DNA of 64,000 nt. It comes from an uncultured Gammaproteobacteria bacterium (GTDB lineage: Bacteria > Patescibacteriota > Microgenomatia > Levybacterales > UBA12049). Positions within the stretch are counted from its first letter, which is position 1, and each line of letters begins with the position of its first letter. A program made the position numbers and the translations under genes. The stretch is from NCBI GenBank assembly GCA_964503265.1, contig CAZCYO010000001.1, forward strand, positions 290,064 to 354,063, in the 5' to 3' direction. Below are positions 1 through 64,000 of the stretch, piece after piece. The notes beneath the pieces are model-generated. The model had not been told where the DNA came from, ran no database searches, and worked only from the letters and a program-made list of their open reading frames with translations.

Positions 1-369
1 ATAATCTACGGGTACATGGATGGTAGATATAAGAGAAAAGCACTTCGTTTTCTTTTGTTAAGGCCATAACATTTGAAAAATCAGGAATGTTTCTGGCAAA
101 TGCCGATGTCCCATCAATCGGGTCGACAATCCAGTTAATTTCTTTTCGATCTGCGTTACTTTCTTCACCGATAAATCCGTAGTTTGGATATTCGTTTTCA
201 AACTCACGTCGAATGAATGCTTCAATTTCTATATCGGCTTCTGTAACAGTTGAGTGATCAGGTTTTGTATGAAAGGTTGGGTTATTCTCAAAATAGGAAA
301 GTGCAATTTCGCCAGATTTACGAATTATTGATGTGGCAAAATCGAATTCCCTGGAGAAATCTGTAGTCA
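1..369 (-). CDS. Inositol monophosphatase family protein, N-terminal part (CDS continues beyond window start)
   Basis: Reverse-strand translation from the ATG at 369-367 gives MTTDFSREFDFATSIIRKSGEIALSYF...EADIEIEAFIRREF...WIVDPIDGTSAFAR. The WxVDPIDGT metal-binding motif is typical of IMPase/SuhB. Confidence 0.65.
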
Positions 370-2187
370 TTAGAATACGTCGACTTTTATGGTGGAGAGA
401 ATAGCTTCGAACTTAGCAGCGATGTCTTGTTCGATCTTTTCTGCATCTGCCATAATTTCTTCTTTCGACTGTTTACTGAGATCTCCTTTAACAGCCGTAT
501 AATATTTCATCTTGGGCTCAGTACCAGATGGGCGACCATGGACGACAGTTCTCTCGTCTTCTGTGAAGAAGAATGAGATCATATCACCTTTATCCCACGC
601 TCTGGTCTCGATCAGCTCTCCTGTCTGACCATCTCGAAGTTCACCGGTTAGGCGGTCCAAAACTCGAACTACTTTTCGGCCAGCAATTTCTTTAGGTAGA
701 TCTTCACGAAGTTTCTTCATCGCGAGATTCATTTGATCAAGTGCTCCAAATCCTTCAATTAATTTATAGTAAAGACGTTCTGCATAGAATCCATATTTTT
801 GATAAATCGATTCAAGCAGTTCCATCGCAGTCATATCATTCTTTTTACAAAATGCTGCCATTTCTGCAGCAATGATCGCTGGTGTCTCAGCGCCTTTATC
901 TCGATATGCATTACCAAATAAATAGCCCACACTTTCTTCAGCTGCAAAAATGAAATGCTTTTCTTTCGGCAGATGTTCGATGCGATCTCCAATAAATTTA
1001 AATCCGACAAGTAAATCACCAATTACTTCAGCTCCAAAGCTCTCTCCGATATCTCGGAACAGATCTGTTGTTACTGATGTTTTAACCAGTACTGGATTCT
1101 CAGGCATTTTTCCACTCGTTTTTAATGCTTCCATGAGGAAATATGTCATGATAACCGCACCTTGATTACCATTGAGTGGGGTCCAGTTACCATCTCGATC
1201 AGGAACAGCCATTCCAAGTCTATCAGCATCAGGATCTGATAGAAGCACGATATCTGCATTCGTTTCTTTCGCGAGTGCTATCGCTTTATCATAGACTTTA
1301 GGGAATTCAGGATTTGGGAAATTTCCTGTGACATTAGGGAAGTCGCCATCGAGACTCATTTGGTCCTCAACGAGTACGATGTCATTAAATCCAAGTTCTT
1401 TAAGCACAGGAAGTACTGATTGAGAACCGACACCATGCATAGGGGAGTAGACAATTTTTACATCCCTGTCTCCTGTCACAGATGCAGCTTTTGCAGCTTC
1501 TGCAAATGCTTTATCAACATCTTCGCCGATATAGGTTACCATGCCTTTTTCAACGGCTTCATCAAAACTCATTTTCTTAATGTCTGTAATAGTTTTAAAT
1601 TCTTGCTCGATAAGCATTCCAATGGCTGGAAGAACTTGAACCCCGTTCTCGTCATATACTTTATATCCATTAAATTCTGGAGGATTATGACTAGCTGTAA
1701 GTACTATGCCACCGACACAGTGGAGATGACGCACGGTAAATGAAAGTTCTGGAGTTGCACGGTAGTAATTAAACATATGAACAGGAATACCATTTGCAGC
1801 AAGCACTCTCGCTGTTTCACGAACAAATTCGTCTGAATGATGACGACTATCATATGCGAGAGCAACACCATCTTTCACTCGATCAGCTTTATGTTTGAGT
1901 AAGTATTGTGCATATGCTTGAGATGCCCAGCGGATGATGTAATTATTTAACCGGTTTGTTCCGATATCCATCGTGCCACGAATTCCACCTGTTCCAAAAA
2001 TAACGACACGGTAGAATTTATCCATGAGTGATTCCCAATTCTGTGCTTCAATTTCTTTTGTAAGAGGTTCTATAAATTCTGTGAATTCGTCGTGTGTTAA
2101 CCATTTAACGATTTCATCATATGCGGTCTGATTGAGGTGCTTTTCGTTAAGAGCTGTATCGAGAAGAGAAGTAATATGCTCATTCAT
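370..2187 (-). CDS. Phosphoglucomutase/phosphomannomutase family (alpha-D-phosphohexomutase)
   Basis: 605 aa. Catalytic phosphoserine loop GIVLTASHNPPEFNGYKV (TASHNP) plus the overall four-domain phosphohexomutase layout. Confidence 0.85.
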   Translation of the reverse strand: MNEHITSLLDTALNEKHLNQTAYDEIVKWLTHDEFTEFIEPLTKEIEAQNWESLMDKFYRVVIFGTGGIRGTMDIGTNRLNNYIIRWASQAYAQYLLKHKADRVKDGVALAYDSRHHSDEFVRETARVLAANGIPVHMFNYYRATPELSFTVRHLHCVGGIVLTASHNPPEFNGYKVYDENGVQVLPAIGMLIEQEFKTITDIKKMSFDEAVEKGMVTYIGEDVDKAFAEAAKAASVTGDRDVKIVYSPMHGVGSQSVLPVLKELGFNDIVLVEDQMSLDGDFPNVTGNFPNPEFPKVYDKAIALAKETNADIVLLSDPDADRLGMAVPDRDGNWTPLNGNQGAVIMTYFLMEALKTSGKMPENPVLVKTSVTTDLFRDIGESFGAEVIGDLLVGFKFIGDRIEHLPKEKHFIFAAEESVGYLFGNAYRDKGAETPAIIAAEMAAFCKKNDMTAMELLESIYQKYGFYAERLYYKLIEGFGALDQMNLAMKKLREDLPKEIAGRKVVRVLDRLTGELRDGQTGELIETRAWDKGDMISFFFTEDERTVVHGRPSGTEPKMKYYTAVKGDLSKQSKEEIMADAEKIEQDIAAKFEAILSTIKVDVF

Positions 2188-2204
2188 AATAAACTTTTGT
2201 TAGT

Positions 2205-2894
2205 TTAAACCTCAGTTAAAAAAATGTCAATGGTACTACGCAGTGACAAAGAAAGAGAGCCTGTTTTCATTCCTTTTTCAATTTCAAAAAGCTTTTGATG
2301 AAGTAAGATAAGCTGCTGTTTTGAAAATAAAGACGATTGTTTCTGTACTTTTCCTTTTTGCCATGGAGCAATTCTTTTTGCTTCGTCAATACTTGTTTGA
2401 GACTCGCTAAATGAGAGTAGAAGACGAACTTGTCGAACGAGCATAAAGAATATGAGTTCCTCCTCAGTAACCTCAACCGTTCTATGATAAAGATCAAGTA
2501 ATTGAGAAGTGTTATTGGGGTATAGTGCATCCATAAGTGCAAAAAGAGTTTGGGGAAGTTTATGTACTCTATCTTGAACATGAGAAAAAAGAGCTACTGT
2601 CTTTTTATCAATCTCTTTTGACTCCCAGAGTACTATGGTGCTGTCATTTCCAGTATTGTTAAGTAGTTCAATAAATGCTTCTTTCTCTGATGCTGATTTT
2701 TTCTTCGTGAGTAACTGTTCTAAAAAAACATGTTTTTCCTCAGCAAATAATCCTCCTCCTGCAAGTTCTTGTGTGAGGTCTGTTAGGGTTACAGCATCAC
2801 CATCGAATGTAATCGCATCAGGATGGGTTTTTTTTAATTCTCCATACACTTTTCGAGAATGTGCAGTGTCATCACCGTGTAAAAGTATAACCAT
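2205..2894 (-). CDS. holA: DNA polymerase III delta subunit-like (HolA)
   Basis: 229 aa. N-terminal MVILLHGDD, internal LVRQVRLLL, and the C-terminal EIEKGMKTG motif, which resembles the HolA D..IKTG box. Assignment by motif only. Confidence 0.45.
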   Translation of the reverse strand: MVILLHGDDTAHSRKVYGELKKTHPDAITFDGDAVTLTDLTQELAGGGLFAEEKHVFLEQLLTKKKSASEKEAFIELLNNTGNDSTIVLWESKEIDKKTVALFSHVQDRVHKLPQTLFALMDALYPNNTSQLLDLYHRTVEVTEEELIFFMLVRQVRLLLSFSESQTSIDEAKRIAPWQKGKVQKQSSLFSKQQLILLHQKLFEIEKGMKTGSLSLSLRSTIDIFLTEV

Positions 2895-2979
2895 AGTTTT
2901 GATCGTAAGAGATAAAAGTTATAAGGTAGAGGAAAAATAAAAAAACATCTTCTATCTTCTAACTCCTATCTTCTAGCTG

Positions 2980-4149
2980 TTATTCTAGCTTCATAACCCA
3001 GTGAAAAAGCCCTGCCATGATTTGAGAAGGGGAAAATGCTTTTTCCTTTTTAGTAGGTATGAATTTTTTTACTTCTAAATCGTCTTTGTTAGTTAACCCC
3101 AAGACTTTCGTTGTTGCCTTAGCGATAGTTGGAAGCCCTTTTACTTTAGTTATATTTTTATATGCTTGATATTGTTTTGTTTCTGATTGATCAGGTTTAA
3201 TAAACGTGAATTTTTCAAATGGTCCGCCACTTCCTTGAAGAAGAAATGGAGTGACAGCGACAATATTTGAGTCGTTCCAGACATTCTTAAACGCGTCTTG
3301 GTAGTAACTAGCTCGCATGTCATCAGAAATAGCTTCAGCCGTCCAGCCAGTTTCTGTAATAAAAACAGGCAGCGATTTGTTCGCATATGAGTCAAGGAGT
3401 TGTTTCTCATAAAAAAAACTATAAATACTTTTTGTTGTATTTGTGGTCGGTGGTTGAGAAAATCCTGGATTTGGATAAGAGTGACTGGCAATGCCATCGA
3501 TCTGAGCAAAAATGCCTGGAACTGCTACCTGCATTTGCTGGTAATATGCGTATTCATTCATATACTCTGATCCTTGATTTGGCGCAGCGTTATCCAGTCC
3601 TGCTGCAATCATGAAGAAATCTTCATGTTTTGATTTAAAAATTGTGACTGCATAACTTAATAACTGTGCATATTCTGTCGGGTTTACACTGCCACCCCAT
3701 TCATCAGCTCGATTTACTTCGTTAAAGACCGAAACGTAACGGTTTTTCGTCGGCCAATCAAGTGAGTCTAAAAAGTTTGCGAAATCTAATACATCATCAG
3801 CTGAGGGCTTACGCCACACTTTTGTATTAAAGTAATCGCCATCAGTTGCAAGCCTGATAATAGGAGTTATGTGGAGTAATTTTGCCTGATCAAAAAATGA
3901 CTGCCATTTAAGCATATCCCGATCTGTTGCTTGAATTGGGATGATGACATAGCCCCAATCACCACCGTTTGAATTAACTAACGTAGCAGCCTGTGTGAGT
4001 TCTGTCGGAAAGAGAATATGAATGCCAAATTTATTATTTGGCAGAAGTCGTGGATCCTCAATAGCTAGAGCCTTAGGCATGGTAGTTAGTAGTAAGTAGC
4101 TGGTAGTAAGTAGTAGTAATAGGCTCAAAAATAGTTTTTTCATAGTCAC
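2980..4149 (-). CDS. Secreted clan GH-A (TIM-barrel) glycoside hydrolase, GH5/GH26/Glyco_hydro_cc-like
   Basis: Signal peptide MTMKKLFLSLLLLLTTSYLLLTTMPKALA. A VFNEVN motif (NE acid/base) and an ITETGW motif (nucleophile Glu) in the order expected for clan GH-A. Confidence 0.55.
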   Translation of the reverse strand: MTMKKLFLSLLLLLTTSYLLLTTMPKALAIEDPRLLPNNKFGIHILFPTELTQAATLVNSNGGDWGYVIIPIQATDRDMLKWQSFFDQAKLLHITPIIRLATDGDYFNTKVWRKPSADDVLDFANFLDSLDWPTKNRYVSVFNEVNRADEWGGSVNPTEYAQLLSYAVTIFKSKHEDFFMIAAGLDNAAPNQGSEYMNEYAYYQQMQVAVPGIFAQIDGIASHSYPNPGFSQPPTTNTTKSIYSFFYEKQLLDSYANKSLPVFITETGWTAEAISDDMRASYYQDAFKNVWNDSNIVAVTPFLLQGSGGPFEKFTFIKPDQSETKQYQAYKNITKVKGLPTIAKATTKVLGLTNKDDLEVKKFIPTKKEKAFSPSQIMAGLFHWVMKLE

Positions 4150-4220
4150 TTATTATACCATTCATTGTAGCTAAACCCTAGACGCTATTCCCTAAACGCT
4201 TAATTTGCTACACTTATCTC

Positions 4221-5585
4221 ATGAGTGATGTTGAATCATTTTTTACCCGCAAATCATTACTCCTTATTTTTACATATGCGCCAGTGGGATTTGGGCACCT
4301 TCGTGTTACTGATGCTTTGTATCATGGGCTACCGAAAGATGTTTCACCAATTCTCCTTGGTTCACAAGATCAATCGATAACATTTTTGTATAGACTGCTT
4401 AGTATTCATCCTGTGTTAACACGAATTATGGAACGTACACAAAGAGGTGTGCTTGAAGGACTTTATTCTACAATGGCTCGGAACTTTTATCGCTCAAATG
4501 CAAAACTATTATTTCAACAACTAGAAACAATTGTTGATGAGCGGATTGAAACACCAGAAACAGTACTCGTTGTTTCTACGCATTTTGCTTTGGCGCATCA
4601 AATAGCATCCATTAAAGAAAAATTTAGTCATAAAAGACATGTCAGGATTATTTTAGCCGTTCAGGTTACTGATGATAGTCCGCAGCAAATCTGGTATGTA
4701 TCAGGCGCTGATATCATTTTTGTACCAAGTGAAAAAACGAAAGAAAAATTGGTTGCTTATGGGCGGCGGATGAGATTTCCAGAGGTCAATATTGTCGTTA
4801 ACCCGTATCCAGTCAGTCCGCTTCTTTCAGCACGACTTGTTGAGGATAAAATTGAAAAAAGAAAAAAACAAGGAGATAAGGAAGGAAGATCTACGACACA
4901 CATCGCTATTCCACTATCTGGTGCAGCGGTAGGGTTAGATTTTTTCGAAAAACTGATAGATTCTCTTCATCTTAGTTCTGATCGATATCATTTTCATATT
5001 GTCGGAAAAGATGCCAAATATACAAAAACTTTTTTAGGAACCATCGCTACACGAAATTATGTTCAAATTCATTCAGCCTATACAGATAGAATCGTACTAG
5101 ATATTTATGAGCAAATGTATCAACGAGAAATTATTAGTATTGAAATAACCAAACCAAGTGAGCAGGCATTTAAATCGCTTCTTCATCCGACCCAAATCGG
5201 TGGACCCATCATGCTTTTTACAAAGCCAGTTGGAAGACAAGAATACGATAATTTGGAATTTTTACATCGACACGCATTGATTCCCACACTCCCTGAAAGT
5301 CATAGGCTATGGGAGAAAGCAAAACAAAACGAAACGTTACATACACAAGAAGATGAGGTCTTGATTGAAAAAATGAAACAATGGAGAGGTTTATTACTGC
5401 CTGAAGATGCAGCGTTAAGTGGTATATTTATTCACTGGGCCGTAACTGAGGGAATAATTGAGGAAATGTTATTAAATACACGATATCAATCTCAACATGA
5501 TGCACAAAAAGAAGAGTTACAGGGAAATGGCGTTGAGCAGTTTTGGCAGAAAACAGCGGAATTTCTTAAAGGAATTATTAACTAA
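4221..5585 (+). CDS. GT-B glycosyltransferase, MGDG-synthase/UgtP-like (diacylglycerol glycosyltransferase family)
   Basis: 454 aa. N-terminal YAPVGFGHL (G-x-GH), VVSTHFALAH, and VTDD...WYVSGADIIFVPSE, which resembles the TDf..H..W...D.Y.V.se core of PF06925. Confidence 0.4.
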   Translation: MSDVESFFTRKSLLLIFTYAPVGFGHLRVTDALYHGLPKDVSPILLGSQDQSITFLYRLLSIHPVLTRIMERTQRGVLEGLYSTMARNFYRSNAKLLFQQLETIVDERIETPETVLVVSTHFALAHQIASIKEKFSHKRHVRIILAVQVTDDSPQQIWYVSGADIIFVPSEKTKEKLVAYGRRMRFPEVNIVVNPYPVSPLLSARLVEDKIEKRKKQGDKEGRSTTHIAIPLSGAAVGLDFFEKLIDSLHLSSDRYHFHIVGKDAKYTKTFLGTIATRNYVQIHSAYTDRIVLDIYEQMYQREIISIEITKPSEQAFKSLLHPTQIGGPIMLFTKPVGRQEYDNLEFLHRHALIPTLPESHRLWEKAKQNETLHTQEDEVLIEKMKQWRGLLLPEDAALSGIFIHWAVTEGIIEEMLLNTRYQSQHDAQKEELQGNGVEQFWQKTAEFLKGIIN

Positions 5586-5586
5586 C

Positions 5587-6105
5587 TTAGAGCGTTGCGA
5601 CCACGACAAACCGTTTGGTATCAAATAATCCCGTACATGTATATAAAGTAATTCTCGTATCAGTAGATGGTGCGAGAATACTTTCGTTTGATGGATCGAC
5701 TGTGGCTGTATATACAACAGAAAATGAAGAAGTAGTGTTATTTTCCCCGATTATAGTAATTTTGTCACCAGGTTTAACTTGTGGTAGTTTTCCAAGAAGA
5801 TTCGGCCAATTATGAGCATAGAGGACGCTATTTCCTTTACTACCAGGAAGGGGAGAAGATGTTAAGTAAGAAACTCCTTTATCAGTTGTCGGCCAAGAAT
5901 CACTTAAAATTATCGCAGGAAAAATAGGGAGTGAAACTCCAATTGATGGAATAACAATTCCAATTGGTGCTTCTGCATGCGATGATTGTATATCTGTTTT
6001 GGTATATGCAAAAGCAAGACGTCGTGGAGTTATCCGTTCAAATAATAAATAGGTAGAAAACAGAAGGAGGAGTGTCCCAATGATAAAACAAAGGTTACGT
6101 TTCAT
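5587..6105 (-). CDS. Sortase (class E-like transpeptidase)
   Basis: 172 aa. N-terminal TM anchor, His in VLYAHNW, TLxTC active site in ITLYTCTG, and a downstream Arg in KRFVV. Confidence 0.75.
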   Translation of the reverse strand: MKRNLCFIIGTLLLLFSTYLLFERITPRRLAFAYTKTDIQSSHAEAPIGIVIPSIGVSLPIFPAIILSDSWPTTDKGVSYLTSSPLPGSKGNSVLYAHNWPNLLGKLPQVKPGDKITIIGENNTTSSFSVVYTATVDPSNESILAPSTDTRITLYTCTGLFDTKRFVVVATL

Positions 6106-6117
6106 GGGATGAGTAAA

Positions 6118-6726
6118 TTACTGTACTTTCGATTTAGGAAGAAAAATTCCAGCAATAATTAAACTGATGCCAAGTACGAGTGTTATATAAAAAAGAGCTG
6201 AGTTTCCAGTACTTGCAAGCCCTGTGAGGATGTTCGTTGATGCTCCAAGAACTGATGACTTTGCAGGATCACTTGCTGATGATGAATTACTTGTCCCATT
6301 TGAACTTCCACTTGATCCGTTACTAGATCCTGCACATGAATATGCATTATTCATAGCGAAATACTGTACAGGATCAAGTCCCCAGACTGATCCGTCTGGA
6401 ATTGATGTCCAACCTTGGTTTTTAAGAATTGAAATCTCAGCATCTGAAAATCCGGTATTTTTAAGCCAATTTGTTTGGATTCCCTCATTATTTGTTCCAC
6501 AGAAACATTGCATGGCATTTCCATTTCCAAGTACATAGACTTTGTCACTGCCAGCATATGAACCAGTATTATTTACGATTCCATGTGTGCCGTTATCATA
6601 ACTTGCGATAAGTGTTCCTTGAGGGTTGATACATGCTGAGAAATCAGTATTCGGTGCAGCAAATAATGGCTTAGGTGATAAAGCAAAAAGAAGTGAAGTA
6701 ATTAAAACAAAATGTGTAATTTTCAT
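6118..6726 (-). CDS. Secreted surface protein with Ser/Gly-rich linker and C-terminal LAxTG-type sorting signal (putative sortase substrate)
   Basis: Signal peptide MKITHFVLITSLLFALSPKPLFA. Low-complexity linker SSNGSSGSSNGTSNSSSASDPAKSS. C-terminal GLASTGNSALFYITLVLGISLIIAGIFLPKSKVQ, which reads as LASTG motif, hydrophobic span and basic tail. Lies 12 nt upstream of the sortase gene. Confidence 0.55.
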   Translation of the reverse strand: MKITHFVLITSLLFALSPKPLFAAPNTDFSACINPQGTLIASYDNGTHGIVNNTGSYAGSDKVYVLGNGNAMQCFCGTNNEGIQTNWLKNTGFSDAEISILKNQGWTSIPDGSVWGLDPVQYFAMNNAYSCAGSSNGSSGSSNGTSNSSSASDPAKSSVLGASTNILTGLASTGNSALFYITLVLGISLIIAGIFLPKSKVQ

Positions 6727-6784
6727 GTCTTATAAAGTAATCCTACAGGATTATATCATATCGAATCTTATAGTGCAATATTTG

Positions 6785-7792
6785 TTATTTGGTGTTTGGA
6801 GTGGTGTTTGAGTAATGTGATGAAATAACGGAAACAACCTGTCTAGATTTACCCTTAGAGTCCCATAACTCTGTTGATCCTCCGACATTAACCCAATAAC
6901 TGACACCAATTACTTCAGGTTCTTTAGATAATCTCGTTAACACATCATTCACCCATGATGCTTGTTCTGATTCTGTCATGTCTCCGTGGAGGTCAGGAAT
7001 TGGCGCTCCAAACTCACCGATTACAATTTTTCCACCAGATTTTTTTGCAATTTGTCTAATATCTGAAATCATTTGTGAAGGAGACGCGACATAATGGTCA
7101 ATAGTCACAATTGAATCTAGCGCACTGGTTGTCTGTTTATCCATAACTAATTTTGCTACATCAGCATTCATTGAAAGATAATTTGATGCCACAGCTTTGT
7201 TAAGTTGTTTAAATGTTTGTGTAGTTACTGTATATTCATCGATTAGAAACTGTCTATGTCCACTTACATCGCCTGTTATCCTTGGATCTCCAGGACCACC
7301 GTTTTCACATTCTGGACAAGCAGTGAAAACGTCACCATTTTCAAACAAATCCTTGTGTGACACTATAAACTTTTTAGTCATTTCAATATGCTGGCTACGT
7401 GAAATTGATGAATAACCAAACCACTGTTCCCACCCAGAAAAATTTCCTCGAAACCAAATGCTCAAATGATTTGCTCGAGCTGATGCAACCCACAGTTTTA
7501 GAATTGGAACAAACTCTTCATCATAGGGTGTCGCGATAGCGATATGTGTAGCTCCAGTATCTGCAATTTGTTTTACTTGCTCATTAATGGTTCGAATAAA
7601 AAGTGGATCCGTTAATTTCTCTCGACTCAAATCACGTGAATATTTCATCGTATCAATTGACTGAAATTGCCATTGTTTCATTTCTTTTGTAGGTGATATG
7701 AATTTAACTGTTACGAGAGCGAGACTTACTACTAGTACGATAAGTACGACGATGATAGAAATATATTTATTCATATTATTTTTGTTTTCCAA
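6785..7792 (-). CDS. Membrane-anchored clan GH-A glycoside hydrolase (GH5/GH26-like)
   Basis: 335 aa. N-terminal TM segment, CPECENGGP (NE-type acid/base), and IGEFGAP (nucleophile Glu), in a TIM-barrel GH-A layout. Confidence 0.5.
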   Translation of the reverse strand: MENKNNMNKYISIIVVLIVLVVSLALVTVKFISPTKEMKQWQFQSIDTMKYSRDLSREKLTDPLFIRTINEQVKQIADTGATHIAIATPYDEEFVPILKLWVASARANHLSIWFRGNFSGWEQWFGYSSISRSQHIEMTKKFIVSHKDLFENGDVFTACPECENGGPGDPRITGDVSGHRQFLIDEYTVTTQTFKQLNKAVASNYLSMNADVAKLVMDKQTTSALDSIVTIDHYVASPSQMISDIRQIAKKSGGKIVIGEFGAPIPDLHGDMTESEQASWVNDVLTRLSKEPEVIGVSYWVNVGGSTELWDSKGKSRQVVSVISSHYSNTTPNTK

Positions 7793-9446
7793 GCACTGGT
7801 TTTGTTTGTAATTGAGAAAGATATTCGGGTTTTAATTCATAAATATCAGCAAATGGGAAATGTTTTACTAATGTATAGTCTTTATAGCCTGGCACTTTAC
7901 TGACTGCTTTAAATGTTAAATCGTTATTATCGTTCGTTCTCATGACAATCCATCGTGCCCATCTGTCAGGATTAACTGTCGCTGTTTCCCAGTATGCGCC
8001 AGTTCCTTCATGAATAAATTTAGCCATAGGAAGTCCACTGGAGAAAATAATGGCATCATGTGAAGCTGCTGAAATAAGTATAAATCCTGGTGTGTTTTTT
8101 GTGTGATCACTCAGCCAAGTCGCTACTTCAGAAACGTTTTTTTGACTAGATCCCACTCTCGCGTCGTCAATCGTTACTGCATCCTTATTAAGGAATGTAA
8201 ATATAGATACAAAAAGAATAAGGCCGATGAGAACATATCTAAATGTTTTAAGTTTATAAATAAGGAAGCCGACAAAAATAGCGATACTCGGAGCCATAAG
8301 GAGTCCATAGCGAACGTTAAACCATGTATCTCCTGAAATTCCCTGAACGAAAAGTACAGAAAATCCGAAATAAAGAGCGATTATATTAAATACGAGAGGC
8401 ACCATCAGTGCTGAACACACAACTCTAAGATTTGCTTCTACTTTCTTCTCAAACCACAAAGCAATCGAACCAAAGAATCCAAGCAACAGAATAAATGCAT
8501 TACTATTATATGCGAGAGCATACAAATACACTTTAATAGAAAGAAAAAGATCGTGTTCAGTTGCAAGTACACCTGCAGATGCAAGTTGTTGCTGTTGAGC
8601 GTGAGCTGAGAAAGGACCTAAGATAAAGTACAATGGATCTTTAAAAATTAATAAATTCCATAAAAACCACAGTGCGATTCCAACTCCTGCTAGAGTTGTA
8701 TAGAAAAACGCAGTGCCTTCTGCAACTCGAAATCCTCGTTTTTTAAAACTAAGAAAAAGAATAAGTGCACCTATATATAAAAAGAGGAACCATCCGTCGT
8801 ACCGAATCAGCGTTGAAAGCATAACCCAGAATGATGCTTTTAAAAGATTTAAGAGTGACTCATCTTTCTGCCAAAGAAATAATTCGTATACACTAGCTGT
8901 CATTGTAAAAATAAGTAACAATTCAGTCATCGCAGTGGACTGTAAATAAAGAACATTTATATTCGCAACAAAAATAAATACTCCAACAAGCCTTGATAAC
9001 ATATCTGCTCCAAGTCTTTTTAAGAATAGGTACACAAGCAGACCAGTGCCAACAAAAGAAAACATAGACTGAATTGCGCCTGATAATCCTGTGTGCCACA
9101 TAAAGTCATTCCAGATTGTTGGGACCATAAGTAAATGGGGAAGAGGTAGCCATACACTTCCAATTTGAGCAAGACCAGGTTTTAACCCTTCAACTACACG
9201 TCGTCCGATATCCAAATGAGATCTCGCATCGTTATATGAAAGACCTAAGTGGTTTTGAAGATAAATAACAAATGCACCTATTGAAATAAGAGAAAGAATA
9301 ATAGATAGAATAACTAGCATTCGCTTCTCTATCCAACTACTACAAACAGTTAAGAAACTGGTATTAAATTCGATACTATGCAGGGTAAATTTCATTTCTT
9401 CCTTTCTTTGGATACCATATTGTAGTAAGTCCAACGAGTAATACAA
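7776..9446 (-). CDS. Polytopic membrane protein, GT-C superfamily (PMT_2/ArnT-like) candidate glycosyltransferase
   Basis: 556 aa with more than 10 predicted TM helices. First-loop YNDARSHLDIGRR and WLPLPHLLM are reminiscent of the PMT_2 family. The true start is probably the internal M (MLVILSI...), which avoids the 71-nt overlap with the upstream gene. Confidence 0.35.
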   Translation of the reverse strand: MYYSLDLLQYGIQRKEEMKFTLHSIEFNTSFLTVCSSWIEKRMLVILSIILSLISIGAFVIYLQNHLGLSYNDARSHLDIGRRVVEGLKPGLAQIGSVWLPLPHLLMVPTIWNDFMWHTGLSGAIQSMFSFVGTGLLVYLFLKRLGADMLSRLVGVFIFVANINVLYLQSTAMTELLLIFTMTASVYELFLWQKDESLLNLLKASFWVMLSTLIRYDGWFLFLYIGALILFLSFKKRGFRVAEGTAFFYTTLAGVGIALWFLWNLLIFKDPLYFILGPFSAHAQQQQLASAGVLATEHDLFLSIKVYLYALAYNSNAFILLLGFFGSIALWFEKKVEANLRVVCSALMVPLVFNIIALYFGFSVLFVQGISGDTWFNVRYGLLMAPSIAIFVGFLIYKLKTFRYVLIGLILFVSIFTFLNKDAVTIDDARVGSSQKNVSEVATWLSDHTKNTPGFILISAASHDAIIFSSGLPMAKFIHEGTGAYWETATVNPDRWARWIVMRTNDNNDLTFKAVSKVPGYKDYTLVKHFPFADIYELKPEYLSQLQTKPVLGKQK

Positions 9447-10878
9447 TAAAAAGAACTAGTAAGTAATAGCTAATTCCTGGAATGCTTGTGTGAAGTACAT
9501 AGTTATAGATATAAGAATTAAGCTGGTCTTGCATGATCATTTTCCAATTTGCGAGATAATTTGATACAAGTCCTAGATTTCGTGCTTCAACAAATGGTGG
9601 AATAACATTAGTAGTAAGTGGTGCAAGTAATGATACTGCTGTACTATAGATAAAAACTACACTATAAAGAACTTTCATGAAAATATTAAGTGAGAAGCGT
9701 TGAAGGCCAATTCCTGCTAATATACACAATTCTGGTAAAACAGCAATCATATATCGAGAACCAAAAGCCCATCCACCATACGGATCTCCGAACATGGTAT
9801 AAAGAATTAAACAGGTAAGTGGTACAGCGACTAATCCTATCTCAACAAGCTTTCTTTTTTTATTAAGAATTCCGAGTCCGAGAACAGAAAGTAATACAAT
9901 AGGTGAGTAGACTAGTAGTCCACGATCATTACTAATTAAAAATGAATTAAAACCCTCGAGCATATTTCTTGTATTAAGAGCTTGTCCTGCATTTGCGTGT
10001 TTTTCAGCAACTGACAATGATTTAACTTTTAAATCTTTTACACGTGGAATTGAATTACTCAGCGTCGTCGCTTTACCGAAATTAACATAGTTATAATAAC
10101 CATATCCACACATGAGTGCGACAAACAGAAGTGGAGTAAACACATATGCCCAGTTTATAGAAAGTCTAATTCGTTTTTTTATCGTTTCCCACTGAATTCC
10201 CTGGAATGTAAGTAATACTGCGATTGGCATGAAGATAAATAAATTTGGAAAGTCGACGAATACGCCGGCTGCATAGCATAACCATACGAGGAGACCTTTT
10301 TGAACTGCATGTTTATTCTCCCAAAATAGTGTTAGATAGAGTGCCGAAAGAATAAAAAAAGAAGAAATTAAATGAGCATACAGAGTAACTGAATAACCCC
10401 ATGCATTTGTCGCAAATCCGAATGCTAACGCGCTAAATAGAGATGTTGACCAATGTAAATCTAATTTTTGTGTAAACTTAGCAATTAATAGTACTGTAAA
10501 TAATGCAAAAAGCGTAGAAACAGAGAAGGTAAACAACTGACTCATACCGAGTAATGATCCGAGCAAATAAAACGGAATCGCTAATAACGATGCTCCTATT
10601 GGGAAAAATGAAAAATAATGACCATTAATCTTCCCTATATCAGGTGTTCCCATTGATGCATAATGATCGATATTCACGGTGCGATAATCTACAACCGAAA
10701 GAATGAGTGCCCATCGTGAACGTTCTTGCGATGTTTCAAATGGTTTGCCACTTTTATTAAGCTGATATTCAATTTGTTTCGGAGTTGGATTACCCACGTT
10801 TCCTCGAAGTGTAAGACTGTAGAGAATGAGAGCAATAATCGTCAAAATAATATAAATATATTTATTCATATAACCCAT
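9376..10878 (-). CDS. Polytopic membrane protein, GT-C superfamily (PMT_2/ArnT-like) candidate glycosyltransferase
   Basis: 500 aa, multi-TM. First periplasmic loop with DHYASMG...FFPIGASLLAIPFYLLG in an ArnT/PMT-like arrangement, and a long C-terminal TM bundle. Confidence 0.4.
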   Translation of the reverse strand: MGYMNKYIYIILTIIALILYSLTLRGNVGNPTPKQIEYQLNKSGKPFETSQERSRWALILSVVDYRTVNIDHYASMGTPDIGKINGHYFSFFPIGASLLAIPFYLLGSLLGMSQLFTFSVSTLFALFTVLLIAKFTQKLDLHWSTSLFSALAFGFATNAWGYSVTLYAHLISSFFILSALYLTLFWENKHAVQKGLLVWLCYAAGVFVDFPNLFIFMPIAVLLTFQGIQWETIKKRIRLSINWAYVFTPLLFVALMCGYGYYNYVNFGKATTLSNSIPRVKDLKVKSLSVAEKHANAGQALNTRNMLEGFNSFLISNDRGLLVYSPIVLLSVLGLGILNKKRKLVEIGLVAVPLTCLILYTMFGDPYGGWAFGSRYMIAVLPELCILAGIGLQRFSLNIFMKVLYSVVFIYSTAVSLLAPLTTNVIPPFVEARNLGLVSNYLANWKMIMQDQLNSYIYNYVLHTSIPGISYYLLVLFIVLLVGLTTIWYPKKGRNEIYPA

Positions 10879-10890
10879 AGTATATCAGAT

Positions 10891-12744
10891 TTAGTTCAAT
10901 TTTACTAGTGTTTTCTTGTTTTTGCTATTTATTTTATTTCTATAGAGATCAGATAATAAAATTTTAATTGAAAAAGATACTGACTCTTTTACTATTAATG
11001 ACTTCATGAATAAATGCTCATAGTATGCTCCTATTGGAGATACTAATGTAGCGAATTCTGAGAGTGTTGTACTTCCTTCGATAGAAATTCGATTAATTTT
11101 ATATGGAAATCCATTTTTACTAACTGAACCTCCATTTACAGTAAATGCATGAGAAAAACCTGCTTTTTTAACAAAAGAAATAATTTTTTTTGAATACAGT
11201 CCGCGTGGATAAGCAAAATAGGTAATTTTCTGTCCAAGTTGTTTTTCTAAGTTATTTTTACTTGAAATGATTTCCTTTTCAAGTTCTCGATTTGAGGCTA
11301 AACGCATGTCACTGTGGGTTGCTGTGTGATATCCAATAGTTATATTATTATTAATAAGTTCTTTCATTTCTACTATAGAAACCATAGGTAAATCATTATC
11401 AAGTTGCTGTCTATTTGCATTAGTTGCATCACCTAGGACAAAAAGCGTTGCTGGCATTTTATATTTTTTTAAAATAGAGAATGCATCTGTATAAAAATTT
11501 TTATATCCGTCATCAAAAGTAAGAGCAATTGTATTTTTTTGTTTTGGATTGCTCGTGATTTCATCTAATGAAACAATATTTTTTGTCTTTTTTAGATAAC
11601 GTAATTGTTTTTCAAAATGTGTTGTTTGAATTGAAAATCTCCAAGTACTTTTTCCGACAGAGTGATAACAAAGAATTATAGGAGAGGAAGATATTATATT
11701 ACTTTTATTAAGTATGCCAAGAATTCTCAAACCTACTGCATGAATTCTCTCCACAACACTTATATGAGGAAGTAAATAATCTCTAACATCAGGAAGATAT
11801 CTTGTTAGATAATTTTCACCTGCTATATAGAATTTGTCGTCTTTTGAAGAAATAGCCATGATTTGAAGAGCATAAAAAATGCTTAATCCTATAAATTTTT
11901 TCTTATTTTTAATACCTGGAAGTAACTCATTAAGTAATGTATAAAACTCTTTACCTACGACAGGAAGATATGCCTTAGCGAGAATAGCAAGATCTGTCTC
12001 TTCATCTGCTAATACTGTTACTTCAGTGTCGATTAAATATATATTTTTTCCTGATGTAATAATATTTTCTGAATGAAGATCTCGATGTGCAATTACTAAA
12101 CTCCTTTTAGGTTGATGTACAAAAAGATACATGTTATAAAACGGCAAAATATATGATAAATATTTTTTAACTAAATGTGGTTGTCGAAGAATAAGCCGTA
12201 AAATACTTATATGAAATGAAACAAAAACATGAATCTTAGTTCTCATTGGTAATTGCATTTCCTTTACTTGCTTATTAGTAGATAACGCTCGAAGTTCTAA
12301 AATACATTTTTTCATTATGGAAACCTTATCTTGATTACTATGGCGCGCAATAGTATTGCCCATAAGGTAACTTGTAACAAATGCAGTGATTCCTTTATTT
12401 TCAATGATTCCAATTGGACTAGAAAATGAAAGCACGCTATTTTTATTGTTTTTTGTAATTGCGGAAAGTTTTTTTAAAATGTCATACTCTTTATAAAGTT
12501 GTTTATATGCTGAATTTTTAATTGAGTATCTAACATATTTAATAAATACGGATTCACCTTTTTTATTACTATATATCCCTGTTCCAGCCAAATTATCACT
12601 ATTTTGTTCTTTTATAACGTGCTTTAATTGATATCCTTTAAATGTTGGTACAGACTGAGCAATTTTATTATTAAAAATTTTATCGCTTAAATTAGATAGT
12701 ACCTCTAATAGATTGGAGGTGATAGAAGAAAATATGTTTGTCAT
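10891..12744 (-). CDS. Fusion protein: N-terminal protein-kinase-like/APH-like domain + C-terminal polysaccharide deacetylase (NodB) domain
   Basis: 617 aa. Catalytic-loop-like VIAHRDLHSENII followed by LIDTE (kinase-like fold). C-terminal ALTFDDGYKNFY...ATLFVLGD...GYHTATHSDM is a NodB homology domain with TFDDG and His motifs. Confidence 0.6.
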   Translation of the reverse strand: MTNIFSSITSNLLEVLSNLSDKIFNNKIAQSVPTFKGYQLKHVIKEQNSDNLAGTGIYSNKKGESVFIKYVRYSIKNSAYKQLYKEYDILKKLSAITKNNKNSVLSFSSPIGIIENKGITAFVTSYLMGNTIARHSNQDKVSIMKKCILELRALSTNKQVKEMQLPMRTKIHVFVSFHISILRLILRQPHLVKKYLSYILPFYNMYLFVHQPKRSLVIAHRDLHSENIITSGKNIYLIDTEVTVLADEETDLAILAKAYLPVVGKEFYTLLNELLPGIKNKKKFIGLSIFYALQIMAISSKDDKFYIAGENYLTRYLPDVRDYLLPHISVVERIHAVGLRILGILNKSNIISSSPIILCYHSVGKSTWRFSIQTTHFEKQLRYLKKTKNIVSLDEITSNPKQKNTIALTFDDGYKNFYTDAFSILKKYKMPATLFVLGDATNANRQQLDNDLPMVSIVEMKELINNNITIGYHTATHSDMRLASNRELEKEIISSKNNLEKQLGQKITYFAYPRGLYSKKIISFVKKAGFSHAFTVNGGSVSKNGFPYKINRISIEGSTTLSEFATLVSPIGAYYEHLFMKSLIVKESVSFSIKILLSDLYRNKINSKNKKTLVKLN

Positions 12745-12745
12745 A

Positions 12746-13633
12746 TTATTTAGTTGTCACTGCTGTATGCCAAGAAAGTTTATAATTTGTGGTAATAATT
12801 CGATATAACGGTTTACACAAAAAATTAATTGCTACAATTGTTGTTGTTTCTATGGGAAGGGTAATAAAGGAATGAGCAATAGCAGCAATATAAAAAGTAA
12901 CTGGTCTACTATATTCTTTTTCTACGAGTTCACCAAAATATTTATTTACATTTAAATCAACAGCAGTTGGATTAGATCGAAATAGTTGTTTCAGATAATC
13001 AGACAACTTTGTAGGCAATTTATAATAAACTATCGCGTTTCTGACATGCTTAAAAAGCAGACCTCTTTGAATACATGAGAAATAGATAAAGTCATCATCA
13101 TTAATAATATTTGGAATATGAATTGATTTAGCAAATGCAGTATTAACTAACACACATCCACCATTACACCCGAAGATGTTATTTCCTTGTTTAATCTTTT
13201 TTCGCGATTCATCAAATACTAAAAAAGTACTATATACTGCTCTTTGAAAAAATGAAATTGGTTTAATAGGACGAACATTTCCACCTATTACTGTATATTT
13301 ACCAACATATTTTATAAGGTTAGTAACTACGTTGTTACTTCCAAGTGTTATATCAGCATCGAGGAAAACTATGTTCTCACCAGTTGCATCTTTTATAATC
13401 TTATTGAGACCAAAACATTTTCCTTTTTGCTTTTTACCTTCAATAATAATTATTTTTTTATTACGAATTCTCTTAATTTCAGAAATTGTATTATCTACAC
13501 ACCCATCACAATAAATAACTATTTGTGATAGTGTCCATGATGTTTGTGATTGTTTTAATAGATCAGACAAAAGAGAATAAATATTCTTCCCTTCATTGTG
13601 GGCTGCAATGCCGATAGTTACTGTTTGTTTCAT
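12746..13633 (-). CDS. Glycosyltransferase family 2 (GT-A fold)
   Basis: 295 aa. N-terminal TIGIAAHNEG, IVIYCDGCVDNT, and an LDADI DxD motif. Confidence 0.7.
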   Translation of the reverse strand: MKQTVTIGIAAHNEGKNIYSLLSDLLKQSQTSWTLSQIVIYCDGCVDNTISEIKRIRNKKIIIIEGKKQKGKCFGLNKIIKDATGENIVFLDADITLGSNNVVTNLIKYVGKYTVIGGNVRPIKPISFFQRAVYSTFLVFDESRKKIKQGNNIFGCNGGCVLVNTAFAKSIHIPNIINDDDFIYFSCIQRGLLFKHVRNAIVYYKLPTKLSDYLKQLFRSNPTAVDLNVNKYFGELVEKEYSRPVTFYIAAIAHSFITLPIETTTIVAINFLCKPLYRIITTNYKLSWHTAVTTK

Positions 13634-13635
13634 AC

Positions 13636-14898
13636 TTATCGTGAAAATTGGATAAATGGAGTGTTTGTGCGTGAATACTTTACTGAAAAAGGCATATATG
13701 GAATAGTAATTTTTTTGAACTTTTTCTCTTGCTTTGTAATATCTTTTTTCATGATAAGAGCCATTGCATCTTGTACAGTAGTTGAAATGTACTGCATTTC
13801 TTTTTTAGTCATACCTGCATATAGCGGGAAACGAAGAAGTCTACTACTAGCGCTCTCTGTTACTTCTAAGTCAGATTTTTTATATCCTAGTTTTCGTCCC
13901 TGAGGAGCTGAATGAAGGGGAATATAATGGAAACTTGCAGCTACACCGTGAGAACGGCAGTAATCCATAACTTTATTTCGATCATCAGTATTATTAAATA
14001 ACACGAAGAAAATATGTCCGTTTCCACTAGCGAATTTTGGAAGTGATGGAATAGTAACTAATCCTTTTTTTGCAAAAGGCACCATGAGATTCTTATAAAA
14101 CGAGAAAATGGAAAGTCTCATTTTTGTTATCTCATCAACTTTCTCAAGTTGTGCATAGAGATATGCTGCTAGTAGATCTGATGGAAGATAACTAGATCCG
14201 ATATTTACCCATGTATATTTATCGACAACCCCACGAATGAAGTTGGTTCTGTTCGTTCCTTTTTCACGAATGATTTCTGCATCTTCAATGATCTTTTTAT
14301 TATTTCGATTAATAAGAAGTGCTCCACCCTCACCACAGGTAATATTTTTTGTATCATGGAATGAAAGACACCCGAAGTCGCCTATTGTTCCTAAATATTT
14401 CCCTTTATATTTAGATTCAATTGCTTGTGCTGCATCTTCAATCACAAATAATTTGTGTTTCTTCGCTAACTCCATAATAGGATCCATATCACATGCAACA
14501 CCAGCATAATGAACTACGATAATCGCTTTTGTTTTCTTCGTAATTTTTCGTCGGATATCTTCAGGATCGATATTTAATGTATCGGGTGTTACTTCAGAGA
14601 ACACTACTTTCAGTCCTTCTGAGAGTAAAATAGCATTAACGGTTGATGAAAATGTAAACGATGGAACGATGACTTCATCACCTGGTTTTAAATCACAGAG
14701 TCTTACTGCAAATTCAAGTGCCGTAGTACACGATGTTGTTAAAAAAACCTTTTCAACGTTGTATCGTTTTTCTAAGAATTCATGAACGAGTTTTGTATAT
14801 TTCCCATCTCCAGCTCCATCCATATTATTATCAATAATATCTTTAATATATGTAAGTTCTTTTCCAGTATGATAAGGTTTTGAGAATCGAATATTCAT
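13636..14898 (-). CDS. DegT/DnrJ/EryC1/StrS-family PLP-dependent sugar aminotransferase
   Basis: 420 aa. VIVPSFTFSSTVNAILL, DAAQA, and LSFHDTKNITCGEGGALL (PLP-lysine region), all characteristic of the DegT family. Confidence 0.85.
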   Translation of the reverse strand: MNIRFSKPYHTGKELTYIKDIIDNNMDGAGDGKYTKLVHEFLEKRYNVEKVFLTTSCTTALEFAVRLCDLKPGDEVIVPSFTFSSTVNAILLSEGLKVVFSEVTPDTLNIDPEDIRRKITKKTKAIIVVHYAGVACDMDPIMELAKKHKLFVIEDAAQAIESKYKGKYLGTIGDFGCLSFHDTKNITCGEGGALLINRNNKKIIEDAEIIREKGTNRTNFIRGVVDKYTWVNIGSSYLPSDLLAAYLYAQLEKVDEITKMRLSIFSFYKNLMVPFAKKGLVTIPSLPKFASGNGHIFFVLFNNTDDRNKVMDYCRSHGVAASFHYIPLHSAPQGRKLGYKKSDLEVTESASSRLLRFPLYAGMTKKEMQYISTTVQDAMALIMKKDITKQEKKFKKITIPYMPFSVKYSRTNTPFIQFSR

Positions 14899-14899
14899 G

Positions 14900-16006
14900 T
14901 TATTTTTGCTCCTTTTCTAAAATTTCTTTAAAGAATGTAATAAAGTCTTTTGCAACACTATCCCATGTGTATTGTTTTGCAAATTCTCGAGCATGTTGAC
15001 CAAGTGACTTAGCAACCACTGGATTTGCTGCTTTTACCATAAGTTTTGCGTATTCAGTTACGTTATATGGTTTTGCCTTTAATACACTTTTTGGATCTGT
15101 CCATGCTAATCCAGGGATCGTAAACCCAACCATGCCATTTCCAGATGCTAATGCTTCTAGTGAGAAAAGAGAAAATCCTTCATGTCGTGAAGGGAAAGTG
15201 ACAAATAATGCTTTACTGAGTACTTTTGCTTTTACATCTCCATATGTCGGCCCAATGAGTCTTACACTATCCGTTAATGAAAGTTTAGAAATTAATGTAG
15301 TAATTTTTTCTTTATCAGGACCATTTCCAGCGATTACTAATGGATAATTAATTTTGTTCTTAATTTGTTTATATGCCTGTAATAGTAAATCGATACCTTT
15401 TTGTCCCATATCTAATCGTCCTAGGTATAAAATATATTCAGGGGTACTTTTTTTAATGGTAAAGAATTCTTCTCCAACACCTTGAGGAACGATTTTTGCT
15501 GTAACAGTTTTATTTACCTTTTTCATCTTCTTTAGATTATCGATAGTAAAAGGAAGGAAATATTTATAAAATCGTAGTCCAAATTTTTCAATTCGATCTG
15601 TAGGTAAGTGATACAATGTCGCGAAACGCTCTGCTTCAAATGAGGTAGGGAGACCAACGACAGGGATTTTCGTGAATAATGGTGAGAAGAGGGTCGAAAT
15701 TGGAGCTGTAAAACACTCAACAATAATATCTCCTTGTAGTCGTAAAACGGCAAACGGAAGTGCAAGGATATAGGCAATATTATTAATTCTAATATTCGTT
15801 GTGCCAAGTCCTATATGTCGATAATTCATCCCATTTTCTTTACGGTCTTTATATCCCGGATATCTACTTGAGATAACATCGACTTTATGTCCTATTTTTG
15901 CAATTCGTTTTCCTACCTCAAGTGTAGCCCGAGCTTGTCCTGCCGCAAGAAGCGGATTTTTTATGTCATCAAAATCTAAAAATGTGATATGTAATTTCTT
16001 ATTCAT
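14900..16006 (-). CDS. Glycosyltransferase family 4 (GT-B)
   Basis: 368 aa. C-terminal PSRHEGFSLFSLEALASGNGMVG matches the GT4 E-x7-E region. Confidence 0.8.
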   Translation of the reverse strand: MNKKLHITFLDFDDIKNPLLAAGQARATLEVGKRIAKIGHKVDVISSRYPGYKDRKENGMNYRHIGLGTTNIRINNIAYILALPFAVLRLQGDIIVECFTAPISTLFSPLFTKIPVVGLPTSFEAERFATLYHLPTDRIEKFGLRFYKYFLPFTIDNLKKMKKVNKTVTAKIVPQGVGEEFFTIKKSTPEYILYLGRLDMGQKGIDLLLQAYKQIKNKINYPLVIAGNGPDKEKITTLISKLSLTDSVRLIGPTYGDVKAKVLSKALFVTFPSRHEGFSLFSLEALASGNGMVGFTIPGLAWTDPKSVLKAKPYNVTEYAKLMVKAANPVVAKSLGQHAREFAKQYTWDSVAKDFITFFKEILEKEQK

Positions 16007-16008
16007 AG

Positions 16009-19000
16009 TTATTTACTCGCAAGTGAAATAGCGCCTGTACTATTTGTGATTGTTTTGTCAATAATAAGTCGGTAGAACATATCTGCACTTGTTCCCCAAT
16101 TGAAATTTTGTGACCAGAAATACGCATTTTCAGATAATTGATTTCTGTATGCTTTATTTTTAATAACTTTCGTTAGCGCTACTTCAAGTTCAGAAATATC
16201 TCGAACTTTAACCAGTATTCCTGTTTCGTTATGAATGACTGAATCTTTAAGCCCACTGACGTTTGATGCAATAACAGGTGTGCCAGCAGCGTTCGCTTCA
16301 ATAACTGTAATACCCCAACCTTCAGCCATTGATGGCTGTACAACAACCCAACTTGTAGCAAGTAGTGTTGCTTTATTTTTTTCGGTTACTTTTCCATAAA
16401 ATGTGATTGCTGTTGTAAGACCTAATTTTTTAGTTAGTTTCATAAGTTTTTTCTTACTTTCTCCCTCTCCTATAATCGAGAACGTTGATTCTGGGAATTT
16501 AGCATGTATTTTTTGAAAAGCTTTAATGGCAACATCAATATTTTTATATGGCTTTAATCGTCCAATATATGTAATAGTTGGGTTTTTCGTTTTTTTCTTT
16601 CGAGTAAAAGTTGCATGATTAATTCCGTTATGGACGACTTGAATATCAGATGCTTTAGTAATTCCTAGTTTTGTTAATGCAGATTTTGAAGATTCAGAAA
16701 CTGTAATAACAGATTGGTTTCGATAAACGAATGGCATCACTGTTCCTTCTAAGAATCGAGCAATTGTAGAGAGAGGGAACATCAGATGTTCTCGGAACAC
16801 TTCCTGATGCACATGATGAACAAGGAGAAACGTCTTTTTACTCGTATAAAGAGGAGTAAAGAATGGAATTCCATTTTCACAATCAATGATAACGTCATAT
16901 TTGCCACGGAATTTTAAGACATAGTAAAGAAACGCCCACAGGTAAACCAGATACGCTCCACCTCTTCGAATAACTTCTACTCCATCAACCGTTTGTGTGC
17001 GTGAACTATGACCATCGTTTCCACAAAATAGTGTCACAGCGACATCATTTTTTACCCATCTTTTTGCAAGTTCTTGAATATATGTTTCAGCTCCGCCAGA
17101 CCATTTATGATGGGTATCTCTCCAATTAAAAATAAGAATGTGCGTTTTTCCTGATTCTGGTTGAATAGTAGATGTTCTTATAAATAATCCGAAAAAATCC
17201 GCAATAGCTCGTTCTATGTTTCTTACAAAATCAATATTAAGATGGAGAAGAATTGCTATAAAAAGATTAAGTCCTCCAACTACATACATTGCGAATACTA
17301 GAGAAAATACCGAAGAGTGATTAATGTAAACTAATCCGAATTGTAATAATGTCAGAAGAAAGCCTAGCGCCGAAAACATGTAAACTTTTTTTACAAGATA
17401 ATATGATGTATAAACTCTTGAGATAGTGAAACAGAACATAGCAAAAGCATAAAAGAGAATAAATGGAATAATAGCTTGAGATTTAGAACCTAATAAAAAT
17501 GGTAATGTAAATGGTGCTAAGACTCCAAAAAATAGAAAGCCAGCAAAAGCAAGAAGGATTGTTCCGAGAAGGATAAGTTGAAATGTTTTCTTTGGATTTG
17601 TATTTGCACCCTCATGACGACTTACGAGTGGTGTCACAAATTGTGTCGCTAAATTCCCTAAGAAATATATCATTTTTCCAGCTAACGCGAGCAGTGAGTA
17701 AATACCTGCATCAGTTTTAGTTAAAAAATGATTCGCGAGAATAATATCAAGACTTAAGAAGCTCATTGTGGAAAGTCCTGAAATTGCTGATGCAGTAAAA
17801 AATCGTCTTGAAATGTATGATATTTCTCTTTTTGTGGCTGTATGTTTTTTTGTTTCTTGATTACGCTTCACATAAATCCAAGCTATAAAGAACGAGCCGA
17901 CAGTCGAAAAAGGAATTGCAATATATGCATATTGTGAAAGATTGAAAGTAACTGCAGCAATAGCAATTGCAAGTTTAAGTATTGGTTCACTAATTGTAAC
18001 GATTGCCAAGGCGCTAAATAATAGCTTTCCTGATAAATATCCTGTATCAACGGCCGTAATGAATGAAGCAATAATATATGGAGCAAAGAGTAAGAAGGGA
18101 AGGATACTAGACGTGTGAAAATAATTACTTAAGAAAATAGATGAGGCACTCCATAATCCGGCAGTTACTAATCCTGCAATTAATGTCTTTTGTCGAAATT
18201 CTTTCCAAAAAGAAAAAGCAGCAGAGATGCCATATTTTCCGGCAAGAAATCCACTTCGATATTTCACAGTTGAACTTAATGCTGAAACAGGGATATTAAC
18301 GATATACAGAAAACTTCCGACTAAACTTACTTCTGCAAAATATTGGATATCAATGACACGTCCTAAATAAGCATTAAAAATGAAGTTAAGGATGTTACTA
18401 AATACGGCTGCTGCTATTAGTGCACCACCACTGACGTATGCGATTTTTATACGGCCAAATAATTCAGCAATTCTCGATGGTTTGGCAGGAACAAAAGGTG
18501 TTTCAACTTCCTCAACCACTTCTTCTTCAGTATCAGCTTTTTTCAAATGAAGTCCGTGAACTGTTTTTTCCCAATAGTGAGGTTTAAAAATGAGCTGTTG
18601 GAGTGCCATAAGCCCAGCGACACTGATGAGTAACCAGTAAAGTGGAATAAAAAACACATATTTTACGAGTTCGTAGTGTCCTCGTTTAATACAACCGATC
18701 ATATAATAATAAAGAAACAGGAAGTTACCAACGATAAGTGAGAACGCAGCCATATAAAAGATATATGAAGGATACAGTGATTCAATGGTCGGACCGACGA
18801 TTGCATAGAGTGTAAAGTACGAAATAGTAGCAAGCCAAAGTAATGGATTAATGAGAATAAAGGCAATTTTCCCACCAATAGTGAGATGGAAAAATAAATT
18901 ATGAATTTTCTGGTTTTTTATATCTTTGATAATTTCTCTGTTATGGACGAGGTAGGTTTGCATATATCCTTTGATCCATCGTGAACGCTGACGAATCCAG

Positions 19001-20685
19001 TTTTTAACTTTACTATTTGCTTCCTCAAGAGTTGTCGAATCGATAATGGCAGTTTTATATCCAGCTTTAAACAGTCTCATACCTAAATCTGCATCTTCAG
19101 TCACATTAAACGGATCCCAGCCTTGAAGTGTTAATAAATCTTTGGTTCTAAAATGATTACTTGTTCCACCAAGTGGGATTGTCGTCTGGAGAGATTGAAG
19201 ACCTGTTAACGTCACGTCAAACCACAGTGAATATTCAGCAGTAAAGAATCGAGTTAACAAATTTTGATTTGGATTAAAGTAATTTAATTTAGCTTGTAGA
19301 CATAACACATCGTTTGGCGCTGATTGGAATGCTAGGTATGCTTTTTTAAGCTGCAGTGGATCTGGAATATCTTCAGCATCATAAATGACGAGGTATTCAC
19401 CAGTTGCGAGTGATAATCCATAATTACATGCTTTCGGTTTGGTCTTAGGGAAAGAATGTGGTACGACGACGACTTTTACGTATGCAGGAAGAGACATTTT
19501 CTTAACAGCTGCGATTGACCCTGTATCGTCTTCCTCTAAAAGAAGCATCACTTCGAGCTTATCTTTCGGCCAATCAAGCAGACTAATTGATTGTAAAAAT
19601 TGTGGAATAATATGTGACTCTTTATAGAGTGGACAAAGAATAGTATAGACAGGAAGTCGTCGTTCATTTAATGCAGCGAGTGCTAGTTGAGAAACGGTTA
19701 TTTCCTGAGGAAACTGGAGACTTTTTAGTACGATAAAAAGATTGAATAGTACGTCAGTAAAGTAGAGTGTACTCAAAAATGCGATAAGAACACCAAGTGT
19801 TACAAATGGGAAGAACGCGAGACCTGCAATAAGAGCCGCGAGTATCGAGAAAATGAAGAGCTTTTGTCGAAGTTCAAAGGTAATAATCGCTGATTTATGA
19901 TAGGGAAGTGTCGTATGTGTAATATATTTCGTTTTCTTATATCCAAGTCCTGCATTACGCATAGAAAGTGAATCAGCTGATGCTAAATGTTGTGGCTTGA
20001 TGCGTTTTGTGCGAAGAGAAAGTGCATTGAGACCTATCTCAAAGATAGATTTAAAATTAACATTAGATGTACCATTTTCACGTTCATGAAATGTAATGTC
20101 ATGATTTTCAATTCGAAACCCTGATTGTGCAGCACGGTGTAAAAATTCTAAATCAAACGTCCATCCAGTTTTAGGGAGAACTGAAATTGTATCAATTACT
20201 TCTTTTGTAAATACTTTTAGTCCTGATTGGATATCCACATGGAGGTTGAAGAGAAAACGACCAAAGATCTTTCTAAACCCAGTTGTTTTAATTTTTCTGG
20301 TGAATCCTGCTTTATATTCTTTTCGGTTTGCGACGATAATATCAGCTGAATCAAGCTTATCTACCATAGCGATGATTTCCTCTGGAGGATACTGGAGATC
20401 TGCATCTATCATCACGATTGCATCACCTTTGGCATAAGAAAATCCTTCAACAAGTGAGAAGGCTTTGCCTTTTTTGCCTAATTTTCTTTCTACGCGTACA
20501 TTAGATAGGGATAACTCTTGAATGTATTCATACGTTCCATCCGGAGATGTGTCATCCACACAGATAATCTCATAAGAATATTTAGAATTACGAAAAGTAG
20601 CAGAAATACGAGACAGAAGTTCTTTGATATTCTTTTTCTCATTATAGACTGGAATGATGATGCTTACGAGTTGTTTTTTATACAT
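16009..20685 (-). CDS. 1558-aa multidomain glycan-assembly mega-protein: GT2 (Dpm1/polyprenyl-phosphate-sugar-synthase-like) + GT2 (processive, QxxRW) + MOP/Wzx-like polytopic transporter region + GT4
   Basis: Four regions by amino-acid position. aa 5-230: IIPVYNEKKNI, CVDDTSPDGT, DADLQYP. aa 340-600: ILCPLYKE, YDAEDIPD, QRSRW. aa 740-1190: about 12 TM helices, flippase-like. aa 1195-1558: PSMAEGWGITVIEANAAGTPVIAS, a GT4 domain. Roughly nt 20673-19996, 19668-18888, 18468-17118 and 17103-16009. Confidence 0.75.
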   Translation of the reverse strand: MYKKQLVSIIIPVYNEKKNIKELLSRISATFRNSKYSYEIICVDDTSPDGTYEYIQELSLSNVRVERKLGKKGKAFSLVEGFSYAKGDAIVMIDADLQYPPEEIIAMVDKLDSADIIVANRKEYKAGFTRKIKTTGFRKIFGRFLFNLHVDIQSGLKVFTKEVIDTISVLPKTGWTFDLEFLHRAAQSGFRIENHDITFHERENGTSNVNFKSIFEIGLNALSLRTKRIKPQHLASADSLSMRNAGLGYKKTKYITHTTLPYHKSAIITFELRQKLFIFSILAALIAGLAFFPFVTLGVLIAFLSTLYFTDVLFNLFIVLKSLQFPQEITVSQLALAALNERRLPVYTILCPLYKESHIIPQFLQSISLLDWPKDKLEVMLLLEEDDTGSIAAVKKMSLPAYVKVVVVPHSFPKTKPKACNYGLSLATGEYLVIYDAEDIPDPLQLKKAYLAFQSAPNDVLCLQAKLNYFNPNQNLLTRFFTAEYSLWFDVTLTGLQSLQTTIPLGGTSNHFRTKDLLTLQGWDPFNVTEDADLGMRLFKAGYKTAIIDSTTLEEANSKVKNWIRQRSRWIKGYMQTYLVHNREIIKDIKNQKIHNLFFHLTIGGKIAFILINPLLWLATISYFTLYAIVGPTIESLYPSYIFYMAAFSLIVGNFLFLYYYMIGCIKRGHYELVKYVFFIPLYWLLISVAGLMALQQLIFKPHYWEKTVHGLHLKKADTEEEVVEEVETPFVPAKPSRIAELFGRIKIAYVSGGALIAAAVFSNILNFIFNAYLGRVIDIQYFAEVSLVGSFLYIVNIPVSALSSTVKYRSGFLAGKYGISAAFSFWKEFRQKTLIAGLVTAGLWSASSIFLSNYFHTSSILPFLLFAPYIIASFITAVDTGYLSGKLLFSALAIVTISEPILKLAIAIAAVTFNLSQYAYIAIPFSTVGSFFIAWIYVKRNQETKKHTATKREISYISRRFFTASAISGLSTMSFLSLDIILANHFLTKTDAGIYSLLALAGKMIYFLGNLATQFVTPLVSRHEGANTNPKKTFQLILLGTILLAFAGFLFFGVLAPFTLPFLLGSKSQAIIPFILFYAFAMFCFTISRVYTSYYLVKKVYMFSALGFLLTLLQFGLVYINHSSVFSLVFAMYVVGGLNLFIAILLHLNIDFVRNIERAIADFFGLFIRTSTIQPESGKTHILIFNWRDTHHKWSGGAETYIQELAKRWVKNDVAVTLFCGNDGHSSRTQTVDGVEVIRRGGAYLVYLWAFLYYVLKFRGKYDVIIDCENGIPFFTPLYTSKKTFLLVHHVHQEVFREHLMFPLSTIARFLEGTVMPFVYRNQSVITVSESSKSALTKLGITKASDIQVVHNGINHATFTRKKKTKNPTITYIGRLKPYKNIDVAIKAFQKIHAKFPESTFSIIGEGESKKKLMKLTKKLGLTTAITFYGKVTEKNKATLLATSWVVVQPSMAEGWGITVIEANAAGTPVIASNVSGLKDSVIHNETGILVKVRDISELEVALTKVIKNKAYRNQLSENAYFWSQNFNWGTSADMFYRLIIDKTITNSTGAISLASK

Positions 20686-20889
20686 TATTATAAACTTATA
20701 GTGTTATTCTATAGGGATTATGTATATCATAAATTAGTCTTATAGTCAAGTGTTTTATGTAAGAAAATAAAGAAGGTTTCTGATAAAAATAATGGGAATT
20801 ATGAACTTTTACAGAGGGAAATAGAGGAAAATTGCTAATTATTCCTTTTCAGAGAGCCATTTATTAGCTGGCGCTAAATAGGTATAGTG

Positions 20890-20963
20890 TGACCCCAATG
20901 GGATTCGAACCCATGATTTCCGGGATGAAAGCCCGGCGTCCAAGGCCGCTAGACGATGGGGCC
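20890..20963 (-). tRNA. tRNA-Glu (anticodon UUC)
   Basis: Reverse complement GGCCCCATCGTCTAGCGGCCTTGGACGCCGGGCTTTCATCCCGGAAATCATGGGTTCGAATCCCATTGGGGTCA. Cloverleaf folds with anticodon loop CTTTCAT and a GGTTCGAATCC T-arm. Confidence 0.85.
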
Positions 20964-21012
20964 ATGGTAGCTAATGGCAGGTAGCTTATGGCGTATGATT
21001 GCCTTGATTATT

Positions 21013-21048
21013 AAAAAATCAGACCATCCCCGAGAGAATAGTCTGATT
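21013..21048 (-). terminator. Rho-independent terminator candidate downstream of 21084..21746
   Basis: The minus strand reads AATCAGACTATTCTCTCGGGGATGGTCTGATTTTTTAA, with stem ATCAGAC/GTCTGAT followed by a U-tract. Confidence 0.5.
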
Positions 21049-21083
21049 AATTATAGCTGAAAAGCGTACTTTTCACAAATTAC

Positions 21084-21746
21084 TTATTTAAGACGCTTTC
21101 TAAGATACTCTAGAACGAGTCGCGCACTCTCCTGTCCACCCAGTCCAAACGCAATTCCGCCAGCCAGTGCGATCATCGCGACGAAGCCAGTAAAGAGAAT
21201 TCGGACGAGATCTTGTGCTACACCAAGTTGATTAAGAATAGCCAGTAACACAAAAATAATAATTGCCCATCTCGCACTTGAAGCAATAGCACGGGACACT
21301 TCTGGTGATATTTCACGAGTCGATGCGAGCACCACATCATAGACGAGTTTCGCAAATACGAGTCCGACGACAGCCATAATCGCAGCGACGAATACATTTG
21401 GAAGATAGAGAAGGAATGTATTAAGAAGTGCTGTGATTTGTGGGAGTTTCCAAATATCTGCTGCAGTCATCAGAAATACGAGAATAATAAACCACCGTAC
21501 AATTTCAGCGATCAAATTCGCCCAGGTGAAGTCTTTCTTCGCTTCTGGAACACCATACTTTTTAAGATATGCTTCTATTCTGAGTACCCGGAAAAGTTCC
21601 TGAATAAGTTTCTTTGCGATCGATCCAAGTATGACTCCGATTAAAACAACCACTATGCCAGTAATGATATTTGGGAGGAATTCAAATGTCGCAATGTAGC
21701 TTCGATTAAGTGAATTAAATAAAGAATCTCCAATAGTAGTGTACAT
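21084..21746 (-). CDS. Small polytopic membrane protein, MscS-like TM-helix repeat family (function uncertain)
   Basis: 220 aa with repeated hydrophobic helices and a basic C-terminus. No catalytic motif recognised. Confidence 0.35.
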   Translation of the reverse strand: MYTTIGDSLFNSLNRSYIATFEFLPNIITGIVVVLIGVILGSIAKKLIQELFRVLRIEAYLKKYGVPEAKKDFTWANLIAEIVRWFIILVFLMTAADIWKLPQITALLNTFLLYLPNVFVAAIMAVVGLVFAKLVYDVVLASTREISPEVSRAIASSARWAIIIFVLLAILNQLGVAQDLVRILFTGFVAMIALAGGIAFGLGGQESARLVLEYLRKRLK

Positions 21747-21903
21747 AAAAATTCAACTCCTTTCCTAGATTAGTTATCTATAAATCTACCGTCATTGTAA
21801 TCCGAAATCATATGTGTGTAAATGAGGAAATAGCCCAAGCTTGTCAAAGCAATCCCAAGCTTGATATAATCAAATCTACGAAATTGTTGTCATGCAACTT
21901 TTC

Positions 21904-21975
21904 GGGCCGGTAGCTCAGTGGTAGAGCAGGAGCCTTTTAAGCTCTTGGTCGCGGGTTCGACCCCCGCCCGGCTCA
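21904..21975 (+). tRNA. tRNA-Lys (anticodon UUU)
   Basis: GGGCCGGTAGCTCAGTGGTAGAGCAGGAGCCTTTTAAGCTCTTGGTCGCGGGTTCGACCCCCGCCCGGCTCA. Anticodon loop CTTTTAA with a canonical D and T arm. Confidence 0.85.
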
Positions 21976-22282
21976 CACTGTAAAACTTTTAATAATAGTC
22001 CTATAATATTGACTTTTAGCCTCTTTTTTGTTATACTTCTCTTCTACATTTGAAGCCTGGATAGGCTCTCGTCCTGAGTTAACGGAAGGACATTTTTCTG
22101 CCTATTCCTAGCCTCATTTGTACTCGTCCCGCGAAGCTTTTTGCGAAGTGGGATTCATTTGCTCTTTCATAAATTTGTGTTTCTAATGCCAAGAAGATTA
22201 GGTATAAGAGAAGATAATTTCTATCTTTTGTTATTCCTAATCTTCGCGTGGCTGACGCTGGGATGTTCCTGGCATTAGCTAC

Positions 22283-22999
22283 ATGGCAAGCGAAGAAATG
22301 TTGAGGAGGTATCCCGTGAACATCGATCAGCAGGCTGTAGAGTCTTTCGTTCGCTTCGTCAACGACCAGAACCTGGTCATACGTGTTCCTGATCTGACAA
22401 CGAACAAACTGGAGGGTGAGCTCGAAACGTTTATCTTCGGCGTATCTAAGCCGACAGGTGAAACATTCCAAATCGACTTTCAGCTGAAGACAGGCAGGGT
22501 TAGCCCTAGTGCCCGTCTCCAGTGGGTCAATGTCGTTCTCTCAGGGTCAGTCACTCGGACTAGTTCTGTGAGCGGCTATCATGGACGTCTGACGTTTCAG
22601 GACTTGCCAGCTGGCGAGTACCGCATGTCGCTCTCTGTAGACTTCAGCCGCAAGGCTGTTGGTCGCTATGAGATCGACGTGGAAGGCGTCAATGCCGAAA
22701 CCACTGCACATGGGATCTATGCCATGCAGAAGTCCATGCTCCATCAGGGATCTCGGATCATACTTGACGTAGTCTCGGCGAATAGCCGAAGCTGCAAGGT
22801 CGTGATCAAAGGCTACCATATGGAGAACCCCGGACTTCACGTCCGCGCTTTGTTGCTGCTCAGGGGTAAAGACCCCATCATTCAGGCTACTCAGAAGGTC
22901 CACCGCGACCAAGCCATTTTCCAACGTCTGCCGAAAGGCAACTACCGGTTCGAGTTCTTCGTACCGAATGCCGATGAAACACAAGAAGGAGTAATCTAA
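22283..22999 (+). CDS. Hypothetical protein, GC-rich, two PEGA/Ig-like repeats
   Basis: 238 aa, about 50% GC against a background of about 35%. Repeated LPAGEYRMSL and LPKGNYRFEF beta-sandwich-like motifs. Antisense ORFs here are treated as GC artefacts. Confidence 0.4.
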   Translation: MASEEMLRRYPVNIDQQAVESFVRFVNDQNLVIRVPDLTTNKLEGELETFIFGVSKPTGETFQIDFQLKTGRVSPSARLQWVNVVLSGSVTRTSSVSGYHGRLTFQDLPAGEYRMSLSVDFSRKAVGRYEIDVEGVNAETTAHGIYAMQKSMLHQGSRIILDVVSANSRSCKVVIKGYHMENPGLHVRALLLLRGKDPIIQATQKVHRDQAIFQRLPKGNYRFEFFVPNADETQEGVI

Positions 23000-23194
23000 C
23001 CAACACCGCAACGGTGCTGTTCTACGCATGTATCAATTCCAGACTTAGAGTCTGGCGGAGAGCATTGCTCAGAATCGCTTCAAACCTGAGCGGTGTTTTT
23101 CGTTTAAAAACGAATTGTCTCAGAAGAAAATTCTTTATTATCATCTCATTTGCATTGAGTTCCATTCTTTTATCATTATTAGTATACTTACTCT

Positions 23195-23893
23195 ATGGAA
23201 AGTGACGGTCGTCGATTACATGCTCTTGCAGCTAAGGCCAGGGAAAAAGGGGAGTTCATAGAGTCACTTCAGTATAGTGATCAGGCACTTCTCGCGTATG
23301 ATAACGATGGTGACGCTCTCGGATTTGCTGAGGGGATTTCCTGTCGATGTATTACTCTTCGGGTATATGCAAATCTTCATGGAAGCACTCGACTTCTTTT
23401 ACTTGCGAAACAGGAAATGATAGGTTCTGTCGAGATTTCTCGTGAGAATAGTGATCGATCCAGCCTATCACTTCCTCTTTTTAACCTCGCGCAAATCCAT
23501 GAAGATCTTTTAGCATTTGATGAAGCGATAGCGACGTATAAAGAAGCAATTTCGATGATGGAACTATATCCATCAGAAAGACATCATCGACCATCAGTTC
23601 TAGCAAATATGAAAGTTCATATGACTATTTGTGACTATAAGGCAGGAAATAAAAACGCATTAGAAGACGCTCTGACTGCTATTTCAGAACTTGAAAAAGC
23701 TGAAGAACCAGATGCGTATAGTAAACATGTGTGGGTGAGTGGGGGATATATGCGCTTAGCAGATGCACTGAGAACTGATCATCCAAGTGAGGCGAAGAAA
23801 TATTTAGATATGGCGAAAAGTATTATTGATGCGAATCCAGAGTTGATCGTTCGAAAGAAACAGTTCGAAAAACTCTCAGCGAAATTTGTGTAA
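23195..23893 (+). CDS. Hypothetical helical (TPR-like) protein
   Basis: 232 aa, all-alpha, no recognised catalytic motif. Confidence 0.35.
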   Translation: MESDGRRLHALAAKAREKGEFIESLQYSDQALLAYDNDGDALGFAEGISCRCITLRVYANLHGSTRLLLLAKQEMIGSVEISRENSDRSSLSLPLFNLAQIHEDLLAFDEAIATYKEAISMMELYPSERHHRPSVLANMKVHMTICDYKAGNKNALEDALTAISELEKAEEPDAYSKHVWVSGGYMRLADALRTDHPSEAKKYLDMAKSIIDANPELIVRKKQFEKLSAKFV

Positions 23894-24036
23894 CTTCTAT
23901 TTCCTCTGTAACTAGTTTTCATTTATATAACAGATCTTTTCTGTAGGAAAAATGGGGAAGAGTGATTGAGTGGGGCTGGTTGTTACACCAGCCCCACAGT
24001 TTCAGTGTTGTGTGGAGTGAGGCCACACGTGTTGAA

Positions 24037-24528
24037 TCAGTCATCAGCGTACTGGAAAAAGCTTTCCTTGACACGGTATCCCGTCCGGCTCGCTAGAGTG
24101 CGAGCTTCTTCAAAAGACCGGGTCTCGGCCATGACTTTATCCATGCCTACAAGGATATAATTGCCATCGGAAGTTTTTTCGGCCTTCCGGCTGTCAAGAT
24201 ATGCCTGGTAAACACTGTTAGCTCGCGCAACCAAAACGGGATTTACCGCAGTGTAGGTTGCGCGTACTTTCTCAGGGGTATCTGGATAAGGGAACCCGAA
24301 AACCACTGGGAAGTTCTTGATGTCTGCAGCTTTTTGCGCCTTCTGCCTGGCAGCGTGGCGTCGGTTCATTATGACTAGCCAGAGGAAAATTCCTCCAACC
24401 ACCAGTATGAACAGTGCAAGTGCTGCAATTCCCTGGTTCGACATGTTAACGTTCCTTTCCGGTAAACCGGATATCCGCGTGATGCGGAAATGGGAAACCT
24501 CTCGGTGCAACCGAAAGGGACGAGACAT
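24037..24528 (-). CDS. Hypothetical membrane-anchored protein (GC-rich)
   Basis: One TM segment IAALALFILVVGGIFLWLVI. Likely start at the internal M (MSNQG...). About 50% GC. Confidence 0.35.
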   Translation of the reverse strand: MSRPFRLHREVSHFRITRISGLPERNVNMSNQGIAALALFILVVGGIFLWLVIMNRRHAARQKAQKAADIKNFPVVFGFPYPDTPEKVRATYTAVNPVLVARANSVYQAYLDSRKAEKTSDGNYILVGMDKVMAETRSFEEARTLASRTGYRVKESFFQYADD

Positions 24529-24634
24529 CTCGTCTACTGTGCAGATCTCACTCTCTGCAAAGTGAGGCTATTATAGTGAAAAATAAATACAGAGTCAAAC
24601 TATGGGATTCTGGATATCTCAAAACGATACATTT

Positions 24635-25315
24635 TTACTGAAGAGCTATTGAAAAGACCTTATATCCATCTTCAAAAAATACTTTTACACAGTCTCCTAT
24701 CTTAAATGTATTGCTATTTGCTAATCCTTCAAACCAGAATGAGGGGATGAGCAGCCCCTGGCCGTTTGGATCTACACTGAAATTAATGTGCCAGGACACA
24801 GAATTTTTATCTGAAAGTTTGCCATATACCTGTTTTAGGTTCCCACTGGACTTAGAGACTGATGGAGGAGGCAAATAGACTGTAGAACCCACGACGAGCT
24901 GTCCTATGCCATTTAACTGGGTAATTTCATTTACTCGAGTCGCATCTTGTAATTCACGAGTTGCGATGCTCTGAAAGGAATCATTTTCTTTAATAATATA
25001 AGGAGTTAAATATTCCCATTTTTGTGCAAACCCAGCTTTTTTACAAAACGCAGTACTAGTAGGAGTGATGTTAGTCGGTGCAGAAGGGAGGATGTTTTCG
25101 ACACTTTCAGTTGGAGTCGCAGCTATCTCACTAGTACTTCCGAGTACTGTATTTTTTTCGACTGGGAGCTGAGCTACTTGGGTATTTCGTCCATAGCTAA
25201 ATCCTACTACAGCCGAGATAACTGTCGTGAATACCCAAAAAATACCGACGAGTATTTTCATATTTAAAGAATCGTTCGTGGCAAGCGGCGAAGGAGTGGC
25301 AGTATTTATTTCCAT
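24635..25315 (-). CDS. Membrane-anchored LysM domain protein
   Basis: 226 aa. TM near the N-terminus. LysM-like YIIKENDSFQSIATREL...VNEITQLNGI...VVGSTVYLP. Confidence 0.5.
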   Translation of the reverse strand: MEINTATPSPLATNDSLNMKILVGIFWVFTTVISAVVGFSYGRNTQVAQLPVEKNTVLGSTSEIAATPTESVENILPSAPTNITPTSTAFCKKAGFAQKWEYLTPYIIKENDSFQSIATRELQDATRVNEITQLNGIGQLVVGSTVYLPPPSVSKSSGNLKQVYGKLSDKNSVSWHINFSVDPNGQGLLIPSFWFEGLANSNTFKIGDCVKVFFEDGYKVFSIALQ

Positions 25316-25408
25316 ACCTTAGTATTTATAATACGGGAAAATTTGTCAATTAACTACAGTTTTCTGCATAAAAATACGCACTAAATCGATATCAGCTATA
25401 ATACACAC

Positions 25409-26464
25409 ATGAACTTTATAGCATTTACCGTTAAAGGACTTGAAAAACTAGCTGCAGAAGAGGTCAGAGAAGTCATTTATGACGCACAGATTATCGAAAT
25501 TCAGGATAAACGTGTCGTTTTTTCTTCATCTACCACCTATGAAAAAATGGCACTGCTTCGTACTGTTGATGACATAGGAATTCTAACAGTGAAACAAAAA
25601 ATTTCGACACTCGATGATGTGCTTTCTGTTTTAAAAGAAATTGATTTTTATGCAGTTCAGAAAAACTTCGAGGGATTTCGAAAAATTTCTGTTGGCACAT
25701 TCTCTGTCACAGTCAGTATGGCGAATGTAAAAGCGATTACTGCTAGTGATCTTGAAGAAAGTACTATTAGTCTGATTTCTCAAAAATATGGCTGGAAAAC
25801 GATTGAAAAAGATCATACGAATTTCGATATCAGACTTTTTATCGATACAGATACACTTTACGTTTCAGTTCGTCTAGGAACACAAAGTCTTCATCACCGA
25901 TCATACAAAGTAGAAAGTCAGGAAGGATCTCTTCGTCCGACAGTCGCAGCAGCTATGGTTAGACTCGCGACGAAAGATGAGTCAAATCTTAAAATTGTCG
26001 ATACGTTTTGTGGCAGTGGAACGATTCTTTGTGAAGCACTGCTCATGGGGAACGACATTTATGGAGGAGATATCGATCCAGATGCAGTCGGCATTACGAA
26101 TCTCAATCTAAAACAAATCGCTCCTGTGTCACTCGAACATATCAGAATTCAAAGCGCGACGAACACGAAATGGCCAAATAATTTTTTCGACGTTGCTGTT
26201 TCTAACCTTCCATGGGATAAACAAATCGCCGTAAACAGTATCACCGATCTCTACATCGGAGCCTTAGCAGAATATAAAAGAATCATGAAAGAGAACAGTA
26301 CTATCTGTGTCCTCGTGACCAAACCTGAATTATTCATTAAACACGCCAAATCAATTTTTCCAAGAGCGCACATAGATTCCCTAAAAATCAGCTTCACCGG
26401 CCAAAGCCCTACCATCATCATAGTAACGAATACCGGCTATAACGATAGCTACGACCTTCTCTAA
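25409..26464 (+). CDS. THUMP-domain RNA methyltransferase (Trm14/RlmL-like, class I SAM MTase)
   Basis: 351 aa. VDTFCGSGTIL (SAM motif I) and SNLPWDKQ, a (D/N/S)PP(Y/F/W)-type motif IV. N-terminal THUMP-like region. Confidence 0.6.
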   Translation: MNFIAFTVKGLEKLAAEEVREVIYDAQIIEIQDKRVVFSSSTTYEKMALLRTVDDIGILTVKQKISTLDDVLSVLKEIDFYAVQKNFEGFRKISVGTFSVTVSMANVKAITASDLEESTISLISQKYGWKTIEKDHTNFDIRLFIDTDTLYVSVRLGTQSLHHRSYKVESQEGSLRPTVAAAMVRLATKDESNLKIVDTFCGSGTILCEALLMGNDIYGGDIDPDAVGITNLNLKQIAPVSLEHIRIQSATNTKWPNNFFDVAVSNLPWDKQIAVNSITDLYIGALAEYKRIMKENSTICVLVTKPELFIKHAKSIFPRAHIDSLKISFTGQSPTIIIVTNTGYNDSYDLL

Positions 26465-26685
26465 CGGTTTCCCCATCAAATAAAACCTATAGTCTTTTTT
26501 ATTTGTGTTAATTTTGTTATAATCCCACTAGATTGTGAATCTAATAAATCATTTGCGATTTATTACTATTCACTTTTCATTTTTATTCGCACATTTACTT
26601 GATAATGTCAGTGACATCTATGTGTCTCTTTACAGAGATAGATAGGTGTCACTGATTGATTGATTCCTCGAGAAAGGAGACGTCC

Positions 26686-27738
26686 GTGGAGTATGGTGCC
26701 GTACGTGAAATGCAGTGGGACTGCCAGGTATGTGGCCACAAGGGAATTCTAGGGAGGCATGAGCAGTGTTCTCAGTGCGGTGCATCACAGCCCGCCAATG
26801 TACACTTCTATCCGATCGAGAATGCTCCCGAAGTCACTGATAGCTCTCTCATAAAGGAGGCCAATGCTGGGGCAGACAAGGTTTGCCCCTACTGTGGAGG
26901 TTCTTACGATGGACTACATTCCAGTTGTCCTCTCTGTGGAGCCTCGCTAACAGAAGCTGTAGATGTCAACTCACAGCCGTCCAAGACTAGGCGAGCGGAG
27001 GCTACTCAAACTGGCTCGGAATACGCAAACTACACTCCACAACGAGAAATCCCGTGGGGAATTGTTGGGATTGTAGTTGGATCTCTGATGGCTCTGATCT
27101 TGGTTGTCTTTCTTATCTCCCAAGCAGTGCGGACAGACGATTATCCAGCTAATGTAAGCGGCTTCTCATGGTCCCAATCCGTCCAGACAGAGTACCTCGT
27201 TACTCATACTGGCTCGGCTTGGGAAGGAGAAGTTCCTGCTGGAGTCCGCATAATCTCGTCATCACGTCAACTCTACGCTCAACCAACCAAGGTTGTAGGT
27301 TCTCAGAAGAAGGCGAGTGGCTCAGAACCAAATCCGAACGGGAAGCCCTATGTTTGTGGGATAGCAACCAAAAACAATGGCTTCAGCGCGGATAAGCTCT
27401 GCCAACCTACTCAGATAGCCTACATTAACGTTCCTGTAACAGCTCTGGCAGACCCTATCTATAAGCTCAAGTATCAGTACGAATATGATACTTGGGACGC
27501 GGGAAGGACAGTCTCTGAGTCTCATGCTGGCCGGGAAACGTTCTGGCCTATTGTTACGTTCGCGTATAACGAACGAGAGCGAAGCAGGTCAGGGACCTAT
27601 ACTGTTCAATTCCACTTGAAGAAAGGAGGAGACAAACAGTGGTCAACTAACTCACAAGCCGAATGGGAGAAGTATCAGAATGGCCAACAGGTCACTCTGG
27701 TGATCAACAAGTTCGGCGCAGTCGTCGGAATCAAGTAA
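26686..27738 (+). CDS. Zinc-ribbon membrane protein (hypothetical), GC-rich; GTG start
   Basis: Two CxxC...CxxC pairs (CQVCGHKG..CSQCG and CPYCGG..CPLCG), one TM (IVGIVVGSLMALILVVFLI), and a C-terminal extracytoplasmic domain. AAAGGAG sits 6 nt before GTG 26686. The track ORF begins at 26656. Confidence 0.45.
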   Translation: MEYGAVREMQWDCQVCGHKGILGRHEQCSQCGASQPANVHFYPIENAPEVTDSSLIKEANAGADKVCPYCGGSYDGLHSSCPLCGASLTEAVDVNSQPSKTRRAEATQTGSEYANYTPQREIPWGIVGIVVGSLMALILVVFLISQAVRTDDYPANVSGFSWSQSVQTEYLVTHTGSAWEGEVPAGVRIISSSRQLYAQPTKVVGSQKKASGSEPNPNGKPYVCGIATKNNGFSADKLCQPTQIAYINVPVTALADPIYKLKYQYEYDTWDAGRTVSESHAGRETFWPIVTFAYNERERSRSGTYTVQFHLKKGGDKQWSTNSQAEWEKYQNGQQVTLVINKFGAVVGIK

Positions 27739-27740
27739 GT

Positions 27741-27780
27741 GCTATAGGGCCGCGAAGGGAGAAATCCTGACGCGGCCCTT
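27741..27780 (+). terminator. GC-rich hairpin (terminator candidate) after 26686..27738
   Basis: AGGGCCGCG...CGCGGCCCT, a perfect 9-bp stem, directly after the stop codon. The U-tract is weak. Confidence 0.35.
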
Positions 27781-27781
27781 C

Positions 27782-28129
27782 GTGTATAATGCACATATGA
27801 TTTCGTATGCTGATTTTGAGCAGGTTGATATTCGAGTGGGGAAGATTATTGAAGTTTCAGATTTTCCAGAAGCTCGAAAACCTGCGTATAAGCTTTTGAT
27901 CGATTTTGGACCTGAAATAGGTACAAAGAAATCGAGTGCGCAGATTATAGAGAATTATTCTAAAGAAGAGCTTATGAATACCTACGTCCTTGGTGTCGTT
28001 AATTTTCCTCCGAAACAAATTGGTCCATTTATTTCAGAAGCACTCACCCTTGGTGTGAAAGATGAAAAGGGAAATGTCGTACTCGTTCGGCCAGATAAAG
28101 AGGCAGTGATCGGAGAGAAATTGTTTTAA
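27782..28129 (+). CDS. tRNA-binding domain protein (CsaA/YgjH-like)
   Basis: FEQVDIRVGKIIEV...LGVVNFPPKQIGPFISEALTLGV matches the Myf/EMAP tRNA-binding fold. TGTATAAT overlaps the first ATG, so the real start may be the second M. Confidence 0.7.
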   Translation: MYNAHMISYADFEQVDIRVGKIIEVSDFPEARKPAYKLLIDFGPEIGTKKSSAQIIENYSKEELMNTYVLGVVNFPPKQIGPFISEALTLGVKDEKGNVVLVRPDKEAVIGEKLF

Positions 28130-28131
28130 AT

Positions 28132-28644
28132 ATGAGTACTCCAGAATCACTTCAATCCCCACCCGAAGGATCCCCAATTGTAAGCCCATTTGACACGTTA
28201 ACATATACAGATAGAAAAAAGCTCTCCTTTACTACTCCTAATAAAATGATTGGAGATCTTGGAGTCGTTCATTTATCAGGGGATAAAGATTCTTTTTGGT
28301 GGACAGATGAAGAAGGATTTGCAGTTAGTAAAACAGGTATTATTACAGGTAAGGCGAGTGAGCTTGAGGAAGCAGGATATTTTGCAGCTGGATTCTCGAT
28401 CAAAGGTGCCAGATCTCCACTTCTTGTGACGACACGTCTTCATGGAACAGATTTCTCATGGAGTACTCTTGCTGACCCTCTGGAAGATAATCAAGCAGAG
28501 GGGTATCTCAATAAATACAATCTTGGAGCATTCTCATGGGTGTTAAACGGTGAAGAGAGAGAACGAACATTATTTATCCCAGATGACGTGAATACCCTTC
28601 ATTTACTTCGTTTTTCTTATGCTCCAGAACCTCAAAAAGAGTAA
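28132..28644 (+). CDS. Hypothetical protein
   Basis: 170 aa ORF with no recognised motif. Confidence 0.35.
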   Translation: MSTPESLQSPPEGSPIVSPFDTLTYTDRKKLSFTTPNKMIGDLGVVHLSGDKDSFWWTDEEGFAVSKTGIITGKASELEEAGYFAAGFSIKGARSPLLVTTRLHGTDFSWSTLADPLEDNQAEGYLNKYNLGAFSWVLNGEERERTLFIPDDVNTLHLLRFSYAPEPQKE

Positions 28645-28662
28645 GAGTGTATAATTACCTAT

Positions 28663-29223
28663 ATGAATACTGAATTTGCCAGTCGTGCAGGGGAGAAATT
28701 AGCATTTGCGTTAGAACAATTTGGGATAGAGCTTACTGGGAAAATTTGTGCAGACTTTGGCTGTAGTACCGGTGGGTTTACTGATGTCATGCTCCATAAT
28801 AGTGCGCAGAAAGTGTATGCAGTCGATACAGCCTATGGAGAACTTGCCTGGAAACTCCGTCAGGATCCACGTGTGGTCGTTAAAGAGAAGTCCAATGCGA
28901 TGCATATTGCACTCCCTGAGAAAGTAGATTTTCTGACAGTCGACACGAGCTGGACGAAGCAGTCATTCGTCCTTCCAAATGCGATCGCAAATACGAAGCC
29001 AGATGCACAAATAATTTCCCTGATCAAACCTCACTATGAAGCTGATAAACGCTTACTCCATAAAGGAAAACTCCTTGAAGAAGACGCTTTCCAAGTTACA
29101 GAAAATCTCATTCTCCAGATCGAAGAAATCCTCCCACTTAAATCCCTAGGTGTAATCAAATCCCCAATCACCGGCAAAAAAGGCGATAATGCCGAATACC
29201 TAGTGTTATGGAAGAAAACTTGA
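28663..29223 (+). CDS. tlyA: TlyA-like rRNA 2'-O-methyltransferase (FtsJ fold, no S4 domain)
   Basis: SRAGEKLAFALEQFGIELTGKICADFGCSTGGFTDVML...KVYAVDTAYGELAWKLRQDPRVVV matches the TlyA consensus SRGglKL...DiGaSTGGFTD. Confidence 0.7.
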   Translation: MNTEFASRAGEKLAFALEQFGIELTGKICADFGCSTGGFTDVMLHNSAQKVYAVDTAYGELAWKLRQDPRVVVKEKSNAMHIALPEKVDFLTVDTSWTKQSFVLPNAIANTKPDAQIISLIKPHYEADKRLLHKGKLLEEDAFQVTENLILQIEEILPLKSLGVIKSPITGKKGDNAEYLVLWKKT

Positions 29224-29233
29224 AATATTAATT

Positions 29234-29263
29234 GTCATCCTGGAGCGAAGCGATAGGATCTCA
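29234..29263 (+). repeat. Hairpin repeat copy (TGTCATCCTGGAGCGAAGCGATAGGATCTCA), left inverted end of GIY-YIG unit
   Basis: Member of the TGTCATYC...GRATCTCA family, ending 3 nt before the GIY-YIG ATG. Confidence 0.6.
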
Positions 29264-29265
29264 TA

Positions 29266-29502
29266 ATGAAACAGTACTACGTCTATATTGTTACCAATAC
29301 ATATAATACAACTTTTTATATTGGAATTACACATGACTTAATCAGAAGAATCTATGAACATAAGAGTAAATTACTAGATGGTTTCACAAAAAAATATAAT
29401 TTGACGAAATTAGTTTATTATGAAATCTACTCAGATCCTTTTTCCGCAATAACAAGAGAGAAATTTCTTAAAAATTTATTAAGAGTTAAGAAAATAGAAT
29501 GA
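29266..29502 (+). CDS. GIY-YIG nuclease family protein (UPF0213/COG2827-like, 78 aa)
   Basis: YYVYIVTN...YIGITHDLIRRIYEHK matches the GIY-YIG motifs. Confidence 0.85.
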   Translation: MKQYYVYIVTNTYNTTFYIGITHDLIRRIYEHKSKLLDGFTKKYNLTKLVYYEIYSDPFSAITREKFLKNLLRVKKIE

Positions 29503-29542
29503 ATAAAAGAAACGAATCCACTATTTAAAGAAATTGAGGTAT

Positions 29543-29581
29543 GAGATTCTATCAGCCACTACGAGGCTTCCAGAATGACAA
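29543..29581 (-). repeat. Hairpin repeat copy in inverted orientation (right end of GIY-YIG unit)
   Basis: Reverse complement TGTCATTCTGGAAGCCTCGTAGTGGCTGATAGAATCTCA. Confidence 0.6.
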
Positions 29582-29617
29582 TATATACTTATAATAAATC
29601 TACTATAAATTGTCATC

Positions 29618-29646
29618 TTGACACCTCCTTCTTTTCCTTTTATAGT
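29618..29646 (+). promoter_or_regulatory. Sigma70-like promoter candidate (TTGACA-17-TATAGT) for serine-biosynthesis leader
   Basis: TTGACA at 29618-29623, a 17-nt spacer, and TATAGT at 29641-29646. Confidence 0.45.
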
Positions 29647-29788
29647 GTTTGTACAGACGTTATATTCTGGACATTCCCCCAGAAGAGTCGCATACGGAAG
29701 CGTTAAGTTAGAAACGTATAAGTATAGCCGGAAGTCTCCGTTACAAGACAAGTAAAGTTCTTTCCAAGGCTAATTGGAGAGATAAAGT

Positions 29789-29838
29789 AAGGTGGCACCA
29801 CGAGTTAGCTCGTCCTTATATAAGGAGGAGCTTTTTTT
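29789..29838 (+). promoter_or_regulatory. T-box-like motif + intrinsic terminator in leader of serA::serB
   Basis: AAGGTGGCACCACG matches 12 of 14 positions of the T-box consensus AGGGTGGNACCGCG. It is followed by hairpin GCTCGTCC-TTATATAA-GGAGGAGC and TTTTTTT immediately before GTG 29839. The SD AAGGAGG lies in the 3' half of the terminator stem. Confidence 0.35.
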
Positions 29839-31656
29839 GTGAAAAAACCAACAATATTACTCACTAACCCAATTCACCCTGATGCAATTGCTCTATTAAA
29901 AGAGCATGCGGCGGTTACCGAAAAGTTCGGCATTTCTCACGATGATCTCGCTAAACATATTTCTCGTTTCGGTGCAGTCATTACTCGCTCAGATAACGCT
30001 ATTACACCCGCGATCATTGATGCAGCCACACATCTAAAAGTTATAGGCAGAGCAGCGATCGGTGTCGATACGATTGATATTCCTTATGCCACCAAAAAGA
30101 AAATAGCAGTCGTAAATGCACCTACAGGAAACTGTAACGCAGCTGCTGAACATACCATAGGTCTTATCTTCGCACTCGCTCGACACATACCAAATGCTCA
30201 CACAGATTTGACGAATGGTGTTTGGGGGAAACATAGATATATCGGCATGCAACTTGAAGGAAAAACACTTGGCATCATAGGACTTGGAAGAGTAGGCAAA
30301 CATGTCATGCGCATAGCAAAGAGCATAGGGCTTAGGGTCATTTATTACGATCCATTTGTTCGTTATGCTGACGCCAAACAAGTAGATCTTCACGAACTAC
30401 TCAAAATATCGGATTTCGTTACACTTCACACTCCACATACGAAACTGACAGATCAGCTCATAAACGAGCATACGTTAACACTCATGAAAAAATCAGCGTA
30501 TCTTATTAACTGTGCACGAGGAAAAGTCGTTAATGAAAGTGCTCTGATTACTGCACTTAAGAACAAACAAATTGCTGGAGCAGCACTAGATGTATATGAA
30601 CATGAACCGCTTATAGATAGTGAGTTGTCGAAACTTACGAATGTGGTTCTTACTCCTCATATTGGTGGCTCGACTGTGGAAGCACAACGCGCGACAGGGA
30701 TGGAAGTCGCGCAGGGAGTACTTAGTATTCTTCATGACGAAAAGCCAGAAAACTTACTAAATCCGGAGATCTATGCCCCACAAATAACATACTTCGACAA
30801 TGTCTCAACCATTATCTTTGACTGTGACAGTACACTTGTGACAATTGAAGGAATTGATGAATTAGCCCGGAATAAAGGTGTTGAAGCACAAATTATTCCA
30901 CTCACTGAGAAAGCGATGAATGGGGAGATAGACCCAGAAGATGTATTTAAAAAACGTCTTGAAATTATTAAGCCTACCAAAAAAGAACTTCTCGAATTGG
31001 GAAATCGCTATATTACCCATCTTCTACCTGGAACAAAAGAAATTATCAGAATGTTAAAAAAACAAGGAATTAACATATATATCGTGTCGGGAGGGTATGA
31101 TTTGCCCCTGCATATTCTGGCAGATTACTTGCATATACCGCGAAGAAATGTTCATGCAAATAAACTATTATTTACGAAAGATGGTGAATATAAAGCGATT
31201 GATAAATCAATTCCACTTTGGAAAAAAGGTGGGAAAAAGGAAGTTATCAATAATATATGTCATTCTGGAAAGCGAAGACTTTCCCAGAATCAAACTCTGG
31301 ACAAGAGAGGTCGAAGGCTCCCCCTGGGAGATGACAAAGAGGAAAATGGCAAAACAATCCTTGTGGGGGATGGTGTTACTGATGCACAGGCGAAAAGTGC
31401 TGTCGATATTTTTATCGGATTTGGTGGAGTTAAAAAACGTGAAGCGGTTAAAAAAGAAGCACATATTTACCTAGAATCACCCACACTTGCACCTCTTTTA
31501 CATATTGCAAATGAAAGTTTATGCAGGCATAATCGTATGAATATTGTTGAGCGAGAGTATTTTATTTCAGGACTAGATTACCTTCTCAATCCCGAAATGA
31601 CGACATTTGCAAGTCATCATCACAAAGAAGAAATTGTCCAACAATTATTACAATAA
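29839..31656 (+). CDS. Fusion: D-3-phosphoglycerate dehydrogenase (SerA-like) + HAD phosphoserine phosphatase (SerB-like)
   Basis: N-terminal half has GLGRVGKHVMRIAKSIGLRVIYYDP (NAD Rossmann) and a 2-hydroxyacid dehydrogenase layout. C-terminal half has IIFDCDSTLV (HAD motif I) and ILVGDGVTDAQAK (motif IV). GTG start with SD. Confidence 0.75.
   Translation: MKKPTILLTNPIHPDAIALLKEHAAVTEKFGISHDDLAKHISRFGAVITRSDNAITPAIIDAATHLKVIGRAAIGVDTIDIPYATKKKIAVVNAPTGNCNAAAEHTIGLIFALARHIPNAHTDLTNGVWGKHRYIGMQLEGKTLGIIGLGRVGKHVMRIAKSIGLRVIYYDPFVRYADAKQVDLHELLKISDFVTLHTPHTKLTDQLINEHTLTLMKKSAYLINCARGKVVNESALITALKNKQIAGAALDVYEHEPLIDSELSKLTNVVLTPHIGGSTVEAQRATGMEVAQGVLSILHDEKPENLLNPEIYAPQITYFDNVSTIIFDCDSTLVTIEGIDELARNKGVEAQIIPLTEKAMNGEIDPEDVFKKRLEIIKPTKKELLELGNRYITHLLPGTKEIIRMLKKQGINIYIVSGGYDLPLHILADYLHIPRRNVHANKLLFTKDGEYKAIDKSIPLWKKGGKKEVINNICHSGKRRLSQNQTLDKRGRRLPLGDDKEENGKTILVGDGVTDAQAKSAVDIFIGFGGVKKREAVKKEAHIYLESPTLAPLLHIANESLCRHNRMNIVEREYFISGLDYLLNPEMTTFASHHHKEEIVQQLLQ
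31258..31338 (+). repeat. 81-nt hairpin-repeat copy inserted in-frame in the SerB domain
   Basis: TGTCATTCTGGAAAGCGAAGACTTTCCCAGAATCA...GGGAGATGACAAA. Encodes about 27 extra residues (CHSGKRRLSQNQTLDKRGRRLPLGDDK) between HAD motifs III and IV. Confidence 0.55.
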
Positions 31657-31660
31657 TATA

Positions 31661-31740
31661 GTCATCCTGGAGCCCCGATGAACATCGGGACGATAGGATC
31701 TCACCAAGTGGGATTCTATCACTTCGTTCCAGAATGACAA
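31661..31740 (+). repeat. ORF-less inverted pair of hairpin repeats (MITE-like)
   Basis: GTCATCCTGGAGCCCCGATGAACATCGGGACGATAGGATCTCA at 31661-31703 and inverted TGTCATTCTGGAACGAAGTGATAGAATCC at 31711-31740, separated by 7 bp. Confidence 0.55.
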
Positions 31741-31749
31741 TAACTATAT

Positions 31750-32820
31750 ATGAACATTAACTTACGCATACCAGGACCAACCCCCATTCCACCACAAGTT
31801 CGTGAGGCACTCTCAGGTCAAATGATAAATCACCGTGGACCAGAATTTGCTGAAATTCTCTCTCGTGTTACCGCAAATCTTCAGACAGTATTTCAGACGA
31901 CAAATGACGTGCTCATCTATCCAAGTGCTGGAACAGGCATGATGGAAGCGACAGTTATCAATACCTGTAGTGCTGGAGATACAGTTATTGTGATTTCAAT
32001 CGGCACATTTGGAGAGCGATATGCAAATATTGCTAAGATTTTTGGACTGAATGTTATTACCGTTATTCATGATTCTGGACACGGTGCACATTTAGATGAA
32101 ATTAAAAAAGCACTTGATGCGAACCCAAATACGAAAGCCGTGTTTGTAACACATAACGAAACATCGACAGGTGTCACGAATGATCTTGAAAAAATTGCTA
32201 AGCTTATTAAAACATATGATGTACTCCTAATCGTGGATGCAGAATCATCACTTGGCTCAATTCCCGTTAAGATAGATGACTGGGGCATAGACGTAGCTCT
32301 CACAGCTTCACAAAAAGGCTTTATGTGTCCTCCCGGACTTTCTATGGTCAGTATCAGTAAAAAAGGGTGGGAAGCAGTTGAAAAATCGACACTTCCGAAA
32401 TTTTATTTTAACTTTCTCGATGCAAAACGATCTCTCCTTAAAGGACAAACTCCGTATACTCCCGCAGTCTCACTCTTTTTTGGAATTGACGTAGCGCTCA
32501 CTATGATGCTTGAGGAGGGACTTGAAAATATCTTCACTCGTCACAAAAGAATAGGAGAATTTACAAGAAACGAAATTAAGAAACTAGGATTATCACTTTT
32601 CCCATATGAAGAATTTGCATCAAATACTGTAACCGCGGTAAAAGTCCCAGAAGGAGTCGATGGAAAGAAGTTTTTAGACACTGCTCGAGTTGAACACGGA
32701 TTAGTACTTGGTGGTGGACAGGGAGATCTAAATGGTAAAATATTTCGCATTGGACATATGGGGTGGGTAAACGAAAAAGAAATTAGTGATGCGATAGCAA
32801 CTATTAAAATCATTTTGTAG
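31750..32820 (+). CDS. Class V aminotransferase (AGXT/SerC-like; probable phosphoserine aminotransferase)
   Basis: 356 aa. IPGPTPIPPQV...HRGPEF at the N-terminus and the PLP-lysine region LTASQKGFMCPPGL. The serC role is inferred from context. Confidence 0.65.
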   Translation: MNINLRIPGPTPIPPQVREALSGQMINHRGPEFAEILSRVTANLQTVFQTTNDVLIYPSAGTGMMEATVINTCSAGDTVIVISIGTFGERYANIAKIFGLNVITVIHDSGHGAHLDEIKKALDANPNTKAVFVTHNETSTGVTNDLEKIAKLIKTYDVLLIVDAESSLGSIPVKIDDWGIDVALTASQKGFMCPPGLSMVSISKKGWEAVEKSTLPKFYFNFLDAKRSLLKGQTPYTPAVSLFFGIDVALTMMLEEGLENIFTRHKRIGEFTRNEIKKLGLSLFPYEEFASNTVTAVKVPEGVDGKKFLDTARVEHGLVLGGGQGDLNGKIFRIGHMGWVNEKEISDAIATIKIIL

Positions 32821-32823
32821 CGT

Positions 32824-33678
32824 ATGGCTTTGGCAGAACTTCCCCCTACAGCGTTTTCCCATCAGATTGATCAAATCTCCTTCGGAGCTGTTCATGAAAG
32901 ATATGCAAAAAGCCCGTATGGTCAAAAACTTGAACAAGATGTTCGATTTCGTTGGTTTAAAGCAGAAAGTGTGTCAAATTCAGATTGGGAAGATCTTCTA
33001 GGATCAGACGTAAATAACTTGCGACATTTAAATCAATCATACGGATTAGCTAGACGATTTATTATGCGAAATCATAATCCAGGAATTAGTGATCGTGGCT
33101 CTGTATCACCAGATGCACTATTTACTCCTAAAGAACAGCAACTATTCTTATTTACAGCCATAGCGCATGACTGGGCAGAAGCGGAAGTCGGAGATATACA
33201 GTTTGGTACCAAAAGTGAAACGGATGCAGAGAGTGAGAACATGATTTTGCGCAGAATTATTGGTGAGATGCTGCCAGATGTTGATCCAACAGAAAGTCAA
33301 CTGCTTGGAGATCAAGTAGTAGGAATTTTGGACGATACGAGTTCAAAACTAGGAAAAGCATTTCATGTCGTTGAACGCCTTGGATACTTGCGAACAGGAC
33401 TTACCGCATGGAAAAAAAGTCAAGAAATGGCTGGTGATGAACAACACGGATTACAATTATTAACATTAAATGTAACTGGGAGACACGTGCCACATCTTCT
33501 TTCGTATAAAGAGACATATCCAGCAGTAGGTTCATTTTTTACTTCTCTTGCTCCACGTTTAGAAGAAGTTTTTGAAACAGGTAATCACATTGCTATGACG
33601 GACCACCCACAAAATACACAAGTAGTTCGAGATATGTTTCAATTTGCTCATACTGTATGGAGAACGCATACTCCATAA
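32824..33678 (+). CDS. HD-domain hydrolase candidate (YfbR-like 5'-deoxynucleotidase)
   Basis: AIAHDWAEAEVGDIQFGTK resembles the HDxxE...GD motif of YfbR. An upstream His sits in FGAVHERY. Confidence 0.35.
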   Translation: MALAELPPTAFSHQIDQISFGAVHERYAKSPYGQKLEQDVRFRWFKAESVSNSDWEDLLGSDVNNLRHLNQSYGLARRFIMRNHNPGISDRGSVSPDALFTPKEQQLFLFTAIAHDWAEAEVGDIQFGTKSETDAESENMILRRIIGEMLPDVDPTESQLLGDQVVGILDDTSSKLGKAFHVVERLGYLRTGLTAWKKSQEMAGDEQHGLQLLTLNVTGRHVPHLLSYKETYPAVGSFFTSLAPRLEEVFETGNHIAMTDHPQNTQVVRDMFQFAHTVWRTHTP

Positions 33679-33813
33679 CCAAGTCCCTATACTTGCTTTG
33701 TATTGACAGAACCATTATACTTGATGCGCCTTCAAACTAGCTTCATAGATGTAACATTTCAAAGTTTCAGATACATACTTTGCATTTGTAAAACTATGCG
33801 GTTTTGAAACAGT

Positions 33814-36735
33814 ATGAATACAGACAAAATTATTATTAAAGGTGCTCGTGAGCACAACTTAAAAAATATTGACATGGAGATCCCGAAGAACAAGTTAATT
33901 GTTTTGACAGGGCTTTCTGGAAGTGGAAAATCATCACTTGCGTTCGATACTATTTATGCAGAGGGACAACGACGATACGTTGAATCCCTTTCTTCATATG
34001 CGAGACAGTTCTTAGGAACGATGAAAAAGCCTGATGTAGATCTCATTGAGGGGTTGTCCCCAGCTATTTCTATCGACCAGAAGTCTACGTCACACAATCC
34101 ACGCTCAACTGTCGGGACAGTAACAGAGATTTATGATTATATGCGTTTACTTTTTGCACGCGTTGGTCATCCACACTGTCCTAATTGCGGTCGTGAAATT
34201 GCACAACAATCAAAAGAGCAAATCACTAATGCAATTATAGGACTTCCTGAACGGTTCCCACAGGAAGGAAAGAAACCACTGCGTGTTATGATTCTAGGTC
34301 CGCTCGTTAAGGATCGAAAGGGAGAATACACAGAACTTTTTAACAGTCTTCGCAAAAGAGGATACCAAAAGGTCAGAATTGATGGCACAGTCTATCCACT
34401 TGATGATGTGCCGGTTCTTATTAAGACAAATAAACATACAATTGAACTTATCCTCGATTCATTGTCAATCACAAAAGAAACAGAACGAACGAGACTCGCC
34501 ACTGACGTCGAGCAAGCGCTCCAATTTGGAAATGGTGAAATGATTGTCTCGATTATTAATGATGCATCATTTGATATTCCAGAACGGCCAACTGATATGG
34601 ATGATCAGTTATTCTCTGAAAAATTTGCTTGTCCGTTTTGTAATATTTCAATTAATGAAATTGAACCACGTATTTTTTCTTTTAATACTCCACATGGTGC
34701 GTGTCCGACGTGTTCTGGTCTTGGAAATATTTTAGGTGTTGATGAAGAATTAGTATTTAATCCAAATTTATCAATAAATGAAGGCGGTATTATGCCATTC
34801 TTCAACCTCGCAGAAAATGATACGTGGTTTTCTCGAACCTTTAAAACATTCTGTCGAGAAAATGATATTTCTCTAACCCAACAACTCTCAGAAATGCCTT
34901 CTGAAAAAAAACAATTACTCTTAAACGGAACAGGGGATAAAGAATATTATGTCGAAGGAGAAAATAGACTTGGTAGATCGACAGTTATTTCTGAGCCGTT
35001 TCGAGGAATCGGATTTGAACTTCGAAAACGATTTAATGAATCTGATTCTCAATTCATGAAAACCCAAATTGAGAAATTCATGAAACATGATACATGCCCT
35101 GACTGTCATGGGGCACGACTAAGAAAAGAAGCACTTTCAGTAACCATAGGTGGCAAATCAATCGTTCATGTGAGTGATTTACCGATCGGAAAAGCTCTCG
35201 CATTTGCAAATAGTTTGGATGGCATCCTTTCAGATAGAGAAAAAGAAATTGCGAAGTTAATTTTACGTGAAGTGAGACAGCGACTTGGATTTTTAGTCGA
35301 TGTCGGACTAGATTACTTAACTCTTGCTCGAACAGCAGCGACACTTGCTGGTGGAGAGGCACAGCGTATTCGATTAGCATCTCAAATTGGAAGTGGACTA
35401 ACAGGCGTGCTTTATGTACTTGATGAACCTTCGATTGGACTGCATCAACGTGATAATACGAGACTTATTGAAACATTAAAGCGACTACGAGATATTGGAA
35501 ATAGTGTAGTTGTCGTTGAACACGATGAAGATACGATGTACGCAGCTGATTATATTTTTGACTTTGGGCCTGGTGCCGGATTAAACGGAGGCTCAATTAT
35601 TGCTCAGGGAACAGCCGTAGAACTTGAAAAAAATCCGAATTCTATCACTGGCCAATATTTATCTGGCAAAAAGAAAATCCGAATAAATAAAAGTGCACCT
35701 CAAAATATTGTCGGTACGACAGAATATAAAGAAATTAACATTGTTGGTGCGTCAGAACATAATCTGAAAGATATTACTGTTTCAATTCCTATGAATAAAT
35801 TAGTCGTCGTTACAGGAGTATCAGGAAGTGGCAAATCGACTCTCATTAACGATATTCTCTTTCATGGCCTCATGCAAATGAAGAATTCATACCACAAAGA
35901 AAGACCTGGAAAAGTTATTGCGATCCAAGGACATGAACATATTCGTAATATTTTCGCAATTGATCAATCACCAATCGGCCGTACACCACGAAGTAATGCA
36001 GTTACTTATACCGGTGCATTTTCATATATCAGAGATATCTTTGCCAGTACGAAAGAAGCAAAAATAAGAGGATATGGACCTGGACGATTCTCTTTTAACG
36101 TCAAAGGTGGACGATGTGAAGCATGTGAAGGTGAAGGACAAATTAAAATTGAAATGCAATTTTTACCAGATGTATATATTCAATGTGAAATTTGTCATGG
36201 CAAACAATATAACAACGAAGCACTTGAAATTCTCTTTAATGGTAAATCAATTGCAGATGTCCTCGATATGAGTGTTAAAGAAGCACTCGAATTTTTTTCG
36301 TTTATGCCAGGACTTGCTCATCGACTCCAAACGCTTAATGATGTTGGACTTGGATATATTGGTATTGGACAGCCAGCACCAACGCTTTCTGGTGGAGAAG
36401 CACAGCGCATTAAACTGGCGACAGAACTTTCAAAGCGAGGACGAGATGCGATGTATATCTTAGATGAACCAACAACTGGACTTCATTTCGCAGATTTAGA
36501 AAAACTGTTACAGGTACTTCGCCAACTCGTAGACAAGGGTAACTCTGTCGTCGTTATCGAACATAATTTAGATGTAATTAAAAACGCAGATCATATTATT
36601 GATTTGGGACCTGAAGGTGGAGATGGTGGAGGAGAGATCGTGGCAACAGGTACACCTGAAGAGATAGCTGAAAATCCTGATTCCTGGACAGGAAAATTTC
36701 TTAAAGTGCTTCTGGAGAAAGAAAAAACGCGCTAA
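33814..36735 (+). CDS. uvrA: Excinuclease ABC subunit A
   Basis: 973 aa. Two ABC modules (GLSGSGKSS and [17 protein letters not shown] twice) and the zinc-finger cysteines CPNCGREI and CEACEGEG. Confidence 0.95.
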
Positions 36736-36829
36736 ACACAAGAAAATTCATCGGAAATCAATTACAATTAATAATATTGCTCTATTGTTACAGTCCTTCA
36801 TCGCTAAAAAACAATAGAATAATAGAACA

Positions 36830-38701
36830 ATGAAAAAATTTATTAACACTTTTGTCATTTTCTTTTCCTCTTTCATTCTTTATTCATTAGTTCTTATTCC
36901 AATCTCTCACGCTGCATCAAAGAATTTTTCGACAAATCTTGCTGGTACGTATACTGTTAATGAAAACGCAGTAACTCATGCTGACCTAACCGTTTCTTTA
37001 AAAAATACAACATCACAGTGGTATGCTTCATCCTATTCATTTCAGGTCGGATTTAAAAGTGTTTCAAATGTATCAGCGTATGACTCTGGAGGCGCTATTA
37101 CTCCTACAGTAACACGAACAGATGTTGGAACAGTTGTTTCTGTGGTTTTTAACGATAAGGTTGTGGGACTGGATAAACAAAATGTATTTCACGTATCATT
37201 TGACACTATCGATATTGCTCAAAAAAATGGGCAGATATGGGAAATTAATATACCAGGAGTAGCAAATCAGGAAGATTTTACTGATTTTAATGTTGAAGTA
37301 AAAGTTCCTAAAAATTTTGGTAAACCTACCTATATCAAGCCTGACCAGGGGAATAGTAGTCTTGTCTTTAATAAAGAACAATTAGGAAAATCAGGTATTT
37401 CAATCTCTTTTGGTGAAGCACAGTATTATGCATATGATTTAACATATCATTTAAAAAATAGTAACGTATTTCCAATTCCCGCAACCATAACACTTCCGCC
37501 TACGACTAACTATCAAGAAGTTATTTTAGATTCATTACATCCAAAACCACGCACTGTTACCAAAGATGCTGATGGTAACTGGATTGCGTCATACCAACTG
37601 CTTCCATCTCAAAAGTTAAACGTAGTAGCCAAAGGACGAATTGCAGTTTCACTTACCCCTAAGAGTGAACCCTTAACTCAAAAAGATAAAGCAGTCTATT
37701 TAGCAGAGCAGCCGTACTGGACTATTTCAAATGCTCGAATTAAAAAACTTGCAGCTGATTTAAAAACACCTGAAGCAATTTATGAATATGTTGTTAAGAC
37801 ATTGTCTTATGATTTTTCCAGAGTCACAGATAACAAGCCTCGTCTGGGTGGAGTGAATGTTCTATCGACTCCAAATTCTGCTGTTTGCCTGGAGTTTACT
37901 GATCTTTTTGTGACGCTTGCACGTGCAGCGGGAATACCTGCCCGTGAAATGGATGGATTTGCATTTACAGAAAATACGAGACAGCGTCCACTTTCAAAAG
38001 TCCAAGATATTCTTCACGCATGGCCAGAATACTACGACGACACGAAACGTGCATGGATCATGGTTGATCCCACATGGGGAAATACAACAGGTGGTATTGA
38101 TTATTTTCATACACTTGATTATGACCATGTCGTTTTTGCTATAAAAGGAGCAGATAGTACGTCTCCTCGTCCAGCTGGAGGATATAAATATGCTGGTGAC
38201 GAAAATAAAAAAGATGTTATTATCACTTTTGCTGATAGTATTACACCCGCAGACCCTGTACTACAAGTACAGCCAATTCTCCCAAGCCGTGCATCGACAG
38301 GGTTTGATATCATGGGAAGCGTGCTCATTCAAAATAATGGTGATCGCGAATCTCCCAAAAAAGAAATAACCATCACCGCATCAAATCTTAGTCCATATAC
38401 CCAAACCATCACAGTTCCGCAGCTTCCACCATTTGGAAAAATAGATCTTCCTGTTTCGTTTTATAAGGAGAAACTTTTGACAAACAAAACATCCACAATT
38501 ACAATACAGTTTGCTGACACTGTTTTTACGAGAGAAATTGCCATTAGCCCACTTGGATTAACACGAAATCAGCTACTTGGAGGAATTATTTTTGGTATTT
38601 CAACGATCATCTTACTTATCACTGCCTACAAAGCCAGGAGTCTATATGTTCTTCGACGAACACGGGAAAATTCTTTACGTGGGGAAAGCGAAGGATCTTA
38701 A
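36830..38701 (+). CDS. Secreted transglutaminase-like superfamily protein with C-terminal TM anchor
   Basis: Signal peptide. The Cys-His-Asp core appears as NSAVCLEFTDLFVTLARAAGIPAR...HAWPEYY...MVDPTWG. Confidence 0.6.
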   Translation: MKKFINTFVIFFSSFILYSLVLIPISHAASKNFSTNLAGTYTVNENAVTHADLTVSLKNTTSQWYASSYSFQVGFKSVSNVSAYDSGGAITPTVTRTDVGTVVSVVFNDKVVGLDKQNVFHVSFDTIDIAQKNGQIWEINIPGVANQEDFTDFNVEVKVPKNFGKPTYIKPDQGNSSLVFNKEQLGKSGISISFGEAQYYAYDLTYHLKNSNVFPIPATITLPPTTNYQEVILDSLHPKPRTVTKDADGNWIASYQLLPSQKLNVVAKGRIAVSLTPKSEPLTQKDKAVYLAEQPYWTISNARIKKLAADLKTPEAIYEYVVKTLSYDFSRVTDNKPRLGGVNVLSTPNSAVCLEFTDLFVTLARAAGIPAREMDGFAFTENTRQRPLSKVQDILHAWPEYYDDTKRAWIMVDPTWGNTTGGIDYFHTLDYDHVVFAIKGADSTSPRPAGGYKYAGDENKKDVIITFADSITPADPVLQVQPILPSRASTGFDIMGSVLIQNNGDRESPKKEITITASNLSPYTQTITVPQLPPFGKIDLPVSFYKEKLLTNKTSTITIQFADTVFTREIAISPLGLTRNQLLGGIIFGISTIILLITAYKARSLYVLRRTRENSLRGESEGS

Positions 38702-40004
38702 GTCTCGCGTTTCGTCGTATTTTACCAGTCCTCACGAATTCGAACCGAAAACACAGCAACTTGTCACCCACATTCAGAAAATTAAAATAACGATCGTCGA
38801 ATCTGAACTTGAATCATTACTACTTGAAGCGTTTTATATTAAAAAATTTACTCCTAAATATAATATTCGTCTGGTAGATAACAAAACATATCCGATGATT
38901 AAAATTACTGCAAAAGATACATATCCTGCTGTTTTTATGACTCGAAAAATAACTGATAGTAAATCAATATACTTTGGGCCATATCCTAGCTCTAGTAGTG
39001 TAAAACTCGTTCTAAAAACGATTCGTCGAGCGTTTCCCTATATGTCGACGACCAATCATCCAAAGAGAACGTGTTTATATAACCATATCGGGCTTTGTCC
39101 ATGCCTTCCAGTCAATAATTCACCAGAGGTAAAACGTGAATATAAAAAAAATATTAAACAAATTATTCGAATATTGGAAGGCGAATCGCCTAAAATTATA
39201 AAAGAATTAGAACGAGAACGAGATAAGATGAGTAAAGAAGAGAAATATGAAGAAGCAGCACTTCTCCAAAAACGGATTGCAGCTATGAATTTTATCACCA
39301 GTCCATTCCATCGACCAGGTGAATATGACATCAATCCAAACCTACGTGAAGATATTAGAGTAAACGAACTGAATGATTTAAAGAATGTATTAAATAGCGC
39401 CGGTTACCGAATTGAAAAATTAGACAAAATAGAGTGTTATGACATCTCACATATCCAAGGTACTAACACGACGGCTTCTCTCGTGGTATTTGTTAAAGGA
39501 GAGAAAGAATCTTCACTCTATCGAAAATTTAAAATACAATTAGAAAAAACTCCTGATGATTTCGCTTCAATGCAAGAAGTGCTCAGGCGTCGTCTAAAAC
39601 ACACAGAATGGGAATATCCTGACTTAGTGATAGTCGATGGAGGAAAAGGTCAGGTATCATCAGCACTGGAACTGTTTAATGAACTAAATATCACAATTCC
39701 ACTAATCGGACTCGCTAAACGTGAAGAAACCATCGTAGTGCCACTTACACATCCACAAATATCTAACAATCTGTCATTCCCGCGAAGACGGGAATCCAGT
39801 CATATAAATGAAGATCCAATAAATTCCCGTCTCCTTTCGCAGGTTCGTGACCTTCGCGGAAATGATAAAGAAAACTTCCAAGAAATTGTTATCCCTCATT
39901 CATCGAAGGCGCTTCACCTTATGATGAGAATTCGGGATGAAGCGCATCGGTTTGCGGTAACGTATCACCGCAAGCTTCGCTCAAAAGCTTTTATCGAGAA
40001 ATAG
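38577..40004 (+). CDS. uvrC: Excinuclease ABC subunit C
   Basis: N-terminal GIY-YIG PGVYMFFDEHGKILYVGKAKDLKSRVSSYF, a central UvrC/RNaseH-like region, and the C-terminal IRDEAHRFAVTYHRKLR. Carries a 32-codon repeat insertion at 39772-39867. Confidence 0.9.
   Translation: MEELFLVFQRSSYLSLPTKPGVYMFFDEHGKILYVGKAKDLKSRVSSYFTSPHEFEPKTQQLVTHIQKIKITIVESELESLLLEAFYIKKFTPKYNIRLVDNKTYPMIKITAKDTYPAVFMTRKITDSKSIYFGPYPSSSSVKLVLKTIRRAFPYMSTTNHPKRTCLYNHIGLCPCLPVNNSPEVKREYKKNIKQIIRILEGESPKIIKELERERDKMSKEEKYEEAALLQKRIAAMNFITSPFHRPGEYDINPNLREDIRVNELNDLKNVLNSAGYRIEKLDKIECYDISHIQGTNTTASLVVFVKGEKESSLYRKFKIQLEKTPDDFASMQEVLRRRLKHTEWEYPDLVIVDGGKGQVSSALELFNELNITIPLIGLAKREETIVVPLTHPQISNNLSFPRRRESSHINEDPINSRLLSQVRDLRGNDKENFQEIVIPHSSKALHLMMRIRDEAHRFAVTYHRKLRSKAFIEK
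39772..39867 (+). repeat. 96-nt nested-palindrome repeat inserted in-frame in uvrC
   Basis: Terminal inverted repeats TGTCATTCCCGCGAAG and CTTCGCGGAAATGATA (14 of 16 positions complementary). Internal hairpins ATTCCCG/CGGGAAT. The length is a multiple of 3 and it adds about 32 aa relative to the E. coli UvrC C-terminal region. Confidence 0.6.
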
Positions 40005-41346
40005 CGTAGCTATACGGAAAATAGAGAAATGCTGCGGGAGAATCATCTTGGAGATATTTTTGGAAATCAGAATAGAGCTGCTGACGTTCTTCTATGTTAA
40101 GTGATTTTCTTGCATCCTCAAGCAATTTATCAATTCTTTTACTATCGTATTTTGTAATATTTGTTTGTTGCTTTGAATGCCAAAGAGAGTATTGATCTGG
40201 ATCTTTTGGCAAACTAAATTCTCCAAGATATAATTGGAATGTGTCAGGCACACTGTCTACAATTAATACTTTAGAACGCACTCCTGCTTTTCTCCATTCT
40301 TTACTTATTTCTTCAGCTGAATCCTTATATTTCTCAAGTACTTTAATTGTTACTTCGGGAATCTTTCCACTATTTGCATCTTTTACTGCTGTCAGAAGTA
40401 AATTTGCATGAGCCAGATCTTGTTTTTTATCTGGAAGCTTGGTATCAAAATAAATGGATTTAGGAGAAAAAGGAAGGTATGCTCTCTCGCCAAGAGAAAA
40501 CGTATCTGGAATACTATACGCAAGTCCATTTCTAAATTTTTTATCTGAGAGTGATGGATCCTGCGTGTTAAAAAATAATGTTACAAGTCTCGAATAATCA
40601 GTACTTACTGTTACTGAGGTTGAAGGGAATGTTGAGAATTTCTTTCCTCGAAATTCTTGATTAGTTAATCCGTATGTTTCAGATACTTCACCAAGCAAGA
40701 ATGCAGTTTTAAGGGTATCTTCAGTTTGATAGAAAATATAATTTTGGGTATCAAGTTTATTTTTTAAATCCGTAATTCTAATTGATTGAATAAAATCTCC
40801 ATTTGTTTTCGCATTCTCAACTCGATACTGTCCAAGTCCTACCATTCGATCTTTAAAAATTGGACGGGAAGCTGTAACTAAAAAAGGCGAGTATGTATCT
40901 TGAAGTTCAAATTCAATCGAATATTTGGATGGGTATGTAACTTTTACACCAGAAAAATTATATGAGAGAAGCTCTGAGGTGAGTGGTGTTCCATCTGAGA
41001 ATGTAAGGTTTTTACGAATAGTAAATATATATTTCTTCCCACCCTCATTTACTTCCCATTTCTCAGCTACATCAGGCAAAATAGATCCATCTGGACCGAT
41101 TTTCGTTAATCCACGAGTTAGTTTCTCTGTAATAATTGGTGGAAGTTTACTTGATGTATATGAACCAACAATACCAATTGTTTGTTTTTTCTTACTTGGA
41201 AAAAAACGAACAATATATTTAGATGTAGAAAGAAGAACATAAAAAATAACAAGACCACTAATAAATGAGAGAGCAATAACTTTACCCCACTTTTTTAAAT
41301 AAGCTTTGAAAAGCCAAAAAATGAGACGTTTTCGAAACGTTGCCAT
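39991..41346 (-). CDS. Family-5 solute-binding protein-like (OppA/DppA-type), membrane anchored
   Basis: GLTKIGPDGSILPDVAEKWEV..GGKKYIFTIRKNLTFSDGTPLT matches the SBP_bac_5 signature. N-terminal TM. Confidence 0.5.
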   Translation of the reverse strand: MATFRKRLIFWLFKAYLKKWGKVIALSFISGLVIFYVLLSTSKYIVRFFPSKKKQTIGIVGSYTSSKLPPIITEKLTRGLTKIGPDGSILPDVAEKWEVNEGGKKYIFTIRKNLTFSDGTPLTSELLSYNFSGVKVTYPSKYSIEFELQDTYSPFLVTASRPIFKDRMVGLGQYRVENAKTNGDFIQSIRITDLKNKLDTQNYIFYQTEDTLKTAFLLGEVSETYGLTNQEFRGKKFSTFPSTSVTVSTDYSRLVTLFFNTQDPSLSDKKFRNGLAYSIPDTFSLGERAYLPFSPKSIYFDTKLPDKKQDLAHANLLLTAVKDANSGKIPEVTIKVLEKYKDSAEEISKEWRKAGVRSKVLIVDSVPDTFQLYLGEFSLPKDPDQYSLWHSKQQTNITKYDSKRIDKLLEDARKSLNIEERQQLYSDFQKYLQDDSPAAFLYFPYSYAISR

Positions 41347-41348
41347 AA

Positions 41349-41564
41349 TTATCTATGTGGGAAAAGAAGCGCAAGTGAGATAATTCCAAGAATGACTGCT
41401 AAGATCACTGTAGCTGCTATCAATATTTTTTCAATATTTTGTTTACTTCGATATGCTTCGCCGCCGCCGCCAAATACAGGAGATAATCCTCCACCTTGTG
41501 CTTGAAGAAGAATAGCTCCAATGAGTAACACTGAAACGATTATTTGAATAATGTCTAATATCAT
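41349..41564 (-). CDS. secG: Preprotein translocase subunit SecG
   Basis: 71 aa with two TM helices and LLQAQGGGLSPVFGGGGEAY, the SecG Gly-rich loop. Confidence 0.7.
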   Translation of the reverse strand: MILDIIQIIVSVLLIGAILLQAQGGGLSPVFGGGGEAYRSKQNIEKILIAATVILAVILGIISLALLFPHR

Positions 41565-41663
41565 AAATAAATTAAGATAGGAGTTACTAGTTAGAAGCTA
41601 GCACAAATAAAATTTATTATTTAATCGCTAACTTCTGTATTATATCTCCTAATTTCTATCCTA

Positions 41664-42638
41664 TTATACCGCTTTACTCACTAGCTCTGCAAGTTTATTG
41701 TGATCATGATAGAGCGGGAATGATTCATTTATTAAATCTGACAATACGAGATTATAATCAGTGGTATTTTCCTCTGCAAGTCTCACATATGTATAGTCAA
41801 AATCGAGATCTTCAGGGAGAGGAAATGAGAAATTATTATTTGCTATTACTTTCGTAAACGGAAAATCTCCTAAATGTTTCCGAATTGCTTGAACGAAATC
41901 ATCTACCGTATATCCTTTCGTTTCAAATGGTTTATTTGCCACATTTACCACGAAAATTTTAGGAGACGTACTTGTCAGAAGCGCTTGTTTTATTCCAGGA
42001 ATAATGATTGATGGCAACACTGTCGTATATAAGTCCCCTGGTCCTACGATAATTAAATCTGCTTTTTCGATAGCGGAAATTGCATCAGGGGAGGCGGCAG
42101 CATCAGATGGATTAAGAAATACTGCATCAAGTCTACTGTCTCCATGAAATTTTCCAAGATCAATATTCTCTTCTCCATGAATTTCTTGTCCTTCTGTGGT
42201 TCTCGCATAAATCTCAACAGGTTCAGAAGTTGCTGGAACTATATTTTCTTTAATTTTAAATAACTTTTTCAATAAACTAATTGCTCCAGTAAAGCTACCA
42301 GTAATATCTGTCGCTGCAGCAAGCATGAGATTACCAAGTTTATGTCCAGATAATTCTTCATCTTTTCCATATCTATCACCAGGAAAACGGTATGTCAAAA
42401 GCTTAGAGAGCGTTTCGTTATTATTATCCATCAGAGCAGCCATGCAGGATGCGACATCTCCTGGTGGGAGAATATTATAAAGCCTTCGTAATCTTCCGCC
42501 TGAACCACCATCATCAGCCATAGATACAATAGCCGTAATATCATCAGAATACTCTTTTAGTCCTTTAATGAGATTTACTGTGCCGATACCTCCACCGAGG
42601 CATACAATTTTTTTATGATTAAGGATAGATTCTTTCAT
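41664..42638 (-). CDS. yvcK: YvcK/CofD-family protein (gluconeogenesis factor, UPF0052)
   Basis: IVCLGGGIGTVNLIKGL...AIVSMADDGGSGGRLRR...LPPGDVASCMAAL. Start set at the internal M (MKESIL...), giving an ATGA overlap with the upstream gene. The track ORF extends to 42743. Confidence 0.75.
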   Translation of the reverse strand: MKESILNHKKIVCLGGGIGTVNLIKGLKEYSDDITAIVSMADDGGSGGRLRRLYNILPPGDVASCMAALMDNNNETLSKLLTYRFPGDRYGKDEELSGHKLGNLMLAAATDITGSFTGAISLLKKLFKIKENIVPATSEPVEIYARTTEGQEIHGEENIDLGKFHGDSRLDAVFLNPSDAAASPDAISAIEKADLIIVGPGDLYTTVLPSIIIPGIKQALLTSTSPKIFVVNVANKPFETKGYTVDDFVQAIRKHLGDFPFTKVIANNNFSFPLPEDLDFDYTYVRLAEENTTDYNLVLSDLINESFPLYHDHNKLAELVSKAV

Positions 42639-43036
42639 TCGTTTAACCAGCGGGATATACCCATAAAGACCGTCATTATAGCAGAGCAGAACAAATAGGA
42701 CAAAAGGCGATTTAGCGTGATACTTGTAACAACGACTCCCCAAAGAGAAAATCCATGGAGTGTGGTTTTTGAGATATCAACTTGGGGAAGGAAAATAGTC
42801 ATTAAATAGAGAATTAACGTATTAATTAAAAAAGTAAAAAGGCCAGTAGAAATAATGGTTAACGGGAAGCTAATAATGCCAATTATTGGTTTAATAATAT
42901 AATATAAAATGGTTAAAACAATGCCTGCCAAGAGATATGTTTGAAAACCACCACTAATTGAAATGCCACTCAGAAAGAAGGGGAAAAGTGCTAGGGAAAT
43001 AGCATAGTAAATAACATGACGAAGGACAGATTTCAT
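42635..43036 (-). CDS. Small polytopic membrane protein (DUF360/YvlD-like)
   Basis: 133 aa with 4 TM helices. Family assignment is tentative. Confidence 0.3.
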   Translation of the reverse strand: MKSVLRHVIYYAISLALFPFFLSGISISGGFQTYLLAGIVLTILYYIIKPIIGIISFPLTIISTGLFTFLINTLILYLMTIFLPQVDISKTTLHGFSLWGVVVTSITLNRLLSYLFCSAIMTVFMGISRWLNE

Positions 43037-43151
43037 CGTGAGTTGATCGTATCAATAACGATCAACAGTGTCAAACAAGTGAGGTTGTAAGACTGATTGC
43101 ATTTACCCTCAAATCAACGTATAGTTAAGTACACAAATTTATAAAAATACT

Positions 43152-44309
43152 ATGAATACAATTGTTTGTAATTACTGCGGTAAAGATGTCGAGATATCGA
43201 CTGCTATTACTTCACAAATTCAAAACCAAGTTCTTGAAGAAGAGCGAAAACGTCACCAAGATGAGATGACAAAAATGCTCCGTGATACACAGGAAAAGGC
43301 CGAGAAAAAAATTAAAGAAGAGTTCTCCTTTCAAATCGAAAATTCCAGAAAAGAAGCAACTGAGATGAAAGAGCGTACTGACAAGCTGATGCAGGATTTG
43401 CTTAAAGCAAATGAAGAAGCAAGACTTATGAAACAGCGAGAAGAAGAGCGAGAAATCGAGATGCAAAAAAAGTTAGCAAGTGAGCGCGAACGACTTTCTG
43501 AAGAAATTGGAAAATCTGAACGAGAAAAAGTTAATTTAGAGAAAATGGAGCTCCAGAAGCAGCTTGATGATACGAAAAAAGCACTTGAAGATGCACAGCG
43601 TAAAGCTGCTCAAAAATCACAACAATTACAAGGAGAAGTACTCGAACTTGAAATTGAAACCATGCTTAAAAACACATTTCCGCAGGATGAGATTATTCCA
43701 GTTGGAAAAGGTGTGTCTGGTGCTGATATTTGTCAAATTGTTAAAAGTCCACGAGGGTTTATCTGCGGGAAAATCCTTTGGGAATTTAAGCGAACACAAT
43801 CATGGTCAGATAAATGGATTGCGAAGCTAAAAGAAGACATGCGAGTTGAAAAAGCAGATATTGCAGTGATTGTAAGTCTCGATCTTCCAGATGAAGCCAA
43901 AAATGGTATAGGAAATAAAGAAGGAGTGGTGATTTCAGGGCATGACTTTATTATTCCAGTTGCAATGATGCTTCGAAAAAACTTATTAGATGTCGGATTT
44001 GAAAAAGCAAAATCAATAAATAAAGGTGAAAAAGCTGAAGTGGTTTTTACCTATATAACGAGTCGAGAATTCCAGCAACAAGTTGAAAATATCGTCGATG
44101 CATATCGCGAAATCCACGGCCAAATTTTAAAAGAACGAACTGCTTTTGAAAAGATCTGGAAACAACGTGAAGTTCAAGCTCAGCGAATTATCACCAGTAC
44201 TGCGAATATATTCGGAACACTCCAAGGAACTGCAGGTGCCTCAATGCCACAAATTAAAGGCCTCGATTTGATTGAAGATGGAGAAGAGCAACTTGACTTA
44301 CTCGGATAA
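43152..44309 (+). CDS. DUF2130-like protein: N-terminal CxxC, long coiled coil, C-terminal PD-(D/E)xK-like nuclease motif
   Basis: CNYCGK at the N-terminus, a K/E-rich heptad region, then GADICQIV...GKILWEFK (D...E-x-K). The stop overlaps the rnhB ATG by 1 nt. Confidence 0.4.
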   Translation: MNTIVCNYCGKDVEISTAITSQIQNQVLEEERKRHQDEMTKMLRDTQEKAEKKIKEEFSFQIENSRKEATEMKERTDKLMQDLLKANEEARLMKQREEEREIEMQKKLASERERLSEEIGKSEREKVNLEKMELQKQLDDTKKALEDAQRKAAQKSQQLQGEVLELEIETMLKNTFPQDEIIPVGKGVSGADICQIVKSPRGFICGKILWEFKRTQSWSDKWIAKLKEDMRVEKADIAVIVSLDLPDEAKNGIGNKEGVVISGHDFIIPVAMMLRKNLLDVGFEKAKSINKGEKAEVVFTYITSREFQQQVENIVDAYREIHGQILKERTAFEKIWKQREVQAQRIITSTANIFGTLQGTAGASMPQIKGLDLIEDGEEQLDLLG

Positions 44310-44926
44310 TGAAAATTCCATTCCCTACATTTATTGAAGAACAACACTTCTGGGATATCGGCAAAAAATATATAGCAGGTGTCGATGAAGTCGGAAGAGG
44401 TGCGTTTGCAGGGCCTGTGGTGACCGCTGCTGTCATACTTCCAACAACCTTTCCGCAAACCCTAGGTATTCATGATTCCAAGTTACTAAAAGTTGAACAG
44501 AGAGAAACACTTGCTACTATTATTAAAGAAAAGGCGATAGCATATTCTATAAACGAAGTATGTGTAGAGTGTATTAATAAAGAAGGAATTGGCAAAGCAA
44601 CTCAGAAATCATTTGTAAACTCAATTGTAAATCTAATTGTAAAGCCTGATTTTATTTTTGTCGATGCGTTTTATATCGAACATATGGACAAATCTATCCA
44701 AAAACCTATTATTAAAGGCGATCAACTCTCACTTTCTATTGCTGCTGCGTCAATAATCGCGAAAGTATATCGAGATGCTCTCATGGAGAAATTAGGCAAT
44801 GATCACCCTCAATATGATTTTGGAACACATAAAGGATACGGAACCGCATCTCACAGAGCAGCAATTAAAGCATTCGGCCTCACACCCTTACACCGAACCT
44901 CATTTAGCCTCCAAAAGTATACATAA
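44309..44926 (+). CDS. rnhB: Ribonuclease HII
   Basis: GVDEVGRGAFAGPVVTAAVIL matches the RNase HII DEaGRG motif. Confidence 0.9.
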   Translation: MKIPFPTFIEEQHFWDIGKKYIAGVDEVGRGAFAGPVVTAAVILPTTFPQTLGIHDSKLLKVEQRETLATIIKEKAIAYSINEVCVECINKEGIGKATQKSFVNSIVNLIVKPDFIFVDAFYIEHMDKSIQKPIIKGDQLSLSIAAASIIAKVYRDALMEKLGNDHPQYDFGTHKGYGTASHRAAIKAFGLTPLHRTSFSLQKYT

Positions 44927-44927
44927 C

Positions 44928-44999
44928 TGTCATTCCCGACTTGACGATTTATCCTAAATTTATTCTCTAATCAAATTGTACTGTTGAGTATCGGGAATC
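44928..44999 (+). repeat. Hairpin repeat copy with long loop (TGTCATTCCCGA...TCGGGAATC)
   Basis: Begins 1 nt after the rnhB stop. Arms ATTCCCGA and TCGGGAAT. Confidence 0.4.
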
Positions 45000-45085
45000 T
45001 ACACGATAATCTCCTTATTTGTACCCAGAACTAAATTATCCATAAGTTTTCTGTAATCTTCTTATAAGGTTCCTATCAAGCTCAC

Positions 45086-47224
45086 ATGAGCTTTCCATCG
45101 TATACTGCTGACATAGAAAGGAATAATAAAACTATGACAGCAGCATTTAAATCAGGACAACGTTCACCAATAACCGTAGCACGAGGCGGGGGAGGAAAAG
45201 AAGGATTTTCTTCATCTGTTAAAACATCATTTAGCTCACGAAATGCCTTTACTCCGAAAGAATCAGCTCCAAAGTTCATGAGCACGGGACCTAAAAACCC
45301 ACTACATAGAGAAATCAGTATTGGTAGACCTATGGCTCCAAAAACACCGTTCGCAACTAATTTCTCACATGGTGAGAGATCTACTCCAATGGTACATATA
45401 GACTATAAAAGTGGTCTATTACGTAAAAAAACTCCTAAAGTATCTACTCCAGAAGCCGTTAGTTTCAAAAATACTAAACCTCTAATAGTAGCAAGAGAGC
45501 CAGCAACAGATCGGACCATCGCTAAACCAGAAGCAGTCAAAGCATTCAAAAGTAAAGAATATATAACTCTCTTTGACAGATCTAAGATGAATGGGACACC
45601 TGAAAAAAAAGCTCCTCCTATAATAGGTGCACCTAACCATGGAGTAGAAAAACCTGCTTCTGTAATATCACCACGAACAGCACTACTTAAAGAACGTGCT
45701 GCATTAGCCGCGACATCTATCATTACAGCTCGACCACAGGTAAGTGAAGTAAAACCCACGATCCAAATTCATAAACAGCCTACTGTTCAAGCAGAAAAAC
45801 CACAACAAATACATAAAGCAATTACTCCTGAAAAAACGGGACATGAAATAGTAAAGCCATTCATTCAACCACGACCAGCGATGAGTGAAATTGCAATACA
45901 CATTGTAAAAAATAAAGAGGCTACCCCTGCTAAACAAGTAAGCACTCCACAACTAAAAGCGGCTGAACAAATCACTCTGCAAAGAAACAAATCTCATCTC
46001 AATGAAGAAAAATCACTTACGCAAGTTCGTGAAGCAATAAAACAAGTTACAAAACCAGTTGTACATAGCGAAACAAGAACACCACTCGCTCGACAGCCAG
46101 AAATTACTTTGCAGAAGCCACATAGTCCCTTTTCTGAAAGAACTCAGAAAACTGATACACGAAAAGCAGCACCAGTAGATATTCTTAAAAGACGAGATAT
46201 GCAAAAAATTTCGCAGACTTTAAAACCCACAGTCGCTGTATCCCAAAGTAAACTTCAGGAAATTGAAAGAAGTATCGCTGAACCAAAAGAATTAGATAAA
46301 GCGAAAGAACAAACGCTTCTCACACGATATATCTCAGACTATGTATTACCTAAAATCACTGAACCAAATGGCCAACGCATGCAGAAAGAGTTAGCACATA
46401 AAATGGCCATTCGGATTAAAACGAAATCTCTCATGGATCCAGGAAGTCAAATTGAAGCACAACTTTTAGGTGATGCTAACTCAAACTCTGAACAAGTAAT
46501 GCTTAAAAAAATTGAAGACTTAGTCAGTGAAACCAGAGTTACTGTTCAGTTAGCTAAAATTACAGGAACTGAGCCAGAATTAGCTGAGAAAAAAGCACTC
46601 GTATCTCTCCACAGAAAAATTCAAGAATCTGGTATGACAGACATGTTTGATAAAGTAAAAACGACACTCATGGCAGATCTTATGAAAGACGCGACACAAA
46701 TGCCAGATGTTAAAACAGCTACGAAAGCTGAAGAAGAACTTCCTAATAATAAAATGAAAACCGATGAAGAGGAAGAAGAAAGACATAATCGAACACAGGG
46801 AAGCTTCCAGTCTGTTGAAATTGAACGAGATCCTATCGCAGATAGAGCACGACGTGAATTCTTACGAAATGCTGCTGAACATGCATTTATCGAAGCAGAG
46901 AGTAAAGGCGAACATGAGATTCATGGAGCTGACATCGTCCACGCAGCTGGCAATCCACAAAAAACAGAAATTAAAAGTGAACCAGTAAGATATGATGCGT
47001 TACCTGACTACTCGATAACCGAGACCATGATTGATATTGAGAGAACAAGCAAACCAATTACCTCAATTGAACAAGCTAATGACATTATTAGACGTGAAGT
47101 TGATGATAAAGCGCCAGTTCGACTTCGAAAAAGACCAACGCAAGAAATCCGATATTGGACAGATCTAGTCAGAGTGTTTGGACATCTCTTAACCCCAGCA
47201 GAAATGCATCCGAAAGCTGCATAA
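45086..47224 (+). CDS. Large Lys/Thr/Pro/Glu-rich hypothetical protein (predicted largely disordered)
   Basis: 712 aa with no signal peptide, no TM, low complexity and no catalytic motif. Internal antisense ORFs are treated as artefacts. Confidence 0.4.
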   Translation: MSFPSYTADIERNNKTMTAAFKSGQRSPITVARGGGGKEGFSSSVKTSFSSRNAFTPKESAPKFMSTGPKNPLHREISIGRPMAPKTPFATNFSHGERSTPMVHIDYKSGLLRKKTPKVSTPEAVSFKNTKPLIVAREPATDRTIAKPEAVKAFKSKEYITLFDRSKMNGTPEKKAPPIIGAPNHGVEKPASVISPRTALLKERAALAATSIITARPQVSEVKPTIQIHKQPTVQAEKPQQIHKAITPEKTGHEIVKPFIQPRPAMSEIAIHIVKNKEATPAKQVSTPQLKAAEQITLQRNKSHLNEEKSLTQVREAIKQVTKPVVHSETRTPLARQPEITLQKPHSPFSERTQKTDTRKAAPVDILKRRDMQKISQTLKPTVAVSQSKLQEIERSIAEPKELDKAKEQTLLTRYISDYVLPKITEPNGQRMQKELAHKMAIRIKTKSLMDPGSQIEAQLLGDANSNSEQVMLKKIEDLVSETRVTVQLAKITGTEPELAEKKALVSLHRKIQESGMTDMFDKVKTTLMADLMKDATQMPDVKTATKAEEELPNNKMKTDEEEEERHNRTQGSFQSVEIERDPIADRARREFLRNAAEHAFIEAESKGEHEIHGADIVHAAGNPQKTEIKSEPVRYDALPDYSITETMIDIERTSKPITSIEQANDIIRREVDDKAPVRLRKRPTQEIRYWTDLVRVFGHLLTPAEMHPKAA

Positions 47225-47239
47225 CTAATATCTATTTTC

Positions 47240-47764
47240 CTAGAATAACTCAGGGTGGAGAAAACGAGCGAGTGCAGTAATAACAGCATTTTTATACATA
47301 TCTGAACGAGAAAGAATACCGTTAGTCATAAGACCGAAATGTCCTGTTTTTTGTTTCGAATTCGTTTGATTAAATAACATATCATCCACGATACCTAATT
47401 CATGACCTTTTTGGATTAACTCCATCATTTTTGGGGGAGTTTCCATTTTTATCGTACTTCCAATTCCCTCAATACCTTTTGCGTCTCTGATAACTATCCA
47501 TCCTGAATCAAACCATTTTTCCCCAATTTGTTGTAATCCTCCCTCGAGTCCTACGCCAAAATCTGCTTTAAGAAGTTCACTTGCTTTTCTTGCACGATTT
47601 TTAGCACCGATAATACTTTCTGTATCTGACATCGGTTGATCTGATACTTCAGAACCCACATCATGGCCTTCAACATCCCATACAACATCAGGCCAAACAG
47701 TAGAAAATCCTTCTTTTACTGCGGTTATTTTTACTGGGTTTTTCGAACCGACTGCTACTCTCAT
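47240..47764 (-). CDS. yjjX: Non-canonical purine NTP pyrophosphatase, YjjX family (inosine/xanthosine triphosphatase)
   Basis: VAVGSKNPVKITAV...VEGHDVGSEVSDQPMSDTESIIGAKNRARKA matches the YjjX N-terminal signature. Confidence 0.75.
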   Translation of the reverse strand: MRVAVGSKNPVKITAVKEGFSTVWPDVVWDVEGHDVGSEVSDQPMSDTESIIGAKNRARKASELLKADFGVGLEGGLQQIGEKWFDSGWIVIRDAKGIEGIGSTIKMETPPKMMELIQKGHELGIVDDMLFNQTNSKQKTGHFGLMTNGILSRSDMYKNAVITALARFLHPELF

Positions 47765-47940
47765 TTTCCATCACTTTCTGTATGTAAAGCGTCAATTGCA
47801 TTCATACTTGTTATAAATTCTCTCATTGGCGTACTATGAATACCATCTGACATACATGTTCGTACTATACCAACAATCTATTTTTGAAGAAAGAGGATCT
47901 TACATAACAAATAGAATCAGATCTCAGGTAAAATAGAACT

Positions 47941-48519
47941 ATGAAATGGATAATACAACACCTGACCGCATACTTTCATCGGACTGAAACATATTCAATT
48001 CCAAGAATCATCATCGAGTTTGTCATGTTGGATATTATTGTTACGTTTTTAGCTCAAATAGCTGTGTTTCTTTTTTTAGCTATCGTTATTGTGATCCCCA
48101 CACTAATTTTCAGTCCCCAGACAGATATTAACAGTATGCTGAACTTTCTGAACTTTAGCCAAGACGTTATTACGGAGGCTACCTCTCACTCTCAACTTGC
48201 AACAGCAGCGACGATATTTGCAGTCATCATTGCACCATTTATGGAGACACTTTTCTTTCAAGTTTTGCCAATTACACTTCTTTCACTCGTTACAAAAAAA
48301 AGAGTTTTACTTGTTCTCTTTTCCGCCATTCTCTTTGCACTTGCTCACGTTTATCCATTACTCGTACTCTACATTTTCCCAGGTGGAATTATACTTGCGT
48401 GGTCATATCTGATGCTTATAAAAAGAGTAGGGAAATGGAAAGCATTTCTTGTAACAGTCACAATTCATGCATTATTCAATTTGATTAACTTAATCTGTGC
48501 GATGATCATTGGATATTAA
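47941..48519 (+). CDS. CPBP-family intramembrane metalloprotease (CAAX protease/Abi-like)
   Basis: Motif 1 in FMETLFFQVL (EExxxR-like) and motif 2 in FAILFALAHV (FxxxH). Multi-TM. Confidence 0.7.
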   Translation: MKWIIQHLTAYFHRTETYSIPRIIIEFVMLDIIVTFLAQIAVFLFLAIVIVIPTLIFSPQTDINSMLNFLNFSQDVITEATSHSQLATAATIFAVIIAPFMETLFFQVLPITLLSLVTKKRVLLVLFSAILFALAHVYPLLVLYIFPGGIILAWSYLMLIKRVGKWKAFLVTVTIHALFNLINLICAMIIGY

Positions 48520-49157
48520 GAAGATGAGTACTCTTGAAGCGATTCTATTGCACTTCTCATTTCATCTTTATGAATGACGAATGTAATTTCAGTATAGGTC
48601 GAGACTACCTCAATAATATTTATATGTCTGAGCGCAAGTACACGAACAAGTGAATAAATCGTATTTGGCACTTGAATATATTGATCAGAAAATCGAACTG
48701 ACAGTGCAACAAGATCAGTTAGCGTTACTTTTGGTGACAGATGAATTATTGAGAGAACTTCTTCTTTTAAATACTCAGAACAAATAATAGTAATCTCGTG
48801 CATTCCTTGAGTAATAGTAAAAAATTCAGCTGTTTTTTCAAATCGAGAGGTAACTGATAGGATTTGAGTGAGACTTTCCTGTGTTCGTTCATAGGTTATT
48901 TCACATAATGCAGATGTGACAGAGAACCGATCGATGCGAACAACGGGTGCCAATTCTTTTTTCTGCAGTCCATCGGAAAGCCGAGTTAATGCCACGACGA
49001 TACTTCCCATTTGCACAGGTTTCATACATACATTTTCGACTCGTGTATGGATAGTTTTGGCATACGAAGAAAGATTAATAATTCCTTTTTGGATTCCTTC
49101 AATCACATATCCATCATGGAGAACAATCGTTTTAACAGCATCAGTTATTTTTATCAT
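48516..49157 (-). CDS. Hypothetical protein
   Basis: 213 aa with no recognised motif. Confidence 0.35.
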   Translation of the reverse strand: MIKITDAVKTIVLHDGYVIEGIQKGIINLSSYAKTIHTRVENVCMKPVQMGSIVVALTRLSDGLQKKELAPVVRIDRFSVTSALCEITYERTQESLTQILSVTSRFEKTAEFFTITQGMHEITIICSEYLKEEVLSIIHLSPKVTLTDLVALSVRFSDQYIQVPNTIYSLVRVLALRHINIIEVVSTYTEITFVIHKDEMRSAIESLQEYSSS

Positions 49158-49337
49158 TTGTTTATTTTATTACATTTAGTAATAAATCTGTATAATTATA
49201 GCAAAAATTTTACTTAAAATACTACTTTTGCTTAAATACTCATAAGGAAATGCGCATTTCTTTGCCTAGTAGTCTAATAGGCAAACGCTCTTCACTAGCG
49301 AAGAGATGTGTGATAGACACATAAAGGAGATCAGATC

Positions 49338-49571
49338 ATGGCTGGATTCAAACGAGAGATCGTTTTCACAGGCAATCGAAATATGTCCAAAAAAGACACG
49401 ATTGCGTACGCAAAACAGTGTCTTGTACGAGTCTATAGGGGTGATGTCGCTGCAATGCACGACCTGTGGTTCATTGTGAATGTACTAGGGGTTTTCCCCG
49501 AAGAATTTAATGCGAACCCAGAAAAGATAGCGAACAACCCATATTTTAGGAGCCTTGAAACTCTGGTCTAA
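49338..49571 (+). CDS. Hypothetical small protein
   Basis: 77 aa ORF followed by a GC hairpin GGGGCTGGGAG...CTCCCGGCCCC. Confidence 0.3.
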   Translation: MAGFKREIVFTGNRNMSKKDTIAYAKQCLVRVYRGDVAAMHDLWFIVNVLGVFPEEFNANPEKIANNPYFRSLETLV

Positions 49572-49743
49572 ATCATCGGGGCTGGGAGATTTTCTCCCGG
49601 CCCCACCATTCCGAACAATAAACGCGCAATTCCTTGCCTGCTGTCTTCCAGGCAAGTGCTTCTCAATCGCGAGAAGTGACATACGAGAAGAATGAAAGGC
49701 TTCTCAATGAAGATATTTATGTTTATGAACAAGGAGAAATACT

Positions 49744-50184
49744 ATGCTGACGATGAACGAGCTTGGCAAGCGGCTGGAAGCGTTCTTTGGTGCAGGAGTC
49801 GAAATTGATCTTACAAACCGGAATCAAGTCATTCTCCAGGGAGATGGCTTCTGGATCCGATTTGAAAGGGAAGAAGGATATGCACCACGGTCTGGTTCTG
49901 GGGGTGGGTATTATGCTCATCTTTGGATTCAGCTGCTCCCTGAATCTGGGTATTTTATTCAACCTCACCCAGAAGAATTGAATCGTCTGGTGAAGCGGTA
50001 TAGTTTCAGGTTTGCTGACTACCTCTCGACATGCCTTCAAGGAGGAGGTCTTGGACGTGGGAAGGGACCTGAATGGCCGCTCGCATTTACGGACACTGGG
50101 GATGATAGGTGGTGGCAATTTCCGCCTGATATCTATCGAATTCAGTTAGTTCTTAACACAGCATACCGTCTCCTTCAGGATTAA
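49744..50184 (+). CDS. Hypothetical protein (GC-rich, about 55% GC)
   Basis: 146 aa with a strong composition shift versus its neighbours. Confidence 0.4.
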   Translation: MLTMNELGKRLEAFFGAGVEIDLTNRNQVILQGDGFWIRFEREEGYAPRSGSGGGYYAHLWIQLLPESGYFIQPHPEELNRLVKRYSFRFADYLSTCLQGGGLGRGKGPEWPLAFTDTGDDRWWQFPPDIYRIQLVLNTAYRLLQD

Positions 50185-50223
50185 GACAAGGGCGGGGCAT
50201 AATTGTCCCGCCCAAAATACATG

Positions 50224-50619
50224 TTATTCTTGTCCGACGACTACTGTTTTATATCCTTTAGCACGCCAAGCAAGTAATCCACTTTTCATATCAAACACAT
50301 GTATATAGCCTAACTTCTGTAACTCCTGAACCGCGACGGCACTTCGAGATCCACTAAGACAATAAACAAATAGTCGCTGTTCTTTATCAGATAAGACTGT
50401 TTTATATGTTGCAGCAATATCACTCACAGGAAGATTTATACTTCCTTCTATGTGACCTCTAGCATATTCATCAGGCGTACGAACATCCAAAACAACTAAC
50501 TGCTCCTGCTGATCGATAGCTTTTTTTACTTCTTCTACATCTACTGATGGCACTTGCGTGAATCCAAACATAGATGTATTGTAACTAACTTTCTTTATGA
50601 ATACATTGATTAAAGTCAC
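50224..50619 (-). CDS. Rhodanese-domain sulfurtransferase
   Basis: VLDVRTPDEYARGHIEGSINLP and the active-site loop YCLSGSRS. Confidence 0.85.
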   Translation of the reverse strand: MTLINVFIKKVSYNTSMFGFTQVPSVDVEEVKKAIDQQEQLVVLDVRTPDEYARGHIEGSINLPVSDIAATYKTVLSDKEQRLFVYCLSGSRSAVAVQELQKLGYIHVFDMKSGLLAWRAKGYKTVVVGQE

Positions 50620-50716
50620 ACATACATTAATCAGATTCGGTTAATTTTTTGTTGAAGTAGGAGGAAAAGCTGTTAAAGAAACAACAAAGCTTTTTGGAGA
50701 ATAATCGTATAGTAAA

Positions 50717-50788
50717 GCAAAAAGGCGCTGTGGTGTAGTAATCCTGTTAAAACAGGAGAACTTACTTCTTTCGAAGTACCACAACGCC
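50717..50788 (-). terminator. Complex hairpin + U-tract terminator candidate downstream of 50816..51487
   Basis: Minus strand: GGCGTTGTGGTA ... TACCACAGCGCC with a nested CCTGTT/AACAGG hairpin, followed by TTTTTGCTTT. Confidence 0.45.
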
Positions 50789-50815
50789 TCGTTGCACTAT
50801 TCAGTTGTATCTTTT

Positions 50816-51487
50816 TTATATCCTCCATCCGTACGAGCTCATCTGCGATTTGACCGAACCAATACACTCCGGCGTGATCATTGGGACCATGTGGCCCCAT
50901 ACCTCACCGTAGTGGGGATTTAGTTCGGGACGGGTGAACATCATGCGTTCACCCATGGCGTCCACAGCCGTGGGCTCGTCTTCGTCGATCAACGAGCAGG
51001 CCAGCCAATGGGCCACCAGCGGAAGATTTCCCTCCTGGAGACTGCTCAGCATTTCTGCGATCCACCCCTGCCAGTTGCCAGGAGCTTTTTGCTGATATTC
51101 CAAATCCTGGAGGTACTTTTGGGCCCTCAGCACGAAGTCAAGGACGTCGTAGCTGACCTTCCAGTGGGAGTTTGGCTTGAGCAAATGCTCACGCCAAGTC
51201 TCCTTCTGGAGATAGCTGATGGTTTCATCAAGCGTGCTCCAGACCAGAGTGGTCTGAAACATGCTCATGAAATTTTCGATGTTCTTCTTTCGCTCGAGAA
51301 GCTTCACCCCGAGGGGCTTAGCCTCCACGATAACGAAGGAATACTCCTCTTCCTTCTTCTTTTTGAGGAGAAGGACGGTCGTGCCGTTCGTGAGGTCCTG
51401 CTTCATGAGGATCTGAAAGAAAAGGTAACGGAACAAGTCGAAGACGTTGCTGGCATGGACGATTGCCCACCGGACGTTCGAGTTCAT
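50816..51487 (-). CDS. Hypothetical protein (GC-rich, about 50% GC)
   Basis: Start placed at the M of MNSNVRW, with AAGGAG 6 nt upstream. The track ORF extends to the GTG at 51517. Confidence 0.4.
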   Translation of the reverse strand: MNSNVRWAIVHASNVFDLFRYLFFQILMKQDLTNGTTVLLLKKKKEEEYSFVIVEAKPLGVKLLERKKNIENFMSMFQTTLVWSTLDETISYLQKETWREHLLKPNSHWKVSYDVLDFVLRAQKYLQDLEYQQKAPGNWQGWIAEMLSSLQEGNLPLVAHWLACSLIDEDEPTAVDAMGERMMFTRPELNPHYGEVWGHMVPMITPECIGSVKSQMSSYGWRI

Positions 51488-51519
51488 TTCATACTCCTTT
51501 TCTAATCCTTGCGCCACAA

Positions 51520-51563
51520 ATAGGCAGCTTTCTAGGTACGTCTATACCTAAAAAGCTACCTAT
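51520..51563 (-). promoter_or_regulatory. Imperfect 19-bp-arm palindrome (operator candidate) upstream of 50816..51487
   Basis: ATAGGCAGCTTTCTAGGTA-cgtcta-TACCTAAAAAGCTACCTAT, with 17 of 19 arm positions complementary, located 33-76 nt upstream of the start. Confidence 0.35.
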
Positions 51564-51773
51564 TATGTAACTCTAAAAAGATACTAACTGTAAACGTGCA
51601 AAAAATTACATAGTAAGGAAAAATACTCTTGCAAACAAGAGCCATACCTTTATATGTGGGTATGATTATACTAAAAATAAAGACAAAATACAATACTATA
51701 AGATGTTTAATGCCATTTATGATAACGATGGCCAAATTTTAATTTGGGAATTTACAAATAAAACAGAACTTTG

Positions 51774-51845
51774 TGAGCCAGGGGGGACTCGAACCTCCAA
51801 CCGATTCCTTAAGAGGGAATTGCTCTACCATTGAGCTACTGGCCC
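51774..51845 (-). tRNA. tRNA-Lys (anticodon CUU)
   Basis: Reverse complement GGGCCAGTAGCTCAATGGTAGAGCAATTCCCTCTTAAGGAATCGGTTGGAGGTTCGAGTCCCCCCTGGCTCA. Anticodon loop CTCTTAA. One A.C mismatch in the T stem. Confidence 0.8.
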
Positions 51846-51906
51846 TGTCCGCCATTGTCTGCGACTTCAGGCGCTGACAGGCGGGCCTGAGTAATAATGG
51901 CATTAA

Positions 51907-52143
51907 CTATATTCTAGATTTCAAAAAATTTCTTCCAAATCCAGTTTTGAGATATTTTTCTCTTTTAATCGCTTTATTCTCATCCAAGCAGGCTTCGTAA
52001 TAAATTAATTCTAAAGGTGTCCTACTTTTTGTGGAAATAACTAAGCCTTTATTATGCTCATTCAATCTCTTTTTGAGATCTCCAGTAAAGCCAATATAGA
52101 TGTTATTATCTTTTTTACTTCGTAACACATATGTATAAAACAT
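51907..52143 (-). CDS. GIY-YIG nuclease family protein (UPF0213-like, 78 aa), second copy
   Basis: FYTYVLRS...IYIGFTGDLKKRLNEHN. Lies 61 nt from tRNA-Lys(CUU). Confidence 0.85.
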   Translation of the reverse strand: MFYTYVLRSKKDNNIYIGFTGDLKKRLNEHNKGLVISTKSRTPLELIYYEACLDENKAIKREKYLKTGFGRNFLKSRI

Positions 52144-52373
52144 ATGAATAGAATTACCTTCTGGTGTATTTTACCAAAAATGGGATAAAAATTCATTAGG
52201 AATGAGTAATTTTCTTACTTACCTCGATTAAATCGGGACTTGACAGCTCTGCTGTTCTATTCCACACTAACTATATATCGAATTTATAGACGGAAGATGT
52301 ACTGAGAATTACTATGTAATATCTCAGCATCGCTTGTTATTTATAGATTATTAATCTAGGAAAGCGAGGTGAA

Positions 52374-52589
52374 ATGAATATGAAAATGCTCCATATGGTT
52401 GCTTTTGCGCTCGTAGTTGTAGGCGCTGTAAACTGGGGACTAGTCGGTCTTTTCGACATGAACCTAGTAAATGCACTTCTTGGGTCAATGATGGGTCTTG
52501 AAAAACTCGTCTATGTCCTCGTCGGCGCGTCAGGTGTGTATCTCGCATTTACTCACATGAGTGATTGCAAAACCTGCAAAATGAAGTAA
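52374..52589 (+). CDS. DUF378-family small membrane protein
   Basis: MVAFALVVVGAVNWGLVGLFDMNLV...YVLVGASGVYL matches the DUF378 NWGLVG signature. Confidence 0.55.
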   Translation: MNMKMLHMVAFALVVVGAVNWGLVGLFDMNLVNALLGSMMGLEKLVYVLVGASGVYLAFTHMSDCKTCKMK

Positions 52590-52611
52590 TTATTTATTAC
52601 TCGCTCGTGTC

Positions 52612-52647
52612 AAATCTCGTCCATTTATATGGGCGAGATTTTTTTGT
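52612..52647 (+). terminator. Rho-independent terminator
   Basis: AAATCTCGTCC-ATTTATAT-GGGCGAGATT followed by TTTTTTT. Confidence 0.65.
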
Positions 52648-52654
52648 GAAAGAT

Positions 52655-52683
52655 TTGAATTAGCCTTGTCCCTTTGATACAAT
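52655..52683 (+). promoter_or_regulatory. Sigma70-like promoter TTGAAT-17-TACAAT for tRNA-Arg
   Basis: The -10 ends 7 nt before the mature tRNA 5' end. Confidence 0.45.
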
Positions 52684-52690
52684 ACACATA

Positions 52691-52764
52691 TGCATCCGTA
52701 GCTCAGTGGATTAGAGCATCTCGCTTCGGACGAGAGGGTCGGGGGTTCGAGTCCCTCCGGGTGC
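52691..52764 (+). tRNA. tRNA-Arg (anticodon UCG)
   Basis: GCATCCGTAGCTCAGTGGATTAGAGCATCTCGCTTCGGACGAGAGGGTCGGGGGTTCGAGTCCCTCCGGGTGCA. Anticodon loop CTTCGGA. Confidence 0.85.
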
Positions 52765-52818
52765 ACATCGTTAATTTACCCTCTTTCTTTATCCTTCATT
52801 TTTTTCTACTATAGATGT

Positions 52819-53883
52819 ATGGATTCCATGCATCTTCGATCTCGATTTTCTTCATTTTTTACCTGGGCTCGGAATAATAAAAAAGTTTCTATTCCACTCC
52901 TTATTATCTTCATTGGATTTATTGTTATTTTTCGTCCCAAAAATGCACCAGTTATTGATACTGAGAAAGTGACTCGAGGAGATGTCGTGGTTTCAATTTC
53001 AGGAACAGGAACTGTTAATTCTGATACCGCTGTTAATCTTTCATTTTTAGCCAGTGGAAAAGTAACATATCTCGGTGTAAAACAAGGAGATAAAGTAAAA
53101 CCATTACAAACAATTGCCACACTTGATCAGCGAAGTGTCCAGAAAAACTTAGAAAGTTCACTTCGTGATTACTCAAAAGAAAGAAATGACTTTGAACAAA
53201 CCAAACAAAATAATGGTAACGCCACACCCCAAACAGCAGCTACTGAACAGATAAGACGGATTTTAGAAGATAATCAGTATGATTTAGATAAATCTGTTAT
53301 TTCAGTTGAACTCCAAACGCTCGCTAAAGAAAACTCTGTCTTAACAACACCTATTGGTGGAGTTGTCGTTCGAGCAGATATAAAAAGTGCTGGAGTAAAT
53401 ATCACACCAGCGACTGTATTTACGATCGCAGACCCAGATCATCTATCGTTAGATATCGAAGTTGATGAGGCAGATATAGGAAAAGTTACGTTATCGAACG
53501 TTGTGAAAGCATCCCTTGATGCATTTCCTGATCAACTGTTAACACTCGCAATTTCAGATATCGACTTTGCTAGTCACTCTACAAGTACTGGAGGAACAGT
53601 CTATACAGTTCATGCATCACTTCCAGAAAATACTGATGGAAAATATCGTGCTGGAATGAGTGGGGATGCAGATATTATTCTCCAGGAAAGAAGAAATGTT
53701 CTAAAAATCCCATTATCTGCAGTAATAAATAACGATATTGTGTATATACAAAATGGTAAAACATTTGAAAAAAGACAGGTGACACTTGGACTTAAAAATG
53801 ACACAGATGTTGAAATAATAGACGGACTTAATCTAGGTGATGTTATCGCTATTCAACCTGATCAGGTACAGATAACGAAATAG
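52819..53883 (+). CDS. HlyD/MacA-family periplasmic adaptor (membrane fusion protein)
   Basis: N-terminal TM, a beta-barrel/lipoyl-like GDKVKPLQTIATLDQ, and coiled-coil segments. Precedes an ABC ATPase and an FtsX-like permease. Confidence 0.65.
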   Translation: MDSMHLRSRFSSFFTWARNNKKVSIPLLIIFIGFIVIFRPKNAPVIDTEKVTRGDVVVSISGTGTVNSDTAVNLSFLASGKVTYLGVKQGDKVKPLQTIATLDQRSVQKNLESSLRDYSKERNDFEQTKQNNGNATPQTAATEQIRRILEDNQYDLDKSVISVELQTLAKENSVLTTPIGGVVVRADIKSAGVNITPATVFTIADPDHLSLDIEVDEADIGKVTLSNVVKASLDAFPDQLLTLAISDIDFASHSTSTGGTVYTVHASLPENTDGKYRAGMSGDADIILQERRNVLKIPLSAVINNDIVYIQNGKTFEKRQVTLGLKNDTDVEIIDGLNLGDVIAIQPDQVQITK

Positions 53884-53914
53884 TACGTCTCGCCTCAATC
53901 CATGATAATCCGAT

Positions 53915-54604
53915 ATGGCTAAAAAAATAATTATCTCCCTTAAAGAAATCACTAAAGACTATACATCTGGTGACATCATCACACACGTACTTAACTCAGT
54001 ATCACTTGATATCTATCAAGGTGAATTTATCGCGATTACAGGTCCATCAGGTTCTGGAAAATCTACGTTACTTAATATTTTAGGCTTACTTGATAACGCG
54101 ACAGGAGGAACATATATTCTTAACGGAACTAATGTAACATCTCTTTCAGAAGATGAACAATCATATTTTCGTAATAAAGAAATAGGATTTGTGTTCCAGT
54201 CGTTTAACTTACTACAACGCTCGTCAGCACTTGAGAATGTCGTCCTTCCATCTATTTATGCAGGAGTGAAAAAAGAAGAACGAGAAAAAAGAGGGATAAC
54301 GCTACTCACACAAGTAGGACTTGGAGATCACATATATAAAAAACCAAATCAATTATCTGGTGGACAACAACAACGAGTAGCAATCGCTCGCTCTCTGATG
54401 AATAATCCAAATATTATTTTAGCTGATGAACCGACAGGAAATTTAGATACGAAATCTGGAATTGATGTAATGAATATAGTGAAGTCACTCAACAAAGAAG
54501 GGAAAACAATTATTATGATTACGCATGAAAAGGATATCGCAGAGCAAGCACAAAAAATTGTATTTATTCGAGACGGACAGATCACGAAGGAAGGGAAGAT
54601 CTAA
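53915..54604 (+). CDS. ABC transporter ATP-binding protein (MacB/LolD-like)
   Basis: Walker [10 protein letters not shown], signature [15 protein letters not shown], Walker [13 protein letters not shown]. Confidence 0.9.
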
Positions 54605-54606
54605 TA

Positions 54607-54700
54607 TGTCATTCTGGGAAACAGCGATATCAGTTTTCTTGATTATTTCGTTGCACTGCAAACAAGCTGTCATCCCCGACCTGATCGGGGATCCAGAATT
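54607..54700 (+). repeat. Nested hairpin-repeat copies between ABC ATPase and permease genes
   Basis: Outer TGTCATTCTGGG...CCAGAATTACA. Inner TGTCATCCCCGACCTGATCGGGGATCCAG at 54668-54696. Confidence 0.5.
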
Positions 54701-54737
54701 ACAATAGATCCGCCAACTGGCGGAAGACAAATAAACT

Positions 54738-55928
54738 ATGGATTTTTTTGAATTATTACGATTAGCTATTAGTTCACTCAAAGCAAATAAACTAAGAAGC
54801 GGATTAACAACGTTAGGAATTATTATTGGAGTGTTCGCGGTTATTTTACTGGTCTCAATAGGAAGTGGACTTCAAAGTTATATTACAAATCAAATCTCAA
54901 GTCTCGGTTCAAACCTGATCTATGTTATTCCTGGGAAAATAGGTGGTGCGAGGACACCAGGTGGTGTATCTACGAACCGATTAACAATTAACGATGCGAA
55001 ATTACTTGAGACAAAATTGAAAGATGTCGCAAAAGTTGGCCCGATTATTCAAAAATCATCAACAGTTAAATTCGAAGGAAATTCTGATAAAGGTGTGTCG
55101 ATCCTGGGAACAACAGCAAATTATCCAGATATCGTTAAAACTAGCCTTGAGAAAGGGGTGTATTTTACACCTGGACAGGAAAAGTCTGGTGCTAAAGTAG
55201 GAGTAATTGGAAAAACTGTTGAAAAGACGTTACTTCCAACAGGTAATCCAATTGGAAAACGTATTTCAATTTCTGGTAATAAATATACAGTAGTTGGAGT
55301 TCTTAAAGAACGCGGATCACTATTTGGGATTGATCAAGATAATACAGTTGTTATTCCAATTACATCAGCACAACGAATATTTGGAGTAAATAACGTTAAC
55401 ACTATTTATCTTTCAGCAAATCGAGCTAATCAGGTTTCTTACGTCCAAAAAAAAGCTACTGAAACATTACTCAAACGTTTATCAGAAGATGATTTTAGTG
55501 TACAGAATCAAGCACAAACCCTCTCAACAATTAATAATATAACAAATATTCTAACCATCGCATTGGGTGGTATTGCTGCAATTTCACTTGTGGTGGGTGG
55601 AATTGGCGTAATGAACATCATGCTTGTCTCTGTTACAGAGAGAACTCGAGAAATTGGTCTTCGAAAAGCACTTGGGGCAAAAAGAAAAGATATTTTAACC
55701 CAATTCTTACTCGAAGCAATCATCCTGTCACTCATCGGCGGAATAGCAGGGATTTTACTTGGACTTGGCGCTTCCTATATCGTTTCTAAATTCTTTATTT
55801 CTGATGTGACACCGTGGTCAGTCATACTCGCCTTTATTTTTTCAGTAGTTGTTGGTATAGTCTTTGGAATAGCACCAGCCATCAATGCATCTCGATTATC
55901 GCCAATTGAGGCATTACGTCATGATTAA
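54738..55928 (+). CDS. ABC transporter permease, MacB/FtsX family
   Basis: N-terminal TM, a large periplasmic domain, and a C-terminal FtsX four-TM bundle containing the ERTREIGLRKALGA motif. Confidence 0.85.
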   Translation: MDFFELLRLAISSLKANKLRSGLTTLGIIIGVFAVILLVSIGSGLQSYITNQISSLGSNLIYVIPGKIGGARTPGGVSTNRLTINDAKLLETKLKDVAKVGPIIQKSSTVKFEGNSDKGVSILGTTANYPDIVKTSLEKGVYFTPGQEKSGAKVGVIGKTVEKTLLPTGNPIGKRISISGNKYTVVGVLKERGSLFGIDQDNTVVIPITSAQRIFGVNNVNTIYLSANRANQVSYVQKKATETLLKRLSEDDFSVQNQAQTLSTINNITNILTIALGGIAAISLVVGGIGVMNIMLVSVTERTREIGLRKALGAKRKDILTQFLLEAIILSLIGGIAGILLGLGASYIVSKFFISDVTPWSVILAFIFSVVVGIVFGIAPAINASRLSPIEALRHD

Positions 55929-56901
55929 GAATTACGTAAACAATCCAACAATGAATCAATCAAACAATAAAACAGTAAAAAAATCACTTTTCTCATTTAT
56001 TAAATTTTTTGTCGGTTGGCCGCTTTCTTTGACTGCATTATATTTTATCGGAGCAAAGACAATTACTCAGCTACAGGACCATCCAATTGCTTTTTCTGAG
56101 CTTTCATATAGTTCGCTTTTTCTATCAACTATCTTTTTTCTTCTGTATTTTTTCTCTAGGGGATATATTTGGCAAAAAGAATTATCGTTTTTTGGTTACA
56201 GTCTTACTACCTATGAATCGATTTATCATTGGGCAGCATCTGAGTTAAAGAGATATATTCCAGGAAATATTTGGTCCTTTTTAGGTCGTGGCATTCGATT
56301 TGGAGAAATGGGAGTTACAAAAAAACATATCGTGACTGCGCTCATTCTAGAAGCACAGTTGATCGTACTTGGAGCATTAGTAATTTCACTTCCTGCAATT
56401 ATTTTACTAGTAACACCATACGTGCCGTTTATTCAGCCACAATTACTTATGATTATCATTATTTTCATGACATGTATTATATTGACGCTATTTTTTTATC
56501 AAAACATATTTTATAAATATGTAACATTGTCATTCGTTCCTATGATATTTTCTCCATTATCAGCACAAAAACATATGTCTCTATTATTTTTAAGCAGTCT
56601 TTCATATTTATTCTTTGGACTTGGATTTTATTTTTCAATCGTTTCTTTTATTCATATCCCATCCAACTTCTTTATGATTACCATCAGTGGACTCGTACTC
56701 GCATATTTAGTAGGGTATCTATCACTTATTACACCAAGTGGTCTTGGTGTAAGAGAAGTTGTTGCCGGAATAATTCTGACAACGATTGCCAGTACATCTG
56801 TAGTAAATTTCGCTGTACTTTTCTCTCGTATTTTTTTAACGTTAGTCGAACTTATCTTCGTAGCAATTGCTTTTATGTTTTATAAAAATCATCAAAAATG
56901 A
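55885..56901 (+). CDS. Polytopic membrane protein, LPG_synthase_TM/UPF0104 flippase-like family
   Basis: IPGNIWSFLGRGIRFGEMG and the C-terminal ITPSGLGVREVV motif. The true start is probably an internal Met. Confidence 0.45.
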   Translation: MHLDYRQLRHYVMIKNYVNNPTMNQSNNKTVKKSLFSFIKFFVGWPLSLTALYFIGAKTITQLQDHPIAFSELSYSSLFLSTIFFLLYFFSRGYIWQKELSFFGYSLTTYESIYHWAASELKRYIPGNIWSFLGRGIRFGEMGVTKKHIVTALILEAQLIVLGALVISLPAIILLVTPYVPFIQPQLLMIIIIFMTCIILTLFFYQNIFYKYVTLSFVPMIFSPLSAQKHMSLLFLSSLSYLFFGLGFYFSIVSFIHIPSNFFMITISGLVLAYLVGYLSLITPSGLGVREVVAGIILTTIASTSVVNFAVLFSRIFLTLVELIFVAIAFMFYKNHQK

Positions 56902-58319
56902 AAATCCTTCGCACGTATTGGCGTGAAACCATTTTAGGAGTGAGCATGTTACTGTTTAGTATCTATTTCACAATTGTGAGTTTTCTTAGGTATACAAATT
57001 TCTACGCTGGTAAATTTGACTTAGGAAATATGAGCCAAACCGTCTGGAATACACTTCATGGCAATATATTCGTTCTTACTGATCCAAACGGTACACAGAC
57101 TGTTTCACGGCTTGCGACACATGCAGATTTCATTCTGATTTTACTTGCTCCATTTTATATTTTGTGGGCAGACCCTCGCATGTTACTTCTTATTCAAGTA
57201 GTTATTACTGCACTCGGAGCAATATTTATTTATTTGATAGGAAATGAGGTTATAAAGAATAAAAATCTTTCACTCATTTTTGCACTTTTATATCTCTTAA
57301 ATCCAAGTGTTCAGCGGACAATTATTTACGATTTTCATGCTGTAGTCTTAGCGACTACTCTTATTTTAGGTTCATTTTATTTTCTTATTAAAAAGAAATA
57401 TGTGTGGTTTATTGTTTTTAGCATTCTGGCGGCAATTACAAAGGAACAAGTTTGGTTAATAATTTCTTTCTTTGGTATGTATTTATTCTTCGTGGATAAA
57501 AAAAGAATGTTTGGAAGTGTCGTATTTTTAATTAGTATCAGTATTTTCTATATTCTTTTTACCTATGCAATTCCTCACGCTGCAAAATCACAACACTTTG
57601 CATTATCATATTATTCTGATTATGGTGTAAGTCCGACAGAGATAGCAAAAAATATCCTTAAAGCTCCGATCAAATCATTTCTGACTGTTATAGAACCAGA
57701 TAGACAAACGTTTCTGTGGCAACTATTTTCTCCGTTGGTATTACTTTCTTTTGCAGCACCACAATTTCTTTTGTTTATGTTACCCGAATTATTTCTTTAT
57801 TTACTAAGCAGCAACAATAATCTTCATCAAATATATTATCAATACACAGCGACACTAACACCATTTATTTTTATTGCTGCAATATATGGGTTTGCTAAAC
57901 TTCGACAAAAAAGCATATTTTTTAGAGAAGTAAAATCTCTCATGGGAATGTTTTTACTCGCAGTATTTTTTGCGTATTTTTATAGTCCACTACCATTTTC
58001 AGGTGAGCCAAACACTGCAATGTTTACGAAAGTTCAAGAAAACAAAAAAGAAATTAATGATTACCTCGCCTCAGTCCCATCTCATTACAGCGTTGCTGCA
58101 AGTAACAGCTTAGGTTCTCATCTGACAAACCGAAAGGATATTTATACAATTCCAAATGGTCTTGATAAAGCAGATTTAGTACTTTTTCTCCTGAATGATA
58201 CAACTGCATACCCATCTCCTCAAGCACATAAAGATCTCGAACAACGTCTTGAAAAAAGTGGTAAATTTACACTCGATTATCAAATAGGAGACTTTGTGGT
58301 ACTTAAAAGAATAAAATAA
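56898..58319 (+). CDS. Polytopic membrane protein, DUF2079-like (GT-C-like candidate)
   Basis: FDLGNMSQTVWNTLHG in the first loop, about 11 TM helices, then a soluble C-terminal domain. Confidence 0.35.
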   Translation: MKILRTYWRETILGVSMLLFSIYFTIVSFLRYTNFYAGKFDLGNMSQTVWNTLHGNIFVLTDPNGTQTVSRLATHADFILILLAPFYILWADPRMLLLIQVVITALGAIFIYLIGNEVIKNKNLSLIFALLYLLNPSVQRTIIYDFHAVVLATTLILGSFYFLIKKKYVWFIVFSILAAITKEQVWLIISFFGMYLFFVDKKRMFGSVVFLISISIFYILFTYAIPHAAKSQHFALSYYSDYGVSPTEIAKNILKAPIKSFLTVIEPDRQTFLWQLFSPLVLLSFAAPQFLLFMLPELFLYLLSSNNNLHQIYYQYTATLTPFIFIAAIYGFAKLRQKSIFFREVKSLMGMFLLAVFFAYFYSPLPFSGEPNTAMFTKVQENKKEINDYLASVPSHYSVAASNSLGSHLTNRKDIYTIPNGLDKADLVLFLLNDTTAYPSPQAHKDLEQRLEKSGKFTLDYQIGDFVVLKRIK

Positions 58320-58363
58320 TTGTTACATTACTAAATTATTCTATTGTTCTTATTAAAAATTCT

Positions 58364-58456
58364 TGTCATTCTCAGCTGGACTGAGAATCTCTTTGATATT
58401 TTCTTATAAATAAAATAGGTATTTCTTTTAGATTCTCATTTTCATAAGAATGACAA
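58364..58456 (+). repeat. ORF-less inverted pair of hairpin repeats (MITE-like)
   Basis: TGTCATTCTCAGCTGGACTGAGAATCTC at 58364-58391 and inverted CTTTTGTCATTCTTATGAAAATGAGAATC at 58431-58456, flanking 39 bp. Confidence 0.55.
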
Positions 58457-58535
58457 AAGTAAGATAAGTAGTATTATCCAACAACGAAACATTATAGCAA
58501 TCGAACAATGTACCATCTATACTAACTATACTGCC

Positions 58536-59345
58536 ATGATTACTGTCATAAAAGCCAACGGTGAAAGAGAACCATTTAGTGAAGAAAAAGTACTTCGTTC
58601 CATTGAGCGAGCTGGCATTCCTGAAGATTTACGCAATACAGTTTTGGCACATGTCAAAGAAAAATTAGTTGAAAATATTACAACCACAGAAATTTATCGA
58701 CATATTCTTGATTGTTTTGATGAAACAAATAATTTATACAGTAAAGCAAAGTATAGTCTTAAGCAAGCACTTATGTTACTCGGGCCTACTGGATATCCAT
58801 TTGAAGACTATGTTGCACGAATTCTTGAAGCATTAGGATATAAAACTGAAGTTCGACAACTGCTTATGGGAGGATGTGTGGGACATGAAGTCGACGTCAT
58901 ATCTGAAAAAAATCATAAACGTTCAATGATTGAGGCAAAATTTCATAATAATCCAGGTGTTAGATCAGATGTTCAAGTTGCACTTTATACAAAGGCTCGT
59001 TTTGAAGATCTAAAACTCAAGCATCACCTCGATGAAGCGTGGATAGTCACAAATACTAAAGCTACAACAGATGCTATAGCCTATGCGAACTGCGTAGGAA
59101 TGAAGGTAGTTAGTTGGAGTTATCCTGAGAACCAAGGATTACGAGAGCTTATCGAAGAGACCAAAATGCACCCAGTAACTGTACTCACGTCACTTTCTCT
59201 CGCACAAAAAAGAACTCTCCTTAAAAACCATATCGTAACCTGTTTAGAAATCAAACAAAAACCATCTCTTCTTCATGTGCTTTTCTTAGGTGATAAAGAA
59301 CGAAAAGAAGTCATGGAGGAAGTACGATTTATTTGTGAAACATAA
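58536..59345 (+). CDS. ATP-cone domain fused to Mrr-like restriction-endonuclease-fold (PD-(D/E)xK) domain
   Basis: N-terminal VIKANGEREPFSEEKVLRSIERAG (ATP-cone). C-terminal FEDYVARILEALGY...GHEVDVISEK...IEAKF (D...E-x-K). Confidence 0.5.
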   Translation: MITVIKANGEREPFSEEKVLRSIERAGIPEDLRNTVLAHVKEKLVENITTTEIYRHILDCFDETNNLYSKAKYSLKQALMLLGPTGYPFEDYVARILEALGYKTEVRQLLMGGCVGHEVDVISEKNHKRSMIEAKFHNNPGVRSDVQVALYTKARFEDLKLKHHLDEAWIVTNTKATTDAIAYANCVGMKVVSWSYPENQGLRELIEETKMHPVTVLTSLSLAQKRTLLKNHIVTCLEIKQKPSLLHVLFLGDKERKEVMEEVRFICET

Positions 59346-59385
59346 TCCTCACGCCTCTATTACTCTGCAGTAGCACAAATCAGTG

Positions 59386-60672
59386 CTATAGTCCAAATCT
59401 AACCAATTTTTCTCTCTCATAGGCATCGGGGCCAAAGCCGTTTGGGACTGTAGTTAATTTATCTGAATCAAGTAGAAATCCATTTCTGATTGTATGATCA
59501 CCAAATCGGTCATTAATTGTATCTATTACATGTGCGATTTTATTTTTGCGAAGTACATCACTAAATAAATCGAGAGGAATTGAGGAAGAAGGGGAGAGAA
59601 AGCTTACATAAACTCCGATTCTTCGTACATACCGAATTTCTTCTGGTAGCGTACGAAATCCCGACGAAGGATCTGAAAGCAAACGATAAACGATGTCATA
59701 CATTTCTTGTCCCGTATCAAAGTATGAGCTAAAGGTTTTATGAACAGATATATACGATCCACCACCTAGTGATATTCCCATATGCCGTGCTTTCATCTTA
59801 ATTCGACGAAGCTTAATTCCTAACTCTTCACACAGTTCATACACATTCTGAAGGATAGTACGCTCATCATATTCATTTTCTGGAAGACAGTATTGCCTCC
59901 CAATAGATTTAGCGGGTTCTGTTTCTGTATACGGATTTACTTCTGAAAAATCAATTCCTTGACCTACATTCCAGAGAAAAGTTCCTTCAACTACTCCAAA
60001 TTCAGCCATGAGAGAAGACTTAGTAGTAAGAGAAAGTTTGGGCAACGTATATATACCCATTCTATGTAAACGTCTGCAAATTCGAGATCCAATGCCACAA
60101 ATTTCAGTTAGTTCAGTATGTGCATATATTTCCGAAAGATTGTGAGGTGTAATAGTGACAATACCATTGGGCTTTTTAAGACCTGAACCCAATTTAGCCA
60201 GTAATTTATTATGAGAAACACCAACTGATACAGTAATATACGGTCCAATTTCATTTTCGATTCGTTTTTTCAATTTCGAAATTAGTCCATAAACACCACC
60301 AAACAAATGTTCGGTTTTAGTAATATCCATGAACAATTCGTCAATCGAGAACACTTCGACAGAGGGAGAAAAATCTTTGCAGATATTTATAAATTTTTTA
60401 CTAACTTCCCAATACCTCACAAAATTAGCAGGTGTTAGAAGAAGATCGGGACAAAGCGTTTCGGCTTTATAGACATTCATTGCCGTTTTAACACCAAAAC
60501 GCTTTGCCTCACGACTAGCTGCGATTATGCACGTTCTTCCATTTGTTGCAGTTACTCCAAGCGGTTTACCCCTAAACACTGGATTATACTGTTGTTCAAC
60601 GCTTGCAAAGAATGAATCAAAATCGATATGAAGAATCTTCCTGCCTGAGGACTGTTCACTCATATCATGCAT
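59386..60672 (-). CDS. dinB: Y-family DNA polymerase (DinB/Pol IV-like)
   Basis: ILHIDFDSFFASVEQQYNPVFRGKPLGVTA...IIAASREAKRFGVKTAM matches the canonical Y-family N-terminus. Confidence 0.85.
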   Translation of the reverse strand: MHDMSEQSSGRKILHIDFDSFFASVEQQYNPVFRGKPLGVTATNGRTCIIAASREAKRFGVKTAMNVYKAETLCPDLLLTPANFVRYWEVSKKFINICKDFSPSVEVFSIDELFMDITKTEHLFGGVYGLISKLKKRIENEIGPYITVSVGVSHNKLLAKLGSGLKKPNGIVTITPHNLSEIYAHTELTEICGIGSRICRRLHRMGIYTLPKLSLTTKSSLMAEFGVVEGTFLWNVGQGIDFSEVNPYTETEPAKSIGRQYCLPENEYDERTILQNVYELCEELGIKLRRIKMKARHMGISLGGGSYISVHKTFSSYFDTGQEMYDIVYRLLSDPSSGFRTLPEEIRYVRRIGVYVSFLSPSSSIPLDLFSDVLRKNKIAHVIDTINDRFGDHTIRNGFLLDSDKLTTVPNGFGPDAYEREKLVRFGL

Positions 60673-60744
60673 ACGTAAAATATACTAGAAAAATACACGA
60701 AATGAAATAGCTCAAAGAATATCGATTACGGTCAATGTCCTGCG

Positions 60745-60975
60745 TTAGTTTTTTTTGTAGGCTGAGTAGGGGTTACACGAAAGAACACGGATGAATGAAA
60801 GTCGCACCGCTTTAAAAAAAGGGTATGTATTGAAACAATGAATTGCATATTCAGAACAAGAGACTTTATAAATACACTGCGCCCCTAAAGCCGCAAAAAA
60901 AGGAGATAAAATCACCTGATACCCCCGAATAAAAATAATTGCAATCTTCTTCATAAAATCACGTGTCATTCTCAT
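60745..60975 (-). CDS. yidD: Membrane protein insertion efficiency factor YidD
   Basis: IRGYQVILSPFF...CIYKVSCSEYAIHCF...RVLSCNP matches the YidD signature. The first four codons are supplied by a hairpin repeat, so the real start may be the MKK at codon 8. Confidence 0.8.
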   Translation of the reverse strand: MRMTRDFMKKIAIIFIRGYQVILSPFFAALGAQCIYKVSCSEYAIHCFNTYPFFKAVRLSFIRVLSCNPYSAYKKN

Positions 60976-61043
60976 GAAAATGAGAATCTACTAGATACTT
61001 CTCTAGTCATCCTGGAGCGAACGAAGTGAGTGATAGGATCTCA
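60964..61043 (+). repeat. Two tandem hairpin-repeat copies
   Basis: TGTCATTCTCATGAAAATGAGAATCTAC at 60964-60989 and GTCATCCTGGAGCGAACGAAGTGAGTGATAGGATCTCAC at 61006-61043. Confidence 0.55.
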
Positions 61044-61078
61044 CATATAATTCTATATACTTCTTCACTCACCGCTTA

Positions 61079-62149
61079 CTACAGTCCATAGGTTGAAAGT
61101 GGTGCATTCCCTACATGATCTCGTTTTAATTTCATAAGATAGGAGTCACACTGCACACGTCCTGCTTCTGTCGTTACCGCTGCTGTAAATCCATGAGATA
61201 GTAATTCTTTAATCGCTTGATCGCTATAAGAACCGTAAGGGTATGCAAAAACAGTACTCATATACCCGATATGCTGTACAAAATCCTGAGTCGACATCGT
61301 CAATTCAAAATCTATTCTTTCTTTATCACTTTGTCCAAGGGCATTATGAGACCACGTGTGATTATACAGTGAGACATGTGGGTCATGAGACATTTCTATC
61401 ACATTCTTCCATGTCATGTAATCTTTATTTTCAAGCAGGCCTGTCGGTATCATAAAGTTTCCTATCACATTATATTTTTTAAGCAGCGGCCACACATAGG
61501 TATACATATCGATATACCCGTCATCAAATGTTAAAACAATACTGCGATCTGGAACTGACGTGTGTTCTCGCAGTGCCTTAACCAAACTATCAAGAGTAAT
61601 AGGTGTATATGTTTGGTCAATCAAATACTGGAGCTGCTTTTCGAAGATATCACGATCGACAGTGAGTTGAGCATGGCCGAGTTTCGTTGCTTCTGAAAGA
61701 GGTTGGACATGGTGATACATAAGAATAGGCACTGTTAGACAGTATCCTGCAGACACAGGGGTAGCAGTCACGGCTATTCCTTCTGCTTGTGCTTTTTTAA
61801 TGATCTTACTTTCATATGAATTAATTTCTTGTGTTTTATGATTAGGCGAAAAAGCATATTTGGTCCCACTATTTTGGAAGGAAGAGAAAATAAGAACTCC
61901 AATTAAAAAAAGAAAAAAACTTAACGAAATAACTATAAGAAGTGGGAGAGGAAGGCGATAAGAGGATGAGGGAGGAAGAAAATGAATTTTCTTTTTCGAC
62001 AGAGTCTTTCTCTTAAGTGATTTAGCACGAGCCATGCTTGAATTGTAATAAAAGTAGCCATAAATTACAACATCGCTCTCCTCTGTATCCATTTTTTTGA
62101 CATGAATCATTGGTATGTAGTGGGCGTCCGTCTGTTGACGAACGCCCAC
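61079..62149 (-). CDS. Polysaccharide deacetylase (NodB family), membrane anchored
   Basis: IVLTFDDGYIDMYTYVWPLL and YNHTWSHNALG. N-terminal TM. Confidence 0.8.
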   Translation of the reverse strand: MGVRQQTDAHYIPMIHVKKMDTEESDVVIYGYFYYNSSMARAKSLKRKTLSKKKIHFLPPSSSYRLPLPLLIVISLSFFLFLIGVLIFSSFQNSGTKYAFSPNHKTQEINSYESKIIKKAQAEGIAVTATPVSAGYCLTVPILMYHHVQPLSEATKLGHAQLTVDRDIFEKQLQYLIDQTYTPITLDSLVKALREHTSVPDRSIVLTFDDGYIDMYTYVWPLLKKYNVIGNFMIPTGLLENKDYMTWKNVIEMSHDPHVSLYNHTWSHNALGQSDKERIDFELTMSTQDFVQHIGYMSTVFAYPYGSYSDQAIKELLSHGFTAAVTTEAGRVQCDSYLMKLKRDHVGNAPLSTYGL

Positions 62150-62166
62150 CAGAAATTCTGTGATTG

Positions 62167-62766
62167 TTACTCCTGGGGAGTAATCTGGCTGATTAAACGA
62201 GCACTCAAAAGAGTGAGTAGCTCGCTATCTTCCTTGATCTTTTCCCACAACTCAGGATCGTGCTTACGAATCCAGAGCTCGAGGAGAGTAAGTGAACTAG
62301 CGTGAGTCACAAGAGCATATGCACGCTCTTTAGCGTCCTCAGCATAGTACTCAAGGACAGCTTGGCTGGCAATATCTAGTGTAATTCCAGCCGCTTCCAG
62401 AAAGCCCGCACCCATTCCTTCACCTTCACGGAGAAGACCAAGGAGCAGGTGCATTGAGCTGATATAGTGATGACCAAGCAAACGTGATTCATGGATAGCT
62501 AGCCTGATCACAGTGATCAAACGGGGAGTCATTTGTATCCTTTCCGTTACAGGAGACTCTCCCTTAGTACAGACAAACTCGACGTTCGAACGGAGCTTAG
62601 CGGAATCGATCTGCAATTGAGCTAGAATAGGCGATTCTCCTTTAACAAGACCGAGCAACAAGTGCTCAGTCCCAATATAGTGGTGATTAAGACGCCATGC
62701 TTCAGTTTGTGCATCTACGAATGCTTGACGAGCATCCTCGGTAAATCGACCAAACTTGTCTGTCAC
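62167..62766 (-). CDS. Stand-alone Clp N-terminal (double Clp_N repeat) domain protein
   Basis: Two repeats: FTEDARQAFVDAQTEAWRLNHHYIGTEHLLLGLV and RLAIHESRLLGHHYISSMHLLLGLL. GC is somewhat elevated. Confidence 0.6.
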   Translation of the reverse strand: MTDKFGRFTEDARQAFVDAQTEAWRLNHHYIGTEHLLLGLVKGESPILAQLQIDSAKLRSNVEFVCTKGESPVTERIQMTPRLITVIRLAIHESRLLGHHYISSMHLLLGLLREGEGMGAGFLEAAGITLDIASQAVLEYYAEDAKERAYALVTHASSLTLLELWIRKHDPELWEKIKEDSELLTLLSARLISQITPQE

Positions 62767-63027
62767 TTGAGAACTCCTTACTATTCCTCCATTCCCACTG
62801 AATAGAGAATTGCCAAAGAAAAGGAGAACGAATTCTCATCTTTTTAAGCAATCCTCTTAGTAAGAGAATAAAACTAATCACAGAATATTAATGTGCTAAT
62901 TAAGGCTAAGAACGCAATTTGTTCTCGCTTGGGAAGTATTATACCAAACTATAAGTTTATTTATCATGAGTCAACTCCACTCGACTAGTAATTTCTTCTC
63001 TTTGCAGTACAATACATTTAATATCAT

Positions 63028-63124
63028 TGTCATTCCCTTGAAAAAGGGAATCTATTAAATATACCTTTTTAACTAGATATAAAGGGAAATTTAACAGATT
63101 CTCAGTCAAGCTGAGAATGACAGC
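63028..63124 (+). repeat. ORF-less inverted pair of hairpin repeats (MITE-like)
   Basis: TGTCATTCCCTTGAAAAAGGGAATCT at 63028-63053 and inverted TGTCATTCTCAGCTTGACTGAGAATC at 63098-63124, flanking 44 bp. Confidence 0.55.
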
Positions 63125-63132
63125 AGGAAATT

Positions 63133-63843
63133 ATGAAACAAGTACATACTATTCAACTCCAAATTCTTAAAAAACTACTATTCTCTACAGGGCTTCGATA
63201 TAGTCAAATAAAACCATCTTCTGAAATGGAAAATAATCAGTTCGATTTTCATTTAGATAAACTTATCGTTCAGGGCCATATCGAAAAGAAATTGCACCTC
63301 TACCACTTAACGCTTACAGGAAAAGATTTTGCAAATCGAATTGACGCTGATAACACGATGATCCAAAAACAAGCAAAAATTGGCACGTATTTCGCGTGTA
63401 TACGTAAAAAAGAAGGACAAATACAATTTCTTATCTATACACGACTTAAACAACCGTTTTACGGCTGTCAGGGTTTTCCATCAGGAAAAGTTCAGTATGG
63501 TGAAAAAATTACAGAAACTGCGAAGAGAGAACTGAAAGAAGAAACGAACTTAGATGGAGAACCTGAAGTCGTTCTTATTAAACATTTTCTCGTCCATGAT
63601 AAAAAAACTCGTCAACTGATCGAAGATAAATTTATGTTTCTTTGTATCATTTCAGAACCTACAGGAGAACTCATTCCCTGCGATGAAGGTACATATGAAT
63701 GGGTGAATGAAAGCGATCTATTACACTATGTAACAAATCATTTTGAAAATGTGGAAGAGTTCATAAAGGAAGTTATGTATATAAAAAATTTTAACGGAAC
63801 TATCTCTTTTACCGAAATTCACCAAGAAAGTGAAAAATTCTAA
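63133..63843 (+). CDS. Nudix hydrolase with N-terminal winged-helix-like domain
   Basis: Nudix box GFPSGKVQYGEKITETAKRELKEETNL. Confidence 0.6.
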   Translation: MKQVHTIQLQILKKLLFSTGLRYSQIKPSSEMENNQFDFHLDKLIVQGHIEKKLHLYHLTLTGKDFANRIDADNTMIQKQAKIGTYFACIRKKEGQIQFLIYTRLKQPFYGCQGFPSGKVQYGEKITETAKRELKEETNLDGEPEVVLIKHFLVHDKKTRQLIEDKFMFLCIISEPTGELIPCDEGTYEWVNESDLLHYVTNHFENVEEFIKEVMYIKNFNGTISFTEIHQESEKF

Positions 63844-63913
63844 ACTATCTCTTCTTTCTGCATATTCCCAATCATTATTGGGATCTTTTTAGTTTTTTTG
63901 GTACAATACCCGA

Positions 63914-64000
63914 ATGACTATTCTCTTTTTAACAAATAATCCAGAAGGATATCAACATATTTCATCAGATCATATAGAGGAAATAAAACGAGCGAATCCG
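63914..64000 (+). CDS. Start of an ORF running off the window (unknown)
   Basis: ATG at 63914 opens a frame to the window end (MTILFLTNNPEGYQHISSDHIEEIKRANP). Confidence 0.2.
   Translation, partial: MTILFLTNNPEGYQHISSDHIEEIKRANP

Follow-up and report, generated by a model that had tools for sequence, protein, structure and literature searches.

An Ssn-type GIY-YIG gene between inverted hairpin repeats, and ORF-less hairpin pairs near it, read as lineage-specific insertions in a Levybacterales genome

Is a small GIY-YIG nuclease gene that lies between two inverted hairpin repeats an autonomous mobile element, and are the ORF-less pairs of similar repeats in its neighbourhood the non-autonomous derivatives of it? 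The question is raised by a 348-bp unit (29233-29580), composed of a TGTCAT-hairpin, a GIY-YIG ORF and an inverted hairpin-ATGACA, in a stretch of 64,000 nucleotides that was analysed as a whole and is called the window here. The bracketing of the ORF by inverted repeats, on which the first-pass annotation had built its proposal, is real, and the distances given there hold: the left repeat ends 3 nt before the ATG, and the right one begins 41 nt after the stop. The GIY-YIG gene is the sole ORF of the unit, which therefore includes no DDE or other established transposase, and no HUH protein of the RAYT/TnpA_REP type is encoded inside or beside it. The coordinates of the features are collected in Table 1.

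Table 1. Ssn-type gene, hairpin repeats and related features of the window
Feature	Position	Strand	Remark
Left SRM hairpin repeat, class A (TGTCAT-CCTGGA...GATAGG-ATCTCATA)	29233-29265	+	abuts ATG
ssn gene, read as nonsense allele, 78 codons plus TGA	29266-29502	+	assigned to the Ssn family of single-domain GIY-YIG nucleases
Former C-terminal coding remainder, 13 codons IKETNPLFKEIEV, plus ancestral stop	29503-29544	+	
Right SRM hairpin repeat, class A, T variant (TGTCAT-TCTGGA...GATAGA-ATCTCATA)	29541-29580	-	inverted orientation
In-frame TGTCAT...ATGACA doublet, 81 nt, 27 codons CHSGKRRLSQNQTLDKRGRRLPLGDDK	31258-31338	+	phosphoserine-phosphatase domain, 605-aa ORF
ORF-less class-A doublet, serA-PSP/serC spacer	31660-31739	.	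present also in strain-level contig L173
In-frame doublet, 96 nt, inside uvrC (..LSFPRRRESS..)	39772-39867	+	right arm degenerate (ATGATA)
119-nt segment after RNase HII gene, read as lineage-specific insertion	44928-45046	+	opens with SRM-like hairpin
Second GIY-YIG ORF	51907-52143	-	clade other than ssn
Single intergenic SRM TGTCATCCCCGACCTGATCGGGGATCCAG	54668-54696	+	fits published SRM pattern
ORF-less class-B doublet, ~93-nt element	58364-58455	.	
Tandem same-orientation hairpins, class B 60964-60991 then class A 61005-61044	60964-61044	+	
ORF-less class-B doublet, inverted copy of 58364 element	63028-63122	.	

The repeat sequence GTCATTCCCGCG was the literature key that led to the work of Chenal et al. 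(Nat Commun 2025; PMC11893778), who described the GIY-YIG family Ssn (CDD cd10448), single-domain nucleases of about 94 aa, and the hairpin repeats named SRM. The SsnA proteins of Neisseria and Wolbachia bind the GTCAT hairpin repeat solely in its single-stranded DNA form and place a nick a few nt 5' of GTCAT, dsDNA and RNA not being acted on; an IS-like "repeat-gene-repeat" layout and a parallel to REP/RAYT were already raised there as a hypothesis (PMC11893778). The phrase "new kind of mobile system", used for this unit before, is outdated by that publication.

By its sequence, the window protein is very probably a member of the Ssn family. Membership was judged by BLASTP against Neisseria SsnA (E<1e-10, at least 75% coverage), and the 92-aa protein obtained by reading through the stop codon matched N. 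gonorrhoeae SsnA with 47% identity across 88 of its 94 residues and a pairwise E=1e-29. The protein taken for this direct comparison was the 94-aa orthologue of N. gonorrhoeae (L164 547-831), not N. meningitidis CAX49033.1 itself; the orthologue has Y6/Y17/E64 and NTS flanks, in agreement with the published description (PMC11893778). The 78-aa window allele is 49% identical to the same protein over 76 aa. Residues Y7, Y18 and E65, invariant in 29 homologues and all kept in the truncated allele, align with Y6, Y17 and E64 of Nm SsnA, which are the residues mutated in PMC11893778. GTCAT-type hairpins, a further family criterion, were found on both sides of the gene within 500 bp, as the two class-A repeats of Table 1.

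The ORF matches Pfam PF01541 (E=3e-14, residues 3-75), and the AF2 model of the restored protein (pLDDT 95.3) presents a GIY-YIG fold with no extra domain, whose best PDB fold matches are UPF0213 BH0048, Slx1 and the UvrC N-terminal domain. The protein had been called UPF0213-type; it is related to UPF0213 (YhbQ) but probably does not belong there in the strict sense. Sequence profiles found 1zg2 with E=7e-8 and 1ywl with E=2.5e-5, with a fold-match identity of 26%, and the UPF0213 match is much weaker than that to SsnA (about 25% identity vs 47%); UPF0213 is also a CDD subfamily other than that of Ssn (PMC11893778). The second GIY-YIG ORF of the window is closer in look to the more distant UPF0213-type proteins, and an exact-sequence look-up returned no record for it. 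NCBIfam gave no specific family for the window protein, with sub-threshold matches only, to group I intron endonuclease and UvrC models; the matches to homing-endonuclease models (PHROG, NCBIfam) reached 20-21 bits. In enzymes of the I-TevI type the nuclease domain is tethered to a C-terminal DNA-binding domain, and their genes are intron-encoded or free-standing in phage genomes. A homing endonuclease of this type was considered and rejected for a single-domain protein of 92 aa without intron context.

The 78-aa gene of the first-pass annotation is on sequence comparison a truncated nonsense allele (TTA -> TGA). Its homologues measure 92-98 aa, and read-through of the TGA at 29500-29502 continues as ...KKIE[L]IKETNPLFKEIEV and restores the 92-aa length. 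At the same locus a sister strain (P0121/L082) carries an intact 92-aa allele, with TTA (Leu) where the window has TGA. Recoding of TGA (code 25) was rejected for the in-frame stop, the neighbouring genes being long table 11 ORFs and the codon of the sister strain being TTA. The ancestral stop TGA (29542-29544) lies within the right repeat, and therefore both repeats adjoin the ancestral ORF. In the AF2 model the truncation cuts helix 73-83 and removes an ordered, conserved tail; because these last 14 residues are missing, the window copy of ssn is likely to be inactive or in decay.

The left repeat of the unit reads TGTCATCCTGGAGCGAAGCGATAGGATCTCATA and the right one, on the minus strand, TGTCATTCTGGAAGCCTCGTAGTGGCTGATAGAATCTCATA. 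Both are class A, a yCTGGA...GATAGrATC subclass with an interrupted stem, while class B is a second subclass of the form TGTCATTCyC-stem-GAATC. The motif GTCATYCTGGA, with at most one mismatch, occurs 9 times in the window vs 2.07 expected, a count reached in 0 of 100 shuffles, and TGTCATYC occurs 15 times vs 5.3 expected. The published SRM search pattern, HGTCWYN(0-2)YYVSBRHN(0-5)WNVSBRGN(0-2)RNCYNB (PMC11893778), has only two matches in the window, at 39772-39799 and 54668-54696 (shuffle mean 0.11). The interrupted stem (CTGGA..GATAG) of the class-A repeats that flank ssn keeps them from matching it; the pattern serves as a search heuristic and does not define the family.

These repeats might be taken for ordinary regulatory or terminator hairpins, or for chance palindromes, with a coincidental placement around the gene. 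Most of them are indeed intergenic, and a search of the window with Rfam at gathering thresholds returned four tRNAs only and no family for the hairpins. In addition, the class-A hairpins are weak as DNA folds when compared with shuffles by nearest-neighbour energies (z 0.3 to -1.2), whereas those of class B are stable (z -2.7 to -3.7). As class-A fold energies are no better than those of shuffles, the case for hairpins rests there on the enrichment and on compensatory stem variants (ATCCT/AGGAT vs ATTCT/AGAAT). On the other side stand motif counts above every shuffle, the lack of T-tracts, the in-frame insertions of some repeats within conserved proteins and the published biochemistry of Ssn (PMC11893778), and the strongest objections come from the homologous loci.

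Among 77 homologous loci from many phyla, a hairpin was found upstream of the gene in 73%, downstream in 82% and on both sides in 61%, the repeats of the latter facing outward. Hairpin density is 9.6/kb beside the gene vs 0.31/kb further off (about 30-fold), and in 19 of the 63 loci that have a downstream hairpin the stop codon abuts or overlaps it. The whole TGTCAT...ATGACA unit recurs, with sharp borders, in an unrelated genomic context in L083: the repeats are 94% (left, 31/33) and 90% identical to those of the window and the ORF 74%, while the flanks are at 41-44%, and the homology begins at GTCAT and ends at ATGAC. By this alignment, the module stands as a discrete unit in genomic contexts that are unrelated to each other. 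The enrichment over the 77 loci and the L083 comparison effectively refute the reading of the repeats as ordinary or chance hairpins, which we consider extremely improbable. A protein motif that follows REKxIK co-varies with the class of the repeats among the homologues, NL[LV]R being paired with CTGGA..GATAG, (A/G)GSR with TTGCGAG, and xWxR with CTGAG and NTS-like repeats.

The window also presents ORF-less pairs, as had been noted before; the claim that they share the termini of the gene-bearing unit holds at the level of subclass only for the doublet at 31660-31739. This doublet has TGTCAT...ATGACA terminal inverted repeats in common with the ssn unit, and its left end is likewise the C variant and its right end the T variant. 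The pairs at 58364 and 63028 are of class B; they are homologous to each other over their full length, spacer included, and no cognate gene for class-B repeats was found within the window. No ORF remnants were found in the ORF-less doublets. Two further doublets are read in frame, and the structures show their extra residues as insertions: the one at 31258-31338 is an insertion relative to human PSP (1nnl), and the uvrC doublet, whose left hairpin fits the published SRM pattern, lies within an insertion of ~46 aa relative to T. maritima UvrC (2nrr). The hairpin that opens the 44928-45046 segment has a long loop, TGTCATTCCCGA...TCGGGAATC.

Two syntenic relatives, L166 and L172 (73-79% nucleotide identity), were reached through the UvrA 90% cluster; a metagenome scan with the SerC-like neighbour returned relatives of at most 56% identity with another gene order, and no usable empty sites. 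Both L166 and L172 are without the ssn unit, their FtsJ-serA gap being 233 and 201 nt vs 615 nt in the window, and both are without the in-frame doublets of uvrC and of the PSP domain. In the serA/serC spacer the window has a class-A doublet and L172 one of class B, and the spacer is empty (2 nt) in L166, which also lacks the 44928 element and has 18 unrelated nt in its place. These alignments mark both the module and the ORF-less doublets as insertions specific to the lineage, and two of the doublets are in frame, in uvrC and in the serB-like domain. Target-site duplications, suggested before as a check, were looked for at four filled sites against the empty sites of L166 and L172, and no consistent length or sequence was found; the AT-rich flanks presented only irregular candidate direct repeats, AATTGTCAT at 29230-38 and 29608-16 and ACAATAAyTATA at serA/serC. 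A 79-nt deletion in L001 was not taken as an excision footprint, the L001 contig having 1.67x coverage.

The first-pass annotation had named three outcomes that would speak against a relationship between an autonomous element and its ORF-less derivatives, namely homologues never associated with the repeats, flanking repeats explained as independent insertions, and the lack of polymorphic insertion sites. The relationship survived all three: repeats accompany the gene in most homologous loci, the unit recurs as a block in L083, and L166 and L172 have the site without the unit.

The order of arrival could be reversed in a homing-like scheme, in which the doublets are primary, ssn is a selfish ORF that invaded the centre of one of them, and the ORF-less pairs are uninvaded targets instead of deletion derivatives. 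The ORF does reach exactly from the inner end of one hairpin to that of the other, with the ATG directly after ..CTCATA and the stop in TGAGAT.., and both the doublets free of ORF remnants and the weak PHROG and NCBIfam matches to homing endonucleases agree with this scheme. However, a single domain of 92 aa is without the DNA-binding extension typical of homing GIY-YIG enzymes, and the characterised homologues cut only ssDNA, and outside the repeat instead of between the repeats (PMC11893778). Moreover, the empty FtsJ/serA site of the relatives has no doublet, and therefore repeats and gene arrived together. The homing-like scheme is highly improbable.

We consider it very likely that the 29233-29580 unit is an SRM-ssn-SRM module and that the elements described here are insertional in nature. 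As for the agent of this insertion, an intact protein of the lineage would, by analogy with the characterised homologues, bind the class-A repeats as ssDNA and nick 5' of GTCAT. The nicks would then fall on the outer edges of both the module and the ORF-less doublets, and Ssn would supply sequence-specific nicking for the spread of both, as RAYT does for REP/REPIN, with insertion being completed by host replication or repair. That Ssn itself drives the movement of module and doublets is a tentative proposal, held at somewhat less than an even chance. The fuller reading, of module and ORF-less doublets as a true autonomous/non-autonomous transposon pair whose movement is initiated by a hydrolytic, ssDNA-specific GIY-YIG nickase, is possible but a little more doubtful. 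The inverted repeats offer one cleavable site per strand per element, so that single-strand excision of the IS200/IS605 type does not follow directly. DNA hydrolysis by GIY-YIG enzymes passes through no covalent intermediate, and we know of no strand-transfer or joining step for them, nor of any Ssn with a demonstrated activity in transposition, excision or strand transfer. A literature search found no later report of Ssn transposition, and nothing relevant on GIY-YIG proteins with REP, REPIN, MITE, UPF0213 or COG2827.

That lack of a known joining activity also speaks for a different reading, in which Ssn/SRM is a domesticated host system and not a transposon. At SRM sites it would restrict or trim ssDNA, such as DNA taken up in transformation or intermediates of replication and repair; the repeats would have spread by unrelated means, for example recombination, replication slippage or another enzyme. 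The sole in vivo role shown for Ssn, a roughly 5-fold modulation of natural transformation in N. meningitidis (PMC11893778), favours it; such modulation needs no mobility and counts against the reading of Ssn as the driver of movement. That no clear target-site duplication was found at the sites compared points the same way. On the other hand, a host system leaves unexplained why the gene lies exactly between two outward repeats in 61% of the loci, why the block is conserved with sharp borders in unrelated contexts, and why independent insertions, some in frame, recur in one lineage. We regard it as rather unlikely in this exclusive form; the two views could be compatible if the host system is a domesticated former element.

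By itself, this is an ordinary, decayed Ssn/SRM locus, and its value is comparative. One 23-kb syntenic block offers clean filled and empty sites for the ssn module and four hairpin elements, including two in-frame insertions and two different doublets independently placed in one spacer. It gives direct evidence of insertional behaviour for the Ssn-related repeats as well as for the gene unit, a point on which the 2025 paper had a hypothesis only (PMC11893778). In addition, the published search pattern misses a whole repeat subclass, and the four-residue segment that tracks repeat class is a candidate specificity determinant, with a possible use in ssDNA nuclease engineering. If the transposon-pair reading were true, its chemistry would be distinct from that of DDE, HUH, serine and tyrosine enzymes, and it would name the long-sought mobilising enzyme of palindromic elements like RPE, dRS3 and NTS, which insert even in frame in essential genes.

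Among known systems, the published Ssn/SRM loci are the closest. They share a single-domain GIY-YIG protein of ~92-94 aa with matching positions of the catalytic Tyr/Tyr/Glu, hairpins on both sides of the gene that have a conserved (T/C)GTCAT at the 5' side and a C following the palindrome, and repeats of the bracketing type dispersed in the genome as singlets and pairs. The window differs in that its cognate repeats, of the CTGGA...GATAG subclass with interrupted stem, are missed by the published pattern, and in that its gene is, as read here, a nonsense allele. The nearest repeats of N. gonorrhoeae ssnA face inward, whereas those of the window face outward, with GTCAT distal to the gene. Its doublets also lie in frame within uvrC and the PSP domain, while NTS are reported as rarely intragenic (2%; PMC11893778).

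UPF0213 proteins (E. coli YhbQ, B. halodurans BH0048 1zg2, E. faecalis EF2693 1ywl) and Slx1 have the same minimal GIY-YIG fold, and to our knowledge no repeat association has been reported for UPF0213. Rickettsia palindromic elements (RPE) and MITE-like repeats (Correia elements, dRS3/NIME) are likewise palindromes of ~80-130 bp that are insertion-polymorphic between relatives and may sit in frame in genes of conserved proteins, adding a peptide loop. We know of no mobilising enzyme that had been assigned to RPEs, whereas in the window the cognate nuclease gene shares the frame of the repeats. Rickettsia is listed as one of the genera rich in SRM (PMC11893778), and dRS3 forms the core of NTS. 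Correia elements differ by their TA duplications and DDE-type ancestry, neither of which is seen in the window elements. A classical IS/MITE pair, moved by a DDE transposase and marked by target-site duplications of fixed length, has in common with the window the terminal inverted repeats of autonomous and ORF-less copies.

The REP/REPIN-RAYT system presents the same layout of one small nuclease gene between inverted copies of a short hairpin repeat, which is dispersed as singlets and inverted doublets, has a short conserved motif 5' of the stem (GTAG in REP, GTCAT here) and is recognised in ssDNA by the enzyme, as known for Ssn from characterised homologues. The analogy is functional only: RAYT is an IS200/IS605-like Y1 HUH tyrosine enzyme that forms a covalent intermediate, whereas Ssn is a hydrolytic GIY-YIG nickase of unrelated fold.

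The sequence at 29233-29580 bears out the anatomy proposed in the first-pass annotation, a GIY-YIG ORF between inverted hairpin repeats, which form together a 348-bp module (the ssn unit). The 78-aa ORF is indeed present, but it is a truncated allele. Homologues of its product have 92-98 aa, and when the TGA at 29500-29502 is read through, the conserved C-terminus is recovered and the frame closes at a TGA inside the right repeat (29542-29544). A sister-strain contig (L082), with near-identical DNA at the same FtsJ/serA locus, has TTA at the stop codon position and encodes an intact 92-aa protein (P0121). Since the TGA is also found in a second independent assembly (L001, from another sample), the stop is genuine, a nonsense polymorphism, and the repeats exactly bracketed the ancestral 92-aa ORF. 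In the AlphaFold model of an 82%-identical 92-aa homologue (pLDDT 95.3), the position of the stop falls within the last helix (residues 73-83), so that an ordered, conserved C-terminal tail is lost; judging from this model, the truncation probably matters functionally. Besides the same nonsense allele, L001 presents a 79-nt deletion (1380-1400, equivalent to window 29172-29251) that runs from the FtsJ 3' end, which is lost, into the loop of the left hairpin, whose 5' half is lost too; this may be an assembly artefact (coverage only 1.67x).

GIY-YIG ORFs and hairpin repeats in the window
Feature	Position	Strand	Remarks
GIY-YIG ORF (ssn)	29266-29502	+	Pfam PF01541, E=3e-14
Left hairpin repeat	29233-29265	+	TGTCATCCTGGAGCGAAGCGATAGGATCTCATA; abuts ORF
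Right hairpin repeat, inverted	29541-29580	-	TGTCATTCTGGAAGCCTCGTAGTGGCTGATAGAATCTCATA (minus-strand reading)
Class A repeats	29233, 29580(-), 31258, 31661, 31738(-), 61006		GTCATyCTGGA...GATAGrATCyCA
Class B repeats	39772, 54668, 58364, 58455(-), 60964, 63028, 63122(-)		TGTCATTCyC-stem-loop-stem-GAATC
Second GIY-YIG ORF	51907-52143	-	78 aa, different clade

Searching the literature in full text with the repeat sequence led to Chenal et al. (Nat Commun 2025; PMC11893778), who described exactly this repeat-flanked GIY-YIG system. Its nuclease SsnA (94 aa, a single GIY-YIG domain, CDD cd10448) binds NTS (CGTCATTCCCGCGMAVGCGGGAATCYRG), the Neisseria hairpin repeat, in ssDNA only, with cleavage a few nt upstream, and is inactive on dsDNA and RNA; in N. 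meningitidis it lowers transformation by NTS-containing DNA. The generalised repeats, named SRM, occur near 71% of the homologue genes, and on both sides in 42% (PMC11893778). Over 88 residues, the restored window protein shares 47% identity (E=1e-29) with the N. gonorrhoeae SsnA orthologue, which has 94 aa, Y6, Y17 and E64 as in the paper, and NTS on its flanks; the invariant Y7, Y18 and E65 of the window protein align with the residues mutated in that study. A fold search matched UPF0213 protein BH0048, Slx1 and the UvrC N-terminal domain. To our knowledge, the structure of no Ssn has been solved. We conclude that the window system is a new, partly decayed member of the already described Ssn/SRM system, with a variant repeat class. 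The first interpretation is thus retained as to an insertional repeat-gene-repeat unit, but not as to a new kind of mobile system.

In the window, GTCATYCTGGA with up to one mismatch occurs 9 times against 2.07 expected (0 of 100 shuffles reach 9), and TGTCATYC 15 times against 5.3. The census counted about 13 good copies across the 64 kb; they fall into two subclasses and show compensatory stem changes between copies (e.g. ATCCT/AGGAT versus ATTCT/AGAAT). Nearest-neighbour DNA energies give stable folds for the class B hairpins (z -2.7 to -3.7) but not for those of class A (z 0.3 to -1.2). Of the window copies, just those at 39772 and 54668 fit the published SRM pattern (shuffle mean 0.11); the class A repeats flanking ssn do not match it in the window scan, and therefore represent a variant subclass missed by the published heuristic. 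Inverted hairpin pairs without an ORF (doublets) are also present: the class A doublet at 31660-31739 has the same left end (C variant) and right end (T variant) as the ssn unit, and the class B doublets at 58364 and 63028 correspond to each other along their whole length, spacer included, as inverted copies of one ~93-nt element.

Eighty homologue-encoding loci (56-72% identity; 77 testable) were fetched from many phyla, including Cyanobacteria, Dehalococcoidia, Patescibacteria, Desulfobacterota, Omnitrophota, Ignavibacteria, Clostridia and Gammaproteobacteria. Almost all carry TGTCAT-hairpin-ATC(TC) upstream and an inverted copy downstream, which often overlaps the stop codon (TGAGATTGC...). 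Among the 77 loci, an outward-facing hairpin is found upstream in 73%, downstream in 82% and on both sides in 61%, and hairpin density is 9.6/kb beside the gene versus 0.31/kb beyond 600 nt; in 19 of the 63 loci having a downstream hairpin, its start lies 1 nt or less from the stop codon. The CTGGA...GATAG subclass is also found beside homologues in at least five other lineages. Uncorrected for phylogeny, the four residues after REKxIK (window residues 70-73) track the repeat class in these loci: NL[LV]R goes with CTGGA..GATAG, (A/G)GSR with TTGCGAG, and xWxR with CTGAG and NTS-like repeats, Neisseria SsnA having KWNR. In the model this segment lies in the loop separating the last two helices, and it is a candidate determinant of specificity.

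The first-pass annotation had held that its reading would be refuted if the second GIY-YIG ORF and other homologues were never associated with these repeats. The window census found no class A or B-type repeats near the second GIY-YIG ORF, but 61% of the 77 homologue loci carry outward-facing hairpins on both sides. The second protein is 39% identical to the first, matches SsnA over 64 residues only (36%), and is without the EGFT..YN and C-terminal motifs; it lies outside the criterion of PMC11893778, and so its lack of repeats has no bearing on the hypothesis. After this gene, on the minus strand (51773-52143), come a 61-nt GC-rich hairpin (RNA fold -19.6 kcal/mol, z -1.9) and, immediately next to it, tRNA-Lys(ctt).

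The 82%-identical homologue (P0002) resides in an unrelated, higher-GC context (L083), where homology with the window starts exactly at GTCAT and stops exactly at ATGAC; identity is 94% in the left repeat, 74% in the ORF, 90% in the right repeat and 41-44% in the flanks. Two syntenic relatives, a 1.05-Mb JGI contig (L166) and a Logan contig (L172), both of 73-79% nt identity, were reached via the UvrA cluster and keep the order FtsJ, serA-PSP (phosphoserine phosphatase), serC, uvrA, transglutaminase, uvrC. Both lack the 348-bp unit, with FtsJ-serA gaps of 233 and 201 nt versus 615 nt in the window. This empty site has no doublet, which makes a homing-type invasion of pre-existing doublets by the ssn gene less likely. 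Absent from both relatives are also two in-frame elements, of 81 nt in the PSP domain (31258-31338) and of 96 nt in uvrC (39772-39867), whose extra 26 and ~46 residues are insertions into conserved folds by comparison with solved human PSP and T. maritima UvrC structures; a 119-nt element (44928-45046) is absent from L166, the sole relative compared there. The serA/serC spacer, 2 nt in L166, holds the class A doublet in the window and a different, class B doublet in L172. Three lines of sequence evidence, namely the discrete unit, the empty sites and the recurrent insertion, thus indicate that the ssn unit and the elements are mobile. The insertion polymorphism proposed as a check is seen against L166 and L172, but not at strain level, L082 and L173 having the same insertions as the window; no target-site duplications were established in the AT-rich flanks of filled versus empty sites. 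AATTGTCAT occurs at 29230-29238, the left end of the unit, and at 29608-29616, 28 nt to its right, and the L166 empty site has TATTGTCAT once, within a TTGTCATATTGACA palindrome at the -35 box; this may reflect microhomology with the target or coincidence. What this locus adds is evidence from filled versus empty sites, together with the in-frame insertions.

The unit lies just upstream of a consensus promoter (TTGACA 29618-23, N17, TATAGT 29641-46) of a region (29618-29838) with a probable T-box leader (29651-29820; RF00230, 51.9 bits, E=8e-11, below the gathering score of 93). The leader region is conserved in L166 and L172, and its terminator hairpin and T-run end at the GTG start of a 605-aa ORF (29839-31656), a 2-hydroxyacid (phosphoglycerate) dehydrogenase fused to a phosphoserine-phosphatase HAD domain. 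With the SerC-like aminotransferase that follows (31750-32820), it makes up what looks like a three-step serine operon under T-box control. L172 (461-2217) carries, upstream of the shared block, SMODS and S_4TM genes (CBASS-like defence) adjoining HTH and PLD-like genes, where the window and L166 carry others.

Homologues have been shown to recognise the hairpin in ssDNA and to nick 5' of GTCAT (PMC11893778). An intact enzyme of the window lineage would nick the outer borders of class A elements, and this nick could set off the copying or insertion of both the module and the ORF-less doublets, an event that host functions would finish. Such Ssn-driven movement has to face one cleavable site per strand of an inverted pair, GIY-YIG enzymes without joining activity, and restriction of transforming ssDNA as the sole demonstrated role. 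A domesticated, non-mobile role of Ssn/SRM is a serious alternative, which may coexist with mobility. Finally, the N. gonorrhoeae ssnA locus (NZ_CP119140.1, 1881729-1883141; a 2.17-Mb chromosome filed as plasmid in PLSDB) has its nearest NTS facing inward, with GTCAT proximal to the gene, whereas in the window and most other loci the repeats face outward.

Follow-up and report, generated by a model that had tools for sequence, protein, structure and literature searches.

The element described here has its closest counterparts in the Ssn-related motifs (SRMs) and their Ssn nucleases, the Rickettsia palindromic elements (RPEs), the REP/REPIN repeats with their RAYT transposases, and bacterial MITEs. 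RAYT transposases are related to IS200/IS605, and REPs are almost exclusively extragenic. Classical MITEs derive from insertion sequences encoding DDE transposases and generate TA or other target-site duplications. For RPEs, we know of no nuclease partner, and, to our knowledge, a mobilising enzyme has been lacking for 25 years. Similarly, we know of no demonstration by anyone that Ssn mobilises SRMs. RPEs were reportedly described by Ogata et al. in 2000 (Science 290:347) and 2002 (Genome Res 12:808). They are 105–146 bp long, specific to Rickettsia, and encode conserved family peptides in a fixed frame (PMC2229807, PMC10969869). Bacterial MITEs forming in-frame ORF fusions have also been described (Delihas 2008; PMC2229807).

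Ssn proteins are GIY-YIG site-specific ssDNA endonucleases, and the SRM repeats include the Neisseria NTS/dRS3 (Chenal et al. 2025, Nat Commun 16:2388; PMC11893778). The published activities of Ssn are ssDNA cleavage and reduction of transformation; in Neisseria, the enzyme cuts incoming ssDNA near the motifs and lowers its integration (PMC11893778). The GTC governs cleavage, whereas binding depends on the C following the palindrome more than on any other base (PMC11893778). The SRM search pattern was built from 29 genomes belonging to four phyla, and Rickettsia is listed among the SRM-richest genomes (PMC11893778). That work finds NTS rarely inside genes, at 2% in N. meningitidis, and describes neither copies translated in frame nor doublets as units nor the genomes of candidate phyla (PMC11893778).

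An in-frame insert in the SerB domain of a SerA::SerB fusion

The window, which is the whole 64-kb stretch of DNA analysed here, contains an intact 605-aa SerA::SerB fusion (serAB; 29839..31656, + strand), in which D-3-phosphoglycerate dehydrogenase is joined to a human-type phosphoserine phosphatase, as identified from Pfam, orthologues, and the PDB. Pfam detects the 2-Hacid_dh, 2-Hacid_dh_C, and HAD domains in the ORF, and phosphoserine phosphatases in the PDB match it with E = 1e-34. The T-box-like leader and the downstream Aminotran_5 gene are kept around serAB, in synteny with a related locus (L001). The genome is designated "Patescibacteria/Microgenomates-like" from the names of the UvrC and SerAB relatives.

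An 81-nt insert, hereafter D (31258..31338, + strand), lies inside this ORF, is stop-free in the SerAB frame, and contributes 27 codons, residues 474–500 of the protein, to the SerB/HAD domain. It comprises two inverted hairpin half-sites around a unique spacer. The encoded peptide, CHSGKRRLSQNQTLDKRGRRLPLGDDK, consists of 27 aa with eight Lys/Arg and three Asp/Glu residues and carries a net charge of +5. The coordinates and sequence given in the original prediction are reproduced exactly, as is its placement of the element in frame in the HAD domain between motifs III and IV. D is located between K466 of motif III and D511/D515 of motif IV, and its residues are absent in 18 of 18 and then in 74 of 74 orthologues, which have one or two residues in the 27 insert columns. 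The gap edges of this alignment coincide exactly with 31258..31338, and the alignment with human phosphoserine phosphatase 6Q6J shows a single gap, over D.

All seven catalytic positions (D328, D330, T332, S417, K466, D511, and D515) are conserved in SerAB. In the AF2 model, which has a mean pLDDT of 90.1, D forms a coil with pLDDT values of about 50–54 between the helix 465–476 and the strand 505–510, and the fold is confident on either side. Because the ORF and the catalytic residues are intact, the modelled fold is confident, and the frame is free of stops, translation of D is predicted to add a basic and disordered loop of 27 residues to a SerB enzyme that probably still works. Judging from HAD topology, the insertion point would lie across the Rossmann-like core from the active site, and the effect of D on the enzyme is probably neutral.

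The presence and absence of D were compared among relatives. A blastn alignment with the syntenic L001 locus breaks at the D site with a net difference of +81 nt, at a divergence that is near saturation, and the nearest empty site belongs to a relative with 72–75% protein identity, too distant to place the junction with single-nucleotide precision. Neither a precursor loop at the site nor any loop of comparable length, such as the original prediction had named as contrary evidence, was found in the 74 orthologues examined. A signature-peptide scan of 120 SerAB matches yielded no other D-bearing SerAB, and no target-site duplication was seen at D. D entered serAB after the split of this lineage from its closest sampled relative. 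A second assembly (L035, the Logan assembly of SRR12487046), which may share reads with the source assembly, shows 100% identity along 2470 nt that include D, so that the sequence also withstands the check for an assembly error proposed at the outset.

D lacks stops in frames +0, +1, −0, and −2. For this reason, the overlapping ORFs 31097..31474 (+ strand) and 31207..31464 (− strand), which had been flagged as spurious by-products of the element and are indeed present, run through it.

Half-site structure of the insert

The left half-site of D (31258..31292, + strand) reads TGTC-ATTCTGGAAAG-(CGAAGA)-CTTTCCCAGAAT-CA, in which GTC is followed by a 10–11 bp hairpin and then by C. It was identified by folding and by the strict half-site scan; its hairpin is well preserved in the fold, and its GCGAAG-type loop is also present in copies A and G, described below. 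The right half-site (31318..31336, − strand; TGTC-AT-CTCCC-(AGG)-GGGAG-C) is weak, with a short, degenerate hairpin of a 5-bp stem adjoining the GTCAT terminus. Similar right ends are seen in copies E and F and in the L001 element. As a whole, D folds marginally better than shuffled sequences (z = −1.6; 10 of 200 shuffles equal), and a search of Rfam that admitted E values up to 1 matched no family to D or to copy B.

The left 13-mer of D, TGTCATTCTGGAA, has three exact occurrences in the window, compared with 0.0027 expected. Copies A and B carry this same 13-mer as their right terminus, and all three occurrences fall within 2.5 kb. A blastn-short search with the 141-nt region found no second copy of the D interior in the window and returned 13–14-nt terminal matches only. 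Accordingly, the initial description of D as an 81-nt repeat copy with inverted ends requires revision. The family termini do recur, and both ends are half-sites that keep GTC before the palindrome and C after it; however, there is no 81-nt repeat unit, the interior is single-copy in the window, and the mirror symmetry between the left end and the right end (CTCCCCCTGGGAGATGACA) extends over 7 nt only, TGTCAT(C/T).

Related elements in the window

At least eight elements, A to H, are present in the 64-kb window. Strict half-sites, defined as GTCATYC followed by a hairpin, were observed eight times, compared with a mean of 0.68 and a maximum of 3 in 40 Markov-1 random sequences. Copy A (29233..29580, + strand), located 1.7 kb upstream of D, is a 348-nt hairpin-ssn-hairpin unit in which a GIY-YIG gene lies between TGTCATCCTGGAG...CGATAGGATCTCA and GAGATTCTATCA...CTTCCAGAATGACA; relative to L001, it is an insertion of net +382 nt. 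Copy B (31660..31739, + strand) is an 80-nt intergenic doublet directly downstream of serAB, with a fold z of −4.6. The intergenic doublets also include copy C (54607..54703, + strand), whose nested half-site at 54668..54696 fits the published SRM pattern, copy E (58364..58455, + strand), which has an AT-rich spacer, and copy F (63028..63122, + strand), which at its left end shares 96.6% identity over 29 nt with the corresponding end of the L001 element. Copy H (60963..61043, + strand), likewise intergenic, consists of two tandem left-type half-sites without a right partner. A gapless TIR scan with a 14-nt arm recovered copy B alone, and a gapped TIR score, which is noisy and serves as a lead only, gave six matches in the window versus 3.0 in shuffles.

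Copy G (39772..39869, + strand; LSFPRRRESSHINEDPINSRLLSQVRDLRGNDK) is an in-frame doublet in UvrC. The original prediction had counted D as the second in-frame intragenic case, and the UvrC copy is indeed also in frame. The left end of copy G differs from the Neisseria NTS consensus at 2 of 28 positions and fits the SRM pattern. This pattern, for which 0.075 matches are expected, has two in the window: 54668..54696 and, within UvrC, 39772..39799. The D ends fall outside this pattern, HGTCWYN(0-2)YYVSBRHN(0-5)WNVSBRGN(0-2)RNCYNB, which may not cover the lineage. The left ends of D and G are read in different frames. The UvrC proteins of relatives also carry in-frame copies, which decay freely among those relatives, and a further Patescibacteria MAG (L039) has an in-frame copy in a gene encoding 985 aa. 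In NCBIfam, which includes RPE domain models, neither the D peptide nor the G peptide had a match at E up to 10, whether searched alone or together with its flanks.

The original prediction further proposed that the family inserts without disrupting frames. This proposal does not hold: the window also has copies of 80, 92, 95, and 97 nt in which stops occur, and the lengths of 74 distinct gene-less doublets are evenly distributed modulo 3 (26/21/27). The median length of these doublets is 87 nt (n = 74), and D at 81 nt is typical. Because the distribution modulo 3 is flat, frame keeping is a matter of survivorship and not a family trait; we infer that in-frame persistence reflects a selection filter on an essential-pathway gene and no property of the repeat.

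The small GIY-YIG gene

The GIY-YIG ORF within copy A (29266..29502, + strand) encodes 78 aa and matches PF01541 with E = 3e-14. It is the sole ssn copy in the window and is shortened by a premature TGA at a position where relatives have Leu; intact relatives comprise 92–98 aa. The invariant residues Y7, Y18, and E65 (alignment A5) correspond to Y6, Y17, and E64 of SsnA (PMC11893778). The sole PDB match of the protein is the UPF0213 protein 1ZG2 (E = 6e-5).

With bracketing defined as a GTCAT...ATGAC pair with at least 10 of 12 matches, the gene is bracketed in 49 of 78 metagenomic homologues, versus 0 of 78 with shuffled flanks. An earlier rule, which called for a near-perfect hairpin beside GTCAT, identified 7 of 78 upstream and 10 of 77 downstream flanks; this rule missed two-box TIRs and was replaced by the TIR test. 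The bracketed architecture is also found in four other lineages (L036, L039, L043, and L045). No consistent target-site duplication was found, with none in 42 of 50 bracketed units. The gene/hairpin architecture of copy A is already published, as that of the Ssn nucleases with SRM/NTS (PMC11893778). The family identity, namely Ssn-related hairpin motifs together with a small GIY-YIG ssDNA nuclease, was absent from the original prediction.

Discussion

The left 13-mer of D is shared with copies A and B, the half-sites are enriched in the window, and copy A has the architecture published for Ssn and SRM. For these reasons, D is probably a divergent doublet of the SRM/NTS family, tolerated in a surface loop of SerB and representing the gene-less form of the copy A unit; we hold this reading with good confidence. 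Its two half-sites of the "GTC + hairpin + C" form are inverted relative to each other and, with the spacer, amount to about 80 nt. Such doublets would most likely spread through ssDNA intermediates, which the cognate Ssn would recognise and cut a few nucleotides outside the GTC; this would parallel the spread of REP/REPIN by RAYT. As a possible side effect, suggested by the situation in Neisseria, an intragenic D may make the serAB allele a target of Ssn cleavage during DNA uptake.

If D had instead arisen locally, as a lineage-specific loop produced by template switching or by a hairpin-forming duplication, its family likeness would be due to chance or to gene conversion with the termini of A and B. 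The single-copy interior, the weakly family-like right end, the non-significant overall fold, and the absence of a match to the published SRM pattern agree with such an origin, and the clustering of the three exact 13-mers within 2.5 kb is compatible with local conversion. However, both D ends consist of GTCAT followed by a hairpin, in inverted orientation and at a doublet-typical length, the GCGAAG loop is common to D, A, and G, and right ends like that of D recur in E, F, and the L001 element. Moreover, no orthologue has a precursor loop, and in UvrC an event of this type has left an end that is close to the canonical NTS. A local origin is therefore quite improbable. Even less credible is a mis-joining of a repeat fragment into serAB during assembly. 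The sequence is metagenome-derived, and repeats do break assemblies here: the L035 contig starts with the left terminus of A and stops inside B, and another contig (L034) ends within A. Nevertheless, the identical 2470 nt come from a separately made Logan assembly, the unique interior offers nothing to mis-join, and a chance chimera would rarely supply 27 stop-free codons in a permissive loop; we consider an artefact extremely unlikely.

The consequences for the host gene were weighed in the same manner. Inactivation of the SerB domain, with the gene becoming a pseudogene, could be read from the Pfam HAD match, which ends ahead of D, and from the absence of the exact D-bearing protein among the matches of a large protein search, though it is encoded on one Logan contig. 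The intact 605-codon ORF, the retention of all catalytic residues, the confident fold on both sides of D, and the preserved operon context make inactivation very unlikely. Exaptation of D, which would be an addition to the preferred explanation and not an alternative origin, might have turned the Arg/Lys-rich loop into a surface for contacts with proteins or nucleic acids, or the DNA/RNA hairpin into a site of mRNA processing or attenuation or into an Ssn target restricting the allelic replacement of serAB. The net charge of the peptide and the well-preserved left hairpin would suit such roles, Neisseria NTS affect the integration of transforming DNA (PMC11893778), and RPE-bearing proteins can stay active (PMC2229807). 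In contrast, D is known from one lineage, in assemblies that are 100% identical, it is modelled as disordered, its right half has decayed, and the UvrC inserts decay freely among relatives and look neutral. A function acquired in this way is accordingly unlikely.

With D as an SRM/NTS-family doublet, Ssn/SRM repeats extend beyond intergenic regions, and predicted translated copies occur in core enzymes, SerB and UvrC, of a Patescibacteria-like genome, as RPEs do in Rickettsia. The Ssn-type enzyme, a GIY-YIG ssDNA nuclease of about 94 aa, becomes a concrete candidate agent of in-frame palindromic insertions. For genome annotation, such elements are a source of error: they give rise to overlapping ORFs that are spurious, extend called genes at the N-terminus, break contigs, and interrupt domain matches. 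More speculatively, Ssn-associated doublets may be a cross-phylum source of in-frame coding palindromes, in which RPEs are themselves SRM doublets spread by Ssn via ssDNA. We regard this wider proposal as doubtful; if it is true, palindromes would repeatedly remodel the surface loops of core enzymes, here SerB and UvrC, in small-genome symbionts such as Patescibacteria.

Comparison with known systems

Bacterial MITEs, such as the 107-bp form of Correia/NEMIS, ERIC, and YPAL, resemble D in being about 100 bp long, in having TIRs and stop-free frames, and in occasional in-frame fusion with ORFs. The present elements do have TIRs; however, they differ from classical MITEs in that 42 of 50 units are without a target-site duplication and the partner is a GIY-YIG nuclease. 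They share with REP/REPIN-RAYT systems the hairpin repeats, a flanked small nuclease gene, and the lack of target-site duplication, and probably also the inverted doublet as the replicating unit and the recognition of ssDNA hairpins. The nuclease here is of the GIY-YIG type and not an HUH/Y1 enzyme as in the RAYT systems.

The elements of the window share with SRMs an oriented hairpin whose palindrome is preceded by GTC and followed by C, and a high copy number; the 20–50-nt hairpin with GTC and C is present at both D ends, and the half-sites exceed the chance level (eight versus 0.68). An ssn homologue flanked by motifs is found in copy A, its ORF being truncated. As in copy A, the Ssn gene is a single-domain GIY-YIG gene of about 94 aa between inverted copies, with Tyr, Tyr, and Glu at the same spacing. 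[quoted passage not shown] D differs from described SRMs in its longer, more A/T-rich stem and in ends that lie outside the published pattern.

RPEs provide a parallel for the coding location. Like the family of D, they are selfish palindromic repeats found both between genes and in frame within conserved enzyme genes, and in-frame copies in conserved protein genes are seen here in SerB, UvrC, and the L039 gene. The host protein is predicted here to stay folded and active, as shown for the RPE-bearing gmk. D is distinguished from RPEs by its length of 81 nt, by its occurrence in a Patescibacteria-like genome, and by a frame that differs from that of G at the left end. D is a modest extension of known biology, resembling the RPEs in Rickettsia genes.

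An in-frame insertion in the SerB domain of a SerA::SerB fusion

The segment at 31258..31338 (copy D; TGTCATTCTGGAAAGCGAAGACTTTCCCAGAATCAAACTCTGGACAAGAGAGGTCGAAGGCTCCCCCTGGGAGATGACAAA) is a divergent Ssn-related hairpin doublet that has inserted in frame into the SerB domain; the observation holds, as does its location. It lies within a 605-codon ORF (29839..31656) in which a HAD hydrolase domain comes after the two domains of a D-2-hydroxyacid dehydrogenase. This SerA::SerB (SerAB) architecture is common: a protein search returned more than 80 full-length relatives, annotated as HAD-IB phosphatase or SerB and originating from Chloroflexota and Candidatus Gottesmanbacteria MAGs, and the human-type phosphoserine phosphatase structures 6Q6J and 1NNL are nearest to the C-terminal domain (E about 1e-34). 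The translation of D, CHSGKRRLSQNQTLDKRGRRLPLGDDK, comprises eight basic and three acidic residues among its 27, all of which are gapped in every orthologue of the 19-sequence and 75-sequence alignments. The gap edges, ...KEVINNI / insert / EENGKTILVGDG..., agree with the coordinates and the phosphatase-domain location given in the original prediction. The comparison with orthologues that it proposed found a loop of D's length in 0 of 74, each of which has just one or two residues across the 27 columns of the 75-sequence alignment. The two overlapping ORFs that it cited (31097-31474 and 31207-31464) are also present, and both run across D because D is stop-free in frames +0, +1, -0, and -2.

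The closest SerAB relative (P0001, 72-75% identity) is encoded on the Logan contig L001, which shares with the window a block encoding a tRNA-binding protein, a hypothetical protein, an FtsJ-like methyltransferase, SerAB, a class-V aminotransferase, a second hypothetical protein, UvrA, a transglutaminase-like protein, and UvrC. The blastn alignment of L001 with the window is interrupted at D, where 118 nt in the window correspond to 37 nt in L001 (net +81), and the empty site reads ...ATTCGTACAATT/CCTCGATCT.... The 605-aa SerAB was matched exactly on a 2470-nt Logan contig (L035, run SRR12487046), which is 100% identical to window 29234..31703, extends from the left terminus of A to a point inside copy B, and reads through D uninterrupted. 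This continuity fits the unique interior of D and speaks against a mis-join; L035 thus supports the assembly, although it may share reads with the source assembly.

A large clustered protein search returned no 100% match to the insert-bearing SerAB or UvrC; the adjacent GIY-YIG protein was found at 100%. The insert-bearing proteins of the source genome seem to be absent from, or missed in, the clustered database. In another SerAB orthologue, P0072, a 56-residue insertion interrupts the dehydrogenase domain (alignment A2, columns 312-367). Ahead of the block that it shares with the window, L001 (4454..6210) has T4SS-like genes and a CBASS-like pair, SMODS plus S_4TM.

A leader resembling a T-box lies 5' of serAB (29651..29820, + strand; RF00230, 51.9 bits, E = 8e-11 in a 286-nt search), scoring under the gathering score of 93. 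It has 10 nt in place of 76 model positions of the 5' part, which we read as Stem I, is preceded by TTGACA...TATAGT, and is conserved in L001. It may represent a serA::serB-serC operon under T-box control in a Patescibacteria-like genome, a candidate of interest.

The hairpin family and its relation to Ssn-related motifs

D had been described as an 81-nt repeat copy, but no second copy of the whole unit was found in the window, where recurrence is limited to short terminal matches. Its left 13-mer, TGTCATTCTGGAA, recurs exactly, but inverted, as the right terminus of both neighbouring elements (29568..29580 and 31727..31739), against 0.0027 exact occurrences expected. Reading the 13-mer sites and scanning for GTCAT directly followed by a hairpin identified eight elements. 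Six are intergenic: A (29233..29580, 348 nt, with an ORF), B (31660..31739, 80 nt), C (54607..54703, 97 nt), E (58364..58455, 92 nt), F (63028..63122, 95 nt), and H (60963..61043, 81 nt, two tandem half-sites). D (81 nt) lies inside the SerB domain and G (39772..39869, 98 nt) inside UvrC. The window contains eight strict half-sites versus 0.68 expected, and random sequences reach three at most. The doublet layout consists of TGTC, a hairpin, and C, followed by a spacer of varying length and the mirror image, and D fits it. The left end of D has a 10-11 bp stem with the GCGAAG loop also found in copies A and G. The right half is weak, consisting of a short CTCCC/GGGAG stem adjoining ATGACA. Compared with shuffles, the folding of D is marginal (z = -1.6), versus z = -4.6 for B and -3.7 for C.

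The serAB-aminotransferase spacer holds doublets of different sequence in the window (31660..31739) and in L001 (11804..11864), and the left end of the L001 doublet matches that of copy F at 63028. This suggests separate insertions or element replacement.

The gene and hairpin architecture has already been described by Chenal et al. (2025, Nat Commun 16:2388; PMC11893778). Ssn enzymes (CDD cd10448) are widespread single-domain GIY-YIG proteins of roughly 94 aa that cut only ssDNA and bind hairpin repeats, namely the Neisseria NTS (CGTCATTCCCGCGMAVGCGGGAATCYRG, dRS3 included) and, more generally, Ssn-related motifs (SRM). The three nucleotides that precede the palindrome govern cleavage, and the C directly after it matters most for binding. 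SRM occur near 71% of Ssn homologues and on both sides in 42%; the NTS-ssnA-NTS layout was compared to an insertion sequence and to RAYT/REP, and N. meningitidis SsnA reduces transformation by DNA with NTS (PMC11893778). The published SRM pattern has two matches in the window versus 0.075 expected: the left end of the UvrC insert, with 2 mismatches in 28 positions from the NTS consensus, and a half-site nested in copy C. D matches at neither end, because its stem is longer and more A/T-rich, yet it keeps the GTC and the C that follows the palindrome. Its architecture, the shared 13-mer, and its context therefore place D among the SRM as a divergent variant.

The partner GIY-YIG gene

Copy A contains an ORF (29266..29502) that encodes a GIY-YIG domain (PF01541, E = 3e-14) and whose relatives are 92-98 aa long. 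The invariant Y7, Y18, and E65 in our GIY-YIG alignment correspond to the SsnA catalytic Y6, Y17, and E64. Judging from the sequence, the copy A gene is probably disabled, since a TGA (29500..29502) occupies a position that is Leu in relatives and the conserved ...IKETNP... continues in frame beyond it. A full-length protein, P0361 (92 aa), shares its 90% cluster.

Like termini bracket the homologous gene in L036, L039 (Patescibacteria), L043 (Ignavibacteriaceae, in tandem), and L045/46 (Caldisericum), while a complete doublet lies directly downstream of the gene in cyanobacterial contexts (L042, L047). Among 80 metagenome-scan loci, 78 were testable, and a GTCAT...ATGAC pair with at least 10 of 12 matching arm positions surrounds the gene in 49 of them, versus 0 of 78 with shuffled flanks. 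The median distance of the pair from the gene is 63 nt on the start-codon side and 46 nt on the stop side. In 50 bracketed units (median length 382 nt), the termini extend to Y-GTCAT (47/50) and ATGAC-R (46/50), and no consistent target-site duplication was found. The family profile retrieved 9,315 representatives of 50%-identity clusters (E up to 1e-10); many called proteins are extended at the N-terminus by peptides that the element termini encode, for example VIPAKAGIS and CHCE...AIS. Ssn would be the mobiliser of the doublets.

A strain variant from another assembly (L034, 97.6-100% identical) lacks the 77 nt of window 29174..29250 (site at L034 1380..1400). The missing stretch takes in the FtsJ/TlyA-like gene's 3' end and the left terminus of A, so that the methyltransferase ORF is fused to the element; this could be a deletion or rearrangement at the element end. 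L043 (1300..2100) contains two tandem hairpin-ssn-hairpin units with additional doublets in between. In L042 (about 1790..1960), a doublet follows ssn, and the last ~25 nt of the gene and downstream sequence are duplicated beyond it, a pattern perhaps left by insertion into the ssn 3' end.

In-frame copies and the reading frame

UvrC, predicted as another in-frame intragenic case, carries LSFPRRRESSHINEDPINSRLLSQVRDLRGNDK in a loop, and L001 UvrC has no such insert. Its relatives P0241, P0242, and P0244 retain decayed versions ending ...GNDK, the translated right terminus; the corresponding loop of P0311 holds another SRM type, and in P0339 an SRM insert lies elsewhere in the protein. In another Patescibacteria MAG, a 72-nt doublet (L039 497..568) is read through in a 985-aa gene. 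No signature peptides of such inserts occur in other SerAB among 120 matches. The UvrC (38577..40004) loop, before the conserved NF.E..LP motif, is hypervariable in the lineage (alignment A3, columns 440-500), with insertions ranging from 0 to about 45 residues, several of which clearly derive from hairpin repeats belonging to different SRM types; by alignment it looks like a recurrent insertion hotspot.

The original prediction held that the family preserves the frame on insertion, a view that the data contradict. Copies B, C, E, and F (80, 97, 92, and 95 nt) all contain stops, the lengths of 74 distinct gene-less doublets are distributed 26/21/27 modulo 3, and the left ends of D and G are translated in different frames (CHS... 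versus ...SFP...). That these copies are in frame therefore reflects survivorship. At least one stop-free frame exists in 78% of the 74 gene-less doublets, so translatable insertions easily arise.

Effect of D on the protein

D328, D330, T332, S417, K466, D511, and D515 are all kept in the window SerAB, and these motif residues vary little or not at all among the 75 aligned sequences. An AlphaFold2 model from the 75-sequence alignment (mean pLDDT 90.1, pTM 0.79) has a HAD core at pLDDT 92-98 and presents D (residues 474-500) as coil (block mean pLDDT 54 and 50), flanked by helix 465-476, after the motif III lysine, and strand 505-510, leading into GDG. The single gap in the alignment of the window SerB with solved human PSP lies over D. 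The strands of the Rossmann-like HAD fold carry the catalytic residues at their C-terminal ends, so a loop that leads into a strand is on the face opposite them; by this topology, the D loop should face away from the active site. D is thus modelled as, most likely, a tolerated surface loop, and its insertion was probably neutral.

Comparison with other repeat systems

The D family resembles REPINs in its hairpin doublet, flanked nuclease gene, and absence of target-site duplication, but its nuclease is GIY-YIG rather than HUH. A classical MITE was rejected given the lack of such a duplication and of a known transposase partner. The closest functional analogue of D is the Rickettsia palindromic element (RPE): RPEs are palindromic, 105-146 bp long, and in frame in conserved genes, and at least one RPE-bearing host enzyme has been demonstrated active (reviews PMC2229807, PMC10969869). 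Assignment of D as an RPE by sequence was rejected, as the inserted peptides of D and G have no match in NCBIfam and D is shorter than RPEs. Ssn/SRM repeats and in-frame palindromic elements were each known already; new is the occurrence of SRM repeats as in-frame palindromes in core enzymes of a Patescibacteria-like genome. Chenal et al. make no mention of in-frame copies, RPEs, or candidate phyla, and list Rickettsia among SRM-rich genomes (PMC11893778); on the latter basis, RPE-type coding palindromes in general may be Ssn-associated doublets.

What the first reader, a model, noticed from the sequence alone, without database searches (positions are those of the whole stretch)
58536..59345. 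ATP-cone domain fused to an Mrr-like restriction-endonuclease-fold nuclease
The N-terminal 90 aa match the ATP-cone, the nucleotide-sensing domain of NrdR and ribonucleotide reductases (VIKANGEREPFSEEKVLRSIERAG). The C-terminal half carries a PD-(D/E)xK core of the Mrr_cat type (EVDVISEK...IEAKF). A nucleotide-pool-sensing switch on a DNase is the logic used by several recently described anti-phage effectors. The gene lies in a repeat-rich region next to a Y-family polymerase. It is a plausible stand-alone defence or stress nuclease that has not been characterised.
Basis: partly seen in the sequence, partly recalled or inferred. Interest (0 to 1): 0.6.

Follow-up and report, generated by a model that had tools for sequence, protein, structure and literature searches.

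The report
ATP-sensing nuclease, conserved core gene
The gene really does fuse an ATP/dATP-sensing domain to a DNA-cutting enzyme core, but it belongs to a large, slowly evolving, uncharacterised family that looks like a nucleotide-gated housekeeping or starvation nuclease, not an anti-phage weapon.

Summary
PDB 1Y88 (AF1548) matches the nuclease and C-terminal part. E90, E118, D120, E133 and K135 are 100% invariant across the bacterial and archaeal relatives sampled. The four residues that bind nucleotide in NrdR's ATP-cone are retained.

The defence reading is not supported. There was no PADLOC hit and no relative in the phage or viral collections searched. In about 80 related Patescibacteria genomes the gene sits in fixed core synteny: DUF2079 directly upstream in 81%, and a convergent dinB within 3 kb in 62%. 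It is as conserved as DinB. No nrd linkage was seen.

In the Bacteroidota/Chlamydiia sister branch the gene heads an operon with a beta-CASP nuclease (56% of loci), an AMP-phosphorylase-like enzyme and a PRPP synthetase, often behind universal stress protein genes. That three-gene partner module is microoxia-induced in Bradyrhizobium.

Best reading: an adenine-nucleotide-gated endonuclease that couples nucleic-acid cleavage to energy or nucleotide status. The family is catalogued in databases, but I found no experimental study of it.

The parts
58536..59345 (+). Complete ORF (269 aa plus stop): ATP-cone, PD-(D/E)xK nuclease and AF1548-like C-terminal domain
   Evidence: ORF list. An identical protein, P0001, lies on a 360,915-bp NCBI contig. 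Full-length homologues are 262-335 aa.
58536..58781 (+). ATP-cone domain (about residues 1-82): beta-hairpin plus four helices. Candidate nucleotide-binding residues are V4, K6, E12 and K18.
   Evidence: PF03477 at 32.1 bits, above gathering 25.8. The model has strands 3-5 and 11-13 and helices 16-25, 30-42, 50-63 and 67-80. Foldseek matches RNR R1 and NrdR cones. K6 and K18 are 97-100% conserved and E12 80-93% across the family. These residues map onto S. coelicolor NrdR V48, K50, E56 and K62, whose mutation impairs nucleotide binding (using the alignment).
58755..58808 (+). Strongly conserved linker (residues 74-91, S-L-K...L-G-P-T-G-Y-P-F-E-D) joining the last cone helix to the first nuclease helix. 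It ends at the invariant E90.
   Evidence: G83, G86, F89 and E90 are 100% and P84 99% conserved in both the bacterial and the archaeal sets. Its role in coupling the two domains is inferred.
58791..59123 (+). PD-(D/E)xK endonuclease core, Mrr_cat type (about residues 86-196)
   Evidence: PF04471 at 30.8 bits, above gathering 21. phmmer against AF1548 (1Y88) gives E=1.1e-33 over residues 92-264. Foldseek matches 1Y88, Can2/Card1, MspJI, EndoMS and XisH nuclease folds.
58887..58895 (+). E118-V-D120, the first catalytic motif (HEVDV)
   Evidence: E118 and D120 are 100% invariant in 149 cluster representatives and 119 archaeal relatives. D120 corresponds to the D38 predicted catalytic in AF1548 (PMC1821046).
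58932..58940 (+). E133-A-K135, the ExK catalytic motif (IEAKFHN)
   Evidence: E133 and K135 are 100% invariant. They correspond to E51 and K53 of AF1548.
59133..59342 (+). C-terminal helical domain (residues 200-269), AF1548-like_C type
   Evidence: It aligns with residues 124-193 of AF1548. PF22357 is detected in close relatives P0046, P0085 and P0107 and in most archaeal members. The window sequence itself does not reach the PF22357 model. P213 is invariant, and W194 and P197 are 99-100% conserved.
58364..58455 (.). Two copies of the palindrome TGTCATTCTCA-N6-7-TGAGAATC (58364-58390 and 58431-58455) in the 216-bp gap upstream of the gene. The second overlaps the -35 hexamer of a promoter-like site at 58450-58477.
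   Evidence: Further copies lie at 60964-60988 and 63098-63122. The motif is absent from the closest long-contig relative, L174, so a regulatory role is unproven.
56898..58319 (+). Context: DUF2079 membrane protein gene, the conserved upstream neighbour on the same strand
   Evidence: PF09852 at 225 bits. It lies within 250 bp upstream in 64 of 79 related loci.
59386..60672 (-). Context: Y-family DNA polymerase (DinB-like), the convergent downstream neighbour
   Evidence: IMS, IMS_C and IMS_HHH_1 domains. It is convergent within 120 bp in 24 of 74 related loci and within 3 kb in another 22. It is absent from the archaeal and Bacteroidota/Chlamydiia contexts examined.

Best explanation
The gene encodes a single-chain, three-domain enzyme of the AF1548 family. 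An N-terminal ATP-cone (adenine-nucleotide sensor) is joined by an invariant linker to a PD-(D/E)xK endonuclease core (E90, E118/D120, E133-x-K135) and a small helical C-terminal domain. It is a chromosomal, slowly evolving core gene, not a mobile defence gene.

Proposed mechanism. ATP, dATP or ADP bound to the cone sets the oligomeric state or conformation of the nuclease and so switches cleavage on or off, by analogy with NrdR and class I ribonucleotide reductases. Nucleic-acid cleavage is thereby tied to the cell's energy or nucleotide status. In the sister branch (Bacteroidota, Chlamydiia and others) the gene is the first in an operon with a beta-CASP nuclease, an archaeal-type AMP-phosphorylase-like enzyme and a PRPP synthetase, behind universal stress protein and glycolytic genes. 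This suggests it performs the endonucleolytic first cut of a nucleic-acid turnover and nucleotide-recycling pathway used under energy or oxygen limitation.

Shown: the domains, the fold, the invariant catalytic and ligand-site residues, the synteny, the operon association, and the absence from phage collections and known defence models. Inferred: nucleotide binding, the direction of the switch, the substrate (DNA or RNA), and the transfer of the operon-based role to the Patescibacteria protein, whose partner genes are not adjacent.
For: Domains and fold. Catalytic residues E90, E118, D120, E133 and K135 are 100% invariant, and cone residues K6, G9 and K18 are 97-100% conserved, in 149 cluster representatives plus 119 archaeal members. 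V4, K6, E12 and K18 correspond to NrdR residues whose mutation impairs nucleotide binding and changes oligomeric state (PMC9110341; alignment). Family size: 424 clusters at 50% identity with E<=1e-30, nearly all keeping the full architecture; more than 6,500 hits on the Bacteroidota/Chlamydiia side. Core-gene behaviour: DUF2079 directly upstream in 64/79 loci; median identity 56% against 55% for DinB, 48% for DUF2079 and 36% for LPG-synthase-TM. Operon in other phyla: identical four-gene operons on the Criblamydia and Pontibacter plasmids; a beta-CASP gene within 600 bp downstream in 33/59 metagenome loci; TP-family in 13/37 and Prs in 12/37; Usp within 3 kb upstream in 30/62; a beta-CASP gene overlapping the family member's stop in a Chlamydiia MAG. 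Partner identities: Beta-Casp plus RMMBL domains; NF003338 and TIGR02645 archaeal-type phosphorylase above cutoff, just under the AMP phosphorylase cutoff (506.5 against 535 bits); Prs subfamily NF005537. The MBL-Prs-TP trio (bll3115-3117) belongs to the core microoxia-induced proteome of Bradyrhizobium diazoefficiens (PMC6515984). Nucleotide catabolism through AMP phosphorylase is documented in CPR and DPANN (PMC5113843 and PMC6389311, listed).
Against: There is no biochemical data for any family member. The only solved structure, AF1548, lacks the ATP-cone, and no function has been reported for it. In the window and in all 87 CPR and DPANN loci, none of the beta-CASP, TP-family, Prs, Usp or AAA_28 partners lies near the gene. 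The operon inference therefore comes from a sister clade at about 40% identity. The CPR-branch neighbours (a DUF2079 membrane protein and DinB) say nothing about nucleotide recycling. The Pfam ATP-cone match covers only profile positions 1-59 of 88. The direction of regulation and the substrate are unknown. Conserved synteny within one order-level clade may reflect shared ancestry only.
Confidence: 0.55

Rival explanations
1. A stand-alone anti-phage (abortive-infection or restriction-like) nuclease. The ATP-cone senses the nucleotide-pool disturbance caused by infection and releases a DNase.
For: The logic is plausible and the catalytic residues are intact. Ligand-sensor-plus-PD-(D/E)xK defence effectors (Can2, Card1) are among the structural matches. 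Two family members lie on plasmids, and the Criblamydia plasmid has an AbiE toxin-antitoxin pair about 8 kb away. The beta-CASP partner scores 405 bits against the type VII Cas14 model, well below the 800-bit cutoff.
Against: There is no PADLOC family (best E=0.005 over 25 residues). No relative was found in 50,697 phage records or in IMG/VR. The position is fixed in core synteny in about 80 genomes, and sequence conservation equals DinB's. The variable gap next to the gene holds small membrane proteins, not defence genes. Archaeal and Bacteroidota contexts are metabolic, stress and ion-transport genes. The Cas14 similarity reflects a shared beta-CASP fold, and the same protein also scores 299 bits against aCPSF1.
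Confidence: 0.1
2. A DNA-repair or structure-specific nuclease that works with the neighbouring Y-family polymerase, for example by processing stalled forks or lesions. The ATP-cone would restrict its activity to particular dNTP or ATP states.
For: dinB is convergent and often abutting in 46 of 74 related CPR loci, with overlapping 3' ends in some, such as L002. In the window the same palindrome lies upstream of the nuclease gene and of the yidD-dinB unit. The fold resembles EndoMS/NucS, and sources name the family 'Holliday junction resolvase-like'.
Against: The dinB link is confined to one clade. It is absent from the three archaeal places and from the plasmid, genome and metagenome loci of the other branch. 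In 28 of 74 CPR loci dinB is missing or elsewhere. Convergent genes are not co-transcribed. The palindrome is not conserved in a relative with 81% protein identity.
Confidence: 0.15
3. A catalytically silent, NrdR-like transcription regulator that uses the nuclease fold only to bind DNA and the ATP-cone to sense dATP and ATP.
For: The cone is most similar to NrdR's (TIGR00244 partial match at E=5.5e-4; NrdR chains). Pfam lists inactive restriction-endonuclease folds, with a weak NA-iREase1 hit at E=0.17.
Against: All catalytic residues are 100% invariant across bacteria and archaea, which is not expected for a non-enzymatic fold. There is no Zn-ribbon: TIGR00244 scores 20 bits against a cutoff of 124.65, matching model positions 48-94 only. 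No nrd genes appear in any neighbourhood examined.
Confidence: 0.05

Closest known systems
AF1548 of Archaeoglobus fulgidus (PDB 1Y88, structural-genomics 'protein of unknown function'; Pfam Mrr_cat plus AF1548-like_C)
   Same: The nuclease core and C-terminal helical domain are homologous (phmmer E=1.1e-33 over residues 92-264; Foldseek E=1.9e-15, 35% identity). It has the same D...ExK triad, predicted catalytic in PMC1821046.
   Different: AF1548 has no ATP-cone: the chain is 199 aa and the match starts at its residue 23. No function has been reported for it.
NrdR (ATP-cone transcriptional repressor of ribonucleotide reductase genes)
   Same: The ATP-cone is of the same type, and the four residues shown by mutagenesis to bind nucleotide are retained. 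Its nucleotide-dependent oligomerisation is the likely working model.
   Different: NrdR's output domain is a Zn-ribbon DNA binder, not a nuclease. The window protein fails the NrdR model (20 bits against 124.65) and is not linked to nrd genes.
Class I/III ribonucleotide reductase N-terminal ATP-cone
   Same: The sensor fold is the same (Foldseek matches to E. coli and Aquifex R1 and S. thermophilus NrdD), and the principle of allosteric on/off control by ATP against dATP is the same.
   Different: The regulated enzyme is a nuclease, not a reductase.
Can2 / Card1 (CARF-domain, cyclic-oligoadenylate-activated PD-(D/E)xK nucleases of type III CRISPR)
   Same: The architecture is the same: an adenine-derived small-molecule sensor fused to a restriction-endonuclease-fold nuclease. 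These are among the best structural matches (E about 3e-4 to 6e-3).
   Different: The sensor is a CARF domain, not an ATP-cone; the ligand is cA4; the context is CRISPR defence. Sequence identity is only 13-17%.
Mrr-type (type IV) restriction endonucleases
   Same: The catalytic domain falls in the same Pfam family, Mrr_cat.
   Different: It lacks the N-terminal winged-helix reader of modified DNA and is not in a defence or mobile context. The Pfam family is broad, so the match says only 'PD-(D/E)xK nuclease of this subgroup'.

Membership tests
AF1548-like nucleases (Mrr_cat + AF1548-like_C; PDB 1Y88) | Significant sequence similarity to AF1548 across both the nuclease core and the C-terminal domain | tested here: met
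   phmmer E=1.1e-33, query residues 92-264 against chain residues 23-193
AF1548-like nucleases (Mrr_cat + AF1548-like_C; PDB 1Y88) | Same three-dimensional fold | tested here: met
   Foldseek E=1.9e-15, TM 0.77 normalised to 1Y88, on a model with pLDDT 87.8
AF1548-like nucleases (Mrr_cat + AF1548-like_C; PDB 1Y88) | Direct match of the window sequence to the PF22357 AF1548-like_C model | tested here: inconclusive
   The window protein has no PF22357 hit at E<=1, nor do its residues 200-269 alone at E<=0.01. Close relatives and archaeal members do hit it (P0259 at 44.9 bits against 23.9), and the AF1548 alignment spans this region.
PD-(D/E)xK nucleases, active | Conserved acidic and lysine catalytic residues (E...D...ExK) | tested here: met
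   E90, E118, D120, E133 and K135 are 100% conserved in 149 representatives plus 119 archaeal members
PD-(D/E)xK nucleases, active | Metal-dependent phosphodiester cleavage | not testable with these tools
   This needs a biochemical assay
ATP-cone domain (PF03477) | Profile match above the curated threshold | tested here: met
   32.1 bits against gathering 25.8, though only profile positions 1-59 of 88 are aligned
ATP-cone domain (PF03477) | Beta-hairpin plus four-helix fold | tested here: met
   Secondary structure of the model; Foldseek matches to RNR R1 and NrdR cones, for example 9gex_D at rmsd 2.6 over 82 columns
ATP-cone domain (PF03477) | Nucleotide-contacting residues retained (NrdR V48, K50, E56, K62) | tested here: met
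   V4, K6, E12 and K18 are present in the window protein. K6 and K18 are 97-100% and E12 80-93% conserved family-wide.
ATP-cone domain (PF03477) | Binding of ATP or dATP | not testable with these tools
   This needs ITC, MST or a structure with ligand
Mrr-type type IV restriction enzyme | N-terminal winged-helix domain (Mrr_N) that reads modified DNA | tested here: not met
   The N-terminus is an ATP-cone, and no other N-terminal Pfam family appears at E<=1
Mrr-type type IV restriction enzyme | Patchy, mobile or defence-island distribution | tested here: not met
   Fixed synteny in 82 loci and housekeeping contexts elsewhere
NrdR | N-terminal Zn-ribbon and a full-length match to TIGR00244 | tested here: not met
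   20 bits against a cutoff of 124.65; only model positions 48-94 are matched
NrdR | Genomic linkage to nrd genes | tested here: not met
   No RNR or NrdR domain in any Pfam-annotated neighbourhood, in the two annotated plasmid regions, or among the 25 most frequent of the 63 families matched by otherwise unexplained neighbours
Known anti-phage defence systems (PADLOC-DB 2.0) | Match to a defence-protein model | tested here: not met
   The only hit is PDC-S02 at E=0.0054, 14 bits, over 25 residues
Can2/Card1 CARF nucleases | CARF sensor domain | tested here: not met
   No CARF family in Pfam. The structural similarity is low overall (TM 0.29-0.36 normalised to the query, 13-17% identity).

The most novel reading that the evidence does not exclude
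The family is the gatekeeper of a previously undescribed, widely distributed pathway that uses nucleic acid as a reserve. When adenylate energy charge or dATP falls, the ATP-cone releases the endonuclease. A beta-CASP exonuclease then reduces the fragments to mononucleotides. An AMP-phosphorylase-like enzyme and a Prs-family kinase pass the ribose moiety into central metabolism. In genome-reduced CPR bacteria and DPANN archaea, which depend on scavenged nucleotides, the stand-alone enzyme would be the regulated entry point for recycling their own or host-derived nucleic acids.
Probability: 0.3. Interest if true: 0.7.

Novelty: new variant of a known kind. Interest (0 to 1): 0.5.

Why it matters
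Experimental work on ATP-cones has centred on ribonucleotide reductases and their repressor NrdR. A nuclease under ATP-cone control would extend this allosteric switch to nucleic-acid degradation.

The family is large (hundreds of 50%-identity clusters, thousands of sequences). It spans Patescibacteria, DPANN archaea, Bacteroidota and Chlamydiota, and is unusually well conserved, yet I found no experimental study of it.

The operon found here (ATP-cone nuclease, beta-CASP nuclease, AMP-phosphorylase-like enzyme and Prs, next to universal stress proteins) gives a concrete hypothesis that can be tested in cultured Bacteroidota such as Pontibacter, Chitinophaga and Psychroserpens. It concerns how cells recycle nucleic acids under hypoxia or starvation, and it bears on how ultra-small symbionts manage nucleotides.

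It also shows that a 'sensor plus nuclease' architecture is not in itself evidence of phage defence.

Tried and rejected
1. Four-cysteine metal or Fe-S site. C114, C186, C236 and C267 are invariant or nearly so among close relatives. Family-wide, only C114 and C186 hold (about 95%), and C236 and C267 drop to 0-60%. Rejected.

2. Defence island. The PADLOC scan, the phage and IMG/VR searches, the genes in the gap between the nuclease and dinB and a Pfam tally of otherwise unexplained neighbours all gave nothing defence-like.

3. nrd linkage. None was seen in any neighbourhood examined.

4. Shared operator for the nuclease, yidD-dinB and the HTH-Nudix gene. The palindrome is statistically real in the window (0.00 expected). 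It is absent from the 81%-identical relative L174, where the nuclease gene follows DUF2079 after 15 bp as called (about 45 bp from the conserved in-frame ATG). It occurs only once in the 173 loci held at that point. A genome-specific inserted palindromic repeat is at least as likely, so this is left open.

5. Functional link to dinB. It is clade-restricted.

6. Literature. Searches for ATP-cone with restriction endonuclease, Mrr, REase or phage defence, and for 'ATP cone domain-containing protein', found no description of the fusion. AF1548 appears only in the GOS paper, as a predicted endonuclease.

7. Foldseek against AFDB50 was unavailable, so taxonomic range rests on source names.

8. The Bradyrhizobium paper and its supplements do not mention an ATP-cone gene next to bll3115-3117.
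Full report
**1. Observation**

Both quoted peptide strings are present.

Pfam places an ATP-cone at residues 2-53 (PF03477, E=1.7e-7, 32.1 bits, gathering 25.8). It places an Mrr_cat restriction-endonuclease domain at residues 86-186 (PF04471, E=3.5e-7, 30.8 bits, gathering 21). NCBIfam has no family above cutoff: only a partial match to the cone part of NrdR, 20 bits against 124.65. PADLOC has nothing meaningful.

An AlphaFold2 model built on 36 homologues is confident (pLDDT 87.8, pTM 0.80). Foldseek against the PDB returns three groups of matches:
- AF1548 (1Y88, E=1.9e-15, TM 0.77 on the target).
- Other restriction-endonuclease-fold enzymes: Can2, Card1, MspJI, EndoMS, XisH.
- The ATP-cones of ribonucleotide reductase R1 and NrdR.

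By sequence, AF1548 matches residues 92-264 at E=1.1e-33.

So the protein has three domains, not two. Residues 200-269 form a helical domain equivalent to Pfam's AF1548-like_C (PF22357). That model is detected in relatives, although the window sequence itself does not reach it.

The neighbour at 59386-60672 (-) is a Y-family polymerase. The 'repeat-rich region' remark is not borne out, apart from one palindrome described in section 5.

**2. The family**

The protein belongs to a large family with a fixed architecture.
- A word-indexed search found 1,495 relatives. The best 120 are all full length, 55-88% identical, and where named come from Patescibacteria: Roizmanbacteria, Levybacteria and Saccharimonadales-labelled MAGs.
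- An exhaustive HMMER search of 1.84 billion cluster representatives found 424 clusters at E<=1e-30. Nearly all of the top 150 cover the whole query at 262-335 aa.
- Seeding from distant members revealed a DPANN archaeal branch (Micrarchaeota, Aenigmatarchaeota, Diapherotrites, Altiarchaeales).
- It also revealed a very large Bacteroidota/Chlamydiia branch with more than 6,500 hits, including cultured Chitinophaga eiseniae and Psychroserpens ponticola.
- In a sampled tree the three branches are separate clades. Mean identity is 40% between the CPR and Bacteroidota/Chlamydiia branches and 36% between CPR and DPANN.

*Residue conservation.* Across 149 representatives and 119 archaeal members:
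- E90, E118, D120, E133 and K135 are 100% invariant. So are G83, G86, F89, G112 and P213, and R155, D158 and N173 are invariant or within 1% of it.
- ATP-cone residues K6, G9 and K18 are 97-100% conserved, and E12 80-93%.

Using the HMMER alignment to E. coli NrdR, V4, K6, E12 and K18 correspond to S. coelicolor NrdR V48, K50, E56 and K62. Mutating those residues impairs nucleotide binding and changes the oligomeric state (PMC9110341). Both halves of the protein are therefore under strong purifying selection at exactly the positions needed for ligand sensing and for catalysis.

**3. Genomic context of the window's branch**

A scan of one genome per GTDB species returned 185 relatives. The best 80 loci are mostly Levybacteria/Microgenomates MAGs. 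Several carry the placeholder title 'uncultured Gammaproteobacteria' but have the same CPR-type gene order.

tblastn with the window's neighbours gave these results over 82 loci:

| Feature | Result |
|---|---|
| DUF2079 membrane-protein gene within 250 bp upstream, same strand | 64/79 (75/79 within 2.5 kb) |
| Genes further upstream | LPG-synthase-TM, and often ABC-FtsX |
| dinB convergent, within 120 bp | 24/74 |
| dinB convergent, 120-3,000 bp away | 22/74 |
| dinB absent or elsewhere | 28/74 |
| Median identity to the window's proteins | nuclease 56%, DinB 55%, DUF2079 48%, polysaccharide deacetylase 45%, LPG-synthase-TM 36% |

Where there is a gap between the nuclease gene and dinB, it holds small membrane proteins: 83-86-aa YeaQ/GlsB-like peptides in ten of the 22 loci, roughly 150-aa transmembrane proteins in another eight, and assorted other ORFs in the rest. 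None is a defence gene.

This is the signature of a single-copy core gene in an old syntenic block, not of a defence-island gene. No relative was found in 50,697 phage records or in IMG/VR.

**4. Context elsewhere**

*Archaea.* The three DPANN places examined are housekeeping neighbourhoods: dihydroorotate dehydrogenase, carbamoyl-phosphate synthase, PEP carboxykinase, tRNA synthetases and a nitroreductase. They share no partner with each other or with the bacterial loci, and contain no dinB and no nrd genes.

*Plasmids of cultured bacteria.* The plasmid collection gave the most informative hit. Full-length members on plasmids of Criblamydia sequanensis and Pontibacter actiniarum head the same four-gene, same-strand operon: ATP-cone protein, MBL-fold hydrolase, thymidine-phosphorylase-family protein, then ribose-phosphate pyrophosphokinase. 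In Criblamydia the operon is flanked by a P-type ATPase, phosphoketolase, glycogen phosphorylase and acetate kinase.

*Metagenome loci.* I tested the generality of this operon on 80 metagenome loci of this branch. The tallies below count same-strand neighbours only.

| Neighbour | Loci with it / loci with enough flank |
|---|---|
| Beta-CASP MBL gene within 600 bp downstream | 33/59 (37/59 within 6 kb) |
| TP-family gene downstream | 13/37 |
| Prs gene downstream | 12/37 |
| Universal stress protein gene within 3 kb upstream | 30/62 (sometimes four to six in a row) |
| PFK, GAPDH or 2-hydroxyacid dehydrogenase further upstream | 15/42 |

In a Chlamydiia MAG the beta-CASP gene overlaps the stop codon of the family member. 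In Chitinophaga an AAA_28 protein and the carbon-starvation protein CstA follow it. Neighbours not explained by these references are P-type ATPases, metal-binding proteins, NDH-2, alcohol dehydrogenases, PPDK, DeoC and response regulators.

*Partner identities*:
- The MBL protein carries Beta-Casp and RMMBL (RNA-specificity) domains. It is closest to aCPSF1 and type VII Cas14 models, but far below their cutoffs.
- The phosphorylase passes the archaeal-type models NF003338 and TIGR02645. It falls just short of the AMP phosphorylase equivalog (506.5 against 535 bits).
- The kinase is a Prs subfamily member.

*Experimental support for the partner module.* In Bradyrhizobium diazoefficiens the adjacent genes bll3115 (MBL hydrolase), bll3116 (Prs) and bll3117 (TP family) belong to the core microoxia-induced proteome. 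Protein log2 fold changes are 2.1-4.4 and transcript fold changes 5-15 (PMC6515984). That paper does not mention an ATP-cone gene there.

None of these partners is found near the gene in the window or in the 87 CPR and DPANN loci.

**5. A side observation**

The 216-bp gap upstream of the gene holds two copies of the palindrome TGTCATTCTCA-N6-7-TGAGAATC, at 58364-58390 and 58431-58455. The second overlaps the -35 hexamer of a promoter-like site. A third copy, at 60964-60988, lies at the start of the yidD-like ORF that precedes dinB on the minus strand. A fourth, at 63098-63122, lies just upstream of a winged-helix-Nudix gene. Shuffled sequence gives 0.00 expected matches.

This could be the operator of a small local regulon. 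However, it is absent from the closest relative with a long contig (81% protein identity). That relative has the same gene order including the Nudix gene, and there the nuclease gene follows DUF2079 after 15 bp as called, or about 45 bp if the later in-frame ATG is the true start. An inserted palindromic repeat is at least as likely as an operator.

**6. Interpretation**

*Shown:*
- A three-domain protein with intact nuclease and nucleotide-sensor sites.
- A large, slowly evolving family spanning CPR bacteria, DPANN archaea, Bacteroidota and Chlamydiota.
- Core synteny in the window's clade.
- An operon with a beta-CASP nuclease, an AMP-phosphorylase-like enzyme and Prs, next to Usp genes, in the sister clade.
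- Absence from phage collections and from known defence models.

*Inferred:*
- The cone binds adenine nucleotides and switches the nuclease by changing its oligomeric state or conformation, as in NrdR. There, the form with ATP in both sites is an inactive dodecamer, while the dATP/ATP and dATP/ADP forms are active tetramers (PMC9110341).
- The invariant GPxGxxFE linker transmits the signal to E90.
- The physiological role is regulated nucleic-acid cleavage that feeds nucleotide recycling under energy or oxygen limitation.
- The same biochemistry applies in the Patescibacteria organism of the window.

Nucleotide catabolism through AMP phosphorylase and form II/III or III-like RuBisCO is documented for CPR and DPANN (PMC5113843 and PMC6389311, listed). 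That makes a regulated nuclease upstream of such salvage plausible, but it is not demonstrated here. The substrate (DNA or RNA) and the direction of the switch are unknown.

**7. Rivals**

- *Anti-phage effector (0.10).* The architecture fits, but every contextual and distributional test argues against it.
- *Repair nuclease partnered with DinB (0.15).* It is supported only by clade-restricted convergent synteny and a non-conserved palindrome.
- *Nuclease-dead NrdR-like regulator (0.05).* It is contradicted by the invariant catalytic residues and the absence of nrd linkage.

**8. Novelty and verdict**

The domain combination is already catalogued. Sources name members 'ATP cone domain-containing protein', 'restriction endonuclease' or 'restriction endonuclease/ATP cone domain-containing protein/AF1548-like protein'. 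An ATP-cone-less archaeal relative was solved in 2004. No experimental or comparative-genomic description of the fusion was found.

I rate it a new variant of a known kind: ATP-cone allostery applied to a nuclease. Interest is moderate (0.5). It is real, widespread, uncharacterised and now tied to a testable operon hypothesis.

Noticed in passing
window 58364-58390, 58431-58455, 60964-60988, 63098-63122: Four copies of the palindrome TGTCATTCTCA-N6-7-TGAGAATC, all intergenic and all within 5 kb. They lie upstream of the nuclease gene (two copies, one overlapping a predicted -35), of the yidD-dinB unit and of a wHTH-Nudix gene. Shuffles give 0.00 expected matches. The motif is absent from the closest long-contig relative L174, so it may be a local operator or a small inserted palindromic repeat.
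   Followed up: partly
window 63133-63843 (+): A 236-aa ORF with a winged-helix-like N-terminus (read from the sequence by eye) and a Nudix C-terminal part. The NUDIX Pfam hit is on the syntenic 236-aa gene in L174, not tested on the window ORF itself. It could be a ligand-sensing regulator. A copy of the palindrome lies about 10 nt upstream of its annotated start. The gene is retained at the same relative position in L174.
   Followed up: partly
window 60745-60975 (-): The start of the yidD-like ORF is ambiguous. The listed ATG at 60975 lies inside the palindrome. A second in-frame ATG at 60954 (MKKIAIIF...) looks like the more plausible start and would put the palindrome just upstream of the gene.
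   Followed up: no
window protein residues C114 and C186 (58875-58877 and 59091-59093): These two cysteines are about 95% conserved across bacterial and archaeal members, and are also present in AF1548. C236 and C267 are conserved only among close relatives.
   Followed up: partly
L088 9001-13608 (Criblamydia plasmid NZ_LK031773.1) and L089 1972-6597 (Pontibacter plasmid NZ_CP021236.1): Identical four-gene operons in two phyla: ATP-cone nuclease, beta-CASP MBL hydrolase, archaeal-type thymidine/AMP-phosphorylase-like enzyme and Prs. In Criblamydia the operon lies between phosphoketolase and glgP on one side and acetate kinase on the other, resembling a self-contained catabolic module carried on plasmids.
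   Followed up: yes
L149, L152, L154, L155, L157, L161, L171, L172 (metagenome loci), upstream of the family gene: Arrays of three to six tandem universal stress protein genes precede the nuclease and beta-CASP pair on the same strand.
   Followed up: partly
L007, L008, L013, L014, L030, L032, L042, L053 (gap between the nuclease gene and dinB): An 83-86-aa YeaQ/GlsB-like small membrane protein gene recurs in this gap. In other loci a roughly 148-aa transmembrane protein occupies the same slot. This is the one variable spot in an otherwise fixed block.
   Followed up: partly
Record titles of L004-L006, L010, L014 and others; JGI names of P0408 and P0413: Many MAGs titled 'uncultured Gammaproteobacteria' carry the Levybacteria-type gene order and 55-61% identical proteins, so the titles look like placeholders. 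Two family members are named 'ribosomal protein L21E' by JGI, which is an evident misannotation.
   Followed up: no
window 20890-20963, 21904-21975, 51774-51845, 52692-52765: Four tRNA genes are the only Rfam matches at gathering threshold in the 64-kb window. No rRNA or riboswitch was found.
   Followed up: no
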